Part shown: in pieces, positions 1 to 64,000 of the stretch
Layout of the letters: every line of letters starts with the position of its first letter
Position numbering within the stretch: the first letter of the stretch is position 1
NCBI RefSeq assembly: GCF_038871235.1
Contig: NZ_JAVZIN010000008.1
Coordinates: 11,369 to 75,368 of the forward strand
DNA: 64,000 nucleotides
Origin: Candidatus Hadarchaeum sp.
Lineage (GTDB): Archaea; Hadarchaeota; Hadarchaeia; Hadarchaeales; Hadarchaeaceae
Direction of reading: 5' to 3'
The notes under the pieces: model-generated
Seen by the model: only the letters and a program-made list of their open reading frames with translations
Databases searched by the model: none
What the model was told of the DNA's origin: nothing
Position numbers and translations under genes: made by a program

Positions 1-1
1 G

Positions 2-700
2 GTCCAGGCCAGCCGACAAAAACATCACACTAAATTTGGTGTGATTGACTTAGCCGAAACAATCGGGAAAGAACCGGGAACCCGGTTAAAATCCCATCTT
101 GGTAAGGATTTTATAGTGCTCCGACCTTCAATTGTGGATTTCCTGCAAAAGCTACGCCGGGTTCCACAGATCATGCTACCCAAAGATGCCGGACAGATAG
201 TCGCCCATACTGGAGTTGGTCCTGGTAGCAGGGTGGTCGACGCTGGAGCTGGCTCTGGGGCGCTATCCATTTTTTTAGGCAACTTGGTGAAGCCAAACGG
301 ATGGGTTATAAGCTACGAGGTGCGGGAAGATTTCGCCAAAATAGCTGAGGAAAACATCAGAATGGCGGGGCTCAGCGACATCGTGAAGGTAAAAAACAAG
401 GATATTTATCAGGGTATTGATGAAAGCGAGCTGGATCTGATCACACTGGACCTTCCACAGCCAGAGCTGGTGCTTCCTCACGCCCACCGAGCTCTGAAAC
501 CGGGCGGATATCTCGCTGCCTTCACGCCTTGTGTAGAACATCTGCAAAGACTATACCGGGAATTTGCTAAATTTAGCTTCACCAACATCAGCACGATCGA
601 GTGTCTTGTCAGAGAAATAGAAGTAAAAGCTAACTGCACCAGACCAAGCACACGTATGATCGCCCACACGGGTTATCTGACGTTCGCGAGACGCATTTAA
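2..700 (+). CDS. trmI: tRNA (adenine-57/58-N1)-methyltransferase, 5'-truncated by the window edge
   Basis: PQIMLPKDA, SAM-binding VVDAGAGSGAL, LDLPQP and C-terminal RPSTRMIAHTGYL motifs. The frame is open from position 2 (VQASRQKHHTKFGVIDL), so the true start lies upstream of the window. Confidence 0.93.
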   Translation, partial: VQASRQKHHTKFGVIDLAETIGKEPGTRLKSHLGKDFIVLRPSIVDFLQKLRRVPQIMLPKDAGQIVAHTGVGPGSRVVDAGAGSGALSIFLGNLVKPNGWVISYEVREDFAKIAEENIRMAGLSDIVKVKNKDIYQGIDESELDLITLDLPQPELVLPHAHRALKPGGYLAAFTPCVEHLQRLYREFAKFSFTNISTIECLVREIEVKANCTRPSTRMIAHTGYLTFARRI

Positions 701-746
701 TCAAACACAACCTATGGTTTTCGGCAAATCCTAGGAAAATTTTCCA

Positions 747-1139
747 TCAGACTTTCTTGAACTTGAAACCATAGTAAATGACTCCATCTTCATTATCGGA
801 GCCTATGCGCCGAAAAGTCAATTCCACTTCATCTCCTATTTTCACATCATTGGGGTCGCAATCCACCACCTGCGTCGTGAGCCTAGGACCATCCTCAAGC
901 TCCACTATGGCTAGAACGTAGGGGACCTGATCCTCAAAACCCTCCGGGGCCACATGGACCACACCATAAGAGATTATTTTGCCCCGGCGGCTCAGCCTGT
1001 AGGGCTCAAGTTTTCCCATCCTGCGGCACTGCGGGCAGATGTAGCGCGGAGGAAAGAAGACCTTGTTGCAGTTGCCACACCTGGTACCGATGAGATTATA
1101 CCTATTTGGAATTTCCCTCCAGAATCGCGGCGCGGCCAC
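747..1139 (-). CDS. DUF35-family Zn-ribbon/OB-fold protein (scaffold of the thiolase/HMGS complex)
   Basis: CGNC...CPQC zinc ribbon plus OB fold (PYVLAIVELEDG, IYYGFKF); directly downstream of the thiolase. Confidence 0.92.
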   Translation of the reverse strand: MAAPRFWREIPNRYNLIGTRCGNCNKVFFPPRYICPQCRRMGKLEPYRLSRRGKIISYGVVHVAPEGFEDQVPYVLAIVELEDGPRLTTQVVDCDPNDVKIGDEVELTFRRIGSDNEDGVIYYGFKFKKV

Positions 1140-2306
1140 TCAATCACCCCTTTTGAAGATATGAACCACCGCGGTGCCACCGGTCCCGCCCACGTTATGC
1201 GTCAGACCTATCTCGGCACCTTTAACCTGTCGCTTTCCCGCCTCCCCGCGCAGCTGGTGAACTATCTCCACAACTTGGGCGATCCCAGTAGCTCCAACTG
1301 GATGGCCCTTACCCTTGAGGCCTCCGCTGGTGTTTATCGGAATCTTCCCACCTATCTCAGTCTGCCCTTCTTCTGTCAGCTTTCCTCCCTCGCCCTTTTT
1401 ACAAAAACCGAGATCCTCTATCGCCATGATCTCCGCTATGGTAAAGCAGTCGTGGACTTCTGCCACATCAATATCATCCGGCCCGACCCTAGCCATCCGG
1501 TAGGCCATCCTAGCCGCCTCAGTAGTGGCCCTCAAACCAGTAAGAGACTGCCGACTGTGGAGGGATATTGTATCACTGGCCTGTCCCGTGCCTGCAACAA
1601 TTACGGGTACCCTATCCATCTTCCGCGCCTTCTCAGCAGGTGCCACAACTACACAGGCCGCGCCATCGGTGATTGGCGAACAATCCAACAGTTTAAGGGG
1701 GAGAACCACAGGAGGGGATCTCAGAACATTCTCAACTGTGATTCTCATATGATACTGGGCGCAAGGATTCATACAAGCATTGCTGTGGTTCTTGACCGCC
1801 ACCATTGCCATCTGCTCCTCGGTCGTGCCAAATTCATACATGTGGCGGCGGGCCATTAGCGCGTAAAGTCCGGGAAAAGTCCCCCCGGCGTAAACCTCCC
1901 ATTCTTGGTCGGCCGCCGTTGCTAAGGCACCAGTGGCCTGCTCGGTCATGACATCAGTCATTTTCTCGATGCCTGCGGCCACGACATAATCATGAACCCC
2001 TGAGGCAACTGAAATGACCGCCTGTCGCAGGGCCAAACCACCAGAAGCACAGGCCGCCTCAACTCTGGTGGCCGGTATTGGCACCAAGCCAGCATGATCG
2101 GCGATTAACGAGGCAATGTGCTCCTGACAGATGAATTGCCCGGCTGACATGTTTCCGATGTACATGGCGTCTATCTGCTTGCCATCGATATTGGCATCCT
2201 CTAAGGCCCGGGCTCCGGCCTCAATAATCATCTGACGGAAAGAGAGGTCCCAGAGTTCACCGAACTTGGTTATCCCAACGCCAATTATAGCCACATCGCG
2301 CATCAT
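1140..2306 (-). CDS. Acetyl-CoA acetyltransferase (archaeal thiolase)
   Basis: EAACASG catalytic Cys, [14 protein letters not shown] and HNVGG motifs; clustered with HMGS and DUF35. Confidence 0.95.
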
Positions 2307-3349
2307 CTCACCAAAAGGCCTTTGTACTTGGCATATGTTGAGTAATCAATGTAAATCTTATCGTTGAGAAATTGCTCTACCTTAGGTGCCAAGTCACGTT
2401 TTTCCTCTATCGCCTCCTTAACCCGAATGCTAAAGGCATCACTTCCGGCACCTGAACCGTATGAAACGACCAAAATCCTGTCGCCGGGTTTGGCTTTGTC
2501 AAGAACTGCCGCCAGACCTATCATCGTGGACCCTGAATAAGTATTGCCTATTTTAGGGACAACAAGTCCACAGGTTATCTGCGCCTTGGAAAATCCGAGT
2601 TCTTCGGCTACCTGATAGGGGAACTTTCCATTGGGTTGATGAAAAACAGCGTGGGTAAAGTCCTGTGGTGTGAGTTTCAGCTGACGAAGAATGCCGTGAG
2701 CGGCTGAAACAACATGCTTGAAATAAGCTGGCTTTCCTGTGAATCTTCCACCATGCTTAGGATAAGGTCGCATCTCCCGGCGCCAAAAATCCGGTGTGTC
2801 TGTGGTGTATGAATAGGTTCCCTCTATCTCCGCCAACGCTTCACCGTCATTCTTTCCGATGATCACCGCACCGCCTCCGGCAGCGGCCGTATATTCTAAG
2901 GCGTCTCCTGGAGCCGCTTGTGCCGTATCGGCTCCTATAGAAATCCCGTATTTTATCTGCCCCATCTCAACCAAACCGGCGCAGGCTTGGATCCCAGCCG
3001 TCCCGGCCTTGCAGGCAAACTCCATATCGGCCGCGGTGAGGTTCGGAGTGGCCTCAATGGCCTCGGCTACTATGGTCGCGGTGGGCTTTACTGCGTAGGG
3101 GTGTGACTCCGACCCGACGTAAACAGCCCCGATATCTTGGGGATTTATCCTCGCCCTTCTCACCGCGTTCCGAGCCGACTCGACTGATATAGTCGCAGTA
3201 TCCTCATCGGGTGCAGGAACAGACTTTTCTTCCACCATCAAACTCTGCTTAACCCTGAAAGGATCCTCACCCCAAACCTTGGCAATATCGTCCAGCCGGA
3301 TGCGGTACCTCGGTATGTAAACACCATAGCCCACTATGCCAACATTCAC
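2303..3349 (-). CDS. Hydroxymethylglutaryl-CoA synthase (archaeal type)
   Basis: [34 protein letters not shown] and [11 protein letters not shown] motifs; GTG start. Confidence 0.96.
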
Positions 3350-3456
3350 CCTGAATCACCCGATTCCATCCCATTCTTTTTTACCCTGATTTAACCGTTT
3401 AAAAAGCTTTTGTTTGTCGTTAAAAACAACGTCATTTGTCGTAAAAATTTAAAATT

Positions 3457-4182
3457 TCAGGGGGAGCATTTTCTTAGTTCTGAGAGCAGCTCATTAACGG
3501 TTGGAACCTTTGCTACAACAAGGGGTAGTTTAAGTATCTCCGCAATTTTTACGCCGACTTCATCTACTGCCTTTAAATCGCCGTGGAGAACCACCATGCC
3601 CGGAGTTATCCCAATAACCTTGACCGCCACCAAAGGTGACCGCCCTGTGGTCACGCCGGTGAAAACAAGGGCGCGCTCAGTAGTCAGGCCGTAGAGGCGC
3701 CTGAAATCGTCGGCCGAAAGGGCCAGTATCGCCTTATGGCTATCGATAACTGTGTAGCCGAAGATCTTTCTATCCAAGAGGTCCTTGTTTGCCACCACCT
3801 CCCCCGCCACGGCCTTGACTATTGCCCTGCCGTCAACTGGTATGGTATACTCTCTGATTTCAAGGACAACGTCTGGAGGTAACTGGGTGCCAAAAACTTG
3901 AGAAAAAACATGAAACATTTTTCCGCCGTGTTGCTCGTCGACCTCCAGCAGCGCTTCAACGATCCTCTTTATAGTTGCAGCCCCGGGAGATTTTCTTCTA
4001 CCGGCTTCGTAGTCACTAATGACTGAAGGGGAAACCCGCATCACCTTGGCTAAAGCGGGCTGGTTGACGCCGAACCTCTCCCGCCACAGTTTAATGGCCA
4101 GTCCGGGTGAATCCGACAGAGTGATGTCGCCGGCTATCCAGCGGGCAATCCTGTCCCTAACTTCTTCGGCCATAAAATTCAA
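3457..4182 (-). CDS. Conserved archaeal XRE-type HTH transcriptional regulator (COG1709-like)
   Basis: HTH SPSVISDYEAGRRKSPG and C-terminal TERALVFTGVTTGRSPLVA signature. Confidence 0.85.
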   Translation of the reverse strand: MNFMAEEVRDRIARWIAGDITLSDSPGLAIKLWRERFGVNQPALAKVMRVSPSVISDYEAGRRKSPGAATIKRIVEALLEVDEQHGGKMFHVFSQVFGTQLPPDVVLEIREYTIPVDGRAIVKAVAGEVVANKDLLDRKIFGYTVIDSHKAILALSADDFRRLYGLTTERALVFTGVTTGRSPLVAVKVIGITPGMVVLHGDLKAVDEVGVKIAEILKLPLVVAKVPTVNELLSELRKCSP

Positions 4183-4212
4183 CTGATTTTAATAGGTGTA
4201 AACTTTTAAAGA

Positions 4213-4782
4213 CTAAGGCTTCACAGCCAACTTGAAAACATCGGCTTTGGTGATTATCCCGGCCGGTTTTCCGTGATCCATGACTAAGATTGCTGGTGCA
4301 TGCTCAAGAATCGAGTAGACTATACCCACGTCGGCATCCTTGGGGACTGTGGGAAAAGGTTTATCCATTATCTCACCCACATTGCGGCGCAGAAGTCTGG
4401 ACATATTCTCCCCTGAAGCGATTCTCTGTACAACGCTGGTCTCAGAAATGGAACCAACTTGAACATCCCGATCTAGAACAGGCAACTGGGAGATGTCGTG
4501 AGCTTTCATCGTCTTGATGGCCGTTGCCACCTTGTCGCTGGGTCTGGTGAAAACGATCGGGGTTGACATGATTCGTTCAACCAAAATCTGCTTTGTCGGC
4601 GCGCTCGCCTGCTCCAGCACCTTCGATATTCTCTCCAAGGTTGAAAATCTAGGATCCGCCTTTCCCGACTCTATTTTGGCTATGTAGGCCTGAGTGACGC
4701 CCGCCAATTTGGCCAGCTTCGACTGGCTGAACCCTAGGCGCATTCTCATGGCTCTGACTTCAGACGGCTTGATGATGCCCAT
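4213..4782 (-). CDS. HTH + tandem CBS-domain transcriptional regulator (COG3620-like)
   Basis: N-terminal HTH (SQSKLAKLAGVTQAYIAKIESGKADP) and two CBS repeats (ISQLPV, GIITKAD). Confidence 0.88.
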   Translation of the reverse strand: MGIIKPSEVRAMRMRLGFSQSKLAKLAGVTQAYIAKIESGKADPRFSTLERISKVLEQASAPTKQILVERIMSTPIVFTRPSDKVATAIKTMKAHDISQLPVLDRDVQVGSISETSVVQRIASGENMSRLLRRNVGEIMDKPFPTVPKDADVGIVYSILEHAPAILVMDHGKPAGIITKADVFKLAVKP

Positions 4783-4815
4783 ACAAACCCTTCATTCCTA
4801 TGAGTTATATTATCT

Positions 4816-4831
4816 GAGAAACCTATAAATA
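4816..4831 (+). promoter_or_regulatory. BRE-TATA promoter of mat
   Basis: GAGAAA (4816-4821) followed by TATAAATA (4824-4831), about 40 nt upstream of the start codon. Confidence 0.6.
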
Positions 4832-4871
4832 TAAACGTGACCTGTTAAAATCTAAATTCACGGGGCATGAC

Positions 4872-6083
4872 TTGATGAGAAATATAATTGTTGAGGAAAT
4901 CAAACAGGTACCGCTCGTGGAGCAAAACTTGGAAATAGTTGAAAGGAAGGGAATTGGGCATCCGGACTCGATTTGCGACTCTATACTTGACCGTGTTTCG
5001 GTTGAACTATGTCAAGAATACCTGAAAAGATTCGGCGCCATCATGCACCACAACACCGACAAGTCCCTTCTAGTGGCGGGGAAGGTGGAAACGAGGTTTG
5101 GCGGGGGCGAGGTTAAGGAGCCCATGCTTTTGATCTTCGGCGACCGGGCCACCGATGAGGTTGAAGGCGAAAAAATAGATGTGGCCAAAATAGCGATTGA
5201 CGCGGCAAAAAAATGGATCAAGAAAAACCTCAGATACGTTGACCCTGACAAACACATGCGCTATCAGGTGGAATTAAAACCGGGTTCGGCGGCATTAACG
5301 GATATCTTCAGGAGGAAGGGAAAAGTCCTCAGTGCCAATGACACCTCGGCAGCGGTTGGCTATGCTCCCATGACTCCAACCGAGGAGATAGTTCTCAAAA
5401 CAGAACACTATTTGAACTCAAAAAAATTCAAAAAAGAATTCCCGGAATCCGGTGAAGACATTAAAGTGATGGGGTTCCGAAAAAACAACGATCTATCACT
5501 GATGATCGGAATGGCCTTTGTCGACCGTCACGTCAAGGACGAGAAAGATTACTTCAGGAAAAAGGAGGAAATCTTAGAGAGGACCCGTCATTTTGTGGAA
5601 GAAAACTCAAACTTTGAAAGGGTGGATCTCAAGCTCAACACACTCGATACTAGAGGAAGAGGAGTAGATGGAGTTTACCTTACCGTTCTAGGTACGAGCG
5701 CCGATGGCGCCGACTCAGGCCAAGTCGGCAGGGGCAACCGGAGCAACGGTGTCATCCCATTAAACAGACACGTTGGATCAGAAGCTGCGGCTGGGAAAAA
5801 TCCGGTAAGCCACGTCGGTAAAATCTACAACCTTCTGACGCACAAAATAGCCAGCGAGATTTACCGCGAGGTTAATGGGCTGAAAGAGGTCTACGTTTGG
5901 CTCGTAAGCCAGATAGGAAGCCCCATCGACCAGCCCGCGATAGCTGCGGCAAGGGTTCTCACCGAGCCGGGCGTTAAACTGGACGACGTGAAAAAACAAA
6001 TCTCTGAAACTATTGAGAGGGAACTGGAAAAAATTGACGAGTTCACCAAATGTCTCTCCAGAGGGGAGTTCCCCGTCTGTTAA
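4872..6083 (+). CDS. mat: S-adenosylmethionine synthetase, archaeal type
   Basis: ERKGIGHPDSICD, ANDTS, GEDIKVMG and EAAAGKNPVSHVGKIYN motifs. Confidence 0.97.
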   Translation: MMRNIIVEEIKQVPLVEQNLEIVERKGIGHPDSICDSILDRVSVELCQEYLKRFGAIMHHNTDKSLLVAGKVETRFGGGEVKEPMLLIFGDRATDEVEGEKIDVAKIAIDAAKKWIKKNLRYVDPDKHMRYQVELKPGSAALTDIFRRKGKVLSANDTSAAVGYAPMTPTEEIVLKTEHYLNSKKFKKEFPESGEDIKVMGFRKNNDLSLMIGMAFVDRHVKDEKDYFRKKEEILERTRHFVEENSNFERVDLKLNTLDTRGRGVDGVYLTVLGTSADGADSGQVGRGNRSNGVIPLNRHVGSEAAAGKNPVSHVGKIYNLLTHKIASEIYREVNGLKEVYVWLVSQIGSPIDQPAIAAARVLTEPGVKLDDVKKQISETIERELEKIDEFTKCLSRGEFPVC

Positions 6084-6134
6084 AAACAGGCAAAAAATTT
6101 TTGCCCCGCCGAACTCTTAAGATATGGTGATTAC

Positions 6135-7649
6135 ATTTTTCAGATACTAAAGCGGGACGGCATGGGTAGGATTGGTAGGGTCTCCACCGTCCACGGAGAT
6201 TTTACCACACCCACGCTGATGCCAGTCATTGATCCCACCGACATTGTCCTGAAACCCAAAGACATGAAGCGAGAGTTCGGCACAGAGCTGATAATAACCA
6301 ACGCCTACTTAACCATGCTCCATTTCGGAAAAAATCCCGCATTAAAAATTCATCAGCTCTTGGATTACGACGGTCCGATCATGACTGACAGCGGCGGCTA
6401 CCAGATCCTTCGCTATGGAAACATTGATGTCCCGCCGGAGGAGATAGTTGAATACCAAGACTTGATCTCACCCGACATCGCTACCATACTGGATATCCCT
6501 ACCGGAGTAAATGCCTCACGAGAGTATGCTGCGGAAACAGTCCGGGTTACGCTTGAAAGGGCAAGACAGGCGGCACAAATTCGATCCAATCCTGAAGTTA
6601 TGTGGTGTGGTCCCGTTCAAGGCGGCCTCTATACCGACTTGGTGGAGTATTCAGCGAGAGAGATAGGTAAGTTGGATTACCAATTTCACGCAATTGGCAG
6701 CCCTGTGGAGTTATTGAACGAGTACAGATACGCCGAAATCGTGGACCTAGTCATGGCAGCGAAAAGAAATCTTCCGCTCGACCGCCCTGTTCATCTTTTT
6801 GGCGCTGGGCACCCGATGATGCTGTCGCTGGCCGTAGCTATGGGGTGCGATCTCTTCGACTCGGCGGCTTACATCCTCTTCGCGAGGGATGAAAGATACA
6901 TGACTGCGGAGGGCACGCTACACCTGGATGAGCTGGTCTTTCTCCCATGCGAGTGCCCGGTGTGCACCAGCACAACCGCTGAGGAGATAAAACGTAAAAC
7001 TAGGGAGGAAAAAATTAAGTTGCTCGCGCGCCATAACCTTCATGTTACCTTCGGCGAGATTCGGAAAATTCGGCAGGCGATAGTTGATGGTAGGTTGTGG
7101 GAATATGTCCAGATAAAATGCCGGGCACATCCTAGTCTCTTGGAAGCGCTCAGGAGATTTATGGACTACAGCGATTTTATAGAGCGGTTTGACCCGGTAA
7201 CAAAAAAATCAGCTTTTTACTATTCAGGCAATGAATCGATCAAACGCCCAGAAGTACTTCGATACAGACAGAAGTTGAAAGACAGATATACGCCACCTCG
7301 GCTAGACACCTTGATCATACTCTCGAGGCCACGTGAAGACACAAAGGTAGATGTAGAAGGCGCCCACGTTTTGAAGATAGTCCCACCATTTGGAGTCGTC
7401 CCTGAGGAACTTGAAGAGATATACCCACTATCGCAGAATCAAACGCCAAGGAGGCTCGACGCTGAGGCTGCTAGAACCACTGCCGAGTCCTTAGAGAGCT
7501 ACTTAACAAGCTGGGGAAGCTTTTACCAACAAGTTATCTTGTTCAATGACAAAAACCTGTGGGGTAATATGTTGATAGAGGCCTGTCATCCTGTGGCTAA
7601 AAAGCTGGAAGTAATTCAACTCAACGAAAAAAATTTAAATAGATTATGA
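6135..7649 (+). CDS. tgtA: Archaeosine tRNA-guanine(15) transglycosylase, short form without an obvious PUA domain; start uncertain (ATT 6135 or ATG 6162)
   Basis: TPTLMPV, MTDSGGYQ, HLFGAGHP, DLFDSAAY and Zn site CECPVC...H. The homologous N-terminus FQILKRDG lies upstream of the first in-frame ATG. Confidence 0.93.
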   Translation: MFQILKRDGMGRIGRVSTVHGDFTTPTLMPVIDPTDIVLKPKDMKREFGTELIITNAYLTMLHFGKNPALKIHQLLDYDGPIMTDSGGYQILRYGNIDVPPEEIVEYQDLISPDIATILDIPTGVNASREYAAETVRVTLERARQAAQIRSNPEVMWCGPVQGGLYTDLVEYSAREIGKLDYQFHAIGSPVELLNEYRYAEIVDLVMAAKRNLPLDRPVHLFGAGHPMMLSLAVAMGCDLFDSAAYILFARDERYMTAEGTLHLDELVFLPCECPVCTSTTAEEIKRKTREEKIKLLARHNLHVTFGEIRKIRQAIVDGRLWEYVQIKCRAHPSLLEALRRFMDYSDFIERFDPVTKKSAFYYSGNESIKRPEVLRYRQKLKDRYTPPRLDTLIILSRPREDTKVDVEGAHVLKIVPPFGVVPEELEEIYPLSQNQTPRRLDAEAARTTAESLESYLTSWGSFYQQVILFNDKNLWGNMLIEACHPVAKKLEVIQLNEKNLNRL

Positions 7650-7684
7650 CAACGAATTTAGCGCGGAGTGGACCGGGATTTTTA

Positions 7685-8125
7685 ATGGACAGCGTGGATC
7701 TGAAACTACTGAAGATTCTGGCCGAGGATGCCCACACACCGCTTCGAAAACTGGGCAGAGAACTAGGTCTTAGTCCCTCTGGCGTGAGGAGAAGAATCAA
7801 GCAAATGGAAAAAAATGGTCTGATAATAAAATACTCGGCGGTCATCGATCCGAAAAAATATGGATATGGTGTAACAGCATTCATAAGCGTGGATGCAGAC
7901 TCACGAGAACTTGGAGAACTGACCAAATCGCTTTCCCGTCGTCATGAGGTGTGTGAACTTCACAGGACCATAGGAGGTCATGACTTGATGATCAAAGTGA
8001 GGGTTAAAGATGTGGACACGCTAAACAAGTTTGTTGACGATCACATCAGGTGTTTTGATTCGGTGAAGAGCGTGAGAACTACTCTGGCTATGGAAACTAT
8101 CAAGGAAACTCTTGTCAATCCCTAG
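7685..8125 (+). CDS. Lrp/AsnC family transcriptional regulator
   Basis: MDSVDLKLLKIL...LGLSPSGVRRRIKQMEKNGLI HTH and C-terminal RAM domain; ATG 7685 fits the family N-terminus better than 7646. Confidence 0.92.
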   Translation: MDSVDLKLLKILAEDAHTPLRKLGRELGLSPSGVRRRIKQMEKNGLIIKYSAVIDPKKYGYGVTAFISVDADSRELGELTKSLSRRHEVCELHRTIGGHDLMIKVRVKDVDTLNKFVDDHIRCFDSVKSVRTTLAMETIKETLVNP

Positions 8126-8133
8126 GTGATGGG

Positions 8134-8373
8134 ATGAAGGAGGAATACAAGAAGATCATGATCGAGTCCCTAACATCGGTACGGCCTTATATCGCATTTC
8201 TTGGGGAACTGAGAGATTTCATAGAAAAGGAAGCAAGCGAATGCGAGAGCATCGAGGCATTTATTGAAAAATTGAAAAAACAAAACGAAAAATCTGACAT
8301 CATCCGGAGAACCGACGGGCAGATATTTTTGTCCGAGCTCAGGCGCAACTTGGCCAAGCTCCACTCCGATTGA
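8134..8373 (+). CDS. Small hypothetical helical protein
   Basis: 79-aa ORF with a GGTGA RBS, filling the gap in a co-directional gene run; no recognised motif. Confidence 0.65.
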   Translation: MKEEYKKIMIESLTSVRPYIAFLGELRDFIEKEASECESIEAFIEKLKKQNEKSDIIRRTDGQIFLSELRRNLAKLHSD

Positions 8374-8410
8374 TTTTAATTCTGACGACCCGATTTAATC
8401 TCAGATTTAA

Positions 8411-9379
8411 ATGGTAAACGAAAAGATCAAAAAAATAGCCCAGGACATAAAAACAATGCGTATACGTGGCGCGGGAAGAATTGCCCGTGCGGCCGCTAGA
8501 GCTCTGAAGATTGCCGCGATTGAGTCTCAAGTTAAAACGCCTGCTGAATTCTCCCATGAGATGGAAACGGTATCCAAAATTCTACTCGAAACCAGACCCA
8601 CAGCAGTTTCTCTGCCCAATGCAATAAGATACGTCTTGTTGGGATTAAAACAAGCACACGGCGCTGACCTTTGGACGATGAAGAAAACCATCTGCTCTCG
8701 CGCGGACGATTTCATCAAAAATTCGCTGGAGGCTGTGAAAAAAATCGGTGAAATCGGAGCCAATCGAATTTCAAGCGGTGATGTGCTCCTAACCCACTGC
8801 AACAGCGAGTGCGCGCTGTCGATAATAAAAACCGCCTTCAAACAGGGAAAGAATATTGAGGTTATCACGACAGAATCGAGACCGGTCTGGCAGGGACGCC
8901 TCAGCGCCAAGGAGCTGCTCAAGGAAGGGATCCCGACGACGATGATAATAGACTCTGCTGTGCGCCATTTCATCCGGGATGTGGACAAGGTGATAGTTGG
9001 CGCTGATAGTATAGCGGCAAATGGGGCAGTCGTTAACAAGATCGGGACGTCAAGCATCGCGCTGGCAGCCCATGAGGCAAGGGTTTTATTCTTCGTTGCC
9101 GCCGAAACATACAAGTTTCATCCGGAAACCTTGGTCGGCCGATTGGTGGAGATAGAGGAGAGAGATCCAAACGAGATAATTAACCTGAAACGTTATCCGG
9201 GGCTAAAGGTAAGAAATCCTGCGTTCGACATAACTCCTCCGGAATATGTGGACTTAATCGTTACCGAGCGCGGGATAATACCTCCTTATGCCGCCTATGC
9301 CATAATTCAGGAGATATTTGAATGGAAACCTGGTAACGGGCCTCGTCACACCGCAGACAAATTAAAACCGTCAATCTAG
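8411..9379 (+). CDS. Ribose-1,5-bisphosphate isomerase (eIF-2B alpha/beta/delta family)
   Basis: MRIRGAGRIA, TRPTAVSLPNA, LTHCNS (catalytic Cys), VGAD, NKIGT and NPAFDITP motifs. Confidence 0.92.
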   Translation: MVNEKIKKIAQDIKTMRIRGAGRIARAAARALKIAAIESQVKTPAEFSHEMETVSKILLETRPTAVSLPNAIRYVLLGLKQAHGADLWTMKKTICSRADDFIKNSLEAVKKIGEIGANRISSGDVLLTHCNSECALSIIKTAFKQGKNIEVITTESRPVWQGRLSAKELLKEGIPTTMIIDSAVRHFIRDVDKVIVGADSIAANGAVVNKIGTSSIALAAHEARVLFFVAAETYKFHPETLVGRLVEIEERDPNEIINLKRYPGLKVRNPAFDITPPEYVDLIVTERGIIPPYAAYAIIQEIFEWKPGNGPRHTADKLKPSI

Positions 9380-9449
9380 GGTCCACAAAATCTGATAAAA
9401 ACTAACTGAAAAGCGCCGCCTGATGGACAACTCGAGAAATTATGTTCAA

Positions 9450-9710
9450 CTAGCTGATTTTATAGACCAAATCTCCTTCCCTAACCTTCTGCTGAACCTT
9501 AAGCCCTATCGATTCACCGGCCTTGGCGCTACTCAAATTCTTGTGCTCAATTTGGATTGACTCCACGGTCTGTTGGAAGTTCGTGGTGGTGCCCTCAATA
9601 GAAATTTTGTCTCCCACATTCAACTCCCCGGTCAATTCAACAACAGCTACGCTGATCTTAGAATAATAGTGAACCACTTTCCCAACAAGTTTTTTCTCGC
9701 CAGCTTCCAT
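9450..9710 (-). CDS. Small beta-barrel 'translation elongation factor-like' protein (U32 peptidase C-terminal-like domain)
   Basis: VGKVVHYYSKISVAVVEL...VGDKISIEG...QTVESIQIEH...AKAGESIGLKV...VREGDLVYK pattern. ATG at 9710 follows a GGTGAGGG RBS. Confidence 0.8.
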   Translation of the reverse strand: MEAGEKKLVGKVVHYYSKISVAVVELTGELNVGDKISIEGTTTNFQQTVESIQIEHKNLSSAKAGESIGLKVQQKVREGDLVYKIS

Positions 9711-9842
9711 CACCCTCACCCTATTAAAGTTGAACCCCTTAATTAAATCCTTTTTCGGTGCCAGAGTGAACAAACTAAATTTGGAACGCTGATCTTTTAA
9801 CAAAAATTTCGCAGGCAGATAAATGCGTCTACTGTGGTTTTG

Positions 9843-9870
9843 ATAATATTTATATAGATAAAAATATTAC
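9843..9870. promoter_or_regulatory. Putative NikR operator overlapping the TATA box of the ECF transporter operon
   Basis: ATAATA-N16-TATTAC with a perfect inverted repeat TAATATTT (9844-9851) / AAATATTA (9862-9869). It covers TTTATATA (9849-9856), and nikR lies just after the operon. Confidence 0.72.
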
Positions 9871-9885
9871 TGCTAATGGATCAAC

Positions 9886-10518
9886 ATGCACATACCGGAT
9901 GGTTTTCTAAGCTGGGAAGTCTGGGCGCCTCTGTGGGCATTGGCGGTCTTGATCATTACCTTCGCCGTATGGAAAACCAACAAAAAACTTAGTGACAAAC
10001 ACGTTCCTTTGCTGGGCGTTCTGGCGGCCTTCATCTTTGCAGCCCAGATGTTAAACGTCCCGGTGGCCGGAGGTACAAGCGGACATTTGCTTGGAGGAGT
10101 TCTCGTCGCGGTCTTCGTCGGACCTCTGGCTGGTTCTATCGTGATGAGCTCGATTTTTGCTGTGCAAGCAATTTTTTTTCAAGATGGTGGGATAACAGCG
10201 TTGGGGGCAAACATCATCAACATGGGATTAATCGGGACAATTATTGGATTCTACATCTATCTTGCTTTTACAAAAATATCAAAAACAAAAGGCGTGATTA
10301 TCGGAGCTGCCGTAGCCTCTTGGATCTCGGTGGTTCTGGCATCCGCCGCCTGCGCCCTTGAACTGGCAGCTTCCGGGACCTCGCCACTTTGGATAGCCCT
10401 TCCTGCCATGGTAGGCATTCATTCCATTATCGGTGTTATTGAAGCAGCCATGACAGTGACAGTAATCGGATTTGTCATGAAGACAAGGAGCGACTTGCTC
10501 AATCTGCCGAAAATATAG
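9886..10518 (+). CDS. cbiM: Ni/Co ECF transporter substrate-binding S component (NikM/CbiM)
   Basis: N-terminal MHIPDGFL metal-binding motif, GGTSGHLLG and DGGITALGAN. Confidence 0.93.
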   Translation: MHIPDGFLSWEVWAPLWALAVLIITFAVWKTNKKLSDKHVPLLGVLAAFIFAAQMLNVPVAGGTSGHLLGGVLVAVFVGPLAGSIVMSSIFAVQAIFFQDGGITALGANIINMGLIGTIIGFYIYLAFTKISKTKGVIIGAAVASWISVVLASAACALELAASGTSPLWIALPAMVGIHSIIGVIEAAMTVTVIGFVMKTRSDLLNLPKI

Positions 10519-10526
10519 GTGAAAGA

Positions 10527-10811
10527 ATGAAGGGAAAAAATTGGTGGGTAGCTGGCGTGATAATCGCCTTGTTTATGGCTTCGGTGCTATCACTCTTTGC
10601 CTCCACGGAACCCGATGGTCTTGAGAGAGTAGCTGAAGATCACGGCTTTGCTGAAAAGGCTGAAGGACAAGAAGTTATCCGAGCCCCGATACCGGACTAC
10701 GTCATCCCAGGAATTGGGGACGAAAAAGTCGCCGCATCACTTGCGGGCTTAATCGGAGTCCTAATTATTCTTGGTATTACTTTCAGCTGGGCAAAGTTAC
10801 TAAAAAGATAA
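10527..10811 (+). CDS. PDGLE-domain protein (NikN-like ECF accessory subunit)
   Basis: ASTEPDGLERVA and APIPDY motifs with two TM helices. Confidence 0.88.
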   Translation: MKGKNWWVAGVIIALFMASVLSLFASTEPDGLERVAEDHGFAEKAEGQEVIRAPIPDYVIPGIGDEKVAASLAGLIGVLIILGITFSWAKLLKR

Positions 10812-10822
10812 AAAGGATAAAA

Positions 10823-11578
10823 ATGAAACACAGCTTTCTTGACCAATACAGCAACCTGAAAAGCCCGATTCACAAACTCGACCCGCGGGTAAAGATAATC
10901 GCATTTTTTTCTCTTCTCTTAGTTGTGGTTTTTACCCCAATAACACTGGGGCAAAAATTCGTCCTTTACGGGGCGGTTTTGTTATCGCTCATCCTGATCT
11001 CTAAAGTACCTATCAAATTCGTGTTAAAGAGATCTTCAATAATAATTCCGTTCGTCAGCTTAGTCGTGATTGGACTGCCCTTTCTGGGAAACGGCGGCGG
11101 TTCGCTGAGTCTTGGTGTCTTAACTTTAACCCGATCGGCGGCCTTGATTTTTTTAAACGTGTTGGTGAAATCCTGGCTCTGCGTGCTGGCCATGATAGCG
11201 CTTACCTCCACAACACCATTTTCAAAGCTTCTAAACGGTTTTCAGAAGTTAAAAATTCCGGCTGTTTTTGTGATGATTCTTTCTTTCATGTATCGATTTG
11301 TCTTTATCATGGAAGATGAACTTGATAGGATGATCAGAGCGCGAGACGCCAGAACCTTCAGTCCGTCTTGGCTCCAATCAGTAAAAACTGCTGGAAATAT
11401 GATTGGAACTCTTTTCTTGAGGAGCTATGAAAGGGGAGAGCGTGTCTATGCGGCTATGTGTTCGCGGGGCTATGACGGGAAAATAAAACTAACTAAAGAA
11501 CTCAAGCTGAGCGGTTACGACATTTCTTTTATTTGCGTCTTTTTATCGCTGACGATTTTCATAGCGGTGGTCTTATGA
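10823..11578 (+). CDS. cbiQ: ECF transporter T component (CbiQ/NikQ)
   Basis: SPIHKLDPRVK, FMYRF and RSYERGERVYAAMCSRG motifs. Confidence 0.92.
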   Translation: MKHSFLDQYSNLKSPIHKLDPRVKIIAFFSLLLVVVFTPITLGQKFVLYGAVLLSLILISKVPIKFVLKRSSIIIPFVSLVVIGLPFLGNGGGSLSLGVLTLTRSAALIFLNVLVKSWLCVLAMIALTSTTPFSKLLNGFQKLKIPAVFVMILSFMYRFVFIMEDELDRMIRARDARTFSPSWLQSVKTAGNMIGTLFLRSYERGERVYAAMCSRGYDGKIKLTKELKLSGYDISFICVFLSLTIFIAVVL

Positions 11579-12294
11579 TGGCGGTGGAAGTAAAGAACCT
11601 GCAATACAAATATCCTGACGGTACCGTTGCCCTCCGCGGTGTTAACTTCTGGGTAAAAAAAGGTGAGAAGGTCTATCTACTCGGCCCAAATGGTTCGGGA
11701 AAGTCCACGTTGCTCTTACACTTCAATGGAATTCTAAAGCCTCAGAGAGGAAAGGTGATGATCCTCGGCAAGGAAATCAGCAAATGGGGTGAAGAGGTAA
11801 AGAGGATAGTTGGGTTAGTGTTTCAGAACCCTGATGATCAGCTCTTTATGCCGACGGTTTATGAAGACGTGGCTTTCGGTCCGGTTAACTTGAAGCTTGA
11901 TGAGTCTGAAGTCAAAAAAAGGGTGGAAAATGCGCTGAAAACGGTGGGGATGAAAGGATGTGAGGAAAGAAGTCCCCACCACCTCAGCTATGGTGAGAAG
12001 AAGAGAATCGCAATAGCCACCGTGCTGGCCATGGATCCCGAAATATTGGTGCTTGACGAACCGACTCTTTCCTTCGACCCTTGGATAAAAATGAGCTTCA
12101 TCAAGTTGTTGAAGGAGTTGGGGAAGAACAGGACAATTATAATTTCCGGTCATGACTTCGAGGTAATGGAGCTCTGCAACCGTGTTTACCTTATGAAAAA
12201 CGGCAGAATAGCTGGTGAGGTTAAAAACAAAAGAAATCTTCAAGTGTTATTAAATCCAAGAAGAACGGCAAAAATCCTTGAAAAGGGACGATAA
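11575..12294 (+). CDS. cbiO: ECF transporter ATPase (CbiO/NikO)
   Basis: Walker A GPNGSGKST, FQNPDDQLF, LSYGEKKR and LDEPT; ATG overlaps the cbiQ stop. Confidence 0.92.
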   Translation: MMAVEVKNLQYKYPDGTVALRGVNFWVKKGEKVYLLGPNGSGKSTLLLHFNGILKPQRGKVMILGKEISKWGEEVKRIVGLVFQNPDDQLFMPTVYEDVAFGPVNLKLDESEVKKRVENALKTVGMKGCEERSPHHLSYGEKKRIAIATVLAMDPEILVLDEPTLSFDPWIKMSFIKLLKELGKNRTIIISGHDFEVMELCNRVYLMKNGRIAGEVKNKRNLQVLLNPRRTAKILEKGR

Positions 12295-12454
12295 TTTTAA
12301 TGGTGATCTTTTTGCCAAAGCTATCGATTTCAAACGGGAAGCTCTGTTATAAATATACGGGGCCAAAAACTGCTTTGCGCCTCGGAATGGCAACTATTTC
12401 TGCTAAAATCAGTTAACGTTAATTCGTCAATGGATAAAAATTAAGTGGGATTAA

Positions 12455-12865
12455 ATGTCAGAAAAGATAACTCGCGTAAGCCTAACCTTGCCGGAGAAGT
12501 TGCTCGATGAACTTGATGAATCCCTTAAAGCCCGCGGCTACGCGAGCCGATCCGAAGCCGTCAGGGATTCGCTTCGGGATTTCCTTTCTGAATATAAATA
12601 TCGAAAGAATCTGAAGGGCTACATTACTGGCGTCTTAGTTTTGGTCTACGAGCATGATGTCAGGGGGTTGACCGATGCCATAATTGACATCCAGCACTCC
12701 GCTGGTGAAATAATAACTACCGTTCAGCACATTCACCTAGATCATAAGAACTGCTTGGAAACTTCTGTCGTCAGGGGGCCTGCTAAAAAAATTGAAAAAC
12801 TCGTGGAGCGCTTGGAGGGACTAAGGGGTGTCAAACAAGCAAAATTGATGATAGTAAAAAAATAA
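12455..12865 (+). CDS. nikR: Nickel-responsive regulator NikR
   Basis: RHH N-terminus (RVSLTLP...GYASRSEAVRD) and Ni site QH...HIHLDHKNCLE. Confidence 0.95.
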   Translation: MSEKITRVSLTLPEKLLDELDESLKARGYASRSEAVRDSLRDFLSEYKYRKNLKGYITGVLVLVYEHDVRGLTDAIIDIQHSAGEIITTVQHIHLDHKNCLETSVVRGPAKKIEKLVERLEGLRGVKQAKLMIVKK

Positions 12866-12867
12866 AG

Positions 12868-13470
12868 ATGAACACTATGAAACTCACCGAACTATTGCTG
12901 AGGCTGAACCGACTAAAAAACATCCCACGCACAGGTTGGCTCTTCTGCGACATTTCCACCATGGATGTCGAGGATGTGGCTCAACACTCATTTGAGGTGG
13001 TCAGCATCACTATGTTCCTTGCCGACGAACTGATGAAGGAAGGTAAAAAAGTTAACCGCGAAAGAGCTATCAGCATGGCTATACTGCACGATTGGGCTGA
13101 ATCCGAGGTGGCCGATTTTCCTTATACGGCAAAGAAATACCTGAAACCAGCTAGGGCTAAAGAGCGAATGGAACACGACGCCTTAGTGGATTTGTTAAAG
13201 GATTTGCCGGAAAAGGAAGGGTACTTGAAACTATGGGAGGAGTATAGGGAAGAAAAAACTGCAGAATCGAAGTTAGTTCACGCGGCCGATCTTCTCTCCA
13301 TCATGGTGCAGGGAATCAAGTATCGAGAAAGAGGTATAAAATCAAGGGGACTGAACGAACTCTGGCGGGCTGTGAAGGAGGATCTGAAACCCTATGCTGA
13401 AGAGTTCAAAATCGTTGGTGAACTAATCAAAGAACTGAACTCGTCTTTTACTTCACCGTCAAGTTTTTAA
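12868..13470 (+). CDS. HD-domain phosphohydrolase (YfbR/HDDC2-like 5'-deoxynucleotidase)
   Basis: LKNIPRTGW, EDVAQHSF, LHDWAE and ADLL motifs. Confidence 0.88.
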   Translation: MNTMKLTELLLRLNRLKNIPRTGWLFCDISTMDVEDVAQHSFEVVSITMFLADELMKEGKKVNRERAISMAILHDWAESEVADFPYTAKKYLKPARAKERMEHDALVDLLKDLPEKEGYLKLWEEYREEKTAESKLVHAADLLSIMVQGIKYRERGIKSRGLNELWRAVKEDLKPYAEEFKIVGELIKELNSSFTSPSSF

Positions 13471-13499
13471 AAGACCAATGGTATATAATTGAAGATACT

Positions 13500-15491
13500 A
13501 TGAAAGGCATCAAATGGGTAGTCGAGGATCCTGTAGAAAAAGAAGTTTGGTGGCCATCGGAGGAACTCAAGCGAAGGGCTTGGGTTAGCGATCCGTCAAT
13601 ATACGAAGAAGCTGATAAGGACCCGGTTGCTTTTTGGGAAGCCAGAGCGCGGGAGGGTCTGGAGTGGTTCAAGCTGTGGGACAAAGCTTACGAGGAAGAC
13701 TTGCCTTACTACAAGTGGTTCATCGGCGGCAAAATTAACGCCTCCTATAATGCCGTTGACCGGCACGTAAAGGCGGGCAAGGGCAACAAACCCGCGATAA
13801 TCTGGGTCCCTGAACCTCCTGAGGAGCCAGATAGAATAATCACCTATCAACAGCTAAAAGATGCGGTCTGCCGCTTTGCCAATGTGCTGAAAAAGCTCGG
13901 TGTTAAGAAAGGTGACCGAGTAGGGATATATCTTCCTCTAATTCCTGAGGTCCATATCGCCATTTTGGCCTGTACCAGAATCGGCGCTGTTCACAGCGTC
14001 GTCTTCTCTGCCTTCAGTGGTGATGCATTAAGAGTCAGGCTCGAAGACGCTGAGGCCAAGGTATTGATAACGGCAGACGGTTACTACCGCAGGGGAAAAA
14101 TTGTCAACTTGAAAGCTAATGCAGATGAAGGAATCCAAGGCACCAAAGTTGAAAAAGTCGTTGTGGTCAAAAGAGCGGGAAATGAAGTAAACATGGTAAA
14201 GGGGAGGGACTTTTGGTGGCATGAGCTGGTGAAGGAAGCTGATACCCACTGTGATCCAGAACCCATGGACAGCGAAAGCATGATGTTCCTGCTCTATACC
14301 TCCGGCACCACGGGAAGACCAAAAGGTGTAATTCACACGACTGGAGGATACCTGACCCAAGCCTACTGGACCACGCGCTGGGTATTTGACATCCATGATG
14401 ACGACATATACTGGTGTACCTCAGACATAGGCTGGATAACGGGACACACCTATCTGTGCTATGGACCGCTGCTCAACTGTGCCACACTCATATTGTATGA
14501 AGGGTCACCCGACTACCCGGCAATAGATCGCTGGTGGCAGATTATAGAAAAATATAAAGTAACGATATTTTATACCGCCCCCACCGCCATCCGCATGTTT
14601 GTGAGGGCCGGTGATGAATGGCCCAAAAAACACGATCTCAGCAGCCTTCGCCTTTTGGGGACGGTGGGTGAACCGATTGACCGCGAGGCTTGGCTGTGGT
14701 ACTTTAACAACATTGGCGGCGGGCGTTGTCCAATTACTGACACGTGGTGGCAGACTGAGACTGGAGGAACATTGATGATGAGTCTGCCAGGGATCGGGCC
14801 GTTCATCCCAACTGTTTCTGGAAGACCATTCCCGGGAACTAGGAACGCAATTGTCGACGAAGAGGGCAACCCATCACCGCAAGGTGGTTACTTGGTGCTG
14901 GTTCCACCGATGCCACCGGGAATGCTGCGGGGCCTTTACAAGGCCGACGACAAATACCGCGAAACCTACTGGAGCCGATATCCAAAGAGGTACTACTTTA
15001 CTGGAGACGGCGCAAGGGATGTGATCAACGAACATGCCCCCCACATTAAGGAAAAGGGAAAAATTAAACACTTCATCCGCGTCACTGGCAGAGTCGACGA
15101 TGTCATGAAAGTGGCCGGGCACAGACTATCCACGGCTGAGCTAGAGGATGCGTTTAACCGACACCCGGCTGTGACCGAAACCGCAGTTGTTCCACAACCC
15201 GACCCCATGAAAGGAGAAGTTCCTGTCGCCTACGTGGTATTGAAAAGCGGGTACCGGGGTTCGGAAGAGTTGAGCAAAGAGCTAGTGGAACACATAAGCA
15301 AGACGGTGGGACCAATAGCCAAGCCCAAGCAAATATTCTTCGTTGACGAGCTGCCCAAGACCAGAAGTGGAAAGATAATGCGTCGCATCCTTAAAGCCCT
15401 GATCACTAGGGATAAAATAGGAGATACCTCCACATTGGTTAACCCTGATGTCGTTGAAAACCTGAAAAGAATAGTCGGTTACTCGGCTTAA
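13500..15491 (+). CDS. acs: AMP-forming acetyl-CoA synthetase
   Basis: YTSGTTGRPKG, DTWWQTETGG, GRVDDVMKVAGHR and PKTRSGKIMRR motifs. Confidence 0.96.
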   Translation: MKGIKWVVEDPVEKEVWWPSEELKRRAWVSDPSIYEEADKDPVAFWEARAREGLEWFKLWDKAYEEDLPYYKWFIGGKINASYNAVDRHVKAGKGNKPAIIWVPEPPEEPDRIITYQQLKDAVCRFANVLKKLGVKKGDRVGIYLPLIPEVHIAILACTRIGAVHSVVFSAFSGDALRVRLEDAEAKVLITADGYYRRGKIVNLKANADEGIQGTKVEKVVVVKRAGNEVNMVKGRDFWWHELVKEADTHCDPEPMDSESMMFLLYTSGTTGRPKGVIHTTGGYLTQAYWTTRWVFDIHDDDIYWCTSDIGWITGHTYLCYGPLLNCATLILYEGSPDYPAIDRWWQIIEKYKVTIFYTAPTAIRMFVRAGDEWPKKHDLSSLRLLGTVGEPIDREAWLWYFNNIGGGRCPITDTWWQTETGGTLMMSLPGIGPFIPTVSGRPFPGTRNAIVDEEGNPSPQGGYLVLVPPMPPGMLRGLYKADDKYRETYWSRYPKRYYFTGDGARDVINEHAPHIKEKGKIKHFIRVTGRVDDVMKVAGHRLSTAELEDAFNRHPAVTETAVVPQPDPMKGEVPVAYVVLKSGYRGSEELSKELVEHISKTVGPIAKPKQIFFVDELPKTRSGKIMRRILKALITRDKIGDTSTLVNPDVVENLKRIVGYSA

Positions 15492-15535
15492 ACTAAAAAT
15501 TGAGCTGCTATTGATGCCTTTTCAGTCTTTGAAAA

Positions 15536-16213
15536 TCAAGAGTAACTGATAGCAATAGATCTGATGATATCACTAACATCCTCACAAAGATCAGCGATAC
15601 TTTCCATATTTTCTGTAATTTCTTTCATAAGCAGCGACTGGCCTATATCCTTTACCTTCTTGTACCATTTCAAAAGACTCGGAGTCAGCTCTTCGGCGCG
15701 TAGATCGTCTATCTTCTCCTCCAATTTTTCAACTTCATGTGAAAGGGCCACGGCTGCCTTTGGGTCTCTCTCCAGAGAAATAAAGGTTTCATGAGTTCTG
15801 ATAGCTGTCTCCAAAACTGCCGTGGAATAAGTCTTCATCGTTTTTTTAAGATCGCTGGGGAGTCTCTTAGCGTCGACGTATTTCAGCTTTCTGGCGGCCG
15901 CCTTGGCATTGGCAGCGACCTCGTCTGCCGTCATCGTCAATCTGATTATCTCGTCCCTGTTTATCGGATGAAAGATGCCCTTCGAGAGCTCCTCCAAGAT
16001 ATTTCTCTTGATAACATCAGCGTCTCGCTCGCTCTTAAAAGCCTCTTGAAAACCCTCTTCCATTTTTTTGGCGTCCAGATCGCAAAAAGCTTGAACCGCT
16101 TTGTTCATGCCGGCAACTGTCTTGACGATCCTTTTTATGTGTTCGTCGCAGATATCAAGGATTTTTCTTTCCCTTGATTCTCCCATCCATGTTAGCGGTC
16201 CTTTGGCCATCAT
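15536..16213 (-). CDS. DUF47 / PhoU-like phosphate transport regulator
   Basis: Repeated E-x-x-(A/I)D helical motifs (SERDADVIK, LEEKIDDL, IADLCEDVSD); directly downstream of PiT. Confidence 0.88.
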   Translation of the reverse strand: MMAKGPLTWMGESRERKILDICDEHIKRIVKTVAGMNKAVQAFCDLDAKKMEEGFQEAFKSERDADVIKRNILEELSKGIFHPINRDEIIRLTMTADEVAANAKAAARKLKYVDAKRLPSDLKKTMKTYSTAVLETAIRTHETFISLERDPKAAVALSHEVEKLEEKIDDLRAEELTPSLLKWYKKVKDIGQSLLMKEITENMESIADLCEDVSDIIRSIAISYS

Positions 16214-17418
16214 ATCCCTGCCATTTTACTAATTAACCAAAACAAAGACATACTAATTAAGATTACCGCAGGTATGGTCAAAATCCAAAAGGCTATGATT
16301 TTGCCGGTGACGCCTTTGCTCACCCCCATCAATCCCTTCGTGGCCAGACCAACGCCAATCAGAGAACCAACCGAGGCATGGGTGGTGGATATCGGTAGGC
16401 CGAAACCGATAAGCAGTGAAGGTAACACCGTGAAGAGAAAAACCACGATTGCGTTTGCGTACTCCGCGGCGGCACCGCTCAGTATGTCCAATCTGGTTAC
16501 TTTGTAGGCAGTGACCTCCAGAACCTTGTATCCCCACGTAAAGGCTCCGAGCGCTATTCCCGCCGAGCCCAGAAGCGAAAGCAAAAACATCGTGGTGAAA
16601 GTCGGATTGCCGGTTATCTTCTGTGTTGGCGTCACAAAAACACCGGTGGCGTTTGCCATGTCGTTGGCACCGAAGGAAAAAGCGGAAAAACAAAGGCCGA
16701 TTATCAAAAGGGCATAAAGGAAATTGGATGCCCCAAACCCGCCGCATTTGGCCCTGAGAACGTAAACCAAAACAGGGGATAAAACGGCCGCGACGGGAAA
16801 CGTCATTAAAATAACATCAAACGACCTCAGCCCGAGTGTCTGGTAAAAAATCATTAGCAACGCAGAAAAAGAGAGAATAAATACCAAAATTGAAATCGTA
16901 ACTAGATTTGTCTTTTCCGTCCTCTCCTGTTGGAAATACCTTTTCAGAAAGAAATACAACCCGGCCGCAAAGAGTATCGCCAAAATTGGTGAGGCGATTA
17001 AACTTGCGATGACTACATAGAGGTTCCCCAACCTCAGCGGGGTTGAGGTCGCTAGGCCAAAACCGATTACGCCGCCGATTATCGAATGGGTCGTCGAAAC
17101 CGGCATGCCTTTGTAGGTGCAGAAGGTTATCCACAACCCGGCTGAAAGGCAGGCTGAAAAGCTCCCCAGCGCCAAAACCTCGACACTCAGACTTTCTCTG
17201 TCGACTAAACCTCGGTCGACGGTCTTCATCACCATCGGCCCCAACAGAATACCGCCCAAAGCCGCAAAAATAGCGAATAAGATTATGGCTTTTCTCATGC
17301 TTAGGGCTCCGGCACCTACCGCACAATCGGTGGGGTTAGCGGCGTCGTTGGCTCCCAAACACCAAGCAATGTAGAAAGACAAAGCCAGCCCAACACCGTA
17401 AACCACCAGCTCTATCAT
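16210..17418 (-). CDS. Inorganic phosphate transporter, PiT family
   Basis: Two signature repeats GANDAAN / GANDMAN and PVSTTH / PISTTH. Confidence 0.94.
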   Translation of the reverse strand: MIELVVYGVGLALSFYIAWCLGANDAANPTDCAVGAGALSMRKAIILFAIFAALGGILLGPMVMKTVDRGLVDRESLSVEVLALGSFSACLSAGLWITFCTYKGMPVSTTHSIIGGVIGFGLATSTPLRLGNLYVVIASLIASPILAILFAAGLYFFLKRYFQQERTEKTNLVTISILVFILSFSALLMIFYQTLGLRSFDVILMTFPVAAVLSPVLVYVLRAKCGGFGASNFLYALLIIGLCFSAFSFGANDMANATGVFVTPTQKITGNPTFTTMFLLSLLGSAGIALGAFTWGYKVLEVTAYKVTRLDILSGAAAEYANAIVVFLFTVLPSLLIGFGLPISTTHASVGSLIGVGLATKGLMGVSKGVTGKIIAFWILTIPAVILISMSLFWLISKMAGI

Positions 17419-17480
17419 CTGAACACCTTCAGCCCAAAGGTTTTTTAGAATCTAATATAAAAAACACCAGCCACAACACC

Positions 17481-17906
17481 TCAACTTTTCTCCACAGTGG
17501 GCTTTTTTCGTCTCTGCCCAGACCTTTCCAGAAGGTGGCCATACCCGCGAGCAGAGACGATTTTCCTTATTTCCTCGTCAGCGGACTCTGGTAAAGGTGG
17601 CGGCGTGGTTCTTCCAGCCAACCTGTTGCCCAAAGCCCCAATAATTCTACCTGCGACCAGAGAAAATAACATGACCAAAATTGCGAAGTAAATAGGTTCC
17701 AGATTGAAAAACATGGAAGCTCCGATGCCCAAACTAACTATAACAAGACCGAGCCCGTAAGCGAGCAAAAAAATCGTTCCTCTCCGACGACGCAGGAAGA
17801 GTAAAATTTTGCCTCCAAAACCGAAACACATGGCCTCCAAACCAAAAGCCAAAGAACCAATCAAGAAGATGAGGTAAATGGTTTCAATGACGCTCAAGCT
17901 ATCCAC
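17481..17906 (-). CDS. Hypothetical membrane protein
   Basis: Three hydrophobic segments and a charged C-terminal tail; GTG start. Confidence 0.6.
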   Translation of the reverse strand: MDSLSVIETIYLIFLIGSLAFGLEAMCFGFGGKILLFLRRRRGTIFLLAYGLGLVIVSLGIGASMFFNLEPIYFAILVMLFSLVAGRIIGALGNRLAGRTTPPPLPESADEEIRKIVSARGYGHLLERSGQRRKKPTVEKS

Positions 17907-17952
17907 AGTCCGATTTAATCATGCTGAGAATTTAAAGACTAAGCGGCGGCGC

Positions 17953-18630
17953 ATGACTGCAATCCTGAACAAATTAGGCGAGGTATTCAATCATTGGCGC
18001 ATCTCTAGAGAAGATCCCTTTCTGTTGCTCGTCAGAACGGTGCTATCCCAGAACACAAACGATCGCAACAGCTTCGCCGCCTTCAGCAACCTAACCTCGA
18101 GATTTAAAACCCCGGAACAGCTGGCAAACGCTACGGTTAATGAAATCAAGGAGCTGATAAAAGTCGGTGGGCTTTATCAAGAGAAAGCTAAAAGGTTGAA
18201 AGAAATTTCAAGACTGGTGCTGGAGAAATACCGAGGTAACCTAAAACCAGTTCTCGAAAAACCTATCCAAGAAGCTAGGGAGGAGCTACTCTCAATGCCA
18301 GGCGTGGGGCGCAAAACTGCTGACATCATGCTGGCTTTTTGGTCAGGACACGATATCATCCCAGTCGACACCCATGTCTTCAGAGTTTCAAAAAGATTGG
18401 GCTTTGCTAAAAACAAAGACAATTACGATGAAGTGAAAGCTAAACTTGAGCTGGCAACTCCGCCGGGTAGAAGAATCGAGGCCCATATACTACTGATTCA
18501 GCTGGGGAGAAATTACTGCCGCTCGAGAAACCCGTTGCATAACCAGTGCCCCATCAACCGGCTCTGTCCAGTTGGAACTCGCTATGTAGAGCCCTCACGG
18601 CCTTCACGGCGTCGCGCTCATCCACAGTGA
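17953..18630 (+). CDS. nth: Endonuclease III (HhH-GPD DNA glycosylase)
   Basis: VLSQNTND, HhH LLSMPGVGRKTA and PVDTHVFRV. The Fe-S motif reads C-x6-H-x2-C-x5-C. Start uncertain (ORF open from 17878). Confidence 0.9.
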   Translation: MTAILNKLGEVFNHWRISREDPFLLLVRTVLSQNTNDRNSFAAFSNLTSRFKTPEQLANATVNEIKELIKVGGLYQEKAKRLKEISRLVLEKYRGNLKPVLEKPIQEAREELLSMPGVGRKTADIMLAFWSGHDIIPVDTHVFRVSKRLGFAKNKDNYDEVKAKLELATPPGRRIEAHILLIQLGRNYCRSRNPLHNQCPINRLCPVGTRYVEPSRPSRRRAHPQ

Positions 18631-19969
18631 AGGAAATATTGAGCTCGGAGGAACCTTGGGCGATTGTCAATATGTTAATTCCGCTCCGGCCGATGGTTCC
18701 AAAAACTCTGGCCGCCACCCCGGGTGTACCTTTCATACCAGCACCAATGGCCGCAATGACGCTCACGTTCCTTTCACAGCTAATATCCCAGCTAATCTTG
18801 CGCCTTTCGAACTCTGAACGGAGGGCGCGGAGAACTAAGTCCACTTCCTTGCGATCAACTACGAAGCTTATGTCGGCTTGTGATGAACTCTGTGAGATCA
18901 TCAGGACCTTTACCCCGGCTCGGCCAATGATGTCAAAAACCGTCGCGGCAACTCCTGGAACACCGATCATCTCCGCCCCGCCCACCGTTATCAGGGAGAC
19001 ATTTTTACTCATAGTAATTGACTTGACGATGTCCTTAACCTGATTCGGTTTCTTGATGATCAAAGTGCCACCTTGGTTAGGCTTGAAGGCATTCAAAACC
19101 CTGACCGGTATGTTTGAATCCATGGCCGGTCTGATCATCTTGGGGTGCAATACCTTGGCCCCGAAGTAGGCGAGCTCTGTGGCCTCAATATAGGAGATGG
19201 TCTTGATAACGCGGGCATTTGGTTCAACCTTGGGGTCGGCGGTCATTATGCCATCGACATCAGTCATTATCCAAATTTCATCAACACCCAATGCGGCACC
19301 AAGTATTGAGGCGGTGTAATCGGATCCACCTCGCCCCAAGGTAGTTATGACTCCATCCTCAGTGCCGCCGATAAAACCGGTTATGACCGGAACCTCATTC
19401 GCGGCCCACATTTTATTAATACGCTGTTTTGCAATTCTGCGGACTTTTTCCATCAGGGGGCGCGCTTCGGTGAAGTGGTCATCGGTGATCAACCCTGCCT
19501 CGAAACCTGTCAGCGCTCTTGATTTTACACCCAACGACTCTATGGAACCGGACAAGATGGGGGCAGAAAGCCTCTCTCCAAATGATAAGATAAGGTCCTG
19601 AGAGCGCGGAGACAGCTCACCTAAATAAGAGATTCCTGTGAGGGCTCGCTCCAAAAGGTCGATGGTCTCCCGGACAGTACGAGTAGTTCGGCCCAAAACT
19701 TCTTTATTTTTTATCGCGTCCTGGCAAGCCTGATAATGTCTGATTGAAATTTGCCGCAGGAACTCTGGGATCTGTTCTCTAGGATTGGATCGAGGTTCTA
19801 CCAGCTTACGTGCTATCTCGAGAAGTTGATCAGTCACTCCCGCCATGGCTGAAGTCACAACCGCGATCTGGTCTCCCTTCTTATGCCTAGAGACGACCAG
19901 CTCGGCATCCTTCTTAATACTCTCGCCATCCTTGACCGGAACGCCGCCAAACTTGATAACCAGCTTCAA
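18554..19969 (-). CDS. lysC: Aspartate kinase with two ACT domains
   Basis: VIKFGG, VTSAMAGVTD, SFGERLSA, TLGRGGSDYTA, TDVDGIMTADP, FGAKVLHP and QGSSELNISF motifs. Confidence 0.95.
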   Translation of the reverse strand: MKLVIKFGGVPVKDGESIKKDAELVVSRHKKGDQIAVVTSAMAGVTDQLLEIARKLVEPRSNPREQIPEFLRQISIRHYQACQDAIKNKEVLGRTTRTVRETIDLLERALTGISYLGELSPRSQDLILSFGERLSAPILSGSIESLGVKSRALTGFEAGLITDDHFTEARPLMEKVRRIAKQRINKMWAANEVPVITGFIGGTEDGVITTLGRGGSDYTASILGAALGVDEIWIMTDVDGIMTADPKVEPNARVIKTISYIEATELAYFGAKVLHPKMIRPAMDSNIPVRVLNAFKPNQGGTLIIKKPNQVKDIVKSITMSKNVSLITVGGAEMIGVPGVAATVFDIIGRAGVKVLMISQSSSQADISFVVDRKEVDLVLRALRSEFERRKISWDISCERNVSVIAAIGAGMKGTPGVAARVFGTIGRSGINILTIAQGSSELNISFTVDERDAVKAVRALHSEFQLDRAG

Positions 19970-19987
19970 ACTACCGCCTCTTCAAAA

Positions 19988-20335
19988 CTAATGTTCTGGC
20001 TCAACGACATAATAAGAGTTGAGCACTTGGCAGATGTTCTTAGCCAAGGCATGATAACACATATCCACGCCCGCTTTCCCAGTTGATATGTTCATCACGT
20101 AGTCGCTGCAGGTACAAAAATTCTTCACAACTTCGTATTCATCGTTCTTTCCTCTGACAAACCAGCGCTGCCCCCGCTTGATCACGCGCCTACCCTTTAC
20201 CGCCTCGATAGCACGCTTGCCCCTTTTCCGGTACACCTCAATTATCTCATTTTCCAACTCTGGGGACAGTGACGCAGCGGTTTGTAGTTTTTTGAAAAGA
20301 TTCTCCTTGCTCTCCCTGAATGATTCGGAAATCAT
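19988..20335 (-). CDS. SWIM zinc-finger protein
   Basis: FCTCSDY...MCYHALA (CxC-xn-CxH). ATG 20335 preferred because the longer ORF overlaps rsmA. Confidence 0.82.
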   Translation of the reverse strand: MISESFRESKENLFKKLQTAASLSPELENEIIEVYRKRGKRAIEAVKGRRVIKRGQRWFVRGKNDEYEVVKNFCTCSDYVMNISTGKAGVDMCYHALAKNICQVLNSYYVVEPEH

Positions 20336-20375
20336 TTCTCTCCAAATGTCAAAATACCTGCTGAGGAGTATATAA

Positions 20376-21212
20376 TTGATGCTAACCGAAACCAAGCGAC
20401 TCCTGTGTAGGGATGGAATATGGCTGGACAGACGGCTGGGGCAAAATCAAGTCATCGACGCCTCCATTCTGAAAAAAATGATTGATTACGCTGAAGTGAC
20501 AAAAAATGACAAGGTCTTGGAAATCGGAGCCGGAGTTGGCAATCTAACGGTTATGCTCGCCGAGGCGGCTGGAACCGTAACTGCCATTGAAAGAGATAAA
20601 AAATTAATTCGAATACTGAAAGAACGCCTGAAAGGCCGAACCAACGTCAAAGTTCTTCAAGGAGATGCTCTGGAGATGGAACTGCCCGAATTTAACAAAA
20701 TAGTTTCGAATCTGCCCTTTTCAATATCCTCAAGAATAACATTCAAGCTCTTGGGGCTAAAGTTTGATATAGCGGTGTTAATGTTTCAAAAGGAATTTGC
20801 CGAGAGACTAGTTGCGTCGCCTGGATCTAAGAATTACGGACGTCTGACAGTCAACGTTTACTACCGAGCCAAAGCGGAATTGTTGGATGAAGTTCCACCC
20901 TCGGCATTTTTCCCCCAGCCCAAAGTTAGCTCGGCAATCGTCCGCCTGAAACCCCGTCAGCCCCCGTTTGAGATCAAAGATGAACAACTCTTCTCGAGGG
21001 TTGTCCGGGCCTTATTTCAGCACCGGAATCAACGGGTCAGAAACGCGCTCCTGCATTCTTTTTCGGAAATTTTTCCAAAAACGAAAATGACTAAAAACGA
21101 AATAAAATCGTTCATTGGTAGTACTCTACCTGGCAAATTTCTGGAAGCCAGAGTTCCAGAACTGACTCCTGAGGACTTGGGTGAGATTACCAACCTACTT
21201 ACTTCTCCATGA
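20376..21212 (+). CDS. rsmA: 16S rRNA m6,2A dimethyltransferase (KsgA/Dim1)
   Basis: LGQN, VLEIGAGVGNLT, SNLPF, QKEFAERL, YGRLTV and FFPQPKVSS motifs. Confidence 0.95.
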   Translation: MMLTETKRLLCRDGIWLDRRLGQNQVIDASILKKMIDYAEVTKNDKVLEIGAGVGNLTVMLAEAAGTVTAIERDKKLIRILKERLKGRTNVKVLQGDALEMELPEFNKIVSNLPFSISSRITFKLLGLKFDIAVLMFQKEFAERLVASPGSKNYGRLTVNVYYRAKAELLDEVPPSAFFPQPKVSSAIVRLKPRQPPFEIKDEQLFSRVVRALFQHRNQRVRNALLHSFSEIFPKTKMTKNEIKSFIGSTLPGKFLEARVPELTPEDLGEITNLLTSP

Positions 21213-23388
21213 ATTCCTCGGGCTTTGGTGGCTCCGGCTTCAGACCTTTGCGCTTGCGTGTGTCTCGGATAATTTGCTCTTGAAGTTCCTTTGGTGTGAC
21301 ATCGAACTTCTCGAACTCGGTTGCCCAAATGGCCCGGCCCTCGGTCTCCGAACGAAGATCGGCGGCCAAACCAAACGAGTTGGCCACAGGCAGTAATGCC
21401 TTTATTATCGTGATGTCCTCCTCAGCCTCCATGCTCAAGATCCTTCCCCGGCGGCCCTGAATCACTTTGGTAGCCCCACCCATGAACTCCTGAGGAACGC
21501 GCACCTCCAGCCTGAGCAAGGGCTCAAGCAAGGTCGGTTCTGCCAGAAGAATGGCGGCTTGTATCGGTCGCCTCACAGCTGGAATTATCTGTGCTGGGCC
21601 CCTATGCACTGAATCCTCATGTAAAGAAGCATCGACTATCATGGCCTTCAAGCCACGCATTGGTTCCCGCATGATGGGGCCCTCCTCAACCACTTCCTTA
21701 AAGGCCTCAATGATATAGTCCTCAACTTCATTCATATACTGGACCCCTTTTGTCGCGTCCACCAGAACGTTGGGGCCTATTATAGTAACGATATTGCGAG
21801 CCTCATGCGTCTCCCAACCCAACTCCCTCAGCAGGTTGGCACGTTCTTTCCTTTCCTGTTTGTCGTTGATCTTTCCCTCCTCAATGGCCTTGATGACCTG
21901 CGGCTCCAGCGGCTCAACGACAATCATAAAGCGGTTATGTTTGTTCGGAGATTTACCCTCAACGGGGCCTGCCCTTTTGGTCGGGGTTTCACGATAAACT
22001 ACGATAGGCTCTGACGTCTTAACCTCCAGACCAGCCTGCTTCAGCTTGTACTCAACTATCTCGAGGTGTACCTCACCCATCCCGGAAACGAGGTATTCCC
22101 CCGTCTCCTCATTTATCTTCACCTTGACGTTAGGGTCCTCACGGGATATCCTCTTCAGCTCGTTAACAAGTTTAGGTAGATCTTGGAAATTCTTAGGCTC
22201 GACCGCCACCGTTACTACCGGCTCGCTTATGTATCTGAGCTCCTCAAATCCTTTACCCTCGACGCCGACCTCAATTAAAGTCTCACCAACAAAGGCGTCC
22301 TTCATCCCAATTATCGCACCGATGTTGCCGGCCGGAACCTTATCAACCATCACCCGGTCTGGCCCCATGTAAACGTTAACCTGCTGGATGCGGGCTTCCT
22401 GCCCCGAACTCACCAGTTTAACGGTCTTACCTTTTTCCAAGGTGCCTGAGAAAACTCTGCCGGTCGATATCACCCCAGCCTGCTCGTCAACGATAATGTC
22501 AGTAATGACCATGCAAATCTTTCCATGGGGGTTTGCGGTCAGCATGTCACGTCCAAGTTCGCTGTTGAGATCCCCTTTCCAGATGACCGGAATCCGGCTG
22601 GCTTGGGCCTCCTTAGGGTTGGGAAGGTGCCTGATGACCATATCCAAGATAACCTCATAGACTGGGCTCTTCTTCGCTAGTTCAGCTTGGTTTCCCGATT
22701 GATAAGCGCTGATGATGTCCTTGAAGCTAATGTTCTTCTTTCTCATCTGGGGGATAGACAAGGCCCATTTCTCCTTGGCTGAACCAAAGGCAACCGACCC
22801 TGCCTCAACGTTCACCAACCACTTATCGGCGACGCTTGAATGGGCGTATCGCTTTATTAGCTCGTTAAATTTAGTTATCAGCTTGACAAAGCGGGCTTGC
22901 ATCGCCTCTGGAGTCAGCTTGAGTTCATCGATGAGGCGATCGACTTTGTTGATATAAAGGACTGGGCGCACCCGCTCGCTCAGCGCCTGCCTTAACACCG
23001 TCTCCGTCTGCGGCATGACGCCTTCAACGGCATCCATCACCACGATGACACCATCGATCGCGCGGAGGGCCCGGGTTACGTCGCCACTGAAGTCCACGTG
23101 TCCTGGGGTGTCAAGAAGGTTGATCAGATACTCTTGGCCATCAAGGGTGTGGGAGAGGCTAACGGCGGAAGTCTGAACGGTTATACCCCGCTGCTGCTCG
23201 ATGTCCAAAAAATCCGTGAAAAGTTGTTCACCAGCAAGTTCGAAGCTTATTATCCCTGAAGCGGCGACTAGGGAGTCCGTTAACGTTGTCTTGCCGTGAT
23301 CGACATGGGCGACTATGCCGATATTCCTGATGTGCTCTGGTTCCCACATCAGCTTTTGGACTTCCGCCAGGTGCTTGTAACGCCTCAT
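21199..23388 (-). CDS. fusA: Translation elongation factor 2 (aEF-2)
   Basis: AHVDHGKTT, RGITV, DTPGHVDF, NKVD, GMGEVHLE and SPNKHN; diphthamide loop HEDSVHRG intact. Confidence 0.98.
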   Translation of the reverse strand: MRRYKHLAEVQKLMWEPEHIRNIGIVAHVDHGKTTLTDSLVAASGIISFELAGEQLFTDFLDIEQQRGITVQTSAVSLSHTLDGQEYLINLLDTPGHVDFSGDVTRALRAIDGVIVVMDAVEGVMPQTETVLRQALSERVRPVLYINKVDRLIDELKLTPEAMQARFVKLITKFNELIKRYAHSSVADKWLVNVEAGSVAFGSAKEKWALSIPQMRKKNISFKDIISAYQSGNQAELAKKSPVYEVILDMVIRHLPNPKEAQASRIPVIWKGDLNSELGRDMLTANPHGKICMVITDIIVDEQAGVISTGRVFSGTLEKGKTVKLVSSGQEARIQQVNVYMGPDRVMVDKVPAGNIGAIIGMKDAFVGETLIEVGVEGKGFEELRYISEPVVTVAVEPKNFQDLPKLVNELKRISREDPNVKVKINEETGEYLVSGMGEVHLEIVEYKLKQAGLEVKTSEPIVVYRETPTKRAGPVEGKSPNKHNRFMIVVEPLEPQVIKAIEEGKINDKQERKERANLLRELGWETHEARNIVTIIGPNVLVDATKGVQYMNEVEDYIIEAFKEVVEEGPIMREPMRGLKAMIVDASLHEDSVHRGPAQIIPAVRRPIQAAILLAEPTLLEPLLRLEVRVPQEFMGGATKVIQGRRGRILSMEAEEDITIIKALLPVANSFGLAADLRSETEGRAIWATEFEKFDVTPKELQEQIIRDTRKRKGLKPEPPKPEEFMEK

Positions 23389-23431
23389 CTAAACCACTCC
23401 ACGACATATGAACTCCATTATTTAAATAACA

Positions 23432-24607
23432 TCATCGTACCGGAAGATAAGTTGACTCGATCTCATCCTTTTTCTCCTCTGGAGGGGTGGGGAACTCTGT
23501 GGGTAAATCTTTGACACTCTGCCCAATACCAATGGTGTTGCCAATTCCGGCCACGATTACTGTGTCTCCCGGCTTGGTGCGCAACCTGATGGCATTTTTG
23601 ACCCGCTCCACGGCCTCGTCGACTCCGCGTACCAGCCTCTTATTGAGCGGCTTTAACGACTCAGTGTAGGACTCTTTGATCACGATGGCGTCGATGGGTA
23701 TCTTTCGTTTTACTGCGATTTCCTCTATCTTGTATTTTTCAACTGGAGGGCCGCCGATAGCAGCACCAACTCCTTCAACGACATCGCCGCTGGCCTCGCC
23801 CTCTAGCTTTCCAGCCGCGTCGATCATGATTATTCGCGCCACCTTTCGCTTTTTCGCCAATCTGGCTATCAGCTCGCCTGGCTTGCCAACTCTGCCCCCT
23901 GGACCCTTGGCCTTTACGATGAGAAGTTTCCGCCCTTCGAACTCAGTCTCGGAATAGACGGTGTCCTCCACCGGCTCGTAAAATTTAGCTTCTTTAACCA
24001 GTTTTACCACAGTTAGTGGCCCGACACCATCACCTATCGGCTTGCCTTCAACGAACGCCTTAGTGGCATCGACAAAGGCCTTGGCAAATGTCTTCAGGAA
24101 GGGAATATTCATCTGAACCAACATGACGATCTGGATGTTTTTCGTCTTCTCGGCTAAAACCAAGAAGTGACGGACCAACCGATAAAGGGTGTAGTTAGCC
24201 ATCGCGCCCTCCATCGCCATCTCCAAGTTGGCGGCGGTTTCAGGGTCGGCGTTTGGCGCCAGCCTAGCGATCGCATCTTTGAAACGCTTGTTTCTTACAT
24301 CGAGGATGTGCTCCAGCCTTTTTAAGACTCCAACTGGATCCTCGCTGACCGGCTCGATGGCGAAGAAGTCCAAAAAGTCGTTGAACTCCTTTTCCACATC
24401 TTGCTTTGGCTTACCGTGTTTTATTATCGCCTTCAACGCTGTTTTCTTGCTCTCCTTGGCCATTTTATCTAGTTCAACAACTGCTTTCTTCATCTGGGTA
24501 AGACCAGCACGCGCCTGAAGCCACATCATCTGCGGGCTGAGGAGAGTTACCACTGCAAAGAAGATGATGCTCGCCACTATCCACCAGACTATGTCAATCT
24601 CTGGCAT
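23432..24607 (-). CDS. DUF1512-family archaeal protein
   Basis: N-terminal TM helix, PVSEDPVG, PIGDGVGPL, GPGGRVGKPG, IDAAGKLEGE and GIGNTIGIGQ. Confidence 0.78.
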   Translation of the reverse strand: MPEIDIVWWIVASIIFFAVVTLLSPQMMWLQARAGLTQMKKAVVELDKMAKESKKTALKAIIKHGKPKQDVEKEFNDFLDFFAIEPVSEDPVGVLKRLEHILDVRNKRFKDAIARLAPNADPETAANLEMAMEGAMANYTLYRLVRHFLVLAEKTKNIQIVMLVQMNIPFLKTFAKAFVDATKAFVEGKPIGDGVGPLTVVKLVKEAKFYEPVEDTVYSETEFEGRKLLIVKAKGPGGRVGKPGELIARLAKKRKVARIIMIDAAGKLEGEASGDVVEGVGAAIGGPPVEKYKIEEIAVKRKIPIDAIVIKESYTESLKPLNKRLVRGVDEAVERVKNAIRLRTKPGDTVIVAGIGNTIGIGQSVKDLPTEFPTPPEEKKDEIESTYLPVR

Positions 24608-24689
24608 AATACCACTAAATTAATCTACTCGTTTTTTGATAAAGGTTGCTGCTAACCTTTAAAGCTTTGCTGTGAAAGGATTTTCACGA

Positions 24690-24774
24690 GCGGGGGTAGC
24701 CAAGCCAGGTTGAAGGCGCTGGCTTCAGGAGCCAGTCCCGTAGGGGTTCGGGGGTTCAAATCCCCTCCCCCGCA
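24690..24774 (+). tRNA. tRNA-Leu (anticodon CAG), intronless, long variable arm
   Basis: Acceptor stem GCGGGGG/CCCCCGC plus discriminator A; anticodon arm CTGGC-TTCAGGA-GCCAG (CAG at 24726-24728); T-loop TTCAAAT; TTTAAA TATA box at 24658-24663. Confidence 0.97.
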
Positions 24775-24873
24775 CCTATGTGAGATCTAAGCGGTCCAAA
24801 ACAAATGATGAAATTATTGTTGGTTTCCGCGGTAAATCTCCGCAAAATTGCTGCGGGACTATAAATTTAAAAA

Positions 24874-25080
24874 TTACAATTTTTCGTTTTCATTTGGAAC
24901 AAAGATATCTTCAATCTTAACTTTAAAAAATCGGGCTATCTTAAATGCCAGAAGCAACGAAGGGTCATACTTCCCTTTTTCAATGGCGATAATGGTTTGC
25001 CTCGTCACGCCCAACTTTTCCGCAAGATCTTCTTGGGTTAAATCGTGCATTGCCCGATAAACCTTGAGTTTATTTTTCAT
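24874..25080 (-). CDS. XRE-family HTH transcriptional regulator
   Basis: LTQEDLAEKLGVTRQTIIAIEKGKYDPSL...IEDIF pattern. Confidence 0.93.
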   Translation of the reverse strand: MKNKLKVYRAMHDLTQEDLAEKLGVTRQTIIAIEKGKYDPSLLLAFKIARFFKVKIEDIFVPNENEKL

Positions 25081-25085
25081 GACTG

Positions 25086-25469
25086 CTAATCCCCAAATTT
25101 TTTGGAATAGTATCGGTAGAGCATGACATACACCAACATCAAGATCGCCGAAAAAAAGGTAAGCGAGAGGCCGGCCTCTAAAAGCTCTGGATATCCGATC
25201 CTGCTCAAACTAACCAAGCAAAGACCAACCACTGCAGAGGCTATGCTAACAATCTGAACCGTCCTTCTGGATGCCTTCTCACTTATTTTATAAGCTCTTT
25301 CATCAACCAGCACCGGCTCAGCTTTACTTCGGATTAAAAACAAAAACAGCAGGCCTGCCACTACTGAAAACAGAGCTATTAAAAATTCGCCTGAGAGTGC
25401 AGATAAAGCAACGAAAATTCCAACAACCCCCATTACTGCCAAACGATATGATTTGTAACCGTTTTTCAT
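25086..25469 (-). CDS. DUF2178-family membrane protein
   Basis: Four TM segments with a central DER...ISEKAS motif; the usual partner of this XRE regulator. Confidence 0.82.
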   Translation of the reverse strand: MKNGYKSYRLAVMGVVGIFVALSALSGEFLIALFSVVAGLLFLFLIRSKAEPVLVDERAYKISEKASRRTVQIVSIASAVVGLCLVSLSRIGYPELLEAGLSLTFFSAILMLVYVMLYRYYSKKFGD

Positions 25470-25482
25470 TCCCCTCCCTTAA

Positions 25483-25519
25483 GTAAAACATTAATTACAT
25501 TATGTTATTTAAACTTTAC
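25483..25519. promoter_or_regulatory. Tandem imperfect palindromes (GTAAA-N6-TTTAC type), putative XRE operator over the DUF2178-xre promoter
   Basis: GTAAAACATTAATTAC (25483-25498) and GTTATTTAAACTTTAC (25504-25519), with starts 21 bp apart. The second covers the minus-strand TTTAAATA box. Confidence 0.6.
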
Positions 25520-25598
25520 TATTTATTAAATTTACAAAACAAGACTCAAGATTGGCAATTTCTTTTTATCCTGACGTTGAAGCAAAATTGGTGGTAAT

Positions 25599-25748
25599 GT
25601 GAAAGTTAAGCTCTCCGTTGATGGTGAGGAGATCGATCTGAACGAGTTCGTCGTGAAAATATTAAGCGGTGCTATAATCGGTGCGGTGACCTCACTTCGC
25701 GGGATAAAAAAGGACTGGAAGAAAATAGAAATCGAGGTTGAGAAGTAA
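25599..25748 (+). CDS. 49-aa small protein, not in the ORF track (MKVKLSVDGEEIDLNEFVVKILSGAIIGAVTSLRGIKKDWKKIEIEVEK)
   Basis: GTG start after a GGTGGT RBS and TAA at 25746-25748. It fills the intergenic gap and resembles the C-terminal extension of some MobB proteins. Confidence 0.75.
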   Translation: MKVKLSVDGEEIDLNEFVVKILSGAIIGAVTSLRGIKKDWKKIEIEVEK

Positions 25749-25750
25749 CC

Positions 25751-28429
25751 TCAGATGAGATCCAAGGTGGCTACGTATCCCTCCTCAGACGGTCTGATAG
25801 TGAAGCCCATCTTCTGCGCCAACCGGATCATCTTCTTATTCTCTCGCATGATAATGCCATAGATACTCTCCAATCTCTTCTCCTGCGCGATTTCAATAAG
25901 CATGTCCATCAGTTTCGTGCCCAAGCCCTTCCCCTGATACTTATCTGCTAAAACAATAGCAAACTCGCCGCGCTTTTTGCCCGGCTCGGTGATCAACCTA
26001 GCCACCCCAATCTCCTTTTTCACGCCTGCCTCTGTGATCTCCGCGATTATCGCCATCTCCCGGTCATAGTCTATATTGCAGAAGCGCACCAGATCCTCAT
26101 GAGACAGCTCCTTTATTATTCTAAAAAACCTGAACCGGCTCGTCTCCTCAGAAAGCCCTTTGATGAACTCATATTCGATCTTTTCATCCTCTGGTCTTAT
26201 CGGTCTGAGAAGAACTTCGGTGCCATCCTTCAACCTCCAAGGAACAACATACTTCGTGGGGTAAGGTAATATGGAAAGGTGCGCGTGGGGGTCGGTCTGT
26301 TTTAACGCCTCGACATCGATGGTGGCCCGAGCATCAAGAGCGGTAATGTCATCCCTTGAAGCTGCAAGAGGGTTTATATCGATCTCAGCGAACTCGGGGA
26401 AGTCCACTATCAAGTTGGAAAACCGGACGACGATTTCTTCGAGTGCCTTCATATCCACAGGGGGCTTGTTTCTTATACCGTGGGATAGAGCGCGGTAAAT
26501 TTTGGTCTCCTCCATCAGCCTTCGAGCCAACGTCTGGTTCAGCGGGGGCAGAGCTATCGAGAAGTCCCGGTAAAACTCAACACCTATTCCCCCTTGCCCG
26601 AACAGAATCACTGAGCCAAAGTCCTTGTCCTTTTTAGCACCGAGGATCAGCTCATAATCAAACTTCTTCATTTTTTGAACGTAGACGCCATCAATCCTAG
26701 CCTTCGGCGCAGCGTTCTTAACCGATTCCAGCAAATTCCGGTAACACTTCCTCAAATTTTCCTCGGAGCTTATTCCGACGACCACCCCGCCAATGTCGGT
26801 CTTGTGAATTATCTCCGGGGAAGCGATCTTTAAGACCACTGGGTAACCCAAGCGAGAAGCGGCGGCAGCGGCTTCATCCTCATTCTTTGCCAGATGGGCC
26901 TCAGGCCTCGGGATCCGATAAGCATCGAAAAACTTGTCGATTTCTGCCTGAGTCAGATTGGTTCTTCCCTCAGCAACGGCTCTTCTGATGATAAGCTTTA
27001 GGTGACTCTTCGGCGGGGAGAGGTCAACAGAAAGCTCTTCAGGTGTCTCATAAAGGAGTTCCAAATTACGCTTGTATTTGTACATATACATGTAGGTCTT
27101 AATCGCCTTTTCCGGGGTGGGGTAAGTGGGCACATCGTTTTCATAAAATATCCTTCTTGCCTCCTCAACTTCATTTTCACCCATCCAAACCGTCAAAATG
27201 GGCTTAAGCTTTTTTTTGGCGATCTCGACGATCCTCTTGGCCAAGTCAGTGGACTTAGCAGCACCCTGGGGGGTGTAAAGGACCACTATGCCATCTATTT
27301 TGGGATCGTTAAGGCAGGCTTCCACCGCCTTGCTATATCTTTCAACGTCGGCGTCTCCAAGGATATCAACAGGATTGCCCCGACTCCATTGCGGCGGTAA
27401 AACTTTGCTCAGGGCGGCTATGGTCTCGTCGGAAAGGTCGGCTATTTCTCCAAAATTATCCATGATAGCATCGGCGGCGATCACCCCTGGGCCACCGGCG
27501 TTGGTTATCACAGCGATGTTCGGCCCTGCCGGCAGATATCTTGAATCAAGCACGCTGGCGCAGTTGAAAAGGTCCTCGATCTCATCAACCCTTAACACGC
27601 CAGCTCTTCTGAATGCGGCTCTGTAGACCTCGAAATTACCGGCAAGCGCCCCAGTGTGTGATTTTACCGCCTTAGCACTCTCGGCATACTTTCCGGGCTT
27701 GAGAATGATGATCGGCTTGTTTCTGGCAAACCCTCTGGCGGCGCTCATAAACTTCCTAGCCGAACCAACCCCTTCCATGTAGATGATTATGCTCCGCGTG
27801 CGTGGATCTTCCCCTAGATAATCTATCAAGTCACCAAAATCCACATCGAGCATCGAGCCCAACGAGGCGAACATGCTGAAGCCGATGTGGGTGCTGACCG
27901 CCCAATCCAAGATCGCGGAACCAAGAGCCCCGCTCTGTGAAATGAAAGCTATCTCTCCAGGCTCAGGCTGGCTTCTCAGAAAAGTAGCATTAATCGAATC
28001 ATGAGGCCGAATAAACCCGAGGCAGTTGGGACCTAGAACCCTGAACCCATATCTTTCCTGTAATTTCTTTATTTCCTGCTCCAGCTTTGCTCCCTCTTCC
28101 CCGGCCTCCCGGAATCCTGAGGAGATGATGACGATGCCATCAACGCCGCACTTTCCACATTCCTCAACAACGGCTGGAACGCTTTTGGCCGGTATCGCAA
28201 TCACGGCCAAATCTACATGCTCCGGAACCTGGGTTATGCTCGCAAAGCACTTTAAACCCAATACTGTTTGATAATTGGGATTTATGGGGTAAATTTTCCT
28301 TTTCTCTTTTCCAGCCAGAAGATTTTTCATGATTTGGTTACCGATCGTCCCCTCTTTTTCACTAGCACCAATCAAAGCCACGACCCTGGGGCTCAACATG
28401 CTCTCTAGTTTACCCATTAGCATCACCAT
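25751..28429 (-). CDS. NDP-forming acyl-CoA synthetase (alpha+beta) / GNAT acetyltransferase fusion (Pat/ACD type)
   Basis: VALIGAS, GPNCLG, SQSGA, SHTGALAG, NAGGPG, NPVDILGDA, HKTDIGGV and DINPL; C-terminal GNAT (RPIRPED, YQGKGLGT). Confidence 0.93.
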   Translation of the reverse strand: MVMLMGKLESMLSPRVVALIGASEKEGTIGNQIMKNLLAGKEKRKIYPINPNYQTVLGLKCFASITQVPEHVDLAVIAIPAKSVPAVVEECGKCGVDGIVIISSGFREAGEEGAKLEQEIKKLQERYGFRVLGPNCLGFIRPHDSINATFLRSQPEPGEIAFISQSGALGSAILDWAVSTHIGFSMFASLGSMLDVDFGDLIDYLGEDPRTRSIIIYMEGVGSARKFMSAARGFARNKPIIILKPGKYAESAKAVKSHTGALAGNFEVYRAAFRRAGVLRVDEIEDLFNCASVLDSRYLPAGPNIAVITNAGGPGVIAADAIMDNFGEIADLSDETIAALSKVLPPQWSRGNPVDILGDADVERYSKAVEACLNDPKIDGIVVLYTPQGAAKSTDLAKRIVEIAKKKLKPILTVWMGENEVEEARRIFYENDVPTYPTPEKAIKTYMYMYKYKRNLELLYETPEELSVDLSPPKSHLKLIIRRAVAEGRTNLTQAEIDKFFDAYRIPRPEAHLAKNEDEAAAAASRLGYPVVLKIASPEIIHKTDIGGVVVGISSEENLRKCYRNLLESVKNAAPKARIDGVYVQKMKKFDYELILGAKKDKDFGSVILFGQGGIGVEFYRDFSIALPPLNQTLARRLMEETKIYRALSHGIRNKPPVDMKALEEIVVRFSNLIVDFPEFAEIDINPLAASRDDITALDARATIDVEALKQTDPHAHLSILPYPTKYVVPWRLKDGTEVLLRPIRPEDEKIEYEFIKGLSEETSRFRFFRIIKELSHEDLVRFCNIDYDREMAIIAEITEAGVKKEIGVARLITEPGKKRGEFAIVLADKYQGKGLGTKLMDMLIEIAQEKRLESIYGIIMRENKKMIRLAQKMGFTIRPSEEGYVATLDLI

Positions 28430-28522
28430 CTATCCCAATGGCTGGGATTGCATTTATACCATCAACGTAATTAAGAATTGCCAAGTCGAACAACCAATTA
28501 CAGAATAATATTTTATTTCAGC

Positions 28523-31192
28523 CTAGGCCATGCTATATGCTTGTTTCTCAGGCTCCTTTGACTTCAGCGCGGCGTGGGCAGCTGCCAGCCTAGCCACTGG
28601 TATTCTAAAGGGAGAACAGGAGACATAGTTCAACCCCAGCTCGTGACAGAATTCTATCGATTGGGGGTCACCGCCATGCTCTCCGCAGATTCCTATTTCA
28701 AGGTCAGGTCTCTTGCTTCTGCCCAAATCCACCGCTATCTTCATGAGCTTCCCCACGCCTTTTTGATCCAGCTTCTGGAAGGGATCAGCTTCCAAAATCC
28801 CCCGCTCGATATACTGGAAAAGGAACCGACCTTCAGCATCATCCCTAGAATAAGCAAAAACCATCTGGGTCAAATCGTTTGTTCCGAAGGAGAAGAATTC
28901 AGCGTACTCTGCGATCTCGTCAGCAGTAAGTGCCGCACGAGGAACTTCTATCATAGTACCAAACTTGTATTTCAGATCCACTCCGTGCTTTTGCATCACT
29001 TCATGCGCAACTTTCTCCAGCTGCTCCCTAACGACTTTCAGCTCGTTAACATGACCAACCAGCGGAATCATTATCTCTGGCCTTGGATCCTTACCCTCCC
29101 GCTTCAGTTCACAGGCCGCCTCAAAAATTGCCCTGACCTGCATCTCATTGATATCAGGATAGGTTATGCCAAGCCTGCAGCCGCGAAGGCCCATCATAGG
29201 ATTGGCCTCGCGCATGTTTTCGACCCTCTTCAACATTTCTTCTTTTTTCTTGAGTCCATCGGGATCGGTGCCTTTAAGCCTGAGCTCGATAACCTCCTCC
29301 AGCAATTTTTCATACTTAGGTAAAAACTCGTGAAGCGGTGGGTCCAGCAATCTTATTATCACGGGAAGACCGTCCATGACCTCAAGTATTTCCTTAAAGT
29401 CATTCTTCTGAATCTGGAGAAGTTTTTCGAGTGGCTTCTTCCTTTCCTCAACAGTTTTTCCCAAGATCATTTCATGCACGAGGGGCAGCCTGTCCTCTTC
29501 AAAAAACATGTGTTCGGTGCGGCAGAGACCTATTCCTTGAGCTCCAAGTTCTCTGGCCTTTTTAGCGTCCCTCGGGTAGTCCGCATTGGCCCAGTTCTGA
29601 AGCTTTTTCACCTCATCGGCAAAGGAGAGAATAGTCAAAAGCTCGGGTGACATCCTCGGCTCAATCAGGGGGGCCTCACCGAGGATAACCTCCCCAGTGG
29701 TCCCGTTTATCGTTATCAGATCTCCTTCTTTAACAGCGATCCCATCTACCTCAAAACGGCGGGCCTCAGCATCTATTTTTATGGCCTCACAGCCCACGAC
29801 CGCCGGCTTCCCCAGTCCTCTTGTCACAACGGCCGCATGGCTAGTGACCCCACCTCTGGATGTCAAAACACCCTGTGAAGCAATTATGCCGCCAACATCA
29901 TCGGGGCTTGTTTCCGGGCGCACCAAAATAACCTTTTCACCAGCTTTGCCCATTTCCTTGGCCCGCTCAGAATCGAACACCACCTTACCCACCGCTGCCC
30001 CTGGGCTGGCATTTAAACCCTTCGCTATAACCGTAACTTTGGCCTTGGGATCAACCTGCTTGTGGAGAAGCTGTTCAACGTGGGCGGGTTCGATACGCAA
30101 CAGTGCCTCCTCTTTTCTAATCAGACCCTCGACCACCATGTCAACCGCTATCTTGACCGCAGCCTGAGCGGTTCTTTTGCCGGCTCTCGTCTGGAGCATG
30201 TAAAGCTTGCCCCGCTCCACGGTGAACTCAATGTCCTGCATATCCCGGTAGTGGCGCTCCAGTTTCTCCGCTATCTCCACCAGCCTGTTGTAAATCCAAG
30301 GATATCTCCGGTTCAAATCCTCTATCTTGAGCGGAGTTCTGATGCCGGCGACCACGTCTTCGCCCTGCGCGTTGAAGAGGAACTCGCCAAAAAGCTTGTG
30401 CTCACCGGTTGATGGATCACGCGTGAAGGCCACACCAGTTCCTGAGTCCTCCCCGATGTTACCAAAGACCATCGTTACAACATTAACCGCGGTTCCGAGA
30501 TAATCTGGAATCTTGTAAAATCTCCGATACTCAACGGCGCGCTTGTTTTGCCATGAAGCAAAAACCGCCCCGATGGCCAGCTCAAGCTGTGTGTAAGGAT
30601 CAACTGGAAAATCTCGATGTGTTTCCTTTCTTACTAACTCTTTAAACTTGCTAACAATTTCTTTGAGGTCGCTGGCTTTTAAATCAGTATCAAACTTAGC
30701 CCCTACCCTTTCCTTCTGCCTCTCAAAAATTTCCTCAAATTTCTTACCATCAACACCCAAGACTATCTTTCCAAACATCTGGATGAAACGACGATAAGCA
30801 TCATAGGCAAATCTCTCATTGTTCGTAAGCCTGGCCAAGCCCTCAACGGTTTCATCATTCAAACCGAGATTAAGTATTGTATCCATCATGCCTGGCATTG
30901 AATACATGGATCCAGACCGCACGGAAACCAGCAATGGATTCTTGGGGTCACCAAAACCCTTGCCAGTTATCTTTTCAAGCTTTTTCATTGCCTGCACGAC
31001 TTCTTCCATTAGACCGTTCGGAAGCCTTCCTCCGGCTTCATAGTACTCCCGGCAAACTTCGGTGGTAATCACAAAACCCGGAGGAACCGGCAATCCCAGC
31101 TGGGCCATCGTGCACAGCCCTGCTCCTTTGCCCCCCAACAGCCTCTTGTTGTTGCCGTCGCCCTCATCAAAGAAATAAAGTCTTTTTGGCAT
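28523..31192 (-). CDS. ppdK: Pyruvate, phosphate dikinase
   Basis: LLGGKGAGL, VSVRSG, QGEDVVAG, GGVTSHAAV (phospho-His), GLCRTEHMF, FSFGTNDLTQ and GICGEHGG. ATG 31192 (MPKRLYFF) is the likely start. Confidence 0.97.
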   Translation of the reverse strand: MPKRLYFFDEGDGNNKRLLGGKGAGLCTMAQLGLPVPPGFVITTEVCREYYEAGGRLPNGLMEEVVQAMKKLEKITGKGFGDPKNPLLVSVRSGSMYSMPGMMDTILNLGLNDETVEGLARLTNNERFAYDAYRRFIQMFGKIVLGVDGKKFEEIFERQKERVGAKFDTDLKASDLKEIVSKFKELVRKETHRDFPVDPYTQLELAIGAVFASWQNKRAVEYRRFYKIPDYLGTAVNVVTMVFGNIGEDSGTGVAFTRDPSTGEHKLFGEFLFNAQGEDVVAGIRTPLKIEDLNRRYPWIYNRLVEIAEKLERHYRDMQDIEFTVERGKLYMLQTRAGKRTAQAAVKIAVDMVVEGLIRKEEALLRIEPAHVEQLLHKQVDPKAKVTVIAKGLNASPGAAVGKVVFDSERAKEMGKAGEKVILVRPETSPDDVGGIIASQGVLTSRGGVTSHAAVVTRGLGKPAVVGCEAIKIDAEARRFEVDGIAVKEGDLITINGTTGEVILGEAPLIEPRMSPELLTILSFADEVKKLQNWANADYPRDAKKARELGAQGIGLCRTEHMFFEEDRLPLVHEMILGKTVEERKKPLEKLLQIQKNDFKEILEVMDGLPVIIRLLDPPLHEFLPKYEKLLEEVIELRLKGTDPDGLKKKEEMLKRVENMREANPMMGLRGCRLGITYPDINEMQVRAIFEAACELKREGKDPRPEIMIPLVGHVNELKVVREQLEKVAHEVMQKHGVDLKYKFGTMIEVPRAALTADEIAEYAEFFSFGTNDLTQMVFAYSRDDAEGRFLFQYIERGILEADPFQKLDQKGVGKLMKIAVDLGRSKRPDLEIGICGEHGGDPQSIEFCHELGLNYVSCSPFRIPVARLAAAHAALKSKEPEKQAYSMA

Positions 31193-31272
31193 GCCATCCC
31201 TCAAGAGGTTTACCGTGGTATCAGACTTAAAAATCTTTGCCCCTATAAGGTTAAACGCAGTCGGGAGGATTC

Positions 31273-32160
31273 GTGAGCAAGATGTCATTCGAAGATTTAA
31301 TCCCAGTGAAACCTGGCTTTGGTGGTTTCGATTTCCCCTATGAAAAATCCCAAATCGTTTTCTTGGGCGCACCTGTAGATGTCACCTCCAGCTACCGTCC
31401 CGGCTACAAATTCGCCCCTGCAAAAATAAGGGAAGCCTCAGCGAACCTTGAAACCTATATAATGTCAGCTGGCGTTGACGTTTTCGAAAAGATCAACATC
31501 ACCGATATTGGAGATATAATAGTCACGCCTGCGGACCTTGAACTAACCGGGCGTAGAATTACCAACGTCGTTGAGAAAATTCTGACGGATGGCAAGATTC
31601 CGGCGATTATGGGTGGGGAACACACAATTTCCTACTTCACCTTAAAAGCTTTTGAGGATGTATTCGTGATCCAGCTTGACGCTCACCGAGACCTCCGTGA
31701 CAATTACTTAGGTGACAGGCTCTGCCACGCCACAGTTATGCGCCGAGTTCTTGACTTACTACCCGCTGACCGGTTGATACAACTTGGGATAAGATCCTGC
31801 TCGAAGGATGAAGCTGAATTTGCTAGAGAAGCCGGAATATTGGCCTATTCGACGGAGCAAATAAACAAGGGGCTTGTAAAAATTACTTCTCAAGTAAAAG
31901 AAATCGTGGGGAGCTCAAAGGTTTATCTTTCAATCGACCTCGATGTTCTGGATCCCGCTTTTGCCCCGGGAGTTTCAACCCCTGAACCTGGTGGCCTGTC
32001 CACGATCGAGCTCCTCCGGATTCTACGGGAAATTGGTAAGTTAAACTTATCAGGATTTGATGTTGTCGAGCTGGTCCCGCCTCACGATGACGGAACCACT
32101 TCGTTCGTGGCGGCGAGAATAATCTACGAGTTGCTGGCTACACTAGGATCTCAAAGATGA
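31273..32160 (+). CDS. speB: Agmatinase (ureohydrolase family)
   Basis: GGEHT, DAHRD, CHAT and SIDLDVLDPAFAPGVSTPEPGG motifs. Confidence 0.92.
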   Translation: MSKMSFEDLIPVKPGFGGFDFPYEKSQIVFLGAPVDVTSSYRPGYKFAPAKIREASANLETYIMSAGVDVFEKINITDIGDIIVTPADLELTGRRITNVVEKILTDGKIPAIMGGEHTISYFTLKAFEDVFVIQLDAHRDLRDNYLGDRLCHATVMRRVLDLLPADRLIQLGIRSCSKDEAEFAREAGILAYSTEQINKGLVKITSQVKEIVGSSKVYLSIDLDVLDPAFAPGVSTPEPGGLSTIELLRILREIGKLNLSGFDVVELVPPHDDGTTSFVAARIIYELLATLGSQR

Positions 32161-32164
32161 GAGC

Positions 32165-32683
32165 TCACTGCAGATATTCCTGGCCCTTTTCAACAATTAT
32201 CTTTGTCTTAAAAGGAATTTTCAAGTTAGCCCTGTGTAGAGCCTCCTTAGCTACCCTAGCGAACTCCCTCTTGCAGCTCACCGTCATCAATTTCTGCCCC
32301 ACGCTGACTCGAGCGGCGGCCCCTATCGGCTTTCCGAAGGCCCGTCTCATCCCGTCTGAAACCCGGTCCGCACCAGCACCCATGACGATCGGATTCTCAC
32401 GAAGAACTTGATGAGGGTAAACTCTGAGCTTCAGATGATAATTTTCTTTACCGGCCTTTTGCTCCAGCAAACGGTTGGCCGCAACCCTTGCCGCCTCAAG
32501 GCTATTATGCCTTATTTGGCCGGCTTCGGCTAAAACCATCGACATCACCACATCAAATTCTCCTTTTGGGTTGCCCATGTCAAAGAAAGTCACCCGTACC
32601 GGAGGGACGCCCTTAACGAACTCGCGTCTAGTGTAGGCTGGACCGCTGAATTTTCTGTAGCTCCTACCCGGTCTCAATGGCAT
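32165..32683 (-). CDS. rpl10e: 50S ribosomal protein L10e (uL16)
   Basis: [35 protein letters not shown] and [18 protein letters not shown]; ATG at 32683. Confidence 0.97.
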
Positions 32684-32788
32684 TTTTACCCCTCCCCAAA
32701 CCAATAATTTTCTCGTACTTAATAGAGTTGCCGCTTTCAAAAGTTGTCTTACTGTATATATAATCCTTTACGAAAACGAACAAGACAA

Positions 32789-33940
32789 TTAGATATGTAA
32801 CTCGACGACGTCCCTGTCTTCCAGCACGTAGTCCCGCGTGACCTGTTGACCTGGGAATCTGGTCGAACCCCAAACCCGCGCGAACTTCAGCTCCTTGGCA
32901 AAATCCTTATGGACTGAGCGGGCCACGTCCATGACTGTGGAGCCCCGAGGCAAAACTAAAGGGCGTCCCGCTGGCTTCTCGTCTGGTTTCTTGGTGTAGA
33001 CGCGAATCAAGTCGAGCTGCTGGTAAATCCTTCTCTTCAGGTCATCTGGTTTTTCGCCCGTATGCAGCACTTCAAGCAGCCCCCCGAACTCCCGCCTAAT
33101 CACTTCCAACTTTTCGGCGGCGTTAGGTGTGTCAAATTTAGTCAACAAAATAAAGCCTCTAGGGTAAACATTCGACTCGGAAAGGGCTTCCTCAAAGTCC
33201 TCAGGGGTGATGGGTTCTTCAATCACAACGAAAGCATTGTGGATGCGGTGCTCCTGTAGAATTCGCTTTATTTCTACCTCCCCGCCCTCAACCAGTTTCG
33301 CCCCTTTTATTTCGATGCCACCACTGGAGCGTTTTTCGATGCTGACCTTTGGTGGCCTGCAATTCAGCTTGACGCCTACGGCCTCCAGCTCGTTAAGCAA
33401 AATTCTGATTTGGTTGACTGGTTCATCGGAAGCATCGACGACAAGCGCGATGGCGTCGGCGTTACGAGCCACGCTCAGTGGGCGAGCGCCGAGACCTCGA
33501 CCATAGCTTGAACCCTCAACTATGGCGGGCACCTCGACTAACTGTACTTGCACGTCCTCAAACTGCATCATGCCTGGAACAGGACATCTAGTCGTGAACG
33601 GATAATCGGCAACCTCGACGCGAGCGCTGGTAAGGTCCCGCAGAATTTTTGACTTGCCTGAGTTTGGTAGGCCCACTAGAGCCACCTGCGCTGCTCCCTC
33701 CTTCTTAACTGAAAAGCTGGGCCCACCACCTCGACCAATTTTTTTCTCGCGCTTCTCTTCCAATTCCAACCGCAATTTTGCCAGACGGTGCTTAAGCGTC
33801 TTTAACAGCTTCTCCGAACCCTTATGCTTCGGCGCTACTCGGATCATTTCCTCTGTGGCTTTGATCTTTTCCTCCAGCGTTCTGGCCTGAAGATAGCGCT
33901 CCTCCGCTTTTTTATATTCGGGAGTAACATTGGCCGGCAA
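32789..33940 (-). CDS. DRG/OBG-family GTPase with TGS domain
   Basis: PANVTPEY, PKHKGSEKL, GLPNSGKS, DYPFTT and C-terminal TGS (VHKDF...ARVWG...LEDRDVVELH); TTG start at 33940 likely. Confidence 0.92.
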   Translation of the reverse strand: MPANVTPEYKKAEERYLQARTLEEKIKATEEMIRVAPKHKGSEKLLKTLKHRLAKLRLELEEKREKKIGRGGGPSFSVKKEGAAQVALVGLPNSGKSKILRDLTSARVEVADYPFTTRCPVPGMMQFEDVQVQLVEVPAIVEGSSYGRGLGARPLSVARNADAIALVVDASDEPVNQIRILLNELEAVGVKLNCRPPKVSIEKRSSGGIEIKGAKLVEGGEVEIKRILQEHRIHNAFVVIEEPITPEDFEEALSESNVYPRGFILLTKFDTPNAAEKLEVIRREFGGLLEVLHTGEKPDDLKRRIYQQLDLIRVYTKKPDEKPAGRPLVLPRGSTVMDVARSVHKDFAKELKFARVWGSTRFPGQQVTRDYVLEDRDVVELHI

Positions 33941-34053
33941 GATGATCAATGAAAATTTAATCTTTCATAGACAAAAATTTGCCGAAACGGTTTAAGCTAA
34001 CTTTTACCTAAATATTGGAAGTCTAATTCCTAAACTGGAAATATCTCCATTTT

Positions 34054-34071
34054 GCAAAAAATCCTTAAATA
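34054..34071 (+). promoter_or_regulatory. BRE-TATA promoter of the candidate ncRNA
   Basis: GCAAAAAA followed by CTTAAATA (34064-34071), placing the start site at about 34095, where the GC-rich helix begins. Confidence 0.65.
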
Positions 34072-34094
34072 AAAACAAACTCTAATCTTAACTT

Positions 34095-34325
34095 GGCGGG
34101 GATGGTAGCCCGCAGAAGAGGTCGAACCGGAGCCTACGGGCAACGGGGATCCGTGCAAAAACCCGGGCTAAAAACCGGGGAAGGGCGCGGATAATTCCTG
34201 TGGAAGAACAGGATGGGACAAACGCTGCGGGAAGAAGACCCTGACGAGAAAAAATGGCGAGCAAGCGAGGTGGTCGAGGTTCGCGAGCTCGTTAGGAGAG
34301 TATTGGAGGGGTCGAAATCCCCGCC
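34095..34325 (+). ncRNA. Candidate structured non-coding RNA (~231 nt), family unassigned
   Basis: Terminal helix GGCGGGGAT/ATCCCCGCC. Nested helices CCCGCAG/CTGCGGG, ATCCGTGC/GCGCGGAT, CCCGG/CCGGG, TCCTGT/ACAGGA, CCTGACGAG/CTCGTTAGG and GCGAGC/GTTCGC with A/G-rich linkers. Promoter upstream, T7 tract downstream, no ORF of 60 aa or more. Confidence 0.75.
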
Positions 34326-34327
34326 GC

Positions 34328-34334
34328 TTTTTTT
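34328..34334 (+). terminator. Oligo-T terminator of the candidate ncRNA
   Basis: TTTTTTT begins 2 nt after the 3' strand of the closing helix. Confidence 0.65.
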
Positions 34335-34337
34335 AGG

Positions 34338-35513
34338 TTAAGTGAGAAACTTGAAATATTTCAATGCTCTTCTAATCCCGATGGATTTCAAGAGTTCTGG
34401 CGCCTTTGCAACCAGCGCAATGATTAACTTTTCGTGATGGTCAAAATCAAAATTTTTCAACACCGTCTCTCTGACTTCCTCATCCATCAAAAAGGTGGAT
34501 AAAAAATTAAGATCCTCATTTGACATCTGATCAAACAATTTCTTGATCTGGATGCCAACGCTGAACTCCGTGCCGAACTTTTTCATGACCGCTTCCTGGT
34601 AACACTCAAGTTCTTCCATTCTGCCGCTTTCGAGAGCGTTTATCACGGCCTCGGCCGCAAGTTTGGCACAGGACAAACCGATGTAAATGCCTCCGCCAGT
34701 GAGCGGCTTAACCTGCCCGGCGGCATCCCCAACTAGAAGCACCGCTCCCTTTTGAATCTTACGGGACATACATTTCGGGATCACACCCGTGCATCGGCTG
34801 AAGATAGTTTTACCAACCTTTTTGGAAGCTACTGGGTGCTCGGAAAGAAATTTTTTAAACAATCGAGTTGGATTGCCACTCTTAGCGCCTAGGCCCACTC
34901 TGGCAACCCTGCCGGCTTTAACCATCCAACTAAAGAATCCTGGTGAAAAATTGTTATCTAGATAAATTTCAGCGACGCCGTTATCTAGGTCCGCCTCCGC
35001 CTCTACCTGTGCACATTTGATGTACTCATTGCTGACCAAAAGACCTGACTTGCGAGCAACAACGGAAAGTGGACCATCAGCTCCAATCACAACCCGAGCT
35101 TTTAACTTATCCACATCTTGGGTTTTTACCATTGGCCCATCATTGAACGCAATATCAACACACCTTTTGTTCAAAACTAGGTCCGCGCCGGCCTTGACCG
35201 CGGCATCGGCTAGCGAACGGTCAAATTTCACCCGGTCTATCACCAACGCCTCAACTTTCCCTCTTGTCAATTCAATGGGGACATTAGAAGGGGGATAAAT
35301 CTTGGCTCTTCTTAACTTGCCCAACACCCATTTTCCGGGTTTGATACCGAGCTCTCCAAGGCCACTCGCGCCCACTATGCCAGTACAGCAAGCGGGTTTG
35401 CCCACCTCGGAGTGCTCCTCGACTATCGCCACCCTGAGCCCGCGCGCTGCCAAGATTTTCCCGGCAAAACACCCCGCCGGCCCTGCGCCAACAATTAGGA
35501 CGTCAGTTTCCAT
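34338..35513 (-). CDS. Geranylgeranyl reductase family flavoprotein (DGGGPL reductase-like)
   Basis: GAGPAG, PACCTG, IGADG, PGFFSW and VGDAAGQVKPLTGGGI motifs. Confidence 0.9.
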   Translation of the reverse strand: METDVLIVGAGPAGCFAGKILAARGLRVAIVEEHSEVGKPACCTGIVGASGLGELGIKPGKWVLGKLRRAKIYPPSNVPIELTRGKVEALVIDRVKFDRSLADAAVKAGADLVLNKRCVDIAFNDGPMVKTQDVDKLKARVVIGADGPLSVVARKSGLLVSNEYIKCAQVEAEADLDNGVAEIYLDNNFSPGFFSWMVKAGRVARVGLGAKSGNPTRLFKKFLSEHPVASKKVGKTIFSRCTGVIPKCMSRKIQKGAVLLVGDAAGQVKPLTGGGIYIGLSCAKLAAEAVINALESGRMEELECYQEAVMKKFGTEFSVGIQIKKLFDQMSNEDLNFLSTFLMDEEVRETVLKNFDFDHHEKLIIALVAKAPELLKSIGIRRALKYFKFLT

Positions 35514-35568
35514 TTGGTTACCTCATCATTTTTTAGGTTACAATTAGATAACGCTAACGAGTGGTGCC

Positions 35569-35946
35569 ATGCTGGAAGCGGTTGGTTATGTCATTCTTGG
35601 TGTTTTCTTGGTGCTGTTGCCCGGTTTCCTGTTTTCAATAGTGCTTTACCCAAAAAGGGAACACCTCGATTTCTGGTCCCGAGTGGGCACTAGCTTGGGT
35701 TTAGGCGCCATGATGGGGGCTTTATTGGGTTATGTAATCTCAATACCCGGTCTAAGCACCCTTTCACTCGAGTCTTTCACGCTGGCGACCTTGATAGTCT
35801 CCATCATCTTAGCAATTGCGGCCTTTCTGCGCGGAGGTTTTGACGTCCTCTCTTGGTATAAAAATCAAATTCTCTGCAGATTCCGTAAACCGAAAAAAGA
35901 AACAGACTTACAAAGCAGCATCCGTGGAGAGTCGACCACTGGTTGA
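35569..35946 (+). CDS. Small membrane protein (DUF1616 N-terminal-like)
   Basis: LLPGF...LYP...LDFWSR..SLGLG pattern with three TM segments. Confidence 0.65.
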   Translation: MLEAVGYVILGVFLVLLPGFLFSIVLYPKREHLDFWSRVGTSLGLGAMMGALLGYVISIPGLSTLSLESFTLATLIVSIILAIAAFLRGGFDVLSWYKNQILCRFRKPKKETDLQSSIRGESTTG

Positions 35947-35957
35947 AGGTGGCTTGG

Positions 35958-36314
35958 ATGTTTAAGTATAAACAGGTGATCGTGGTGAGGATCGACATAG
36001 AAATGAGTCCTGGAAAGCTAGCCGCCCAAGTTGCCCACGGTTCGGTCGGGGCTGCCGAAGAAACCAGAAAAAAACACAGGGGATGGTTCCATAACTGGTT
36101 CTCTGAGGGGCAAAAGAAAGTTGTTGTGAAGGTGGGGGGTGAAAGTGAACTTCGAGAGCTAAAGAAAAAAGCCGACAAACTTGGCCTACCAAACATGCTT
36201 GTCGTGGACGCTGGACTGACGGAGCTTGCTCCTGGAACTGTCACCGCTCTAGGAATTGGACCAGCACCCAATGAAATTTTGGATCAGATCACAGGAAATC
36301 TTCCACTGCTTTAG
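35958..36314 (+). CDS. pth2: Peptidyl-tRNA hydrolase, Pth2 type
   Basis: KQVIVVRID, GKLAAQVAHG, GQKKVV, DAGLTEL and GIGP...ITGNLPLL motifs. Confidence 0.96.
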   Translation: MFKYKQVIVVRIDIEMSPGKLAAQVAHGSVGAAEETRKKHRGWFHNWFSEGQKKVVVKVGGESELRELKKKADKLGLPNMLVVDAGLTELAPGTVTALGIGPAPNEILDQITGNLPLL

Positions 36315-37307
36315 GTGATTGGGGTGAAGCTCAAAGAAGTTGGCGAAAAGGTCCTCGTCGAAACCGCGAGGAAGACGTTCAGAAAGGGAAAATCAATCAG
36401 AATCGGCATAGGTGACGACGCGGCAGCCGTAGATTTGCCCGGTAAAAAATGCTTAGTGGTTACGACTGATATGCTGGTGGCTAGCACTCATTTTCCTGCG
36501 GGGATGAAACCTGAACAAATAGGGATAAAGTCCGTTGTGGTTAACCTCAGTGACTTGGCCTCAATGGGTGCCGAGCCGCTAGGCCTCGCTTTCTCCGTGG
36601 CTTTGCCCAGAGAACTCGAATTTGGATATGTTAAGAGAATTATGCGAGGAATGGAATCTGCGGCGAAAGAATATGGGACATACGTTGTGGGGGGTGATCT
36701 CGATGAAGCCGAAGAAATCACTATCGCCGGTTCGGCCTTTGGTCTTGCCGACAAAAACAAACTCCTCAGAAGATCGGGGGTAAGAAAAGGAGATATTTTG
36801 GCAGTTACGGGGGAGCTTGGTGCTGCCTCTGCCGGGCTAAAAATAATCATGGAAAAAATTCCTGCTAAGGGTTATGGGGAACTTGTAAAAGCACAGCTAG
36901 AGCCGAAGGCTCGGGTGATGGAAGGGATGGCGCTGGCCAGAAGTGGTCACGTCAAAGCAGCTATAGATGTGTCTGATGGTCTTGCCGCCAACCTCTGGCA
37001 CTTGTCTAGGGAAAGTGGTGTCAAAATTATTATAGACAGAGAAAAAATACCAGTTCATCGTTTGGTCAAAAAATTCTCCGCACAATATGGTTATGATATC
37101 GACGAGTTCGCGCTTTATAGTGGTGAGGACTTTGAGTTGATCTTTGCAACCCAACCGAGATTCTGGGAAAGTGTTAAGTCCGCCCTCAAACGTACTGGAA
37201 CAAAAGCCACACCAATTGGCATGGCGGTCGAAGGAAGCGGAGTGTTCATCAAAATTGGAGAAAAAATAGATGAACTGGAAGACAGGGGCTACGAACACTT
37301 TAAATAG
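36315..37307 (+). CDS. thiL: Thiamine-monophosphate kinase
   Basis: GIGDDAA, TTDML, NLSDLASMGAEP, GGD, IDVSDGL and GEDFEL motifs. Confidence 0.94.
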   Translation: MIGVKLKEVGEKVLVETARKTFRKGKSIRIGIGDDAAAVDLPGKKCLVVTTDMLVASTHFPAGMKPEQIGIKSVVVNLSDLASMGAEPLGLAFSVALPRELEFGYVKRIMRGMESAAKEYGTYVVGGDLDEAEEITIAGSAFGLADKNKLLRRSGVRKGDILAVTGELGAASAGLKIIMEKIPAKGYGELVKAQLEPKARVMEGMALARSGHVKAAIDVSDGLAANLWHLSRESGVKIIIDREKIPVHRLVKKFSAQYGYDIDEFALYSGEDFELIFATQPRFWESVKSALKRTGTKATPIGMAVEGSGVFIKIGEKIDELEDRGYEHFK

Positions 37308-37310
37308 GCA

Positions 37311-38813
37311 TTACTCTTTCTTCAACTTTTGGTACATTTTCCAAGTCAAAATTGGCTCACGCGACGCCCTCGCCTCATCAAGCCTGCCAACCGCGGTTGC
37401 CACTGGTGCAGATTTAACCTTCTCAGGGTCTTCTCTCGACTCCCGAGCTATAATCCTCATCGCTTCTATGAACCTATCCAGCTCCTCTTTCGACTCAGTT
37501 TCGGTGGGCTCGACCATGAGGGCCTCTGGAACTATTGGGGGAAAATAGTATGTCGGGGGATGAACCCCAAAGTCGAGCAGCCGCTTGGCGACATCCTTGG
37601 CCGTTATCCCAGTCTCCTTCTTAAGCGGCTCGGCGCTGAGGACCACTTCGTGCTTGCAGGGGCCATCGTAATTAACTTTGAAACTTTTCCCGTCGTTGAG
37701 CTTCTTCATCAGATAATTGGCGTTCAGAACGGCTGTCTCGGCTGCTTCCTCCAAACCATCAGCACCCATGGAGAGTATATAGGCATAAGCTTTCACTAGC
37801 ACCCCGAAATTACCGAAGAATGACTTTATTTTACCTATCGAGTGGGGGCGGTCATAGTTGAGCCAAAAACGTTCACGTTTCTCATCGTATTCAATCACTG
37901 GCACTGGCAGGAACCTCTCAAGCTTTTCGACAACACCTACAGGTCCAGCGCCCGGTCCGCCGCCGCCGTGGGGTGTAGAAAAAGTTTTGTGAAGATTTAA
38001 GTGGACTATGTCAAAACCCATGTCGCCGGGACGCGCCTTTCCGATGATTCCATTCAGGTTGGCGCCGTCATAGTATAGAAGGCCGCCGACATCGTGAACA
38101 ACTTGGGCTATTTTTAGAATTTCGTCCTCAAAGAGGCCCAGGGTGTTCGGGTTTGTCATCATCAGTGCTGCAGTGTTTTCTGAGACCGCCGCTCGGAGCG
38201 CCTCTAGGTCAACCCTCCCGCGGCTGTTCGAGGGAACTACAATAACATTGAATCCTGCCATACCAGCGCTAGCAAAGTTGGTTCCGTGAGCAGAATCGGG
38301 CACGATGACTTCCTTCCTTTTTTCCCCCTTTGACTTAAAGTAGGCGCGAACAAGCAACAACCCCAAAAACTCACCATGTGCGCCTGCCGACGGCTGCAAA
38401 CACATTCGAGACATGCCAGTTATCTCGCACAAAAAGTTCTCAAGACGATACATGATCTCCAAAGCCCCCTGGACCGTTTCCACATCCTGATCTGGATGAA
38501 TGTTCGCCACCTCATCCAAGTCAGCCAGTTCTTCGTTTATCTTGGGGTTGTACTTCATCGTGCACGAGCCAAGCGGATAGAATCCCGTATCAACGCAGAA
38601 GTTCATTTGCGATAGCCTAGTGTAGTGCCTCACGATCTCGGGCTCAGATAGTTCCGGGATATCGATCGACTTTCGCAACAGTTTTTCCGGAATATTAAAA
38701 TCGGGCGTGACCACATTCGGCAACAGGCTACCTTTGGCACTTTTTCTCCCCATCTCAAAAATCAACGGCTCTAAACCAGATTCACAGACCCAGCGAGCTT
38801 GGTGATAATTCAT
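37311..38813 (-). CDS. gcvPB: Glycine dehydrogenase (decarboxylating) subunit 2
   Basis: [32 protein letters not shown] and PLP-Lys motif [17 protein letters not shown]; ATG 38813 likely. Confidence 0.96.
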
Positions 38814-40197
38814 TTTTCTCCCCCATAATTTCTCGCACGGCTTCAGCAAAATCATCCAAATTCTTCTTGGAATGAAGTTCTGTAGTACAGATCAGAGCTG
38901 ACTCACCCAGCTCCGGAAACTCTCTGGAGAGCGGTTTTCCACCTTGGATACCTCGTTTAAGCAACTCAACATTAAGCTGAACCACACTACCAACCGCACA
39001 CTGAATGGTAAACTCATTAAAATGCGGCGATTTAAAAATCGGAACTTTTAATCCATCAATACCGCCCAAGCGCTTCATCAAATAGCTCGCATTGGACGCG
39101 CAGACTTCCGCGAGCTGACGCAGGCCCTTTGGCCCTAGCGTGGCCAAGTATACCGCCGCCGCCACCGCGCAGAGCGCCTCATTAGAACATATATTGGATG
39201 TGGCCTTCTCCCGTCTGATGTGCTGCTCACGTGTTTGAAGAACCATCGTGAATCCGCGGGCGCCACCTTCAACGGTCTTAGTCATGCCGATGAGGCGGCC
39301 AGGGAGCTGTCTCAACAACCTTTGTTCACCACGGCAGGCAAATATCCCAAGAGTAGGGCCGCCAAAAGAGACCGGATTCCCTAGAGGCTGTCCTTCCCCT
39401 ATAACGATATCGGCCCCATAATCTCCGGGTGCTTTCAGCAGACCTAAAGAAATTGGATTAACACCGACCACAAATAGAGCGCCATTTTTGTGGGCTACTT
39501 CGGCAATCTCTTCCACCTGCGTCTCGATAAAGCCTAAATAACTTGGATTCTCCACATAAACTCCGGCCGTATTTTTGTCCACCATTTGATCAAGCTGATT
39601 CAAATCCACTTGGCCGCTTTCCGTGTTGTAGCCAACTTCCATTATTTCAAGGGACGGGCCCGCGGTATAGTTCGTAAGAACTGAAAGGCGATCTTTGGCG
39701 ATAATCTTCGGAACAATGAACCTGCTCCTTCCTGTCACTCTGGCGCACATCAGAGCCGCCTCACCGAGTGAAGTTGCCCAGTCATACATCGAAGCATTAG
39801 CAACATCAAGCCCGACTAGCTCGGCAATTAAGCTCTGATACTCAAAAAGGGCTTGCAACATCCCTTGACTGGTCTCTGGTTGATAGGGCGTGTAAGAAGT
39901 TAAAAACTCAGAGCGCTTCACAATCTGACGAACATGAGCTGGAACATAATGGGGCCAGACCCCACCACCCAAGAAGGAAGGCATCTTGGTGAAAGGCTTA
40001 TTTTTGGAAAGAAGTATCCTAACGTGATTTGCGACCTCCAGTTCTGACATCGCCAGAGGTAAGTTTAACTTTTTTTTCAACCTTACCTCCTGCGGAATAT
40101 CTTTAAAAAGCTCACCAACATCTGACAGCCCAATCTCGCGAAGCATCTGTTCGCGAGTTTCCTTCGTATTTGGTATGAAAGGATGAACCATTTTCAC
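38782..40197 (-). CDS. gcvPA: Glycine dehydrogenase (decarboxylating) subunit 1
   Basis: [23 protein letters not shown] and [17 protein letters not shown] motifs. Confidence 0.96.
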
Positions 40198-40200
40198 CAG

Positions 40201-40620
40201 TTACTCGAGTTTTTTCAGATATTCGGAATAAGCTTTGGCATCCATGAGCAACTTAAGCTCCTCATTAAGCGCGCTAGGAACGATGGTGCAAATCCAACCC
40301 TCATCATAAGGGCTGGTGTTAATCAATTCAGGGCGTTCTTGAAGGACTGTGTTCACCTCTTTGACTTTGCCGCTAATGGGGGCGTAGACCGTTGAGACGG
40401 CCTTTACTGACTCAACCGCGCCCAGTTCCATGTCGCGGCTCTTCGGTTCTCCAATTTGCTTGACCTGTCTACCAACCACGGGTAGCTCAACATAAACCAC
40501 ATCCCCGAGTTTGTCCTGAGCGTAATCGGAGACGCCAACCCGAACCTGTCCATTTTCCACTTTTAACCATTCATGCTCTTTGCTGTAGTAAAGTCCTTCA
40601 CGAACCTCATGTTCTGACAT
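40201..40620 (-). CDS. gcvH: Glycine cleavage system H protein
   Basis: YSKEHEW, GVSDYAQDKLGDVVYVELP, lipoyl-Lys motif VESVKAVS and PELINTSPYDEGW. Confidence 0.96.
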   Translation of the reverse strand: MSEHEVREGLYYSKEHEWLKVENGQVRVGVSDYAQDKLGDVVYVELPVVGRQVKQIGEPKSRDMELGAVESVKAVSTVYAPISGKVKEVNTVLQERPELINTSPYDEGWICTIVPSALNEELKLLMDAKAYSEYLKKLE

Positions 40621-40682
40621 TCAAACATCACCTCAACTGCTAAATTTTGCGCGCTTTACTTAAATGTTTGGGGTCGACAGAA

Positions 40683-41672
40683 TTACAGCGGCTCAGATTT
40701 TAACAATTTTTTAATTTCCTCGATATCTCTTCGGCTTGGTTTTCGAGGATAGTTGTAAATTGGGCCGCGAGGGGACTCGTTATAAAAAGGGCGATTGCAT
40801 CCGGCGCAGCCTGAAGTAACAAAAGGATCACCGGACTCTATAATTTTTCCAAGCAATTCGTTATCCACGCCAAAATTTGAGATGCGGCCTTCTTCAAAAT
40901 TCATGTTCTCCACCCTGCTAAGGTCATTAGCTATCAGAAACCTGGCCAGCTGAAGCCTGCGATAACTAGCGACATCAGGCCGGGGGCGCTTGGAGAAAGG
41001 AGTTCCCGGAATGGGGGTAAAGGCAAAAAGAGCCACCGTGATACCGTTATCATGGAAAAATTGGAAAGCCTGGGCCATTTCCTCCTCCGTCTCCCCCAAA
41101 CCAGCGATCAAATGGGTTGAAACTCTGTCACCAAAGACCGCCTTGGCGTTTCTCAGTGCTTCCATATGACCCTTCCAAGAATATTCAGAACCCTTGACAT
41201 TTCTGAAGATCTCTTCAGTTGCGGCATCAAAAGCCAAGCCAACCCTCTCCACTCCAACGCTGGCCAATTTTTTCAAGTCTTCAAGCATAAGTGGCTGACA
41301 AGAGACTGACACTGGCAGGTCACAGACCTCCCTTAGGCGTGCAACCAGTTCACAGATTACCTCAACCACGCCGGAAAAATTGACCGCCTGAATACAAACC
41401 CTTTTGAATTTTTCTGAATTTTTTTTCAACGCGGCTAAAACCGATTCTAGGTCAAACTTAGGCCAGAGGACACGCGACAACATCTCCAAGTCTGCCGTAC
41501 TCTCGCGTGCTTGCGGGCAGAACCTACAATTACCACGGCACCTGCCCTCAAAATAAGTGAGAAAGTGTGCTGTTGTTGGGGCCTCCACCAATCTACCTCG
41601 CCATAGCTCAAGTAACACCCCGGTGCCAAAAGCCACCCTCACCTTGGTCAAGCCTTGCTGACGTTCATGCAT
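40683..41672 (-). CDS. lipS2: Radical SAM lipoyl synthase subunit LipS2
   Basis: CRGNCRFC radical SAM motif and C-terminal TSGCAGCNRP (LipS2-type TxGCxxCNRP); located between lplA/lipS1 and gcvH. Confidence 0.82.
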   Translation of the reverse strand: MHERQQGLTKVRVAFGTGVLLELWRGRLVEAPTTAHFLTYFEGRCRGNCRFCPQARESTADLEMLSRVLWPKFDLESVLAALKKNSEKFKRVCIQAVNFSGVVEVICELVARLREVCDLPVSVSCQPLMLEDLKKLASVGVERVGLAFDAATEEIFRNVKGSEYSWKGHMEALRNAKAVFGDRVSTHLIAGLGETEEEMAQAFQFFHDNGITVALFAFTPIPGTPFSKRPRPDVASYRRLQLARFLIANDLSRVENMNFEEGRISNFGVDNELLGKIIESGDPFVTSGCAGCNRPFYNESPRGPIYNYPRKPSRRDIEEIKKLLKSEPL

Positions 41673-41724
41673 GGAGTCGCGCCACCTTCAACTAATTCAA
41701 TCTGTAAAATATTAACAGTTAGGA

Positions 41725-42651
41725 TCATGATTGAACCACGTCATCCGGAACTGAACAGCAGGCGTGTAGTCTTTTAACTACCATTCCCATTTTCCGAGCC
41801 GCTTCAAGAGTTCGTTCGTCGGGTAGCTCGATCCTGTCCACGCCCGATTGAAGTGCGGCGAGTTCCAGCTCATGACGGTTGTGAAAACGAGGTCGCACGC
41901 AGCCCAGCGCGATATCAATTCCTGGGAACATCAACCTCGCTTCAATAGCCACTTTTTTGAAAACTTCTACCGAGGGTGGAGCCAGCTTTTCGAAGACAGT
42001 TCCAGATGTCGGCGACAGGACGAGTAAAACTAGTAGAGATGGTTTCGCCTCTGAAGCCAACTCCAGAGCTCTGAACTCACCTAACAATTTGCCGAAATGC
42101 AACCCGACGCAGATGTGCGGTACCACATAAGATATATGCTTAGTCAGGGAACTCAACGAGCTCCGATAATCCTTAACTGTTTTTTGAAGACCAAGAACCG
42201 ACTTAATTGTGCTGTCATCACCGACTAAATCAAAATCAGCCAAGTCGACGCCCGCACGACCCATTTCCTTGGCAAGCCACTCTGGAACTAATCCTGTGTG
42301 AGCGCTGATGAAGAGAGTGGTTTGCTCCTTTATCTTTTCTATAGTGTCTAAAAAAGGCTCAAACGGAACATAACCCTCGACATTAAAACCACCACTGAGA
42401 AGAACCCCCACCGCGCCCTTCGAAGAGAGTTCAAGACATTTTTCATACAGAGTGGCCGGTGTGGTGCACGAAATCATGCTTTTCAGATAATGGCGGCCGC
42501 AGTGTTTACAGCTTAACGCGCAATCTCCACCAGTGATGGATATGGTGGTAAACGCTGGATGGGGATAACAGGCTAGAAGTTCACGGCGATGCTTCAGTTT
42601 TACGGATAAAGCTTTTCCATTTTTGAACGACATTAACGTTTCCTCAGCCAT
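41725..42651 (-). CDS. lipS1: Radical SAM lipoyl synthase subunit LipS1
   Basis: SITGGDCALSCKHC radical SAM motif, GCVR and C-terminal CC motifs typical of LipS1. Confidence 0.82.
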   Translation of the reverse strand: MAEETLMSFKNGKALSVKLKHRRELLACYPHPAFTTISITGGDCALSCKHCGRHYLKSMISCTTPATLYEKCLELSSKGAVGVLLSGGFNVEGYVPFEPFLDTIEKIKEQTTLFISAHTGLVPEWLAKEMGRAGVDLADFDLVGDDSTIKSVLGLQKTVKDYRSSLSSLTKHISYVVPHICVGLHFGKLLGEFRALELASEAKPSLLVLLVLSPTSGTVFEKLAPPSVEVFKKVAIEARLMFPGIDIALGCVRPRFHNRHELELAALQSGVDRIELPDERTLEAARKMGMVVKRLHACCSVPDDVVQS

Positions 42652-43391
42652 TCTTGTGAAGCATATTTGGGTCGAAGTTCAGCGGCGAGATCCAACTCGG
42701 CTTTTTCCATTTCTTCCTCCGACAGCTCAACATTCAGGGCAGTTTCAAAACCCTCTGTCATCACTTTCCTAACCTGCTCAAAACTTGGTCTCTTACCCAA
42801 CTCGCGTTCCACTGTGGTCACTCTCTCAAAAACGGAGGAAATGAACTTATCCGATATCTTCTCCGGACTTACCTTGAGGAGCTCAAACATTAACCTGATA
42901 TCTGGGGAGATCAAAATTGTTCCATGCTGGAGAACCGACCCCCATCGCCTCGTCTGGGCACTTCCAGAGATCTTTCTACCGTTCACTTGGACATCATTAA
43001 TGGGCCTGAATTCGGCTCTAAGCCCCAAATTTTCCAAACCTCGGACAATCCCGCCACAAATTACCTTGTAAGATTCAATAATGTCGCGAGGCAAATCATC
43101 CCCCCTGCAGACCACGCTATAAGTCAGCTCCCCGTGATAATCATGAAAAACTGCACCGCCCCCAGTAATTCTTCTGACCACATCAACCCCATGTCGCCTA
43201 GCCGCTTCCAAGTCGACCTCACGTTCCAAGCTCTGAAAACAGCCCAGAGAAACTGCGGATGGATACCAGCGCCAAAATCGAACCGTATTGGGTGCTTTTC
43301 CCTCCGAGTTGAGCCGCAGTAGGGCCTCGTCAATTGCCATGCTCGTGAAAGCATCATCCACCCGTAAAGGCAGTAATCTCCATCTCATCAA
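42633..43391 (-). CDS. lplA: Lipoate/octanoate-protein ligase, catalytic (N-terminal) subunit
   Basis: MAIDEAL, VRRITGGGAVFHD, NDVQVNGRKISGSAQ and LQHGT motifs. Confidence 0.93.
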   Translation of the reverse strand: MMRWRLLPLRVDDAFTSMAIDEALLRLNSEGKAPNTVRFWRWYPSAVSLGCFQSLEREVDLEAARRHGVDVVRRITGGGAVFHDYHGELTYSVVCRGDDLPRDIIESYKVICGGIVRGLENLGLRAEFRPINDVQVNGRKISGSAQTRRWGSVLQHGTILISPDIRLMFELLKVSPEKISDKFISSVFERVTTVERELGKRPSFEQVRKVMTEGFETALNVELSEEEMEKAELDLAAELRPKYASQEWLRKR

Positions 43392-43392
43392 A

Positions 43393-43671
43393 TCAACTCC
43401 TCACAGCTCTCAAAATTGCTTCCACCCAGTGCTCAGGACCAATCAACGGAGTCGATACCCCGGTTTTTTGATAAAAATTTTTAATTACCGACATCAAACT
43501 GCTAAATTCTGCTTTGATTCCTAAAAGACTTTTTTCAAGATGCTCCAGTGCCTCTTCAGGATAAATGAAAAAATCGCCGCTTAACGAGATCTTGGAGATG
43601 GTATTATCATCTGAAAGCGAGAGTTCGACCTTTATGACGCCCTTGGGTGCTTTGAACTCGGAGTACTTCAA
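43393..43671 (-). CDS. lplB: Lipoate-protein ligase accessory (C-terminal domain) subunit
   Basis: KAPKGVIKV...ISLSGDFFIYPEEALEHLEKSL pattern; TTG start after GGTGA. Confidence 0.85.
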   Translation of the reverse strand: MKYSEFKAPKGVIKVELSLSDDNTISKISLSGDFFIYPEEALEHLEKSLLGIKAEFSSLMSVIKNFYQKTGVSTPLIGPEHWVEAILRAVRS

Positions 43672-43683
43672 CCAATCACCTTT

Positions 43684-44463
43684 CTATTTCCATTTAGTTA
43701 GAATTTCCTCTCTACGGAATGTCATCTTGCTCAGATAATAGAGACCCAAATCGGCAAAAATCAAAAGCGCCGCGAATATAGCCAGCTCAACCCAGTTTAG
43801 TCTCAGAAATCCACCCAAAAACAGGAAGTAAAATCCTAATACAGGTATCGTGGTAACTCCACTGAGCTGCGTCGCGGCACGGACATCATTCACTTTGGAG
43901 GAAATAAACACAGAAACCGAAACTGAAAGAACCGCTATCAGAGGGCAGTAGATGAAAAGAACAACCAATGAAAGTAGATTTGGCAACAGCGGATATCCAA
44001 AGAGCGGAAAGGTTAGAAGGTCAACCAAAACAACCATACCGGCAAAAGAGGCGAAGGTGACCCCTACTGCTGGAAGAAAAGCCCCAAGCGCCTTGCCCAG
44101 CAAGAGCTCAGAATCTGTCGTCGGTGTTGCTAGGAGTGGTTCGAGCTGCCGGTTAATTTTTTCACCGACAAAAGTATAGGAGGCTATCACTGAAGGTACA
44201 AACGCGGGAATGAACATAAAAAATAAGCTCAACATTGAAACTAAACCCATTATCGTCGCTTGTTTCAGATCATATCCTGGCGTGGCAAACGGCGGCAGCT
44301 CTCCGGATAAATCCGCCGAGCTTAAAATTGGTAAAATAGACGCGATAGGTACTACGACTGCAAAGATAAGAGGCATGACCACCAAACCGTATAGAACATA
44401 CTTGTATCTTCTCACGCTGGCCATGTCCTTCTTGGCGATCTCCCAAACCCGGTCAAACCTCAT
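43684..44463 (-). CDS. ABC-2 type transporter permease
   Basis: FVGEKINRQLEPLLATP...LLGK motif, multiple TM helices and C-terminal FRREEIL. Confidence 0.9.
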   Translation of the reverse strand: MRFDRVWEIAKKDMASVRRYKYVLYGLVVMPLIFAVVVPIASILPILSSADLSGELPPFATPGYDLKQATIMGLVSMLSLFFMFIPAFVPSVIASYTFVGEKINRQLEPLLATPTTDSELLLGKALGAFLPAVGVTFASFAGMVVLVDLLTFPLFGYPLLPNLLSLVVLFIYCPLIAVLSVSVSVFISSKVNDVRAATQLSGVTTIPVLGFYFLFLGGFLRLNWVELAIFAALLIFADLGLYYLSKMTFRREEILTKWK

Positions 44464-45373
44464 CTTTGCCCACCATCTTCAGATAGACCTCTTCCAGACC
44501 AGGCACACCTCGAGTTACGTAAATGACTTTTCCGCCATTTTTCACTATCGCTTCCACCACCTTTGGGTTAACTGTTTCGGGATCTCTTGACTGGACGAAC
44601 AGTTTGTCGCCGGAGACGTCGACTTTTAGCACCCCTTTAACTCTTTTTACTGCATTCACTACCTTTGCTCCTAAATTTTTAAGCTGGATTTCAGTTTTGC
44701 CGGAGCCAAATTCTCTCTGAAGCTGGGCTGGTGAACCCAAGGTTATCAACTTGGTATTGATTATCGCCACCCGGTCGCAGATTCTCTCTGCCTCATAGAG
44801 ATTATGCGTGCAGATGAATATGGTTCTCTTCTCGTGTTTCAGCTCCAAGATGAAATCCCTGACTATTTTGGCAGAATCCGGTGCCAGTGCTGCTGTTGGC
44901 TCATCCAAAAAGAGCACCTTTGGCTCATGAACCATCGATCTGGCTATGGCAATCTTCTGTTGCATACCCTTAGAAAAGGTGCCGACGGGATCATTCTTGC
45001 GTTCCCAAAGGCCCATCATCTTCAGAAAACGTTCAATATTTTCCTCACGCTTCTTCTTCGGAACACCGTAAAGTTTAGCATAAAAATCGAGGTTGCGATA
45101 CGCGCTGAGTTCCCCATAAAGTCCAGGTGATTCGGGGAGGAGGCCAACCATCTCTCTGATTTTCATGGCATCTCGGCCAACCTCATAATCACCGATAAAG
45201 GCCCGGCCGCTGGTTGGCCTAATTAAACAACACAACATCCGAACAGTCGTGGTCTTGCCCGCACCATTGGGGCCCAAAAGTCCAAATATCTCGCCCTCCT
45301 TGACCTCAAAAGTGAGGTTATCCACTGCCGTCAGTCCATTGAACTTTCTAGTAAGTCCCTCCAGCCGAATCAT
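44453..45373 (-). CDS. ABC transporter ATP-binding protein (exporter type)
   Basis: GPNGAGKTT, FSKGMQQK, LDEPT and THNL motifs. Confidence 0.93.
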   Translation of the reverse strand: MIRLEGLTRKFNGLTAVDNLTFEVKEGEIFGLLGPNGAGKTTTVRMLCCLIRPTSGRAFIGDYEVGRDAMKIREMVGLLPESPGLYGELSAYRNLDFYAKLYGVPKKKREENIERFLKMMGLWERKNDPVGTFSKGMQQKIAIARSMVHEPKVLFLDEPTAALAPDSAKIVRDFILELKHEKRTIFICTHNLYEAERICDRVAIINTKLITLGSPAQLQREFGSGKTEIQLKNLGAKVVNAVKRVKGVLKVDVSGDKLFVQSRDPETVNPKVVEAIVKNGGKVIYVTRGVPGLEEVYLKMVGKDEV

Positions 45374-45419
45374 AACTAAACCGTAACATCGTCTACCTGT
45401 GTTAGTAATAAAACATTAC

Positions 45420-46196
45420 TCAGAACTTCAGAATTTTTTTGGCATTAAAGTAGGTGACCTTTTCCACATCTGCTTTACTTGTACCTGCCTCGCTCAGAGC
45501 CCGGGCAACTTTCGGTAGCGTTAGCGGATCCGATGGTTGATTGCTTAGATCGCTGTTTATCAAGACGCCCTCCACGCCAGCTGAAGCGACAATTGAAACC
45601 ACATCTTTTTCGGTCATCTTTCCCGGCTGAACGGTTATCCCTGCGTTGGCGTTAAGCTCTCTTACACGGGCAACCAAGTCTGCCGTCAGATGATCGATGA
45701 TAACTTTTGTCATGTCCACTTTTTGCCCCTTGATCAATTTCAGTAATCTATCAAATATCTGGGCCTTATTTTGTCTGGGTGTGTGGAATATCATTGGCAA
45801 ATCATAAGTTTTTGCTAGACTAATTTGCCTTAACAGGACCTTTTCTTCTTCATTGCTGGCTGTTTCCAATCCAACTTCCCCCAAAGCCAAAGCTTTTCCG
45901 GAATCAAAAAGCGAGGAGATGTGGTCCAACACCTCACGAACACCAGTTGATGGTATGGATCTCGGATGGATACCCACAGCCACCAACGCTGAAATCCCAC
46001 ATTTCTTCAAGCGCTCTGGCTCTAATTCAGTCAGCCATCGATGCAAGTCAACCAGCGTGCTTGGCCCGATAGGTTTTACTGGAAAATATGAACAAACGAC
46101 CACGCCCTCAATGCCTGCTGCTGACATGGTCTCGATATCTTGGAAGCTTCTTAGATAAATGTGGGTGTGGGAATCGACGAAACGCATAGAATCCAC
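45420..46196 (-). CDS. TatD-related TIM-barrel metallohydrolase
   Basis: DSHTH, GIHP, GEVGLE, FHTPR, IDH and NSD motifs. Confidence 0.88.
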   Translation of the reverse strand: MDSMRFVDSHTHIYLRSFQDIETMSAAGIEGVVVCSYFPVKPIGPSTLVDLHRWLTELEPERLKKCGISALVAVGIHPRSIPSTGVREVLDHISSLFDSGKALALGEVGLETASNEEEKVLLRQISLAKTYDLPMIFHTPRQNKAQIFDRLLKLIKGQKVDMTKVIIDHLTADLVARVRELNANAGITVQPGKMTEKDVVSIVASAGVEGVLINSDLSNQPSDPLTLPKVARALSEAGTSKADVEKVTYFNAKKILKF

Positions 46197-46219
46197 TCAA
46201 TTAGGTTCTTAGACCTTTA

Positions 46220-46741
46220 TCAAACCTTCCCAAGTTTAGATCTTTTCCAAGCCTCAACCATTTCTTTGTCAATGTCACAGAGGATGATTCTTTTTAAGGA
46301 TTTAGCCTTGGACTTGAACTCAGCTATCGCCCGCATCATGGCTTCCGCAGCATCTTTAGTGGAAACACCTCCAACACCGGTGCCCATTCCAGGAATAACC
46401 AGATCTCTAGCACCAACTTCATCGGCACAAAGCAGGGCCGCCTTTGTTGCCCGATAAACTTTTTCTGCTGTGGTTGGCATCGCCGGACGCTCCATGGTCG
46501 GCGCATGAATCACCCATTTGGAATTAAGCTTACCAGCGCCAGTAGCTACGGCCTTGCCAACGGGGACTGGAGCATATTTCATCGCTTCCATTTCGATCTC
46601 AGCGCCACCGGCCCTTTTAATCGCCCCAGCGGCTCCACCTCCCATCAAAAGCAAGCTGTTCGCGGGATTGCATATGGCATCCACTTTCTGTTTGGTAATG
46701 TCCCCTTCCAAAATCTCAATTAGTAGGTTGTTCAACATCAC
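46220..46741 (-). CDS. Macro-domain protein (ADP-ribose binding/hydrolase, Af1521-like)
   Basis: GDIT, DAICNPAN, MGGGAAGAIKRAGG, VIHAPTM and PGMGTGVGG motifs. Confidence 0.92.
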   Translation of the reverse strand: MMLNNLLIEILEGDITKQKVDAICNPANSLLLMGGGAAGAIKRAGGAEIEMEAMKYAPVPVGKAVATGAGKLNSKWVIHAPTMERPAMPTTAEKVYRATKAALLCADEVGARDLVIPGMGTGVGGVSTKDAAEAMMRAIAEFKSKAKSLKRIILCDIDKEMVEAWKRSKLGKV

Positions 46742-46910
46742 TACTTGTGTAGAATTTCTTTCTAATTAAAATCATTTTGAAAAAAATGAAAAAACCTGCG
46801 GAGTGCGTCGATTTAATTTTTCACGAATAAATTGTGGTGCTCTTTTGGGAAATAATTGATTGATTTCTTGACTGAGGGTTCGGGTTTTCGAAAAGCATTG
46901 TTAAAAAAAA

Positions 46911-47951
46911 TCAGTAATGGTTGCTGAAAGAAATTGGTATTCGCTGGCACTCTCTGAAGAAAGCCAGCGCCTCCTCTTTGGTGAAGCCAGCTCTACACTT
47001 TATCTTGCCAAAATGCAAATGAACCAAATAAGTTTTTTCCAGAGCTTTACGGGTAGAAATGAAATAACTTGAAACTGTGGATTTTAATTTTAAGATTTGA
47101 AGCATGTATTTCTGCTGAATCTTGGCGTGAGCCAAGCTAACAACCAAAAATGTACCCAGCCCCAAGCCTAGAACAGACAACTCTTCTGAAAACCAAATTT
47201 TGAAACCAACCGTTCCTGTCTGCGGAGCAGTTTCCAAAACTGCTTGCTGTTGCTGAGAAATCTCTGCATCTTCATGGGTGGACAAATCGTTTGTTTGCTC
47301 AGCTTGGTCGCTATCCGTCCCCTGAACTAGAGCATCGGCCGTGTCTGGGGAACTCTCGAAATCAACTTGATTTTCTGATGGTTGTTCATAGATATCCGTT
47401 TTCGATTCCAGCTCTAAAACATTTTGTGAGTCTTGAGTTTGGTAATCTGTGCTGCCAACTGGCTGTTCCTCTTCCGGCTGGCTGAGTGGCTGTTCCTCTT
47501 CCGAATAATCACCGTTACTGTCATTTAACTGGTCCAGCCCATCATCAGTTTGCGGCTGATCCTGAACATTGTCCTCTTGAGAAACAGGGTCTGAAAGAAA
47601 AACATTTTCTAACTGTTCAGAACCATTGTCCGGTTGATTAGCGTTATCAAACAAATCCCCAATATCGTTGTCAGATTCATCTGGAAAATCCTGCTCCAAA
47701 TTGTTATCGATTATATTATCAATAGGTGTAACATTCTCTACACCGTTATTATCCCCATCATTTTTCTTGTCCTTCTTTTCCTTGGCCAAATTGTCGTCTT
47801 TTTTATCGTTGCCGTGATCTCTCTTCGAACTATCTGAATCTTTGGCGGCGGAAGCCATTGGAGCGAAAACTAAGGCAATGACCAAAATTAACGCTATCGC
47901 TAAGAAGAGTGGCTTTTTCCAATTTGAACATCCGCTCCGCATCATCCGCAT
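46911..47951 (-). CDS. Secreted/membrane-anchored acidic low-complexity protein, function unknown
   Basis: Signal peptide-like KKPLFLAIALILVIALVFAPMASA, ~210-aa D/E/N/Q/S-rich region, C-proximal TM (LSVLGLGLGTFLVVSLA) and basic tail; start ATG 47951 or 47945. Confidence 0.72.
   Translation of the reverse strand: MRMMRSGCSNWKKPLFLAIALILVIALVFAPMASAAKDSDSSKRDHGNDKKDDNLAKEKKDKKNDGDNNGVENVTPIDNIIDNNLEQDFPDESDNDIGDLFDNANQPDNGSEQLENVFLSDPVSQEDNVQDQPQTDDGLDQLNDSNGDYSEEEQPLSQPEEEQPVGSTDYQTQDSQNVLELESKTDIYEQPSENQVDFESSPDTADALVQGTDSDQAEQTNDLSTHEDAEISQQQQAVLETAPQTGTVGFKIWFSEELSVLGLGLGTFLVVSLAHAKIQQKYMLQILKLKSTVSSYFISTRKALEKTYLVHLHFGKIKCRAGFTKEEALAFFRECQRIPISFSNHY
47460..47503. repeat. 17-bp direct repeat (2 copies, 27-bp period) within the acidic protein gene
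   Basis: TGGCTGTTCCTCTTCCG at 47460-47476 and 47487-47503; encodes EEEQP twice. Confidence 0.8.
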
Positions 47952-48036
47952 TACCTCAACCAAAACAAACACTTGCGCCCTTTTTAAGGGAAAAAACAAA
48001 GGCTTAACTTTCGCATAAAGTCGAAAACAATAAAAA

Positions 48037-49383
48037 CTATTTGGAGCAGCTCTCTAGGAAGGTCAAAAGATAAAACAAGAAAACGGTCGCTAACGCATAA
48101 GCCATCACGGAAAGAGTCACAACGTAAAAGCTGTACATAGTTCTGTTTCCAAGCAGATAAACTGCAACATAACCAAGAAAAGTGAGTAGGAACCACAAGG
48201 CGGGAATTATGGAATCGCGGTTCAACTTGTAAGCAATATACGGTGTGAGGAATAATGAAACTATGGCTAAAAGGTAAACCGCTGGGTTGACGGAAGCGGC
48301 TACATCTGGGTTAAGATTTAATGTAAACGGACTTTGGTTTACAAACCAACCCCAAGGATCAGAAACTGCCGGTCCGGGTGGTCTTGACGTCAAAAACCAG
48401 TGCAGTCCGATCTGTATTTCTCGAATCCATCCCTGAACGCCCCATTTGATTACTAAGGGTATGTTGAAACCAAACCAAATTAAAAGGGGCACTACGAAAG
48501 GATATAAGATCGTTTTTTTAACGCTGGATTTCCGGAGAACCATTAACAAAAAAAGTGCTGCAACTGAAAATAATCCGGTGAACTTTGAAGTTGAAGCTAG
48601 CCCGATGAAAACCGCAGATAAAAGGTAACCTCTTCGCAACGCAAACCACAGCGAAAGGGAGAGGAAAAATGCCACGTAGATGTCAAGCATAGCCACAGAG
48701 GACATTGCCCTCAAAATGGGATCGGTTAGGGCCAGCGGAAAAACTAGCAGCGCGGCTACTCCATTGCCCAACAATCTGGCGGTGAAAAAATAAGTCACGA
48801 GAAGTGCCAGCGCTCCGGCAACTATCCCTGGAATTCTCCACGCCATTGGTTGGTCACCTAGCAAAAGCATTGAAATTCCGATTAAGTATTTCACCAGCGG
48901 CGGGTGCTCGGCATTCATATAAGTGTCGGCACCAGAAACATCTGGATACCAATATCCGCTTTGAATTAATTTGACTTGTGGAAAAGCTTCAAAAATTATG
49001 TTACGATCAAGTTCCTCGGCAGTAGCTACTGAAATCGCAGGTACCTTTTCATAATCTTTAGTCACGACACCGTTGAACCTAGTCCTGATAAAATCTCTGA
49101 ACCTTTCATTGTCCTCCTTCAAGGCTGAAAACGACTTAAAAAAAACCGTGTAATTATATCTACCCATGGGATCAACATAACCTGGCTGAACACCGAAAAT
49201 TTCTCTTAAGATGTTTCTGGAAGAGATGACATACCAAGTCTCATCTGCAACATACCCGGAAGTGCCCTCCATCCTTGCAGCTAGATCAAAGCTAAAACAG
49301 GCAAAAACTACGACTAAAAAAATGGCAACTATCACGCAGATAGCGTGTCTTTCATCCACTTGGTCTATTTTTACCAACCGCAC
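48037..49383 (-). CDS. GT-C fold glycosyltransferase (PMT/GT39-like, dolichol-phosphate-sugar dependent)
   Basis: Loop-1 DETWY and EHPPLVK motifs, WRIP, AMLD and SKFTG; about 10 TM helices. Confidence 0.82.
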   Translation of the reverse strand: MRLVKIDQVDERHAICVIVAIFLVVVFACFSFDLAARMEGTSGYVADETWYVISSRNILREIFGVQPGYVDPMGRYNYTVFFKSFSALKEDNERFRDFIRTRFNGVVTKDYEKVPAISVATAEELDRNIIFEAFPQVKLIQSGYWYPDVSGADTYMNAEHPPLVKYLIGISMLLLGDQPMAWRIPGIVAGALALLVTYFFTARLLGNGVAALLVFPLALTDPILRAMSSVAMLDIYVAFFLSLSLWFALRRGYLLSAVFIGLASTSKFTGLFSVAALFLLMVLRKSSVKKTILYPFVVPLLIWFGFNIPLVIKWGVQGWIREIQIGLHWFLTSRPPGPAVSDPWGWFVNQSPFTLNLNPDVAASVNPAVYLLAIVSLFLTPYIAYKLNRDSIIPALWFLLTFLGYVAVYLLGNRTMYSFYVVTLSVMAYALATVFLFYLLTFLESCSK

Positions 49384-49392
49384 CGTTTCACC

Positions 49393-50448
49393 TCAAACCC
49401 ATCTCCAAACAAAAGTTTCACTCAAGAGGTAGTTGAAAATGAAACCGAGCAGGATGCCGATGGTGTTCGCCACCAAAATATGCAGACCGGCGGCTAACAA
49501 TAATAGAAAAACCACATAATTGACAACTGCGCCCACCAACACGGACCCATGATATTTCAACAGCCGATAAATAATCCCTCCCGATTTTCTGCCCCTAAAT
49601 GTCCAGAAGTTATTCAAGGTAAAGTTGCTGAGGATAGATGACTCAATCGAAAATATTTCGGCGAAAAACGGCGACATGAACGCCGAAGTGACCAGCAACC
49701 AGAGTATTCCGTTATTAACAACTATTCCTGAAACACCAACGGCCATGAATTTTAATATCCTATAATCCGACAGCCGGAGCAACTGTCTCACATAGCTAAA
49801 TATTTGCTTTGTACCCAATTTGCTCTTACCCGCTGCCCGAGTCCGAAAGGTGTACGGAACTTCGACAACCTTACAATACTTCCCCTTCACTAGAATTTCA
49901 ATGAGCATCTTGAACTCCTTAACATCAATCACGGCCCCTTCAATAACGTTCTTTTTGAAGAGAAAATAGCCGGAAAGGGTGTCCTTAACATTTTTTGTTT
50001 GAGGCAGAAAAAGATGAGACAACCAAAGCGCCCCCCTTGAAATTATTTTTCTTAACAGCGGCCAACCTTCAATGTTACCGCCACTAACGTATCGAGAGGC
50101 CACAACTATATCGGCACCCTCTTCGGCTCGCTTCAACATTGTTTTCAAAACCTCCGGAGGATGCTGCAAATCCGCGTCAATGACACCGATAATTTCCCCG
50201 TGTGAGACGGCCACCCCATCGAGTATGGCTGTCCCAAGTCCCAGCTTCCCCGGTCTATGAACCACTGCCACATTTTTGTTCTTTGAAGCTAACTCGTCCG
50301 CAAGTTTCCCCGTGCCATCTGGGCTGTTATCATCAACAATGATTAACTCAAAATCAACGCCTTTGAGGGTGTTAAAAATACCATCGACCAGTCTTTCTAA
50401 ATTTTCTGCCTCGTTATAAGTTGGAACTATAATGGAAAGTTTGACCAC
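49393..50448 (-). CDS. Dolichol-phosphate mannosyltransferase-like GT2 with C-terminal GtrA domain
   Basis: IIVPTYNE, VDDNSPDGT, IDADLQHPP, F..R..GKSKL and four C-terminal TM helices (NFTLNNFWTF). Confidence 0.9.
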   Translation of the reverse strand: MVKLSIIVPTYNEAENLERLVDGIFNTLKGVDFELIIVDDNSPDGTGKLADELASKNKNVAVVHRPGKLGLGTAILDGVAVSHGEIIGVIDADLQHPPEVLKTMLKRAEEGADIVVASRYVSGGNIEGWPLLRKIISRGALWLSHLFLPQTKNVKDTLSGYFLFKKNVIEGAVIDVKEFKMLIEILVKGKYCKVVEVPYTFRTRAAGKSKLGTKQIFSYVRQLLRLSDYRILKFMAVGVSGIVVNNGILWLLVTSAFMSPFFAEIFSIESSILSNFTLNNFWTFRGRKSGGIIYRLLKYHGSVLVGAVVNYVVFLLLLAAGLHILVANTIGILLGFIFNYLLSETFVWRWV

Positions 50449-50546
50449 AATACTGATGGCGCCGGATGAAGATAAAAAAGCTGGTCAAGGTATCATCAAG
50501 AAGAAGCTTAAAATTAAACATCGAAAATTATTGGGAGGTTTTGAAA

Positions 50547-50888
50547 ATGAAGCTCAACATGAGGTACGTGCTGTTTGACTTCGTAGTCGGTGGGATCTTG
50601 GTAGCTGGTGCCTTGCTTGTAGCTTCTATCTTGGGGCCAACGGCTGGTGGTATCCTCGCAGGAGCCCCCATCCGGACGGCTGCGGTAATCTTCTTAGAGT
50701 ATTTGCATCGGGGGCTTGATTCTGCTGCCGAGTTGACGCGGGGTGTGGTTCTGGCTATGATATCGAACGTTTTCTTTGCCATTTCGCTTTACCTCACCCT
50801 ACCGCGGTTTGGTATCGCCGTCGGGTTCCTCGCCGCTACAATGGTCTTTGTTACAGCCGTGCTTCTTCTCACAAGCCTAGCACCTTAA
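50547..50888 (+). CDS. Small membrane protein (DUF3147-like)
   Basis: FVVGGILV...GGILAGAP pattern with four TM segments; ATG after GGAGG. Confidence 0.6.
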   Translation: MKLNMRYVLFDFVVGGILVAGALLVASILGPTAGGILAGAPIRTAAVIFLEYLHRGLDSAAELTRGVVLAMISNVFFAISLYLTLPRFGIAVGFLAATMVFVTAVLLLTSLAP

Positions 50889-50894
50889 AACTCG

Positions 50895-51719
50895 TCAGAT
50901 ATTGCGACCAGTTAACGCCCGGACCAACCTAGCGGTGGTCTCGGCAACCGCGCGTTCCTCATATGGGACGTATGGTAGGTTGGCTTCCCCCGCCACCAGC
51001 TTGGCCAAATTTCCTATTGCCACCGAAGCTTCACAATCGGGCTCGTAAACCACGACAGGTACTCCCGCAAGCTCTGCCTCCTGAACCTTAGGATCTTCAG
51101 GTATCTCAGATAAAATGGGCAAAGCACCAAGTGCGCGGCACAAGAAACTTTCCACCTCATCTGGAGTAAGGTCGGCGGCCTTCCCCGTCCGATTAACCAC
51201 TATACCGCGAGTCCAAGATCCTAAAATGTTGGCAAGCCTAACTATCTTGTAAGCATCGACCAAACTGGTGTAGGTGGGATTACAGACGGGTATCATCTCC
51301 CTTGCGGCCGCGATTGAAATAATCGTGGCGTCCTGAATTCCTGCCGCTCCGTCAATGAGGAGAAACTCGGTCTGTTTTAACAGCTCTCTTATGACTTCCT
51401 CCACCCGCTCACGCTTAACCTTAGTGAGAACCTCATGGGCATCCTCGAAACGGAAACCCATCGGCACTACTTTTATCCCATAATTTCTGTAAATCACATC
51501 CTTAACCTCAGCTTCACCCGTTAAGGCGTCCAAAAACGAAAGCTCGCATTTGTGCATACCCAACACTATCGCTAAATTGGCCATGCCGAGATCTCCGTCC
51601 AAAATGGTCGTGTCCTTGCCAAGAGCTCCCAGCGCAATTCCGAGGTTGGCTGTCAGCGTCGTCTTTCCGGTCCCTCCCTTACCAGAAGTGATTGATATCG
51701 ACCGCGGCCTAAACCGCAA
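50895..51719 (-). CDS. minD: MinD/ParA-family ATPase (archaeal MinD-like)
   Basis: Deviant Walker A SGKGGTGKTT, DGDLGMANL and IPEDPKVQEA...GVPVV. Confidence 0.85.
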   Translation of the reverse strand: MRFRPRSISITSGKGGTGKTTLTANLGIALGALGKDTTILDGDLGMANLAIVLGMHKCELSFLDALTGEAEVKDVIYRNYGIKVVPMGFRFEDAHEVLTKVKRERVEEVIRELLKQTEFLLIDGAAGIQDATIISIAAAREMIPVCNPTYTSLVDAYKIVRLANILGSWTRGIVVNRTGKAADLTPDEVESFLCRALGALPILSEIPEDPKVQEAELAGVPVVVYEPDCEASVAIGNLAKLVAGEANLPYVPYEERAVAETTARLVRALTGRNI

Positions 51720-51797
51720 ACTCCTGCCCCCGGCATTTAATTATGGGTTCTTTACTTAAAAAGAGAAATTTTTGCCGTTGGAGGCTATATGGTGGGA

Positions 51798-52784
51798 TCA
51801 ATCGGGCAATTCAAGTTTTGCCCCCGGGTTCTTTGCAAAGTAATCCCTGACCGGAGCCAAAATTTTCACGATGGCCTCAGCCAAAGCTGTTTTAAGGTCC
51901 GCCGGATGGAGCTTGCCAGAGGCATAGATCTTCCGAAGCTCGGTTGCATTTTCTATCTCAATTGGACCACCATACTTCTCCGGCCTGTCGATGCTGAGTT
52001 TTCCCAAAGCCGGCAGAACAAAATACTCGGCGTACTCAATTACTGGATTGTCCTTCACCGTCTTCGGCGGGCAGAAAGCCTTCGCCACCTTCTGTTTTAT
52101 GACGGCGGGATCGTCATCGACCGCGATAAAATTACCCCTGCTCGACGACATTTTTACCTCCCCGTCCAGACCGTGAAGTAGCGGGAGATGAAGGCATACT
52201 GGTTTTTTATAACCTAGTTCAGGGAGTCTTTCTCGGGCTACCATGTGTACCTTGCGCTGATCTATTCCTCCAACCGCTATGTCAGCGTCTAAATGGGCTA
52301 TGTCTACTGACTGCATAAGGGGGTAGATTGTCTGTGCAACGTCGGGGGCTTTGGTCTGCCGGGCTATTTCCGCCATGGCTCGGCGCGCTCTAAGAATGGT
52401 CGTGTTGGTGGCCATCCTGAGCACATCCAATACATATTCTGGTTTTAGTTGAAAGCTTGAGCCAAAAACGAATTTTGTTTGCTTCGGATCCAGACCAAGT
52501 GCAATAAAACAGTGCTTGTTATATTCGGCCACCCTTTGGATCTCCTCTAAAGTGCCCTTGTGGTTCAAAAACGCGTGTAAATCGGCTAATAGCACCGTGA
52601 CTTGGCCTCCAGCTCTTTGGATATCAATGAGCTTTGAAACGGTTAGCGCATGCCCGAAGTGAATCTTGCCTGAGGGCTCGTAACCGCAGTAGGCGGAAAA
52701 CCTTCCGCTGGCAAGAAGCTGACGCAACTCATCAACCGTGACCGCTTCCTCTACACCACGCATGATGATATCAAAGGGATCCAT
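51798..52784 (-). CDS. tyrS: Tyrosyl-tRNA synthetase
   Basis: YCGYEPSGKIHFGH, LADLHA, YPLMQSVD, GGIDQRK, KMSSS and LHPADLK motifs. Confidence 0.96.
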   Translation of the reverse strand: MDPFDIIMRGVEEAVTVDELRQLLASGRFSAYCGYEPSGKIHFGHALTVSKLIDIQRAGGQVTVLLADLHAFLNHKGTLEEIQRVAEYNKHCFIALGLDPKQTKFVFGSSFQLKPEYVLDVLRMATNTTILRARRAMAEIARQTKAPDVAQTIYPLMQSVDIAHLDADIAVGGIDQRKVHMVARERLPELGYKKPVCLHLPLLHGLDGEVKMSSSRGNFIAVDDDPAVIKQKVAKAFCPPKTVKDNPVIEYAEYFVLPALGKLSIDRPEKYGGPIEIENATELRKIYASGKLHPADLKTALAEAIVKILAPVRDYFAKNPGAKLELPD

Positions 52785-52827
52785 CTGTTTCCCCTACGAA
52801 ATGGGCGCGACAACATCAAAAAGCTTA

Positions 52828-53241
52828 TTAGCCGCCCAAATCTTCAGAACCAGCTTCCACCCCTTCTCCCCGCGCCCTTAATTTCCACTCCAAAACCAGC
52901 TGCCGCCATCTCTCAAATTGCTGAACACGGAGAGTGGACTTCAACCGCCCCTCCAGAAATTTTGCTAGACCCAAGCATTCGTCCTTGCGTCGGACGCTCA
53001 GGTGAAAAATTGTTCCGTGTCGGCCTATTTTTCCTGCCTTTAAAATCCACTTTACTATTTCCAGTGCAGAACGGTCCCGACTGACCAGATAAAATGCTGG
53101 ATTGCGATATCGGTAATTTTTAAGCCCAGATTTCGTTTTTCGCCTTATTTTTATCGTATTTGTTGTAAATACTCCTTCACTTTCGATAAAACCGACAACC
53201 CAACCTTTATCAAACTCTTTTATGGGATTATTTATTTTCAT
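52828..53241 (-). CDS. Free-standing single-motif LAGLIDADG-family protein
   Basis: N-terminal GWVVGFIESEGVF helix matching the LAGLIDADG motif, followed by a basic alpha/beta core (AFYLVSRDRSALEIVKWILKAGKI); about 137 aa. Confidence 0.75.
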   Translation of the reverse strand: MKINNPIKEFDKGWVVGFIESEGVFTTNTIKIRRKTKSGLKNYRYRNPAFYLVSRDRSALEIVKWILKAGKIGRHGTIFHLSVRRKDECLGLAKFLEGRLKSTLRVQQFERWRQLVLEWKLRARGEGVEAGSEDLGG

Positions 53242-53283
53242 AATGTAACATAACTTTGTCATTTTTATTAAATTTTATTTTCC

Positions 53284-53338
53284 AGCGGAAACGAAGGGGT
53301 TGGAATACTTTCGGCGACCCCTCTCTCGAAAACCCGCT
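53284..53338 (+). other. Long GC-rich hairpin in the leader of the AEP-like gene
   Basis: AGCGG/CCGCT, CGA/TCG, AGGGGTTG/CGACCCCT and GAA/TTC stacked with A-rich internal loops, following an AT-rich TATA-like tract. Confidence 0.6.
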
Positions 53339-53375
53339 TAAAACCAGAATTGCAAACAGCCAACCGGGGAAGCCG

Positions 53376-54191
53376 ATGTATTATCAACGCCTTGACGTGA
53401 GGCGCGCCATCTTGAATTTCGCGAATGCTAGCGGAAGCGCCGGCGTCCGCGAGTGCGCTATCTACAACGCAAAGACAAGAAGCCTTCAACGATATCTTGA
53501 GACGGATCAGCGAAAGCCGATTTATTTGGAGGAACCATCCGACATTGATCGGGTTCTTGCAAGAGGAGCGTCAGCGTTCTACGCATCTTACTGGCGGTAT
53601 TATCTCGATGACTTTAACAATCCCGTCGGCACCGACTTGGTTTGGACGACGCGCTCTGAAAGTGGTTTGAAGTTTGCTAAAGAGGTTACTTCTTGGATGT
53701 TGGAGGCCCTAGAGGAAATAGGAGCACCAGAACCATGGGTTAAATATTCTGGGGGGCTAGGGTTCGATTTAATCATACCTCTTGAAGCGGTTCCTTTCGA
53801 AGCACGGATCGGCGATGTGGGCGTTCTTCACGAAATGCAGGGGAGCCTGACGAATTATATTGTGAGCTATTTAGCTGACCATAAGGCGGATGTCTCCGTC
53901 GAGGGCGTTATTTCCCCAGTAAGGCTCAAAAGAGGAAAAGAAACCTGCCTCCTCTCCGAGCTTCGGGTCAAGCGAGGCCTTTTGTTAGCGCCGATGAGCT
54001 TGAATCCGGAGACAGGTCTAGTTTCAGTGCCAGTTCATCCGAAGCGGCTTGAAGATTTTTCTGTCCTACAGGCCAGTCCGGAAGATGCGCGCGGCTTTTT
54101 ATGGGCACTGCCAAAAGAGTCCTATGAATTTCTCAGACAAATACGGTCTTGGTTACCCGAGGCAAAAGCAGCAGAAATTTCGGCCCTCTGA
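53376..54191 (+). CDS. Archaeo-eukaryotic primase (PriS-like) paralog, predicted catalytically inactive
   Basis: YYQRLDVRRAI, GASAFYAS, KYSGGLGFDLIIP and APMSLNPETGLVSVPV match the PriS scaffold. The DxD motif reads W-T-T-R and the motif-II His is Asp. Confidence 0.75.
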   Translation: MYYQRLDVRRAILNFANASGSAGVRECAIYNAKTRSLQRYLETDQRKPIYLEEPSDIDRVLARGASAFYASYWRYYLDDFNNPVGTDLVWTTRSESGLKFAKEVTSWMLEALEEIGAPEPWVKYSGGLGFDLIIPLEAVPFEARIGDVGVLHEMQGSLTNYIVSYLADHKADVSVEGVISPVRLKRGKETCLLSELRVKRGLLLAPMSLNPETGLVSVPVHPKRLEDFSVLQASPEDARGFLWALPKESYEFLRQIRSWLPEAKAAEISAL

Positions 54192-54453
54192 TGCTTCAAA
54201 AGTCGGTCGAGATGCATGTTCGTGGCGCAAAAGGATCGACAGCAGCTTACCTCCAGCTTGTGGAACGCCTCATAAAACTGAGTTGTTTCAGTCGTTTCTG
54301 ATTTTACATCCAGTCCACTTTTTATAGCCAGTTAAAAGGAAGATTTTGGTCGTGCCCCCAATATTCTAATTGATTGATGTGAGCCATTTTAAACAAGAAA
54401 AAAATTGTTTTATTTCATCCAATAGTCAATCACACATGGTTCAAAAATTTTCT

Positions 54454-54469
54454 GAGAAATGTTTAAATA
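54454..54469 (+). promoter_or_regulatory. BRE-TATA promoter of the Cys-rich mini-protein
   Basis: GAGAAA-TG-TTTAAATA; shares the TCTGAGAAA BRE context of the mat promoter. Confidence 0.62.
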
Positions 54470-54503
54470 ACGGGCTTTAATTAATTTTATCGACCGAATT
54501 AGT

Positions 54504-54650
54504 TTGGAGGAATGCTGTTTGCCAAAGTGTTGTAAAAACTGCTACCTCTATGACGATTGTGAAAACAGAAACGAATGTTGCGAGGAATGTGATTTTTACT
54601 CTGACGGCGAGTGCACGTTGGCGGAAGACGAGTGGCAAGAGGACATCTAA
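54504..54650 (+). CDS. 48-aa Cys-rich acidic mini-protein, not in the ORF track
   Basis: TTG...TAA encodes MEECCLPKCCKNCYLYDDCENRNECCEECDFYSDGECTLAEDEWQEDI (10 Cys, 16 Asp/Glu). Own promoter upstream and T-rich tract downstream. Confidence 0.72.
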   Translation: MEECCLPKCCKNCYLYDDCENRNECCEECDFYSDGECTLAEDEWQEDI

Positions 54651-54722
54651 AGTTCGATTTCTTTTTGTTCTTCTTTTCAAAGATTATAAGGTCCAGAAAT
54701 AATCTTATACTGGGTGCGGAAA

Positions 54723-55331
54723 ATGTCGGATCCATTCGACGATTTTTTCAGGCGGATGATGAAGCGATTTTTTAAAGACTTTGAGGAAATAGAGCGTGAG
54801 CTTCGTTCAACGGAAGTTATTAAAAAACCTTCCGAATGGATTGTTAAAGCTCCTGGCGGTTATGTTAGAGGTGGCGGTTTTAGCATTTCAATAAGCAGCA
54901 ACGGGCGAGGGCCACCTAAGATAGAGGTGAGGCGCTTTGGTCCTTCAGGGAAGTGGGAAAAGGTACCTTTTGTGGGGGAGAAAGTGACCCCAGTTACAGG
55001 GAAGCTTGAAAGACCTCACCTGCGTGCGGAAGCGAAGGAGCCAGCTGTGCGGTTGAAAGAAAGGGTGATACCTGAATACAATGTTTCGGTTGATTTTAAC
55101 GAGGTCACGATAACCATCTGTGCCGAAGGAGTGGAGAGTGAAGACGATGTTAAGCTAAAGTTTTATCCGGAATCAGTTGAGATCTATGCTCTAGCTCCAA
55201 AACTCAGTCGGGAGTATTTCTGCACCGTGGCCTTGCCGGCTTCAACTGAAAGACAATCTTCAAAGGTGAAAGTTGAGAAGGGCAAGGTTATAATTAGTAT
55301 CCCGCGAAGGATCCAGGTGTTTAAGGAATAG
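54723..55331 (+). CDS. Small heat-shock protein (archaeal Hsp20-like)
   Basis: DPFDDFFRRMMKRFF N-terminus, GGFSISISSNGRGPPKIEVRRFG linker and C-terminal alpha-crystallin-like domain. Confidence 0.78.
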   Translation: MSDPFDDFFRRMMKRFFKDFEEIERELRSTEVIKKPSEWIVKAPGGYVRGGGFSISISSNGRGPPKIEVRRFGPSGKWEKVPFVGEKVTPVTGKLERPHLRAEAKEPAVRLKERVIPEYNVSVDFNEVTITICAEGVESEDDVKLKFYPESVEIYALAPKLSREYFCTVALPASTERQSSKVKVEKGKVIISIPRRIQVFKE

Positions 55332-55428
55332 GAATGGGTTGTTAATGATTTCGAGGTCTGAAGTTTAGTAGTTTTGGCAAACGTTTCGAAACACTTATCA
55401 TATCTGTGAATGATGGGTTAAGAAAGGG

Positions 55429-55941
55429 TTGATGAAAATGCTCGTGAAAATGGTGATGGAACTTGAGGATGTTCCTGGACAGCTACTAAAAGGTCTGGAG
55501 CCGATAGCCCGTTTCGGCGGAAATATCAAGAGTATCATGCACCAGAGAGAGCGCAAGACTCCGTTGGGACGTTTACCAGTCATGTTGATTTTTGATGTCA
55601 GGGATCAAGCAACGCTTAAAAGAATTTTGGCAGCGCTAAAACAAGTAGGCGTGCGAGTTACACAGGTTGGTGAGCGTGAAGGGGAAATAGTGACCACAGT
55701 TCTTTTAATTGGCCACATTGTTCACACTGATATCAGGCAGACGATAGATCAACTGAATGCCATTAAAGGCGTAACTGTTTCCGAACTCAATCTGGCCGTT
55801 GGCAGTTTAGGGCGCGAGTCTTCGGCCCGCATGGTCATAGCTGCTGACAATAAGGAGAGATCTATGCTAGCCATTTCTAAATTGCGCGACATAGCAGAAA
55901 AGAAAAAGTTACTTTTAGTGACGTCAATCGAGGCGATTTAA
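55429..55941 (+). CDS. ACT-domain protein (putative allosteric subunit of homoserine dehydrogenase)
   Basis: ELEDVPGQLLKGLEPIARFGGNIKSIMHQR and LIGHIVHTDIRQTID; translationally coupled to hom. Confidence 0.85.
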   Translation: MMKMLVKMVMELEDVPGQLLKGLEPIARFGGNIKSIMHQRERKTPLGRLPVMLIFDVRDQATLKRILAALKQVGVRVTQVGEREGEIVTTVLLIGHIVHTDIRQTIDQLNAIKGVTVSELNLAVGSLGRESSARMVIAADNKERSMLAISKLRDIAEKKKLLLVTSIEAI

Positions 55942-56954
55942 TGAGAATAATTATCATCGGGTTCGGAAATTTGGGCAAGGGCATCTGTAAGGCGTTTGTA
56001 GAAAAATCAGATTTTCTTAGAAGGATGCATGGGTTGGTGCCCAAGGTTGTAGCAGTGGTCGATGAGTTTGGCGCAGTAGTGGATGAAAAGGGCTTGGATT
56101 TGCCGCAGCTTTTGAAAACCGCTGAGAGTAGTAAGACCGTTGCGAAATGCCCCGGGGGAAAGCGTGGTAAGCTGGCACTTGATGTGATTGATGAGGTTAG
56201 CGCCGACATAGTTTTTGAGCTCACGCCGACGAACATTCAAAATGGTGAGCCCGGGTTAACCCACATAAAGCGCGCCATGCAGGCCGGAAAACACGTTATA
56301 ACTTCAAATAAGGGGCCGCTGGTGGTTGCTTTTAAAGAGCTGGACTCGCTGGCTAGAAAAAAGGGCGTGGAGTTCAGGTATTCCGCTTCTGTCGGCGGCG
56401 CGGTTCCAGTTATAGGTTTGGCCAAAAAGCTCCTAAGCGGTAATGAAATTTCAGAGATATGTGGTGTGCTCAATGGAACCACCAATTATATATTGACTCG
56501 CATGAGCGCTGAAGGCGTGCCACAAGAGATAATAATCCGAGAAGCTCAGGAACTCGGTCTGGCCGAGAAGGACCCATCCTTGGATATAGATGGGATTGAT
56601 ACGGCGTGCAAGATAACAATTCTGGCCAATGCGGTTTTGGGAATGAATGCCAAGCTTTCTGACGTTAAAGTGGTCGGCATCAGAAGGATCACACCGGATG
56701 CCACGAGGCTGGCACAAGAGGCGGGACAAATGATAAAACTGGTTGGAACAGCGAGGCGGGATTTACTTGAGGTCGGCCCCAAGATGGTACCGCTAGGACA
56801 TCCTCTTGCCGTTGGCGGAACATTAAATGCTGTAACCTTTAAGTTGGACTTGGCGAGAGAGATATCGATCACTGGTTTCGGGGCAGGGCCAAGGGAGACC
56901 TCAAGTTCTCTATTAGGGGATCTCATAGACATCCATCGCACGCTTGGTGGTTAA
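55941..56954 (+). CDS. hom: Homoserine dehydrogenase
   Basis: GFGNLG, TSNKGP, ASVGGAVP, GVLNGTTNYIL, DIDGIDTACK and GAGPRETSS motifs. Confidence 0.95.
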   Translation: MRIIIIGFGNLGKGICKAFVEKSDFLRRMHGLVPKVVAVVDEFGAVVDEKGLDLPQLLKTAESSKTVAKCPGGKRGKLALDVIDEVSADIVFELTPTNIQNGEPGLTHIKRAMQAGKHVITSNKGPLVVAFKELDSLARKKGVEFRYSASVGGAVPVIGLAKKLLSGNEISEICGVLNGTTNYILTRMSAEGVPQEIIIREAQELGLAEKDPSLDIDGIDTACKITILANAVLGMNAKLSDVKVVGIRRITPDATRLAQEAGQMIKLVGTARRDLLEVGPKMVPLGHPLAVGGTLNAVTFKLDLAREISITGFGAGPRETSSSLLGDLIDIHRTLGG

Positions 56955-56956
56955 TC

Positions 56957-58132
56957 TTGTGGCTGGAATGTATAGAATGCCGTCACAAGTTTGATATAGG
57001 TTCGAGGTTCTACACATGCCAGAGATGCGGAGGACTTTTAGAAGTTGAACTTGATCTTACTTTGATAAAGAAAAAACTGAAAAAAAATAACCTCGATTTG
57101 AAACCACCAAGTGTTTGGAAATACCGGGACTTTTTTCCAGTCATTGACGAGTCCAAGATAGTTAGTTTGAATGAAGGTGGAACGCCGCTTATTCGGTGTG
57201 ATCGCTTGAGTAAAGAGATCGGTGTTGATGAGCTTTACGTGAAGTTCGAGGGCGCAAATCCCACTGGCTCCTTTAAGGATAGGGGCATGACCGTCGGTGT
57301 AACCAAGGCGCTTGAGTTTGGGGTAAAGACAGTCGCTTGTGCTTCAACAGGAAACACTTCAGCCTCGCTTGCAGCATATGCGGCCAAGGCAGGACTGCGC
57401 TGCGTGGTTATTCTGCCAAAGGGTAAAGTGGCTTTAGGCAAGTTGGCGCAGGCTTTGATTTACGGTGCCAAGGTTGTGGCCATAAAAGGTAACTTTGACG
57501 AGGCGCTCGCAATGGTGAGAAGGTTGTGCGAACAGGATGAAAGTGTCTACCTGTTGAATTCTCTGAACCCTTTTCGGTTACAAGGACAGAAATCTATTAG
57601 TTATGAGATAGCGGATCAGCTGGGGTGGAAAATACCTGATAAAGTGTTGGTTCCAATGGGAAATTGCGCCAATATCTGGGCGATTTATAAGGGTTTCTTT
57701 GAATTTGACGCTGTGGGCATCACTCGAGGAATACCGAAGATGATTGGGATCCAAGCGAACGGTGCAAAACCGATAGTCGAGGCTATAAAGCGTGGGCAGG
57801 AAACTTTTGAGCCAGTTGAAAGACCTGAGACCATAGCTACTGCTATAAGGATAGGCAATCCGGTTAACGGTCCTAAAGCTATCAGAGCAATCAGAAATTC
57901 CGGCGGTACAGCTGAGTCGGTTTCCGACGGTGAAATTATCAGAGCTCAGAAGGCTCTTGCCAAGTTGGAGGGAATCGGAGTTGAGCCAGCCAGCGCCTCC
58001 ACAATTGCCGGACTTAAAAAACTGGTGCGACAAAAAGAGATAAAAAAAGACGATGTCGTGGTTTGTGTGGCGACCGGACACCTGCTGAAGGATCCTGAGG
58101 AAGCTATAAAAGTAGTCGGGTTCTCAAAATAA
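56957..58132 (+). CDS. thrC: Threonine synthase
   Basis: N-terminal Zn ribbon, EGGTPL, NPTGSFKDRG, CASTGNTSAS, EPASA and TGHLLKDP motifs. Confidence 0.95.
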   Translation: MWLECIECRHKFDIGSRFYTCQRCGGLLEVELDLTLIKKKLKKNNLDLKPPSVWKYRDFFPVIDESKIVSLNEGGTPLIRCDRLSKEIGVDELYVKFEGANPTGSFKDRGMTVGVTKALEFGVKTVACASTGNTSASLAAYAAKAGLRCVVILPKGKVALGKLAQALIYGAKVVAIKGNFDEALAMVRRLCEQDESVYLLNSLNPFRLQGQKSISYEIADQLGWKIPDKVLVPMGNCANIWAIYKGFFEFDAVGITRGIPKMIGIQANGAKPIVEAIKRGQETFEPVERPETIATAIRIGNPVNGPKAIRAIRNSGGTAESVSDGEIIRAQKALAKLEGIGVEPASASTIAGLKKLVRQKEIKKDDVVVCVATGHLLKDPEEAIKVVGFSK

Positions 58133-58148
58133 GCAGGAGGTTTTCATA

Positions 58149-59342
58149 ATGCTTCTTGATGAAGAGATAGTTAAGCTAGTGGGGATGCCTGAGAGGGCTT
58201 ACAAACTATTGAGCGAGCCGGATCGAATCATTAGATGTAGAATAAGAAGACACATTCCTGGGGTAAATAGTTTCATCTATGTTTATTTGGTATATCACAG
58301 CGCCGCCCGCGGCCCACCAGGTAAAGGCGGCGTAAGAATGTCAAGCGATGTTACTCTTGAAGAGGTCGCACAACTGGCGGAGATAATGACCTACAAAAAT
58401 GCGTTGATGGATTTGCCTTTTGGTGGCGCGAAGTCAGGCATAGTTGCTGATAGCAATCTTCCTCCAGATGTGAAACATCTCATCATGACTGCATATGCGC
58501 ATGAGTTAAAAAATGAACTATTATCTGGGCATTACGTCCCTGCTCCAGATATAGGAACTGGCCCGAGCGAAATGGCTGCAATATTTGGTGAGACACATCT
58601 AAGAGAATCGGTGACTGGAAAGCCCATTGGAATTGGAGGTCTTCCGGGAAGAAGAGAGGCTACCGGTTATGGAGTTTCTGTAATCTCGGAGAGATCAGTT
58701 CAGGAGTTCTTGGAGAAAGATATATCGGATGCCACGGTCGCGGTTCAAGGTTTTGGAAATGTTGGTTCTTGGACCTGCGAGTTTTTGTCGAAAATGGGGG
58801 CCAAGATAGTTGCTGTTTCTGATGTGCGTGGTGGTTCTTTCTGCAAGGACGGTATCAATATAGAGGAGCTTAAAAATTATTTCCAGAAAGCTGGCACGGT
58901 TTGTGGTTTTGGTGGCAGCCAAATAACTAATCAAGAGTTACTCGAGCTGGATGTTGATCTTCTCATTCCCGCAGCCGTTGGTGGAGTCATACATGCGGGA
59001 AATGCAGCTAAAATTAGAGCGGATTTAATAGTTGAAGGTGCAAACGCCCCGGTCACTAAGGAGGCGGATGAGGTGTTGTTGAAGAATAAAAAAATAGTGG
59101 TCCCTGATTTTTTGGCCAACGCTGGCGGCGTGGTGGCCAGTTATATTGAATGGCGTGAGGGCAAGTCTGGAGCTAAGACTAAAAAAGAAGAAACTTATGC
59201 GGTAATAAAAGAGACGCTTATGGAGGCGTTTGAGGAAACGCTACAGTTTTCAGTGAGTAAAGATATAAGTTTGAGAAAATCCGCTTTGGCGCTGGCTGCT
59301 TCCAGAATTGTTGATACAATGTATGCAAGGGGCTGGCTCTGA
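58149..59342 (+). CDS. gdhA: Glu/Leu/Phe/Val dehydrogenase (likely glutamate dehydrogenase)
   Basis: KGGVR, MTYKNA..LPFGGAKSG, PAPDIGT, REATGYG, QGFGNVG, EGANAP and PDFLANAGGVVASY motifs. Confidence 0.88.
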   Translation: MLLDEEIVKLVGMPERAYKLLSEPDRIIRCRIRRHIPGVNSFIYVYLVYHSAARGPPGKGGVRMSSDVTLEEVAQLAEIMTYKNALMDLPFGGAKSGIVADSNLPPDVKHLIMTAYAHELKNELLSGHYVPAPDIGTGPSEMAAIFGETHLRESVTGKPIGIGGLPGRREATGYGVSVISERSVQEFLEKDISDATVAVQGFGNVGSWTCEFLSKMGAKIVAVSDVRGGSFCKDGINIEELKNYFQKAGTVCGFGGSQITNQELLELDVDLLIPAAVGGVIHAGNAAKIRADLIVEGANAPVTKEADEVLLKNKKIVVPDFLANAGGVVASYIEWREGKSGAKTKKEETYAVIKETLMEAFEETLQFSVSKDISLRKSALALAASRIVDTMYARGWL

Positions 59343-59355
59343 ACTCTATTTTTTT

Positions 59356-60588
59356 TCAAAGCGGTGACTTTACGTTTTCACCATTTTTTACTACAATTTT
59401 ACCCCTTTTGATCACAAAACATCTCCTCGGTTGAAAAACGATTGCTTCCCAAGGTGTTTCAGCCTCAAGTATTACCAAGTCAGCTCTACCACTTTCTTTT
59501 ATTCCATAATTTTTTATTATTCCGGTGGTCTCAGCCGCCACTGTAGTCCCCATCTCTAAAAGTGTCGAAAAAGCACGTTTGCCTTCTAGCCTTTGGTGGT
59601 AAGCTAGAAAAAGTGCCGCTAGCAACATATCACCGTTGCCAAGCGGATTGTAAGCGTCGTTGAAGTTGTCAGTGGCATAGGTCACATTCACTCCAGAGTC
59701 GAGCAAATCTTTTACTCGCGTAATCCCATTTGGCTTTCCATCCCGGCCAAGAATGTATATGTTAGTAAATGGGTTCGCGATTATGCTCATCTCAGCTTCC
59801 CGAACCTTCTCGATCACTCTCCTGGCGTTTTCCCAGCTGTAAGCTGACAGCGCGCTGCAGTGGCTTGCCACTACCATTCCCCCATATCCGTTTTCCAAAG
59901 TTTTCTCTGCGTAAAGTTCCAAAACTTTACTTTTTGGATCGTTGGTCTCGTCGACATGTAAGTCGATTTTTGCCTTATGTCGTTTTGCCACGTCGAATAT
60001 AATATCCAGATATCCTTCAGGATCAGGGTCTATATTTGGCAGGCCGCCTACAACGTCGGCACCAAGTTTCATCGCTTGTTTTAGTAGAGATTCACTTTCG
60101 CTCGACCTTGTTAAAGGCTCCCGTGATGGGAAGGCGACTAGTTGCAGGTCCATCCAATCCACGCACTCATTTTTGAATTCAAGCATTGATTTTAGCTCCC
60201 TCAACCCAAATGATGCATCAACGTTAACGTGAGTTCTTACTGCTGTCGTGCTCTTTTTCAGGAGAGTTAGCGCCGCTTTTCTTGCCACTTCTTTCACACC
60301 TTCAGAGTCTATCGATTGTCTTTCTTTTCTGATGATTTTTTCCGATTCTTCATGGGTCCGCGAGATCCATTTTGCGTCGCCGCCTAGACAGGCATGATCC
60401 AGATGCATATGCGAGTCAATAAAGCCCGGGATGGTTAACTTTCCAGCAACATCCAGTTTTAATTTTGCAGGCAAGTTTATCTCTTCACCGACCACAATTA
60501 TTTTTTCGTCTTTGATGGCAATGTCGGTAACTTTTTCCCTATTGATCAACCTAGCGTTTTTAATTAGAAGATCTACTTCCTCTTTCAT
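59356..60588 (-). CDS. Cytosine deaminase-like amidohydrolase
   Basis: DSHMHLD, VRTHV, DLHVDE, ASHC and ATDN metal/catalytic motifs of the CodA group. Confidence 0.85.
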   Translation of the reverse strand: MKEEVDLLIKNARLINREKVTDIAIKDEKIIVVGEEINLPAKLKLDVAGKLTIPGFIDSHMHLDHACLGGDAKWISRTHEESEKIIRKERQSIDSEGVKEVARKAALTLLKKSTTAVRTHVNVDASFGLRELKSMLEFKNECVDWMDLQLVAFPSREPLTRSSESESLLKQAMKLGADVVGGLPNIDPDPEGYLDIIFDVAKRHKAKIDLHVDETNDPKSKVLELYAEKTLENGYGGMVVASHCSALSAYSWENARRVIEKVREAEMSIIANPFTNIYILGRDGKPNGITRVKDLLDSGVNVTYATDNFNDAYNPLGNGDMLLAALFLAYHQRLEGKRAFSTLLEMGTTVAAETTGIIKNYGIKESGRADLVILEAETPWEAIVFQPRRCFVIKRGKIVVKNGENVKSPL

Positions 60589-60658
60589 TTTCTTCAGGTT
60601 ACTCTTATGGTCAAGCTATTAATTTCTTTTTAGAAAGATTTTTTAACTCTGGGGAAAA

Positions 60659-61540
60659 ATGCTCACCGATAAAATGCCTTTCAGGCCTAGAGATTATTTT
60701 AGAGTGGCAACGGTCAGCGAAGCGGTTGGCCTGCTCAATAAATACGGGAGAAAAGCGGCGGTTCTGGCCGGAGGCACCGACCTGCTTGTGGCAAAGCCGC
60801 CGCACATCGAATATATAATCGACATTTCCCAACTGCCGTTGAACTACGTCAAAAAGGACAGAAAAGGTATAAGAATAGGAGCGCTGGCTACTTTAAACGA
60901 GATCGCAGACTCCCCATTTCTCGAGGATGAGCCCTACGATGTAATTGCGAAGTCAACGTTGGATATGGGAACGCCGCTGACTAAAAATTATGCCACGATT
61001 GGTGGAAATCTTTGTAACGCTGCCCCCTCCGCCGATATGCCTCCGTCTTTGATCGCTTTAGAAGCTGAGGCAAGTGTAATTGGGCCTAAGGGAAAAAGAA
61101 GGATTTTGGTTGAGAATTTTTTTATGGGTCCGAAAAAGTCCGCCTTGAGAAGAGGAGAAATTCTCACAGAAATATTTGTGCCTGAAGCCCCTGCTGGGAC
61201 CAAGGCAGTTTTTCTCAAGAAAGGAAGGACAAGCGAGGACATTGCTCAAGTAAATGTTGCGGTCCGGCTGACCATCGGCGATGTTGTTTGTAAAGTCGCT
61301 AGGATAGTCCTTGGAGCGGTGGCACCGATACCATTGAGGGCAAAGTTGGCAGAGGCCATGCTGGAAGGGAAAAAGCTGGGAGAAATTATTAAATTAGTCG
61401 ATGCTGTAGCAAAACAAGCTGCAGAAGAGACGAAGCCGATAACTGACATCAGAGCCACGGCCGAATATCGCAAGGCCGTAGCCGAGGTGCTAACGAGAAG
61501 GGCTCTGCTCACCCTTCTGGAAAGATTTGAGGGTGGTTGA
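60659..61540 (+). CDS. Xanthine dehydrogenase/CoxM family FAD-binding subunit
   Basis: AGGTDL, ATIGGNLCNAAPSAD, GAVAPIP and PITDIRATAEYR motifs. Confidence 0.92.
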   Translation: MLTDKMPFRPRDYFRVATVSEAVGLLNKYGRKAAVLAGGTDLLVAKPPHIEYIIDISQLPLNYVKKDRKGIRIGALATLNEIADSPFLEDEPYDVIAKSTLDMGTPLTKNYATIGGNLCNAAPSADMPPSLIALEAEASVIGPKGKRRILVENFFMGPKKSALRRGEILTEIFVPEAPAGTKAVFLKKGRTSEDIAQVNVAVRLTIGDVVCKVARIVLGAVAPIPLRAKLAEAMLEGKKLGEIIKLVDAVAKQAAEETKPITDIRATAEYRKAVAEVLTRRALLTLLERFEGG

Positions 61541-61541
61541 G

Positions 61542-62027
61542 ATGGTTAGAAAAGAGCAGAGGAAAATTCTTGTCAGGTTGAATGTGAATGGTAAGAATTA
61601 TGAAGTGGAGGTTAAGCCCCACTGGACGCTTCTGCAAGTAATCAGGGATAAGTTAGGTTTGACGGGGACTAAGTACGGCTGTGGGACCGGCGAGTGCGGT
61701 GCCTGTACCGTGTTGATAGATGGAAAGCCCATGACTTCATGCTTAGTGCTCGCAGCGTCAGCCGAGGGCAGGAAGATAGTCACGATCGAGGGAATCTCAA
61801 GTGACAAGCTACACCCAATTCAGGAAGCTTTCATTGAGGAGGGCGCAATCCAATGCGGATATTGCACCCCAGGCATGATTTTGACCGCTAAGGCGCTTCT
61901 TGAGAAAAACCCACATCCTACTGAGGAAGAGGTGAGGCGCGCAATTGATGGTAATCTGTGCAGATGCACTGGCTATGTGAAAATAGTGAAGGCAATACTA
62001 AAAGCTTCAAAAAGGCTAGAAAAATAA
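61542..62027 (+). CDS. Xanthine dehydrogenase/CoxS family 2x[2Fe-2S] subunit
   Basis: GCGTGECGACTV...SC, QCGYCTPG and GNLCRCTGY motifs. Confidence 0.94.
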   Translation: MVRKEQRKILVRLNVNGKNYEVEVKPHWTLLQVIRDKLGLTGTKYGCGTGECGACTVLIDGKPMTSCLVLAASAEGRKIVTIEGISSDKLHPIQEAFIEEGAIQCGYCTPGMILTAKALLEKNPHPTEEEVRRAIDGNLCRCTGYVKIVKAILKASKRLEK

Positions 62028-62087
62028 AGCTTAAGTTTTCAATTTTTGAACAACGGAAAACGATTAATATCCTTTTTTTGAATTAGG

Positions 62088-63851
62088 ATGGGTGAAAAAA
62101 TCAAGGAAAATTTTAAATTACAAAAAATTCTTCGGGTGAATTTAACAAGTGGTTCGATTAAATCTGAGCCGCTTGAAAAAAAAGCGAAGGAACTTGTTGG
62201 TGGAAAAGGTGTCGCTGTCTATTATCTGCTGAAGGAAGTGGCACCAGGTACAGATCCGCTTTCCCCGCAGAACAAACTAATTTTTAGCTGGGGTCCATTA
62301 ACCGGAATAGCTCCAACGACTTCGAGATTAGTGGTCAGTACAAAGTCACCACTTACTGGGACATTTTTAGACTCTTATTCTGGTGGTATGTTTCCGGCTA
62401 AACTTAGGTTCGGTCTTCCGGAGCATGTTGGCATAATTTTTGAAGGAAAGGCCAAAGATATGTGTTATCTTTCAATCGACCACGGAAAGGCTGAATTGAT
62501 AGCCGCGCCGGATTTGAAAGAAAAAAGCGTTGCTGAGCTTTACCAGAAGTTCGGCAAGGGTGTGGAGATAGCCGGAATTGGTATCGGTGGCGAGAAGATG
62601 GTGAGATACGCCACTATTTCCTCCGATTCTGGAACGCACCATGCTGGCAGGGGTGGGGCTGGCGCAGTTATGGGCTCAAAGAACCTCAAGTGCGTCGTGG
62701 TTAAAAGTGACCCGCCGGTTTTACCTAAGGAAATCAGAGATCTTTCGATCGCTTATGTGAAAAAATTGAGGGAGAATCCTGGGACCCAATGGGCGATCCA
62801 GATTGGAACTGCGGGCACGACATTTTCCTCCCAAAATGCCGGTATCTTACCCACGTTTGGTTGGAAGATGGGGAGATTCCCCGGCTATGATAACATAGGT
62901 CCGGAAAAAGTTAAGGAGAGCACCAAGGAAAGAAAAACGTGCTATAATTGTCCCCTCGCTTGCGGCTACTCACTGAGGCTGAAGGGTAAATTTGAGATTG
63001 AAACGAGAAAAGGTCCGGAATACGAAACGATTGCAATGTTGGGTCCGAACTGTGGAATCGATGATTTAAGTGCGATATCAAAGCTTGATTACCTCTGCGG
63101 GGAATACGGCATCGATACCATTGAAGTGGGAAACATCATCAGCTGGTTGATGAGGTGCAACGAGGAGGGAATTAAAATTTACGACATAAAATTCGGTGAA
63201 GTTGAAAAGTGCGTTCAAGTTGTAGAGGACATTGCTCACCGGAGAGGAAAGCTTGGGGATACTTTGGCAGATGGGTTGAAAAAGGCGGTCTCAGTTTTCG
63301 GTGGCGAAGATTTTGCCGTCGAATGCAAGGGGATGAGCTATCCAGGCTATGACCCCCGCGGCAGTGTGGCGATGGCCCTCGCCTACGCGACCAGCGACCG
63401 TGGGGCTTGTCATAAGAGATCTTGGGCTGTGGGCCCAACGACTTTCTGGGGCGACGCAGCGTTTGACTATGAAAAAGCAGCTAAGTTTGTCAAGGAGGAT
63501 CACGATAAAAATTCAATATTGTGGTGTCTGGCCATATGCGACTTTTCCAGCCCAGTTTACCTTGAAGACCTTGGGTGCGAGTGGCTGAAAGCTTTGGGTT
63601 ACGATTGCAGGGTGGAGCAGCTGAAGACCATTGGTAATAGGGTTTGGAACATGGCGAGGGAATTTAACGTGAGGCACGGCTTTAGCAGAAAAGATGATTA
63701 TCTGCCAAAGATGATGACTAAGCCATTGGGTGGCGAGGGACCGGCTAGCGGCAAAAGCATAGACCCAGCTGGATTCAAGTTAATGCTGGAAAAGTACTAT
63801 GAGTTGCAGGGATGGACTAAGGATGGAAAGCCAAAAATAAAACTAGAATGA
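62088..63851 (+). CDS. Tungsten-containing aldehyde:ferredoxin oxidoreductase family protein
   Basis: KSPLTG, GRGGAGAVMGSKNLK, CYNCPLAC, GPEYET, GIDTI, PGYDPRG, RGACH and YYELQGW motifs. Confidence 0.93.
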   Translation: MGEKIKENFKLQKILRVNLTSGSIKSEPLEKKAKELVGGKGVAVYYLLKEVAPGTDPLSPQNKLIFSWGPLTGIAPTTSRLVVSTKSPLTGTFLDSYSGGMFPAKLRFGLPEHVGIIFEGKAKDMCYLSIDHGKAELIAAPDLKEKSVAELYQKFGKGVEIAGIGIGGEKMVRYATISSDSGTHHAGRGGAGAVMGSKNLKCVVVKSDPPVLPKEIRDLSIAYVKKLRENPGTQWAIQIGTAGTTFSSQNAGILPTFGWKMGRFPGYDNIGPEKVKESTKERKTCYNCPLACGYSLRLKGKFEIETRKGPEYETIAMLGPNCGIDDLSAISKLDYLCGEYGIDTIEVGNIISWLMRCNEEGIKIYDIKFGEVEKCVQVVEDIAHRRGKLGDTLADGLKKAVSVFGGEDFAVECKGMSYPGYDPRGSVAMALAYATSDRGACHKRSWAVGPTTFWGDAAFDYEKAAKFVKEDHDKNSILWCLAICDFSSPVYLEDLGCEWLKALGYDCRVEQLKTIGNRVWNMAREFNVRHGFSRKDDYLPKMMTKPLGGEGPASGKSIDPAGFKLMLEKYYELQGWTKDGKPKIKLE

Positions 63852-63873
63852 GTGAAGTTTGGTGGTGTTTGTA

Positions 63874-64000
63874 ATGGCGGAAAGAATTTTGATCGATAAT
63901 GGAATTGTTGTCACCATGAATCCCAAGCGCGAGATCCTCAGGAACGCCTCAGTTCTGGTTGAAGGAGATAGAATCGTTGATGTTGGTGTTGCTGCCGAGG
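63874..64000 (+). CDS. Amidohydrolase (MtaD/SsnA/TRZ-ATZ-like), 3'-truncated by the window edge
   Basis: MAERILIDNGIVVTMNPKREILRNASVLVEGDRIVDVG is the typical N-terminal beta-sandwich; GGTGG RBS. Confidence 0.7.
   Translation, partial: MAERILIDNGIVVTMNPKREILRNASVLVEGDRIVDVGVAAE

Follow-up and report, generated by a model that had tools for sequence, protein, structure and literature searches.

The 64,000-nt stretch of Candidatus Hadarchaeum DNA analysed here (the window) contains, in the spacer between two protein-coding genes of the - strand, a 231-nt island rich in G+C and purines (34095-34325, + strand; G+C 0.585 vs 0.325 in the surrounding spacer), which is very probably a genuine new structured RNA gene. 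The gene on its 5' side (32789-33949) encodes a DRG-type GTPase with MMR_HSR1, MMR_HSR1_Xtn and TGS domains and is divergent from the RNA gene; the gene on its 3' side (34338-35513) encodes a FAD-dependent geranylgeranyl-reductase-like protein (GGR; FAD_binding_3 and related families) and is convergent with it. The island is copy A of three in its own genome, as identified from its fold, its homologues and the covariation among them. The original prediction had described this island as a structured RNA with its own promoter and terminator, and every sequence element that it listed, the helices of domain 1 included, was found in place.

Analysis of the flanking DNA revealed the elements of a dedicated transcription unit. 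In an alignment of 50 full-length members of the family, a palindromic element (TGGAAATATCTCCA, 34036-34049, + strand) lies approximately 46-59 nt upstream of the RNA start, followed on the same strand by a conserved BRE-like A-rich stretch and TATA box (34054-34071; TTAAATA at 34065-34071, or CTTAAATA at 34064-34071). Most homologues keep (A)6-7 TCC/TCT TTAAATAG, which ends at a fixed ~23-25 nt ahead of the RNA's first G, the presumed start site. The TATA box of the locus lies about 27 nt upstream, and the geometry fits that of archaeal promoters. A profile of the upstream region matched only RNA copies A and B in their own genome (E 3.2e-8 and 5.4e-7, all other matches having E>1); its sole match in the RNA-positive genome G037 was the RNA promoter, and it had none in the RNA-negative genome G016. 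This upstream module is thus exclusive to the RNA genes, and the palindrome is a likely transcription factor site.

At the other end, a GC followed by a T7 tract (34326-34334, + strand; T7 at 34328-34334) comes directly after the helix that pairs the ends of the RNA, and in almost every homologue a T-rich tract begins 0-2 nt past the final paired C. Oligo-T is an established archaeal terminator. The conservation of the TATA box, the upstream palindrome and the oligo-T tract at fixed distances bears out the promoter and terminator originally proposed. A further complementarity around the gene (CTTAAC 34087-92 / GTTAAG 34337-42) was taken as chance because it was not kept in the closest relative.

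Secondary structure and covariation

The + strand of the locus gave a predicted fold of -114.5 kcal/mol, compared with -74.6 +/- 4.2 for 200 dinucleotide shuffles (z -9.53; 0/200 as good), and the fold of the - strand was weaker (z -5.47). In an alignment of 29 homologues, compensatory changes were found in 36/61 consensus pairs, and 97.8% of cells were paired vs 88.8% in column shuffles (0/500 reach it); sliding the partner strand by 1-3 columns left only 35-45% of cells paired. The top 21 column pairs by mutual information, computed from 69 distinct sequences, were all pairs of the proposed structure, indicating that the helices evolve through compensatory change. Together with the conservation of the locus, these results bear out the earlier claim of a structured RNA.

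Coding potential was also considered, and a protein-coding small ORF was rejected. The start codon of the internal ORF was kept in 10/29 homologues in the + frame and 3/29 in the - frame, the aligned frames ran into stops in 15/29 and 7/29 homologues, respectively, and variable sites were distributed over the codon phases as 0.64/0.73/0.70, with no 3-base periodicity and no coding signal.

The transcript folds as a three-way junction of P1, domain 1 and domain 2. P1 (GGCGGGGAT 34095-34103 / ATCCCCGCC 34317-34325) joins the 5' and 3' ends through 9 bp, seven of which are in the consensus and three of which show compensatory changes; columns 9-245 of alignment A3 covary too (Watson-Crick 0.94), lengthening this helix. 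Domain 1 consists of a P2/P3 stem bearing a four-way junction with the hairpins P4, P5 and P6. This stem is formed by P2 (CCCGCAG 34109-15 / CTGCGGG 34225-31), which closes the domain, and P3 (34121-23 / 34217-19), with compensatory changes in 7/11 pairs and 97.8% of cells paired. Hairpin P4 (34127-34146), which has a 4-nt loop and a GA/AA tandem as its internal loop, is nearly invariant, and covariation in only 1/6 of its pairs is explained by a sequence that hardly changes. Hairpin P5 (34151-34190) comprises P5a (34151-56 / 34185-90) and P5b (34162-66 / 34175-79), separated by an invariant A-rich 5x5 internal loop and capped by an A-rich terminal loop; the helix originally placed at 34149-56 / 34185-92, with an inner CCCGG/CCGGG, is present, as is the TCCTGT/ACAGGA pairing. 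In P6 (34195-200 / 34209-14, spanning 34195-34214), 6/6 pairs show compensatory changes. A purine-rich joiner leads from P2 to P7, with invariant columns at 34232-34236; the consensus GGAAAAAAG covers the end of P2 and part of this joiner. All of these elements, like those of domain 2, are on the + strand.

Domain 2 (34237-34313) forms an extended arm of P7 to P10, and here the earlier pairing scheme stood only in part. Its inner helix corresponds roughly to P10 (34265-69 / 34280-84), but its outer helix (CCTGACGAG 34240-48 / CTCGTTAGG 34288-96) had only 68.2% of cells paired and two compensatory cells, no better than shuffles, and was replaced by three pairings that covariation supports: P7 (GACCC 34237-41 / GGGTC 34309-13), P8 (CGA 34245-47 / TTG 34303-05) and P9 (TGGCGAG 34255-61 / CTCGTTA 34288-94). 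Between P8 and P9, GAAAAAA (34248-34254) faces GAGTA (34298-34302), and both strands of this internal loop are invariant or nearly so, short paralogues included. By the consensus AGUA/GAA, this loop is a putative bulged-G motif of the loop-E/sarcin-ricin type. No canonical K-turn was seen in the RNA by eye. The terminal loop of P10 (GTGGTCGAGG, 34270-34279) has a core, TGGTCGAG, that is invariant in the 230-232-nt forms, and several of the 202-215-nt paralogues shown have a shorter arm above P9, capped by a 4-nt GAAA or GAGA loop.

In the alignment of 29 homologues some 70 nucleotides do not vary, and purines and A-tracts located in junctions and internal loops account for many of these. So many invariant junction nucleotides imply that the RNA adopts an exact fold in three dimensions and performs a specific biochemical task. 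It is thus well suited to structure determination, to pull-downs of partners and to assays for ribozyme activity.

Distribution, paralogues and expression

A covariance model (R1/R2; 231 positions and 61 pairs, P1-P10) found full-length homologues in 51/66 genomes of the phylum, at 1-6 copies each, and gave 102 matches among the loci searched. BLAST found homologues in 39/61 relatives, nearly all full length. The locus itself matched the R1/R2 model over its full length, placing it in the new family; copies A, B and C of its genome scored 248.2, 249.1 and 105.8 bits, respectively. In a neighbouring phylum (38 genomes) there was only one match, at 14.8 bits and E 0.08. Among genome contigs, 52 pattern matches were found, all but L046 of which were searched with the model; two, L057 and L060, both labelled as bacteria, lacked a model match and were attributed to chance. 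The RNA is absent from well-assembled genomes of the same family and so is dispensable, and its confinement to one phylum, with some lineages lacking it, indicates that it is not a universal housekeeping RNA.

Gene neighbourhoods were conserved only locally. The DRG gene lay upstream of the RNA in 30/70 distinct loci and the GGR gene downstream in 38/70, but this synteny was restricted to one family and included no RNA-related neighbours. The three copies in the own genome are flanked by DRG/GGR, by an oxidoreductase and NifU-IscS, and by glutamate dehydrogenase and glutamine synthetase, providing no functional hint. A cis-regulatory leader or riboswitch was rejected on the grounds that both neighbouring genes run on the other strand, the oligo-T tract comes right after the RNA, and the neighbours of the paralogues are unrelated.

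The presence of several copies per genome, with tandem pairs in one genus, might be expected of a repeated or mobile element, such as a SINE-like sequence or what is left of an intron or retron, and not of a functional cellular RNA. Against this stand the conserved synteny, the divergence of copies by compensatory changes, the conserved promoter that copies bear, the lack of any match to the family in viral contigs and phage records, and the lack of a reverse transcriptase or transposase gene adjoining the three own-genome copies. We therefore regard a mobile origin as very improbable.

Evidence of expression came from one metatranscriptome. RNA library X4 contained 99 contigs on the RNA, two among those listed having depths of 5132 and 1400; these are assembled contigs of one RNA library, from which strand, ends and true level are not readable. 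X4 had no contigs on 33700-34073, on the DRG side, where an uncovered part is no evidence either way.

One X4 contig raised the question of a circular form, in which the paired 5' and 3' ends would be ligated. This contig has 42 letters ahead of position 34096 that match a homologue's 3' end (...GAGTA...CCCGCC plus 2 nt) and run head to tail into the 5' start; P1 holds both ends close to each other. Archaea are known to have circular stable RNAs, and ligase-dependent circular C/D box sRNAs have been reported there (PMC9014305). However, the junction was seen in a single contig, and an abundant RNA would give the same picture through chimeric ligation or chimeric assembly; a search for the junction pattern over metagenome contigs yielded one stretch, L099, which was due to chance (0 covariance-model matches). 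No bulge-helix-bulge motif was evident at P1 by eye. Circularisation by an Rnl-type ligase was rejected, no gene for a PF09414 RNA ligase having been found in the own genome (94.75% complete). A circular mature RNA is thus unlikely overall, and it would be compatible with a scaffold, ribozyme or multimer function alike.

Relationship to known RNAs

To our knowledge, archaea have few complex structured RNAs beyond rRNA, tRNA, RNase P RNA, SRP RNA and guide sRNAs, and we know Hadarchaeota from metagenomes only. We are highly confident that the locus represents a family of stable structured non-coding RNA that has not been described before and occurs only in this phylum of hot-spring and subsurface archaea. 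No description of the family was found in the literature, and Rfam 15 gave no credible match at gathering scores, at E<=10 for the locus (33950-34450) or at E<=5 for nine divergent homologues, so that ten family members were covered by the relaxed tests. The original prediction had proposed a new class of archaeal stable RNA, or else a known one in extremely divergent form, and had named what might overturn it. On each point the outcome was favourable: a known Rfam family was lacking even at relaxed thresholds, canonical RNase P and SRP RNA genes were found elsewhere in the genome, conservation and covariation in relatives were both strong, an RNA library held many contigs of the family, and codon-level conservation of the short internal ORFs was absent.

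The archaeal stable RNAs of this size class (200-320 nt), RNase P RNA and SRP (7S) RNA, resemble the new RNA in being stable, G+C-rich and structured, in being transcribed from a promoter of their own, in having both ends paired in a terminal helix, and in standing out from an A+T-richer intergenic background. In contrast to them, the new RNA is multi-copy, found in one phylum only and missing from some lineages. Their own-genome genes were identified by RF00373 (RNase P RNA, G000:C7:68657-68944, 198 bits) and RF01857 (SRP RNA, G000:C14:14838-15145, 154.7 bits), neither of which matched the locus (E<=10) or the nine homologues (E<=5).

A 5S rRNA carrying an insertion was considered as well, the Halococcus 5S rRNA being a 231-nt molecule with a large insertion. 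The likeness includes the paired ends, the three-way junction, an arm with a loop-E-like internal loop, multiple copies and the lack of linkage to other rRNA genes, but by eye there is no wider similarity to the own 5S sequence. RF00001 did not match the locus and instead identified a canonical 121-nt 5S gene elsewhere (G000:C1:83538-83658, 93.6 bits). In a 5S search of five genomes, four RNA-negative and one RNA-positive (G014), 4/5 scored over the cut-off, G014 included, and G045 gave a weak partial match only (22.1 bits, at a contig start), indicating that RNA-negative relatives keep their 5S.

Y RNAs and bacterial Y-like RNAs share with the new RNA several paralogues per genome, an end-pairing stem and an oligo-U 3' end, which the oligo-T terminator would encode here. 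Typical Y RNAs are, however, less than half as long, no Rfam Y RNA model matched, and the genome, at 94.75% complete, has 0 TROVE (PF05731) matches and thus no Ro60 gene, whereas the Deinococcus and Bacteroides controls were positive. A tRNA or tRNA-like element was excluded by the tRNA model and ARAGORN, both negative at the locus; the window has a single tRNA gene, for tRNA-Leu(CAG), at 24690-24776. With canonical RNase P, SRP and 5S RNAs in the same genome and all of these models negative, an extremely divergent version of any of these known RNAs is most improbable.

Two further classes were compared with the RNA. No Rfam snoRNA or sRNA model of C/D or H/ACA guides matched, and neither a 3' ACA box nor a hypervariable single-stranded segment was seen in the alignments by eye. 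Hgc RNAs of A+T-rich hyperthermophiles are similar in standing out as islands of G+C and purines within spacers of low G+C; as no Rfam family matches the locus or its homologues, the RNA is none of Rfam's Hgc families, whose size and architecture presumably differ from those of the new RNA.

In sum, archaea gain a complex structured RNA whose secondary structure, comprising 10 helices and 61 mostly covarying pairs, is well determined. Its phylogenetic range is clear, its promoter is dedicated to it and apparently regulated, and there are signs that it is expressed; an Rfam family could be seeded from models R1/R2 and alignment A3.

Candidate functions and partners

Bacterial RNAs of the OLE, ROOL, GOLLD and raiA type are also similar to the new RNA, sharing a conserved intricate fold, invariant unpaired purines, restriction to particular lineages and high contig depth in RNA libraries. 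Unlike them, the new RNA is archaeal and smaller, with a dedicated promoter bearing a family-specific palindrome; it resembles them neither in sequence nor by model, and nothing links it to prophages or viral contigs. By analogy with ROOL, GOLLD and OLE, it might form an RNA-only homo- or hetero-multimer, and a preprint on GOLLD and two other large bacterial RNAs describes such complexes (bioRxiv 10.1101/2024.12.08.627333). The shared profile of ornate, lineage-restricted orphan RNAs and the several paralogues per genome are consistent with this possibility. However, at 231 nt the RNA is much smaller than these examples, and neither covarying pairs between loops nor a palindromic kissing loop came out of a mutual-information scan, leaving a multimer with a low probability.

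Catalysis has a comparably small chance of being the function of the RNA. The many invariant positions in junctions, which would form the catalytic core, and the multi-helix junction architecture would suit a ribozyme, as would the GAAA/GAGA tetraloop cap above P9 in some short paralogues, a peripheral swap typical of large folded RNAs. On the other hand, no Rfam model of a self-cleaving ribozyme (hammerhead, twister, pistol, hatchet, HDV-like and others) matched even at relaxed thresholds, no substrate or cleavage site is evident, and the RNA is dispensable in some lineages. A hammerhead-like stretch (CUGACGAG, 34241-48) was not conserved, its first bases being CAA, UAA, AGA or AUA in homologues.

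We propose instead a trans-acting role for the RNA, as a folded scaffold that does not base-pair to targets and whose invariant loops most likely serve to bind one or more proteins. A search of the own genome for antisense targets yielded only 12-16-mers, which is chance level, and the paralogues shown had no hypervariable single-stranded segment that might serve as a guide, differing in helices and in the P10 arm. Three loops are candidates for protein binding: GAAAAA/GAGUA, putatively of the loop-E/sarcin-ricin type, the GA/AA tandem of P4 and, in P5, the A-rich 5x5 loop. A dedicated transcription factor would set the level of the RNA, and the outcome would be either an abundant RNP or sequestration of a protein. 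Protein binding as the function is a tentative assignment, somewhat less than evenly supported, and the explanation as a whole, a new RNA gene with a trans-acting protein-binding scaffold as its product, has about an even chance of being correct. A broader formulation, which we hold to be possible but doubtful, is that this abundant, transcription factor-controlled structured RNA, without counterpart in other archaea, is the core of a new RNP or a ribozyme, possibly made circular by way of the terminal helix, each paralogue being adapted to particular partners or conditions.

Comparison of genomes with and without the RNA was used in a search for protein partners, which identified none. Four candidates from the 101 ORFs described below were surveyed over 66 genomes, and none tracked the distribution of the RNA. 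DnaK (13/66 genomes), a DUF134 protein (30/66) and an ArsR-type regulator (45/66) did not follow it, and a 405-aa protein of no known family (54/66) was present in the RNA-negative genus g15 (6/7) and not in the RNA-positive family f5 (0/3). Some close relatives are cleanly without the RNA gene, so the family is suited to finding a partner by comparative genomics. In the own genome (G000), 101 ORFs were present in RNA-positive G037 and absent from RNA-negative G016; a Pfam survey, from which 2/79 references were dropped for in-frame stops, identified among them DnaK/DnaJ/GrpE, aldehyde:ferredoxin oxidoreductases, molybdopterin synthesis proteins, pilus genes and transporters.

Secondary structure and covariation of the RNA

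The 231-nt RNA gene at 34095-34325 (+) belongs to a genuine, previously undescribed structured RNA family specific to the Hadarchaeota, and both its secondary structure and its gene model are well supported; the original prediction of a new class of archaeal stable RNA, or an extremely divergent known one, stands, with correction needed for one helix only. Every sequence element listed in that prediction was found where it had been placed: the BRE-TATA element CTTAAATA (34064-34071), a T7 tract (34328-34334), the 9-bp terminal pairing (34095-34103/34317-34325), the closing helix of domain 1 (34109-34115/34225-34231), a helix with an inner CCCGG/CCGGG (34149-34156/34185-34192) and, within the RNA block, TCCTGT/ACAGGA. 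The block is an island of G+C and purines (G+C 0.585 versus 0.325 immediately upstream), and its + strand fold (−114.5 kcal/mol) was far more stable than 200 dinucleotide shuffles (mean −74.6, sd 4.2; z = −9.53), none of which reached equal stability. The weaker − strand fold (z = −5.47) is expected, since the G-U pairs lie on the + strand.

Relatives provided both the conservation and the covariation anticipated for a structured RNA. Of 61 related genomes, 39 gave BLAST matches to the RNA, nearly always along its entire length, and R1, a covariance model derived from 29 homologues, found it in 51 of the 66 genomes of the phylum, at one to six copies per genome (families f1, 39/45; f2, 6/6; f3, 1/1; f4, 1/9; f5, 3/3; f6, 0/1). 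RNAalifold, applied to a MAFFT alignment of the 29 sequences, gave 61 pairs in ten helices (P1-P10), with compensatory changes in 36 pairs. In a separate pair count, 97.8% of cells were paired versus 88.8% in column shuffles, and although none of 500 shuffles reached 97.8%, this figure is not a probability because the aligned sequences are related; with the 3′ partners shifted by 1-3 columns, the fairer comparison, pairing fell to 35-45%. Double-change cells in consensus pairs numbered 172 versus 42.7 expected. A mutual-information scan of 69 distinct sequences ranked 21 structure pairs highest; its only addition was a lengthening of P1 to 9 bp, and it gave no pseudoknot. Together these data show a precise fold preserved by compensatory evolution.

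The helix requiring correction is the proposed outer helix of domain 2 (34240-34248/34288-34296), which was 68.2% paired with two compensatory cells, inside the shuffle range. The pairing supported instead comprises P7 (34237-34241/34309-34313), P8 (34245-34247/34303-34305), P9 (34255-34261/34288-34294) and P10 (34265-34269/34280-34284).

The family is new, having no credible match in Rfam 15 and no description in the literature searched, and the known RNase P, SRP and 5S RNAs are encoded elsewhere in the genome (1.2 Mb, 16 contigs, 94.75% complete). At gathering scores, the 4227 Rfam families matched the whole window only at a tRNA elsewhere in it, a tRNA-Leu(CAG) of ordinary type whose variable arm is long (24690-24776, +); ARAGORN found no tRNA at the RNA locus. 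Relaxing the threshold to E≤10 gave two non-credible matches at the locus, one to an unstructured vertebrate lncRNA model (10.1 bits) and one outside the RNA, and nine divergent homologues gave no match at the RNA position at E≤5. The canonical SRP and RNase P RNA genes, whose presence elsewhere had been raised as a check, lie on contigs C14 (154.7 bits) and C7 (198 bits). Searches of the literature on non-coding or structured RNA of Hadesarchaea, Hadarchaeota or Hadarchaeum gave no account of the family, and supplementary files could contain unlisted candidates.

An expanded 5S rRNA was considered because of the terminal helix, three-way junction and loop-E-like loop, and was rejected because the genome has a canonical 5S gene (contig C1, 93.6 bits). 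A 5S search of four RNA-negative genomes and the RNA-positive G014 gave matches above the cut-off in four of the five; RNA-negative relatives thus retain 5S rRNA, G045 by a weak and partial match only. Protein coding was also rejected: the aligned start codons of two internal ORFs were kept in 10/29 and 3/29 homologues, stops interrupted the frames in 15/29 and 7/29, and variable sites showed no 3-base periodicity across the 29 homologues.

Transcription unit and expression

The RNA is shown by its flanking signals to be a separate, regulated transcription unit. Archaeal BRE/TATA promoters are expected about 23-25 nt before the start, and the regions preceding the RNA in 50 full-length homologues share an A-run, then TCC/TCT and TTAAATAG, ~23-25 nt before the first G. 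The terminator likewise holds up, with a T-rich tract starting 0-2 nt past the final P1 base in nearly all homologues. A cis-regulatory element was ruled out, as both neighbouring genes, DRG (a GTPase gene, 32789-33949) and a geranylgeranyl-reductase-like gene (GGR, 34338-35513), lie on the opposite strand and the terminator is directly 3′ of the RNA.

A palindrome, TGGAAATATCTCCA (34036-34049), lies 8-10 nt upstream of the BRE/TATA, with the same position in homologues (e.g. L002, L012 and L032). An upstream-region profile matched only copies A (E 3.2e-8) and B (E 5.4e-7) in the own genome (others E>1) and only the RNA promoter in the RNA-positive G037, with no match in the RNA-negative G016; across three whole genomes, the palindrome was confined to genes of this family. 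This pattern points to a dedicated transcription factor or regulator, which would be the natural reading of the palindrome.

Evidence for expression of the family is good but not conclusive, since assembled contigs are uninformative about the transcribed strand, the transcript ends and the real level, and DNA may be present in an RNA library. The sediment metatranscriptome X4 contained 30% of the words sampled from a 1001-nt stretch around the gene. When X4 contigs were placed on 33700-34700 at ≥90% likeness, 99 fell on the RNA (18 at ≥99%, 30 at 95-99% and 51 at 90-95%), mostly at 34107-34209, its most conserved part; two of those listed had k-mer depths of 5132 and 1400, and a 318-nt contig identical to the window (depth 41) spanned 34247-34563.

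In one X4 contig, the 42 letters before 34096 come from a homologue's 3′ end, fused head to tail with the 5′ start. On either reading, circle or chimera, the mature ends fall at P1. A circular mature form would fit this contig but is unlikely: ligation or an assembly chimera of an abundant RNA fits it also, and the junction pattern gave only a chance match over metagenome contigs. No PF09414 RNA ligase gene was found in the 94.75% complete genome.

Distribution and paralogues

The RNA is lineage-restricted and dispensable, being missing from well-assembled Hadarchaeota genomes and from the neighbouring-phylum genomes searched. A broader covariance model (R2) gave no credible match when run on 38 genomes from a neighbouring archaeal phylum and, at E≤1, no match in five well-assembled Hadarchaeota genomes previously RNA-negative. 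When one genome per prokaryote species was scanned for an exact pattern, 52 loci emerged, 48 of them titled Hadarchaeota, Hadesarchaea, Hadarchaeales, Hadarchaeia, Hadarchaeum or Hodarchaeaceae; of 51 loci tested with the covariance model, 49 matched and two bacterial-titled loci failed. The RNA was absent from a viral contig collection (pattern scan) and phage records. Two of the five RNA-negative genomes, G016 and G029, have the GGR-like and DRG genes directly adjoining (gaps of 41 and 15 nt); RNA-positive relatives carry the RNA gene between the two, on the opposite strand. Among 70 distinct loci, several too short to display flanks, DRG was upstream in 30 and the reductase downstream in 38, all in one family.

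The own genome carries two further copies. Copy B (C5:3908-4137) is 80% identical to copy A, with compensatory changes between the two already in P1, P2, P5 and P6, and neighbours an oxidoreductase with NifU/IscS. Copy C (C5:21009-21210, L089:1501-1702; 202 nt), found by covariance model (105.8 bits), neighbours glutamate dehydrogenase and glutamine synthetase; its promoter region differs, it lacks the palindrome, P1 is not followed directly by a T tract, and the arm above P9 is reduced and has a different terminal loop. Short paralogues (202-215 nt) retain P1-P9 and the conserved joiners and, where displayed, have a reduced arm above P9, which in several ends in a tetraloop, GAAA or GAGA. One genus has a 203-208-nt paralogue in the space separating DRG from the 231-nt copy, ~90 nt upstream of the latter (L018:1211-1413 and 1501-1731; also L021, L024, L041, L066, L080, L081 and L084), with a TATA-like box and a T tract at each copy. 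A midpoint-rooted FastTree of the 69 distinct sequences, made without further tests, separated long from short forms and, for this genus, placed copies A and B side by side; duplications accordingly appear to have been recent in some cases and older in others.

Possible function and partners

We infer that the RNA, with its invariant unpaired purines and several paralogues, acts in trans as a folded scaffold; a search for antisense targets in the own genome gave nothing beyond chance 12-16-mers. It may bind a protein as a scaffold or sequester one, a reading we offer tentatively. P8 and P9 are separated by an invariant internal loop (GAAAAA opposite GAGUA) that fits the loop-E/sarcin-ricin consensus, a common protein-binding module. 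P4, which contains a tandem GA/AA loop, hardly varies in sequence, suggesting sequence-specific recognition. A ribozyme and an RNA-only multimer would, like a scaffold, be compatible with a circular form; both the ribozyme and the multimer seem unlikely. No TROVE/Ro60 gene was found in the 94.75% complete genome.

Gene-content comparison identified 101 ORFs of the own genome present in G037 and absent from G016, with Pfam families covering chaperones (DnaK/DnaJ/GrpE), tungsten/molybdenum enzymes and cofactor synthesis, pilus genes and transporters, and including two small regulators and ~20 proteins without a family. Of these candidate partners, four were profiled over 66 genomes and none tracks the RNA. 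The GrpE-DnaK-DnaJ set lies at C1:51007-54555 in the own genome and C1:21475-24742 in G037; a DnaK query had a patchy distribution (13 of 66 phylum genomes, in two genera of the own family and one other family). A single in-frame stop occurs in each of two tblastn matches in G037, L215:7250-8467 (−) to a MoeA-like gene (C5:15901-17142 in the own genome) and L216:2783-3427 (+) to a 257-aa ORF; pseudogenes, sequencing errors or recoded codons could account for them.
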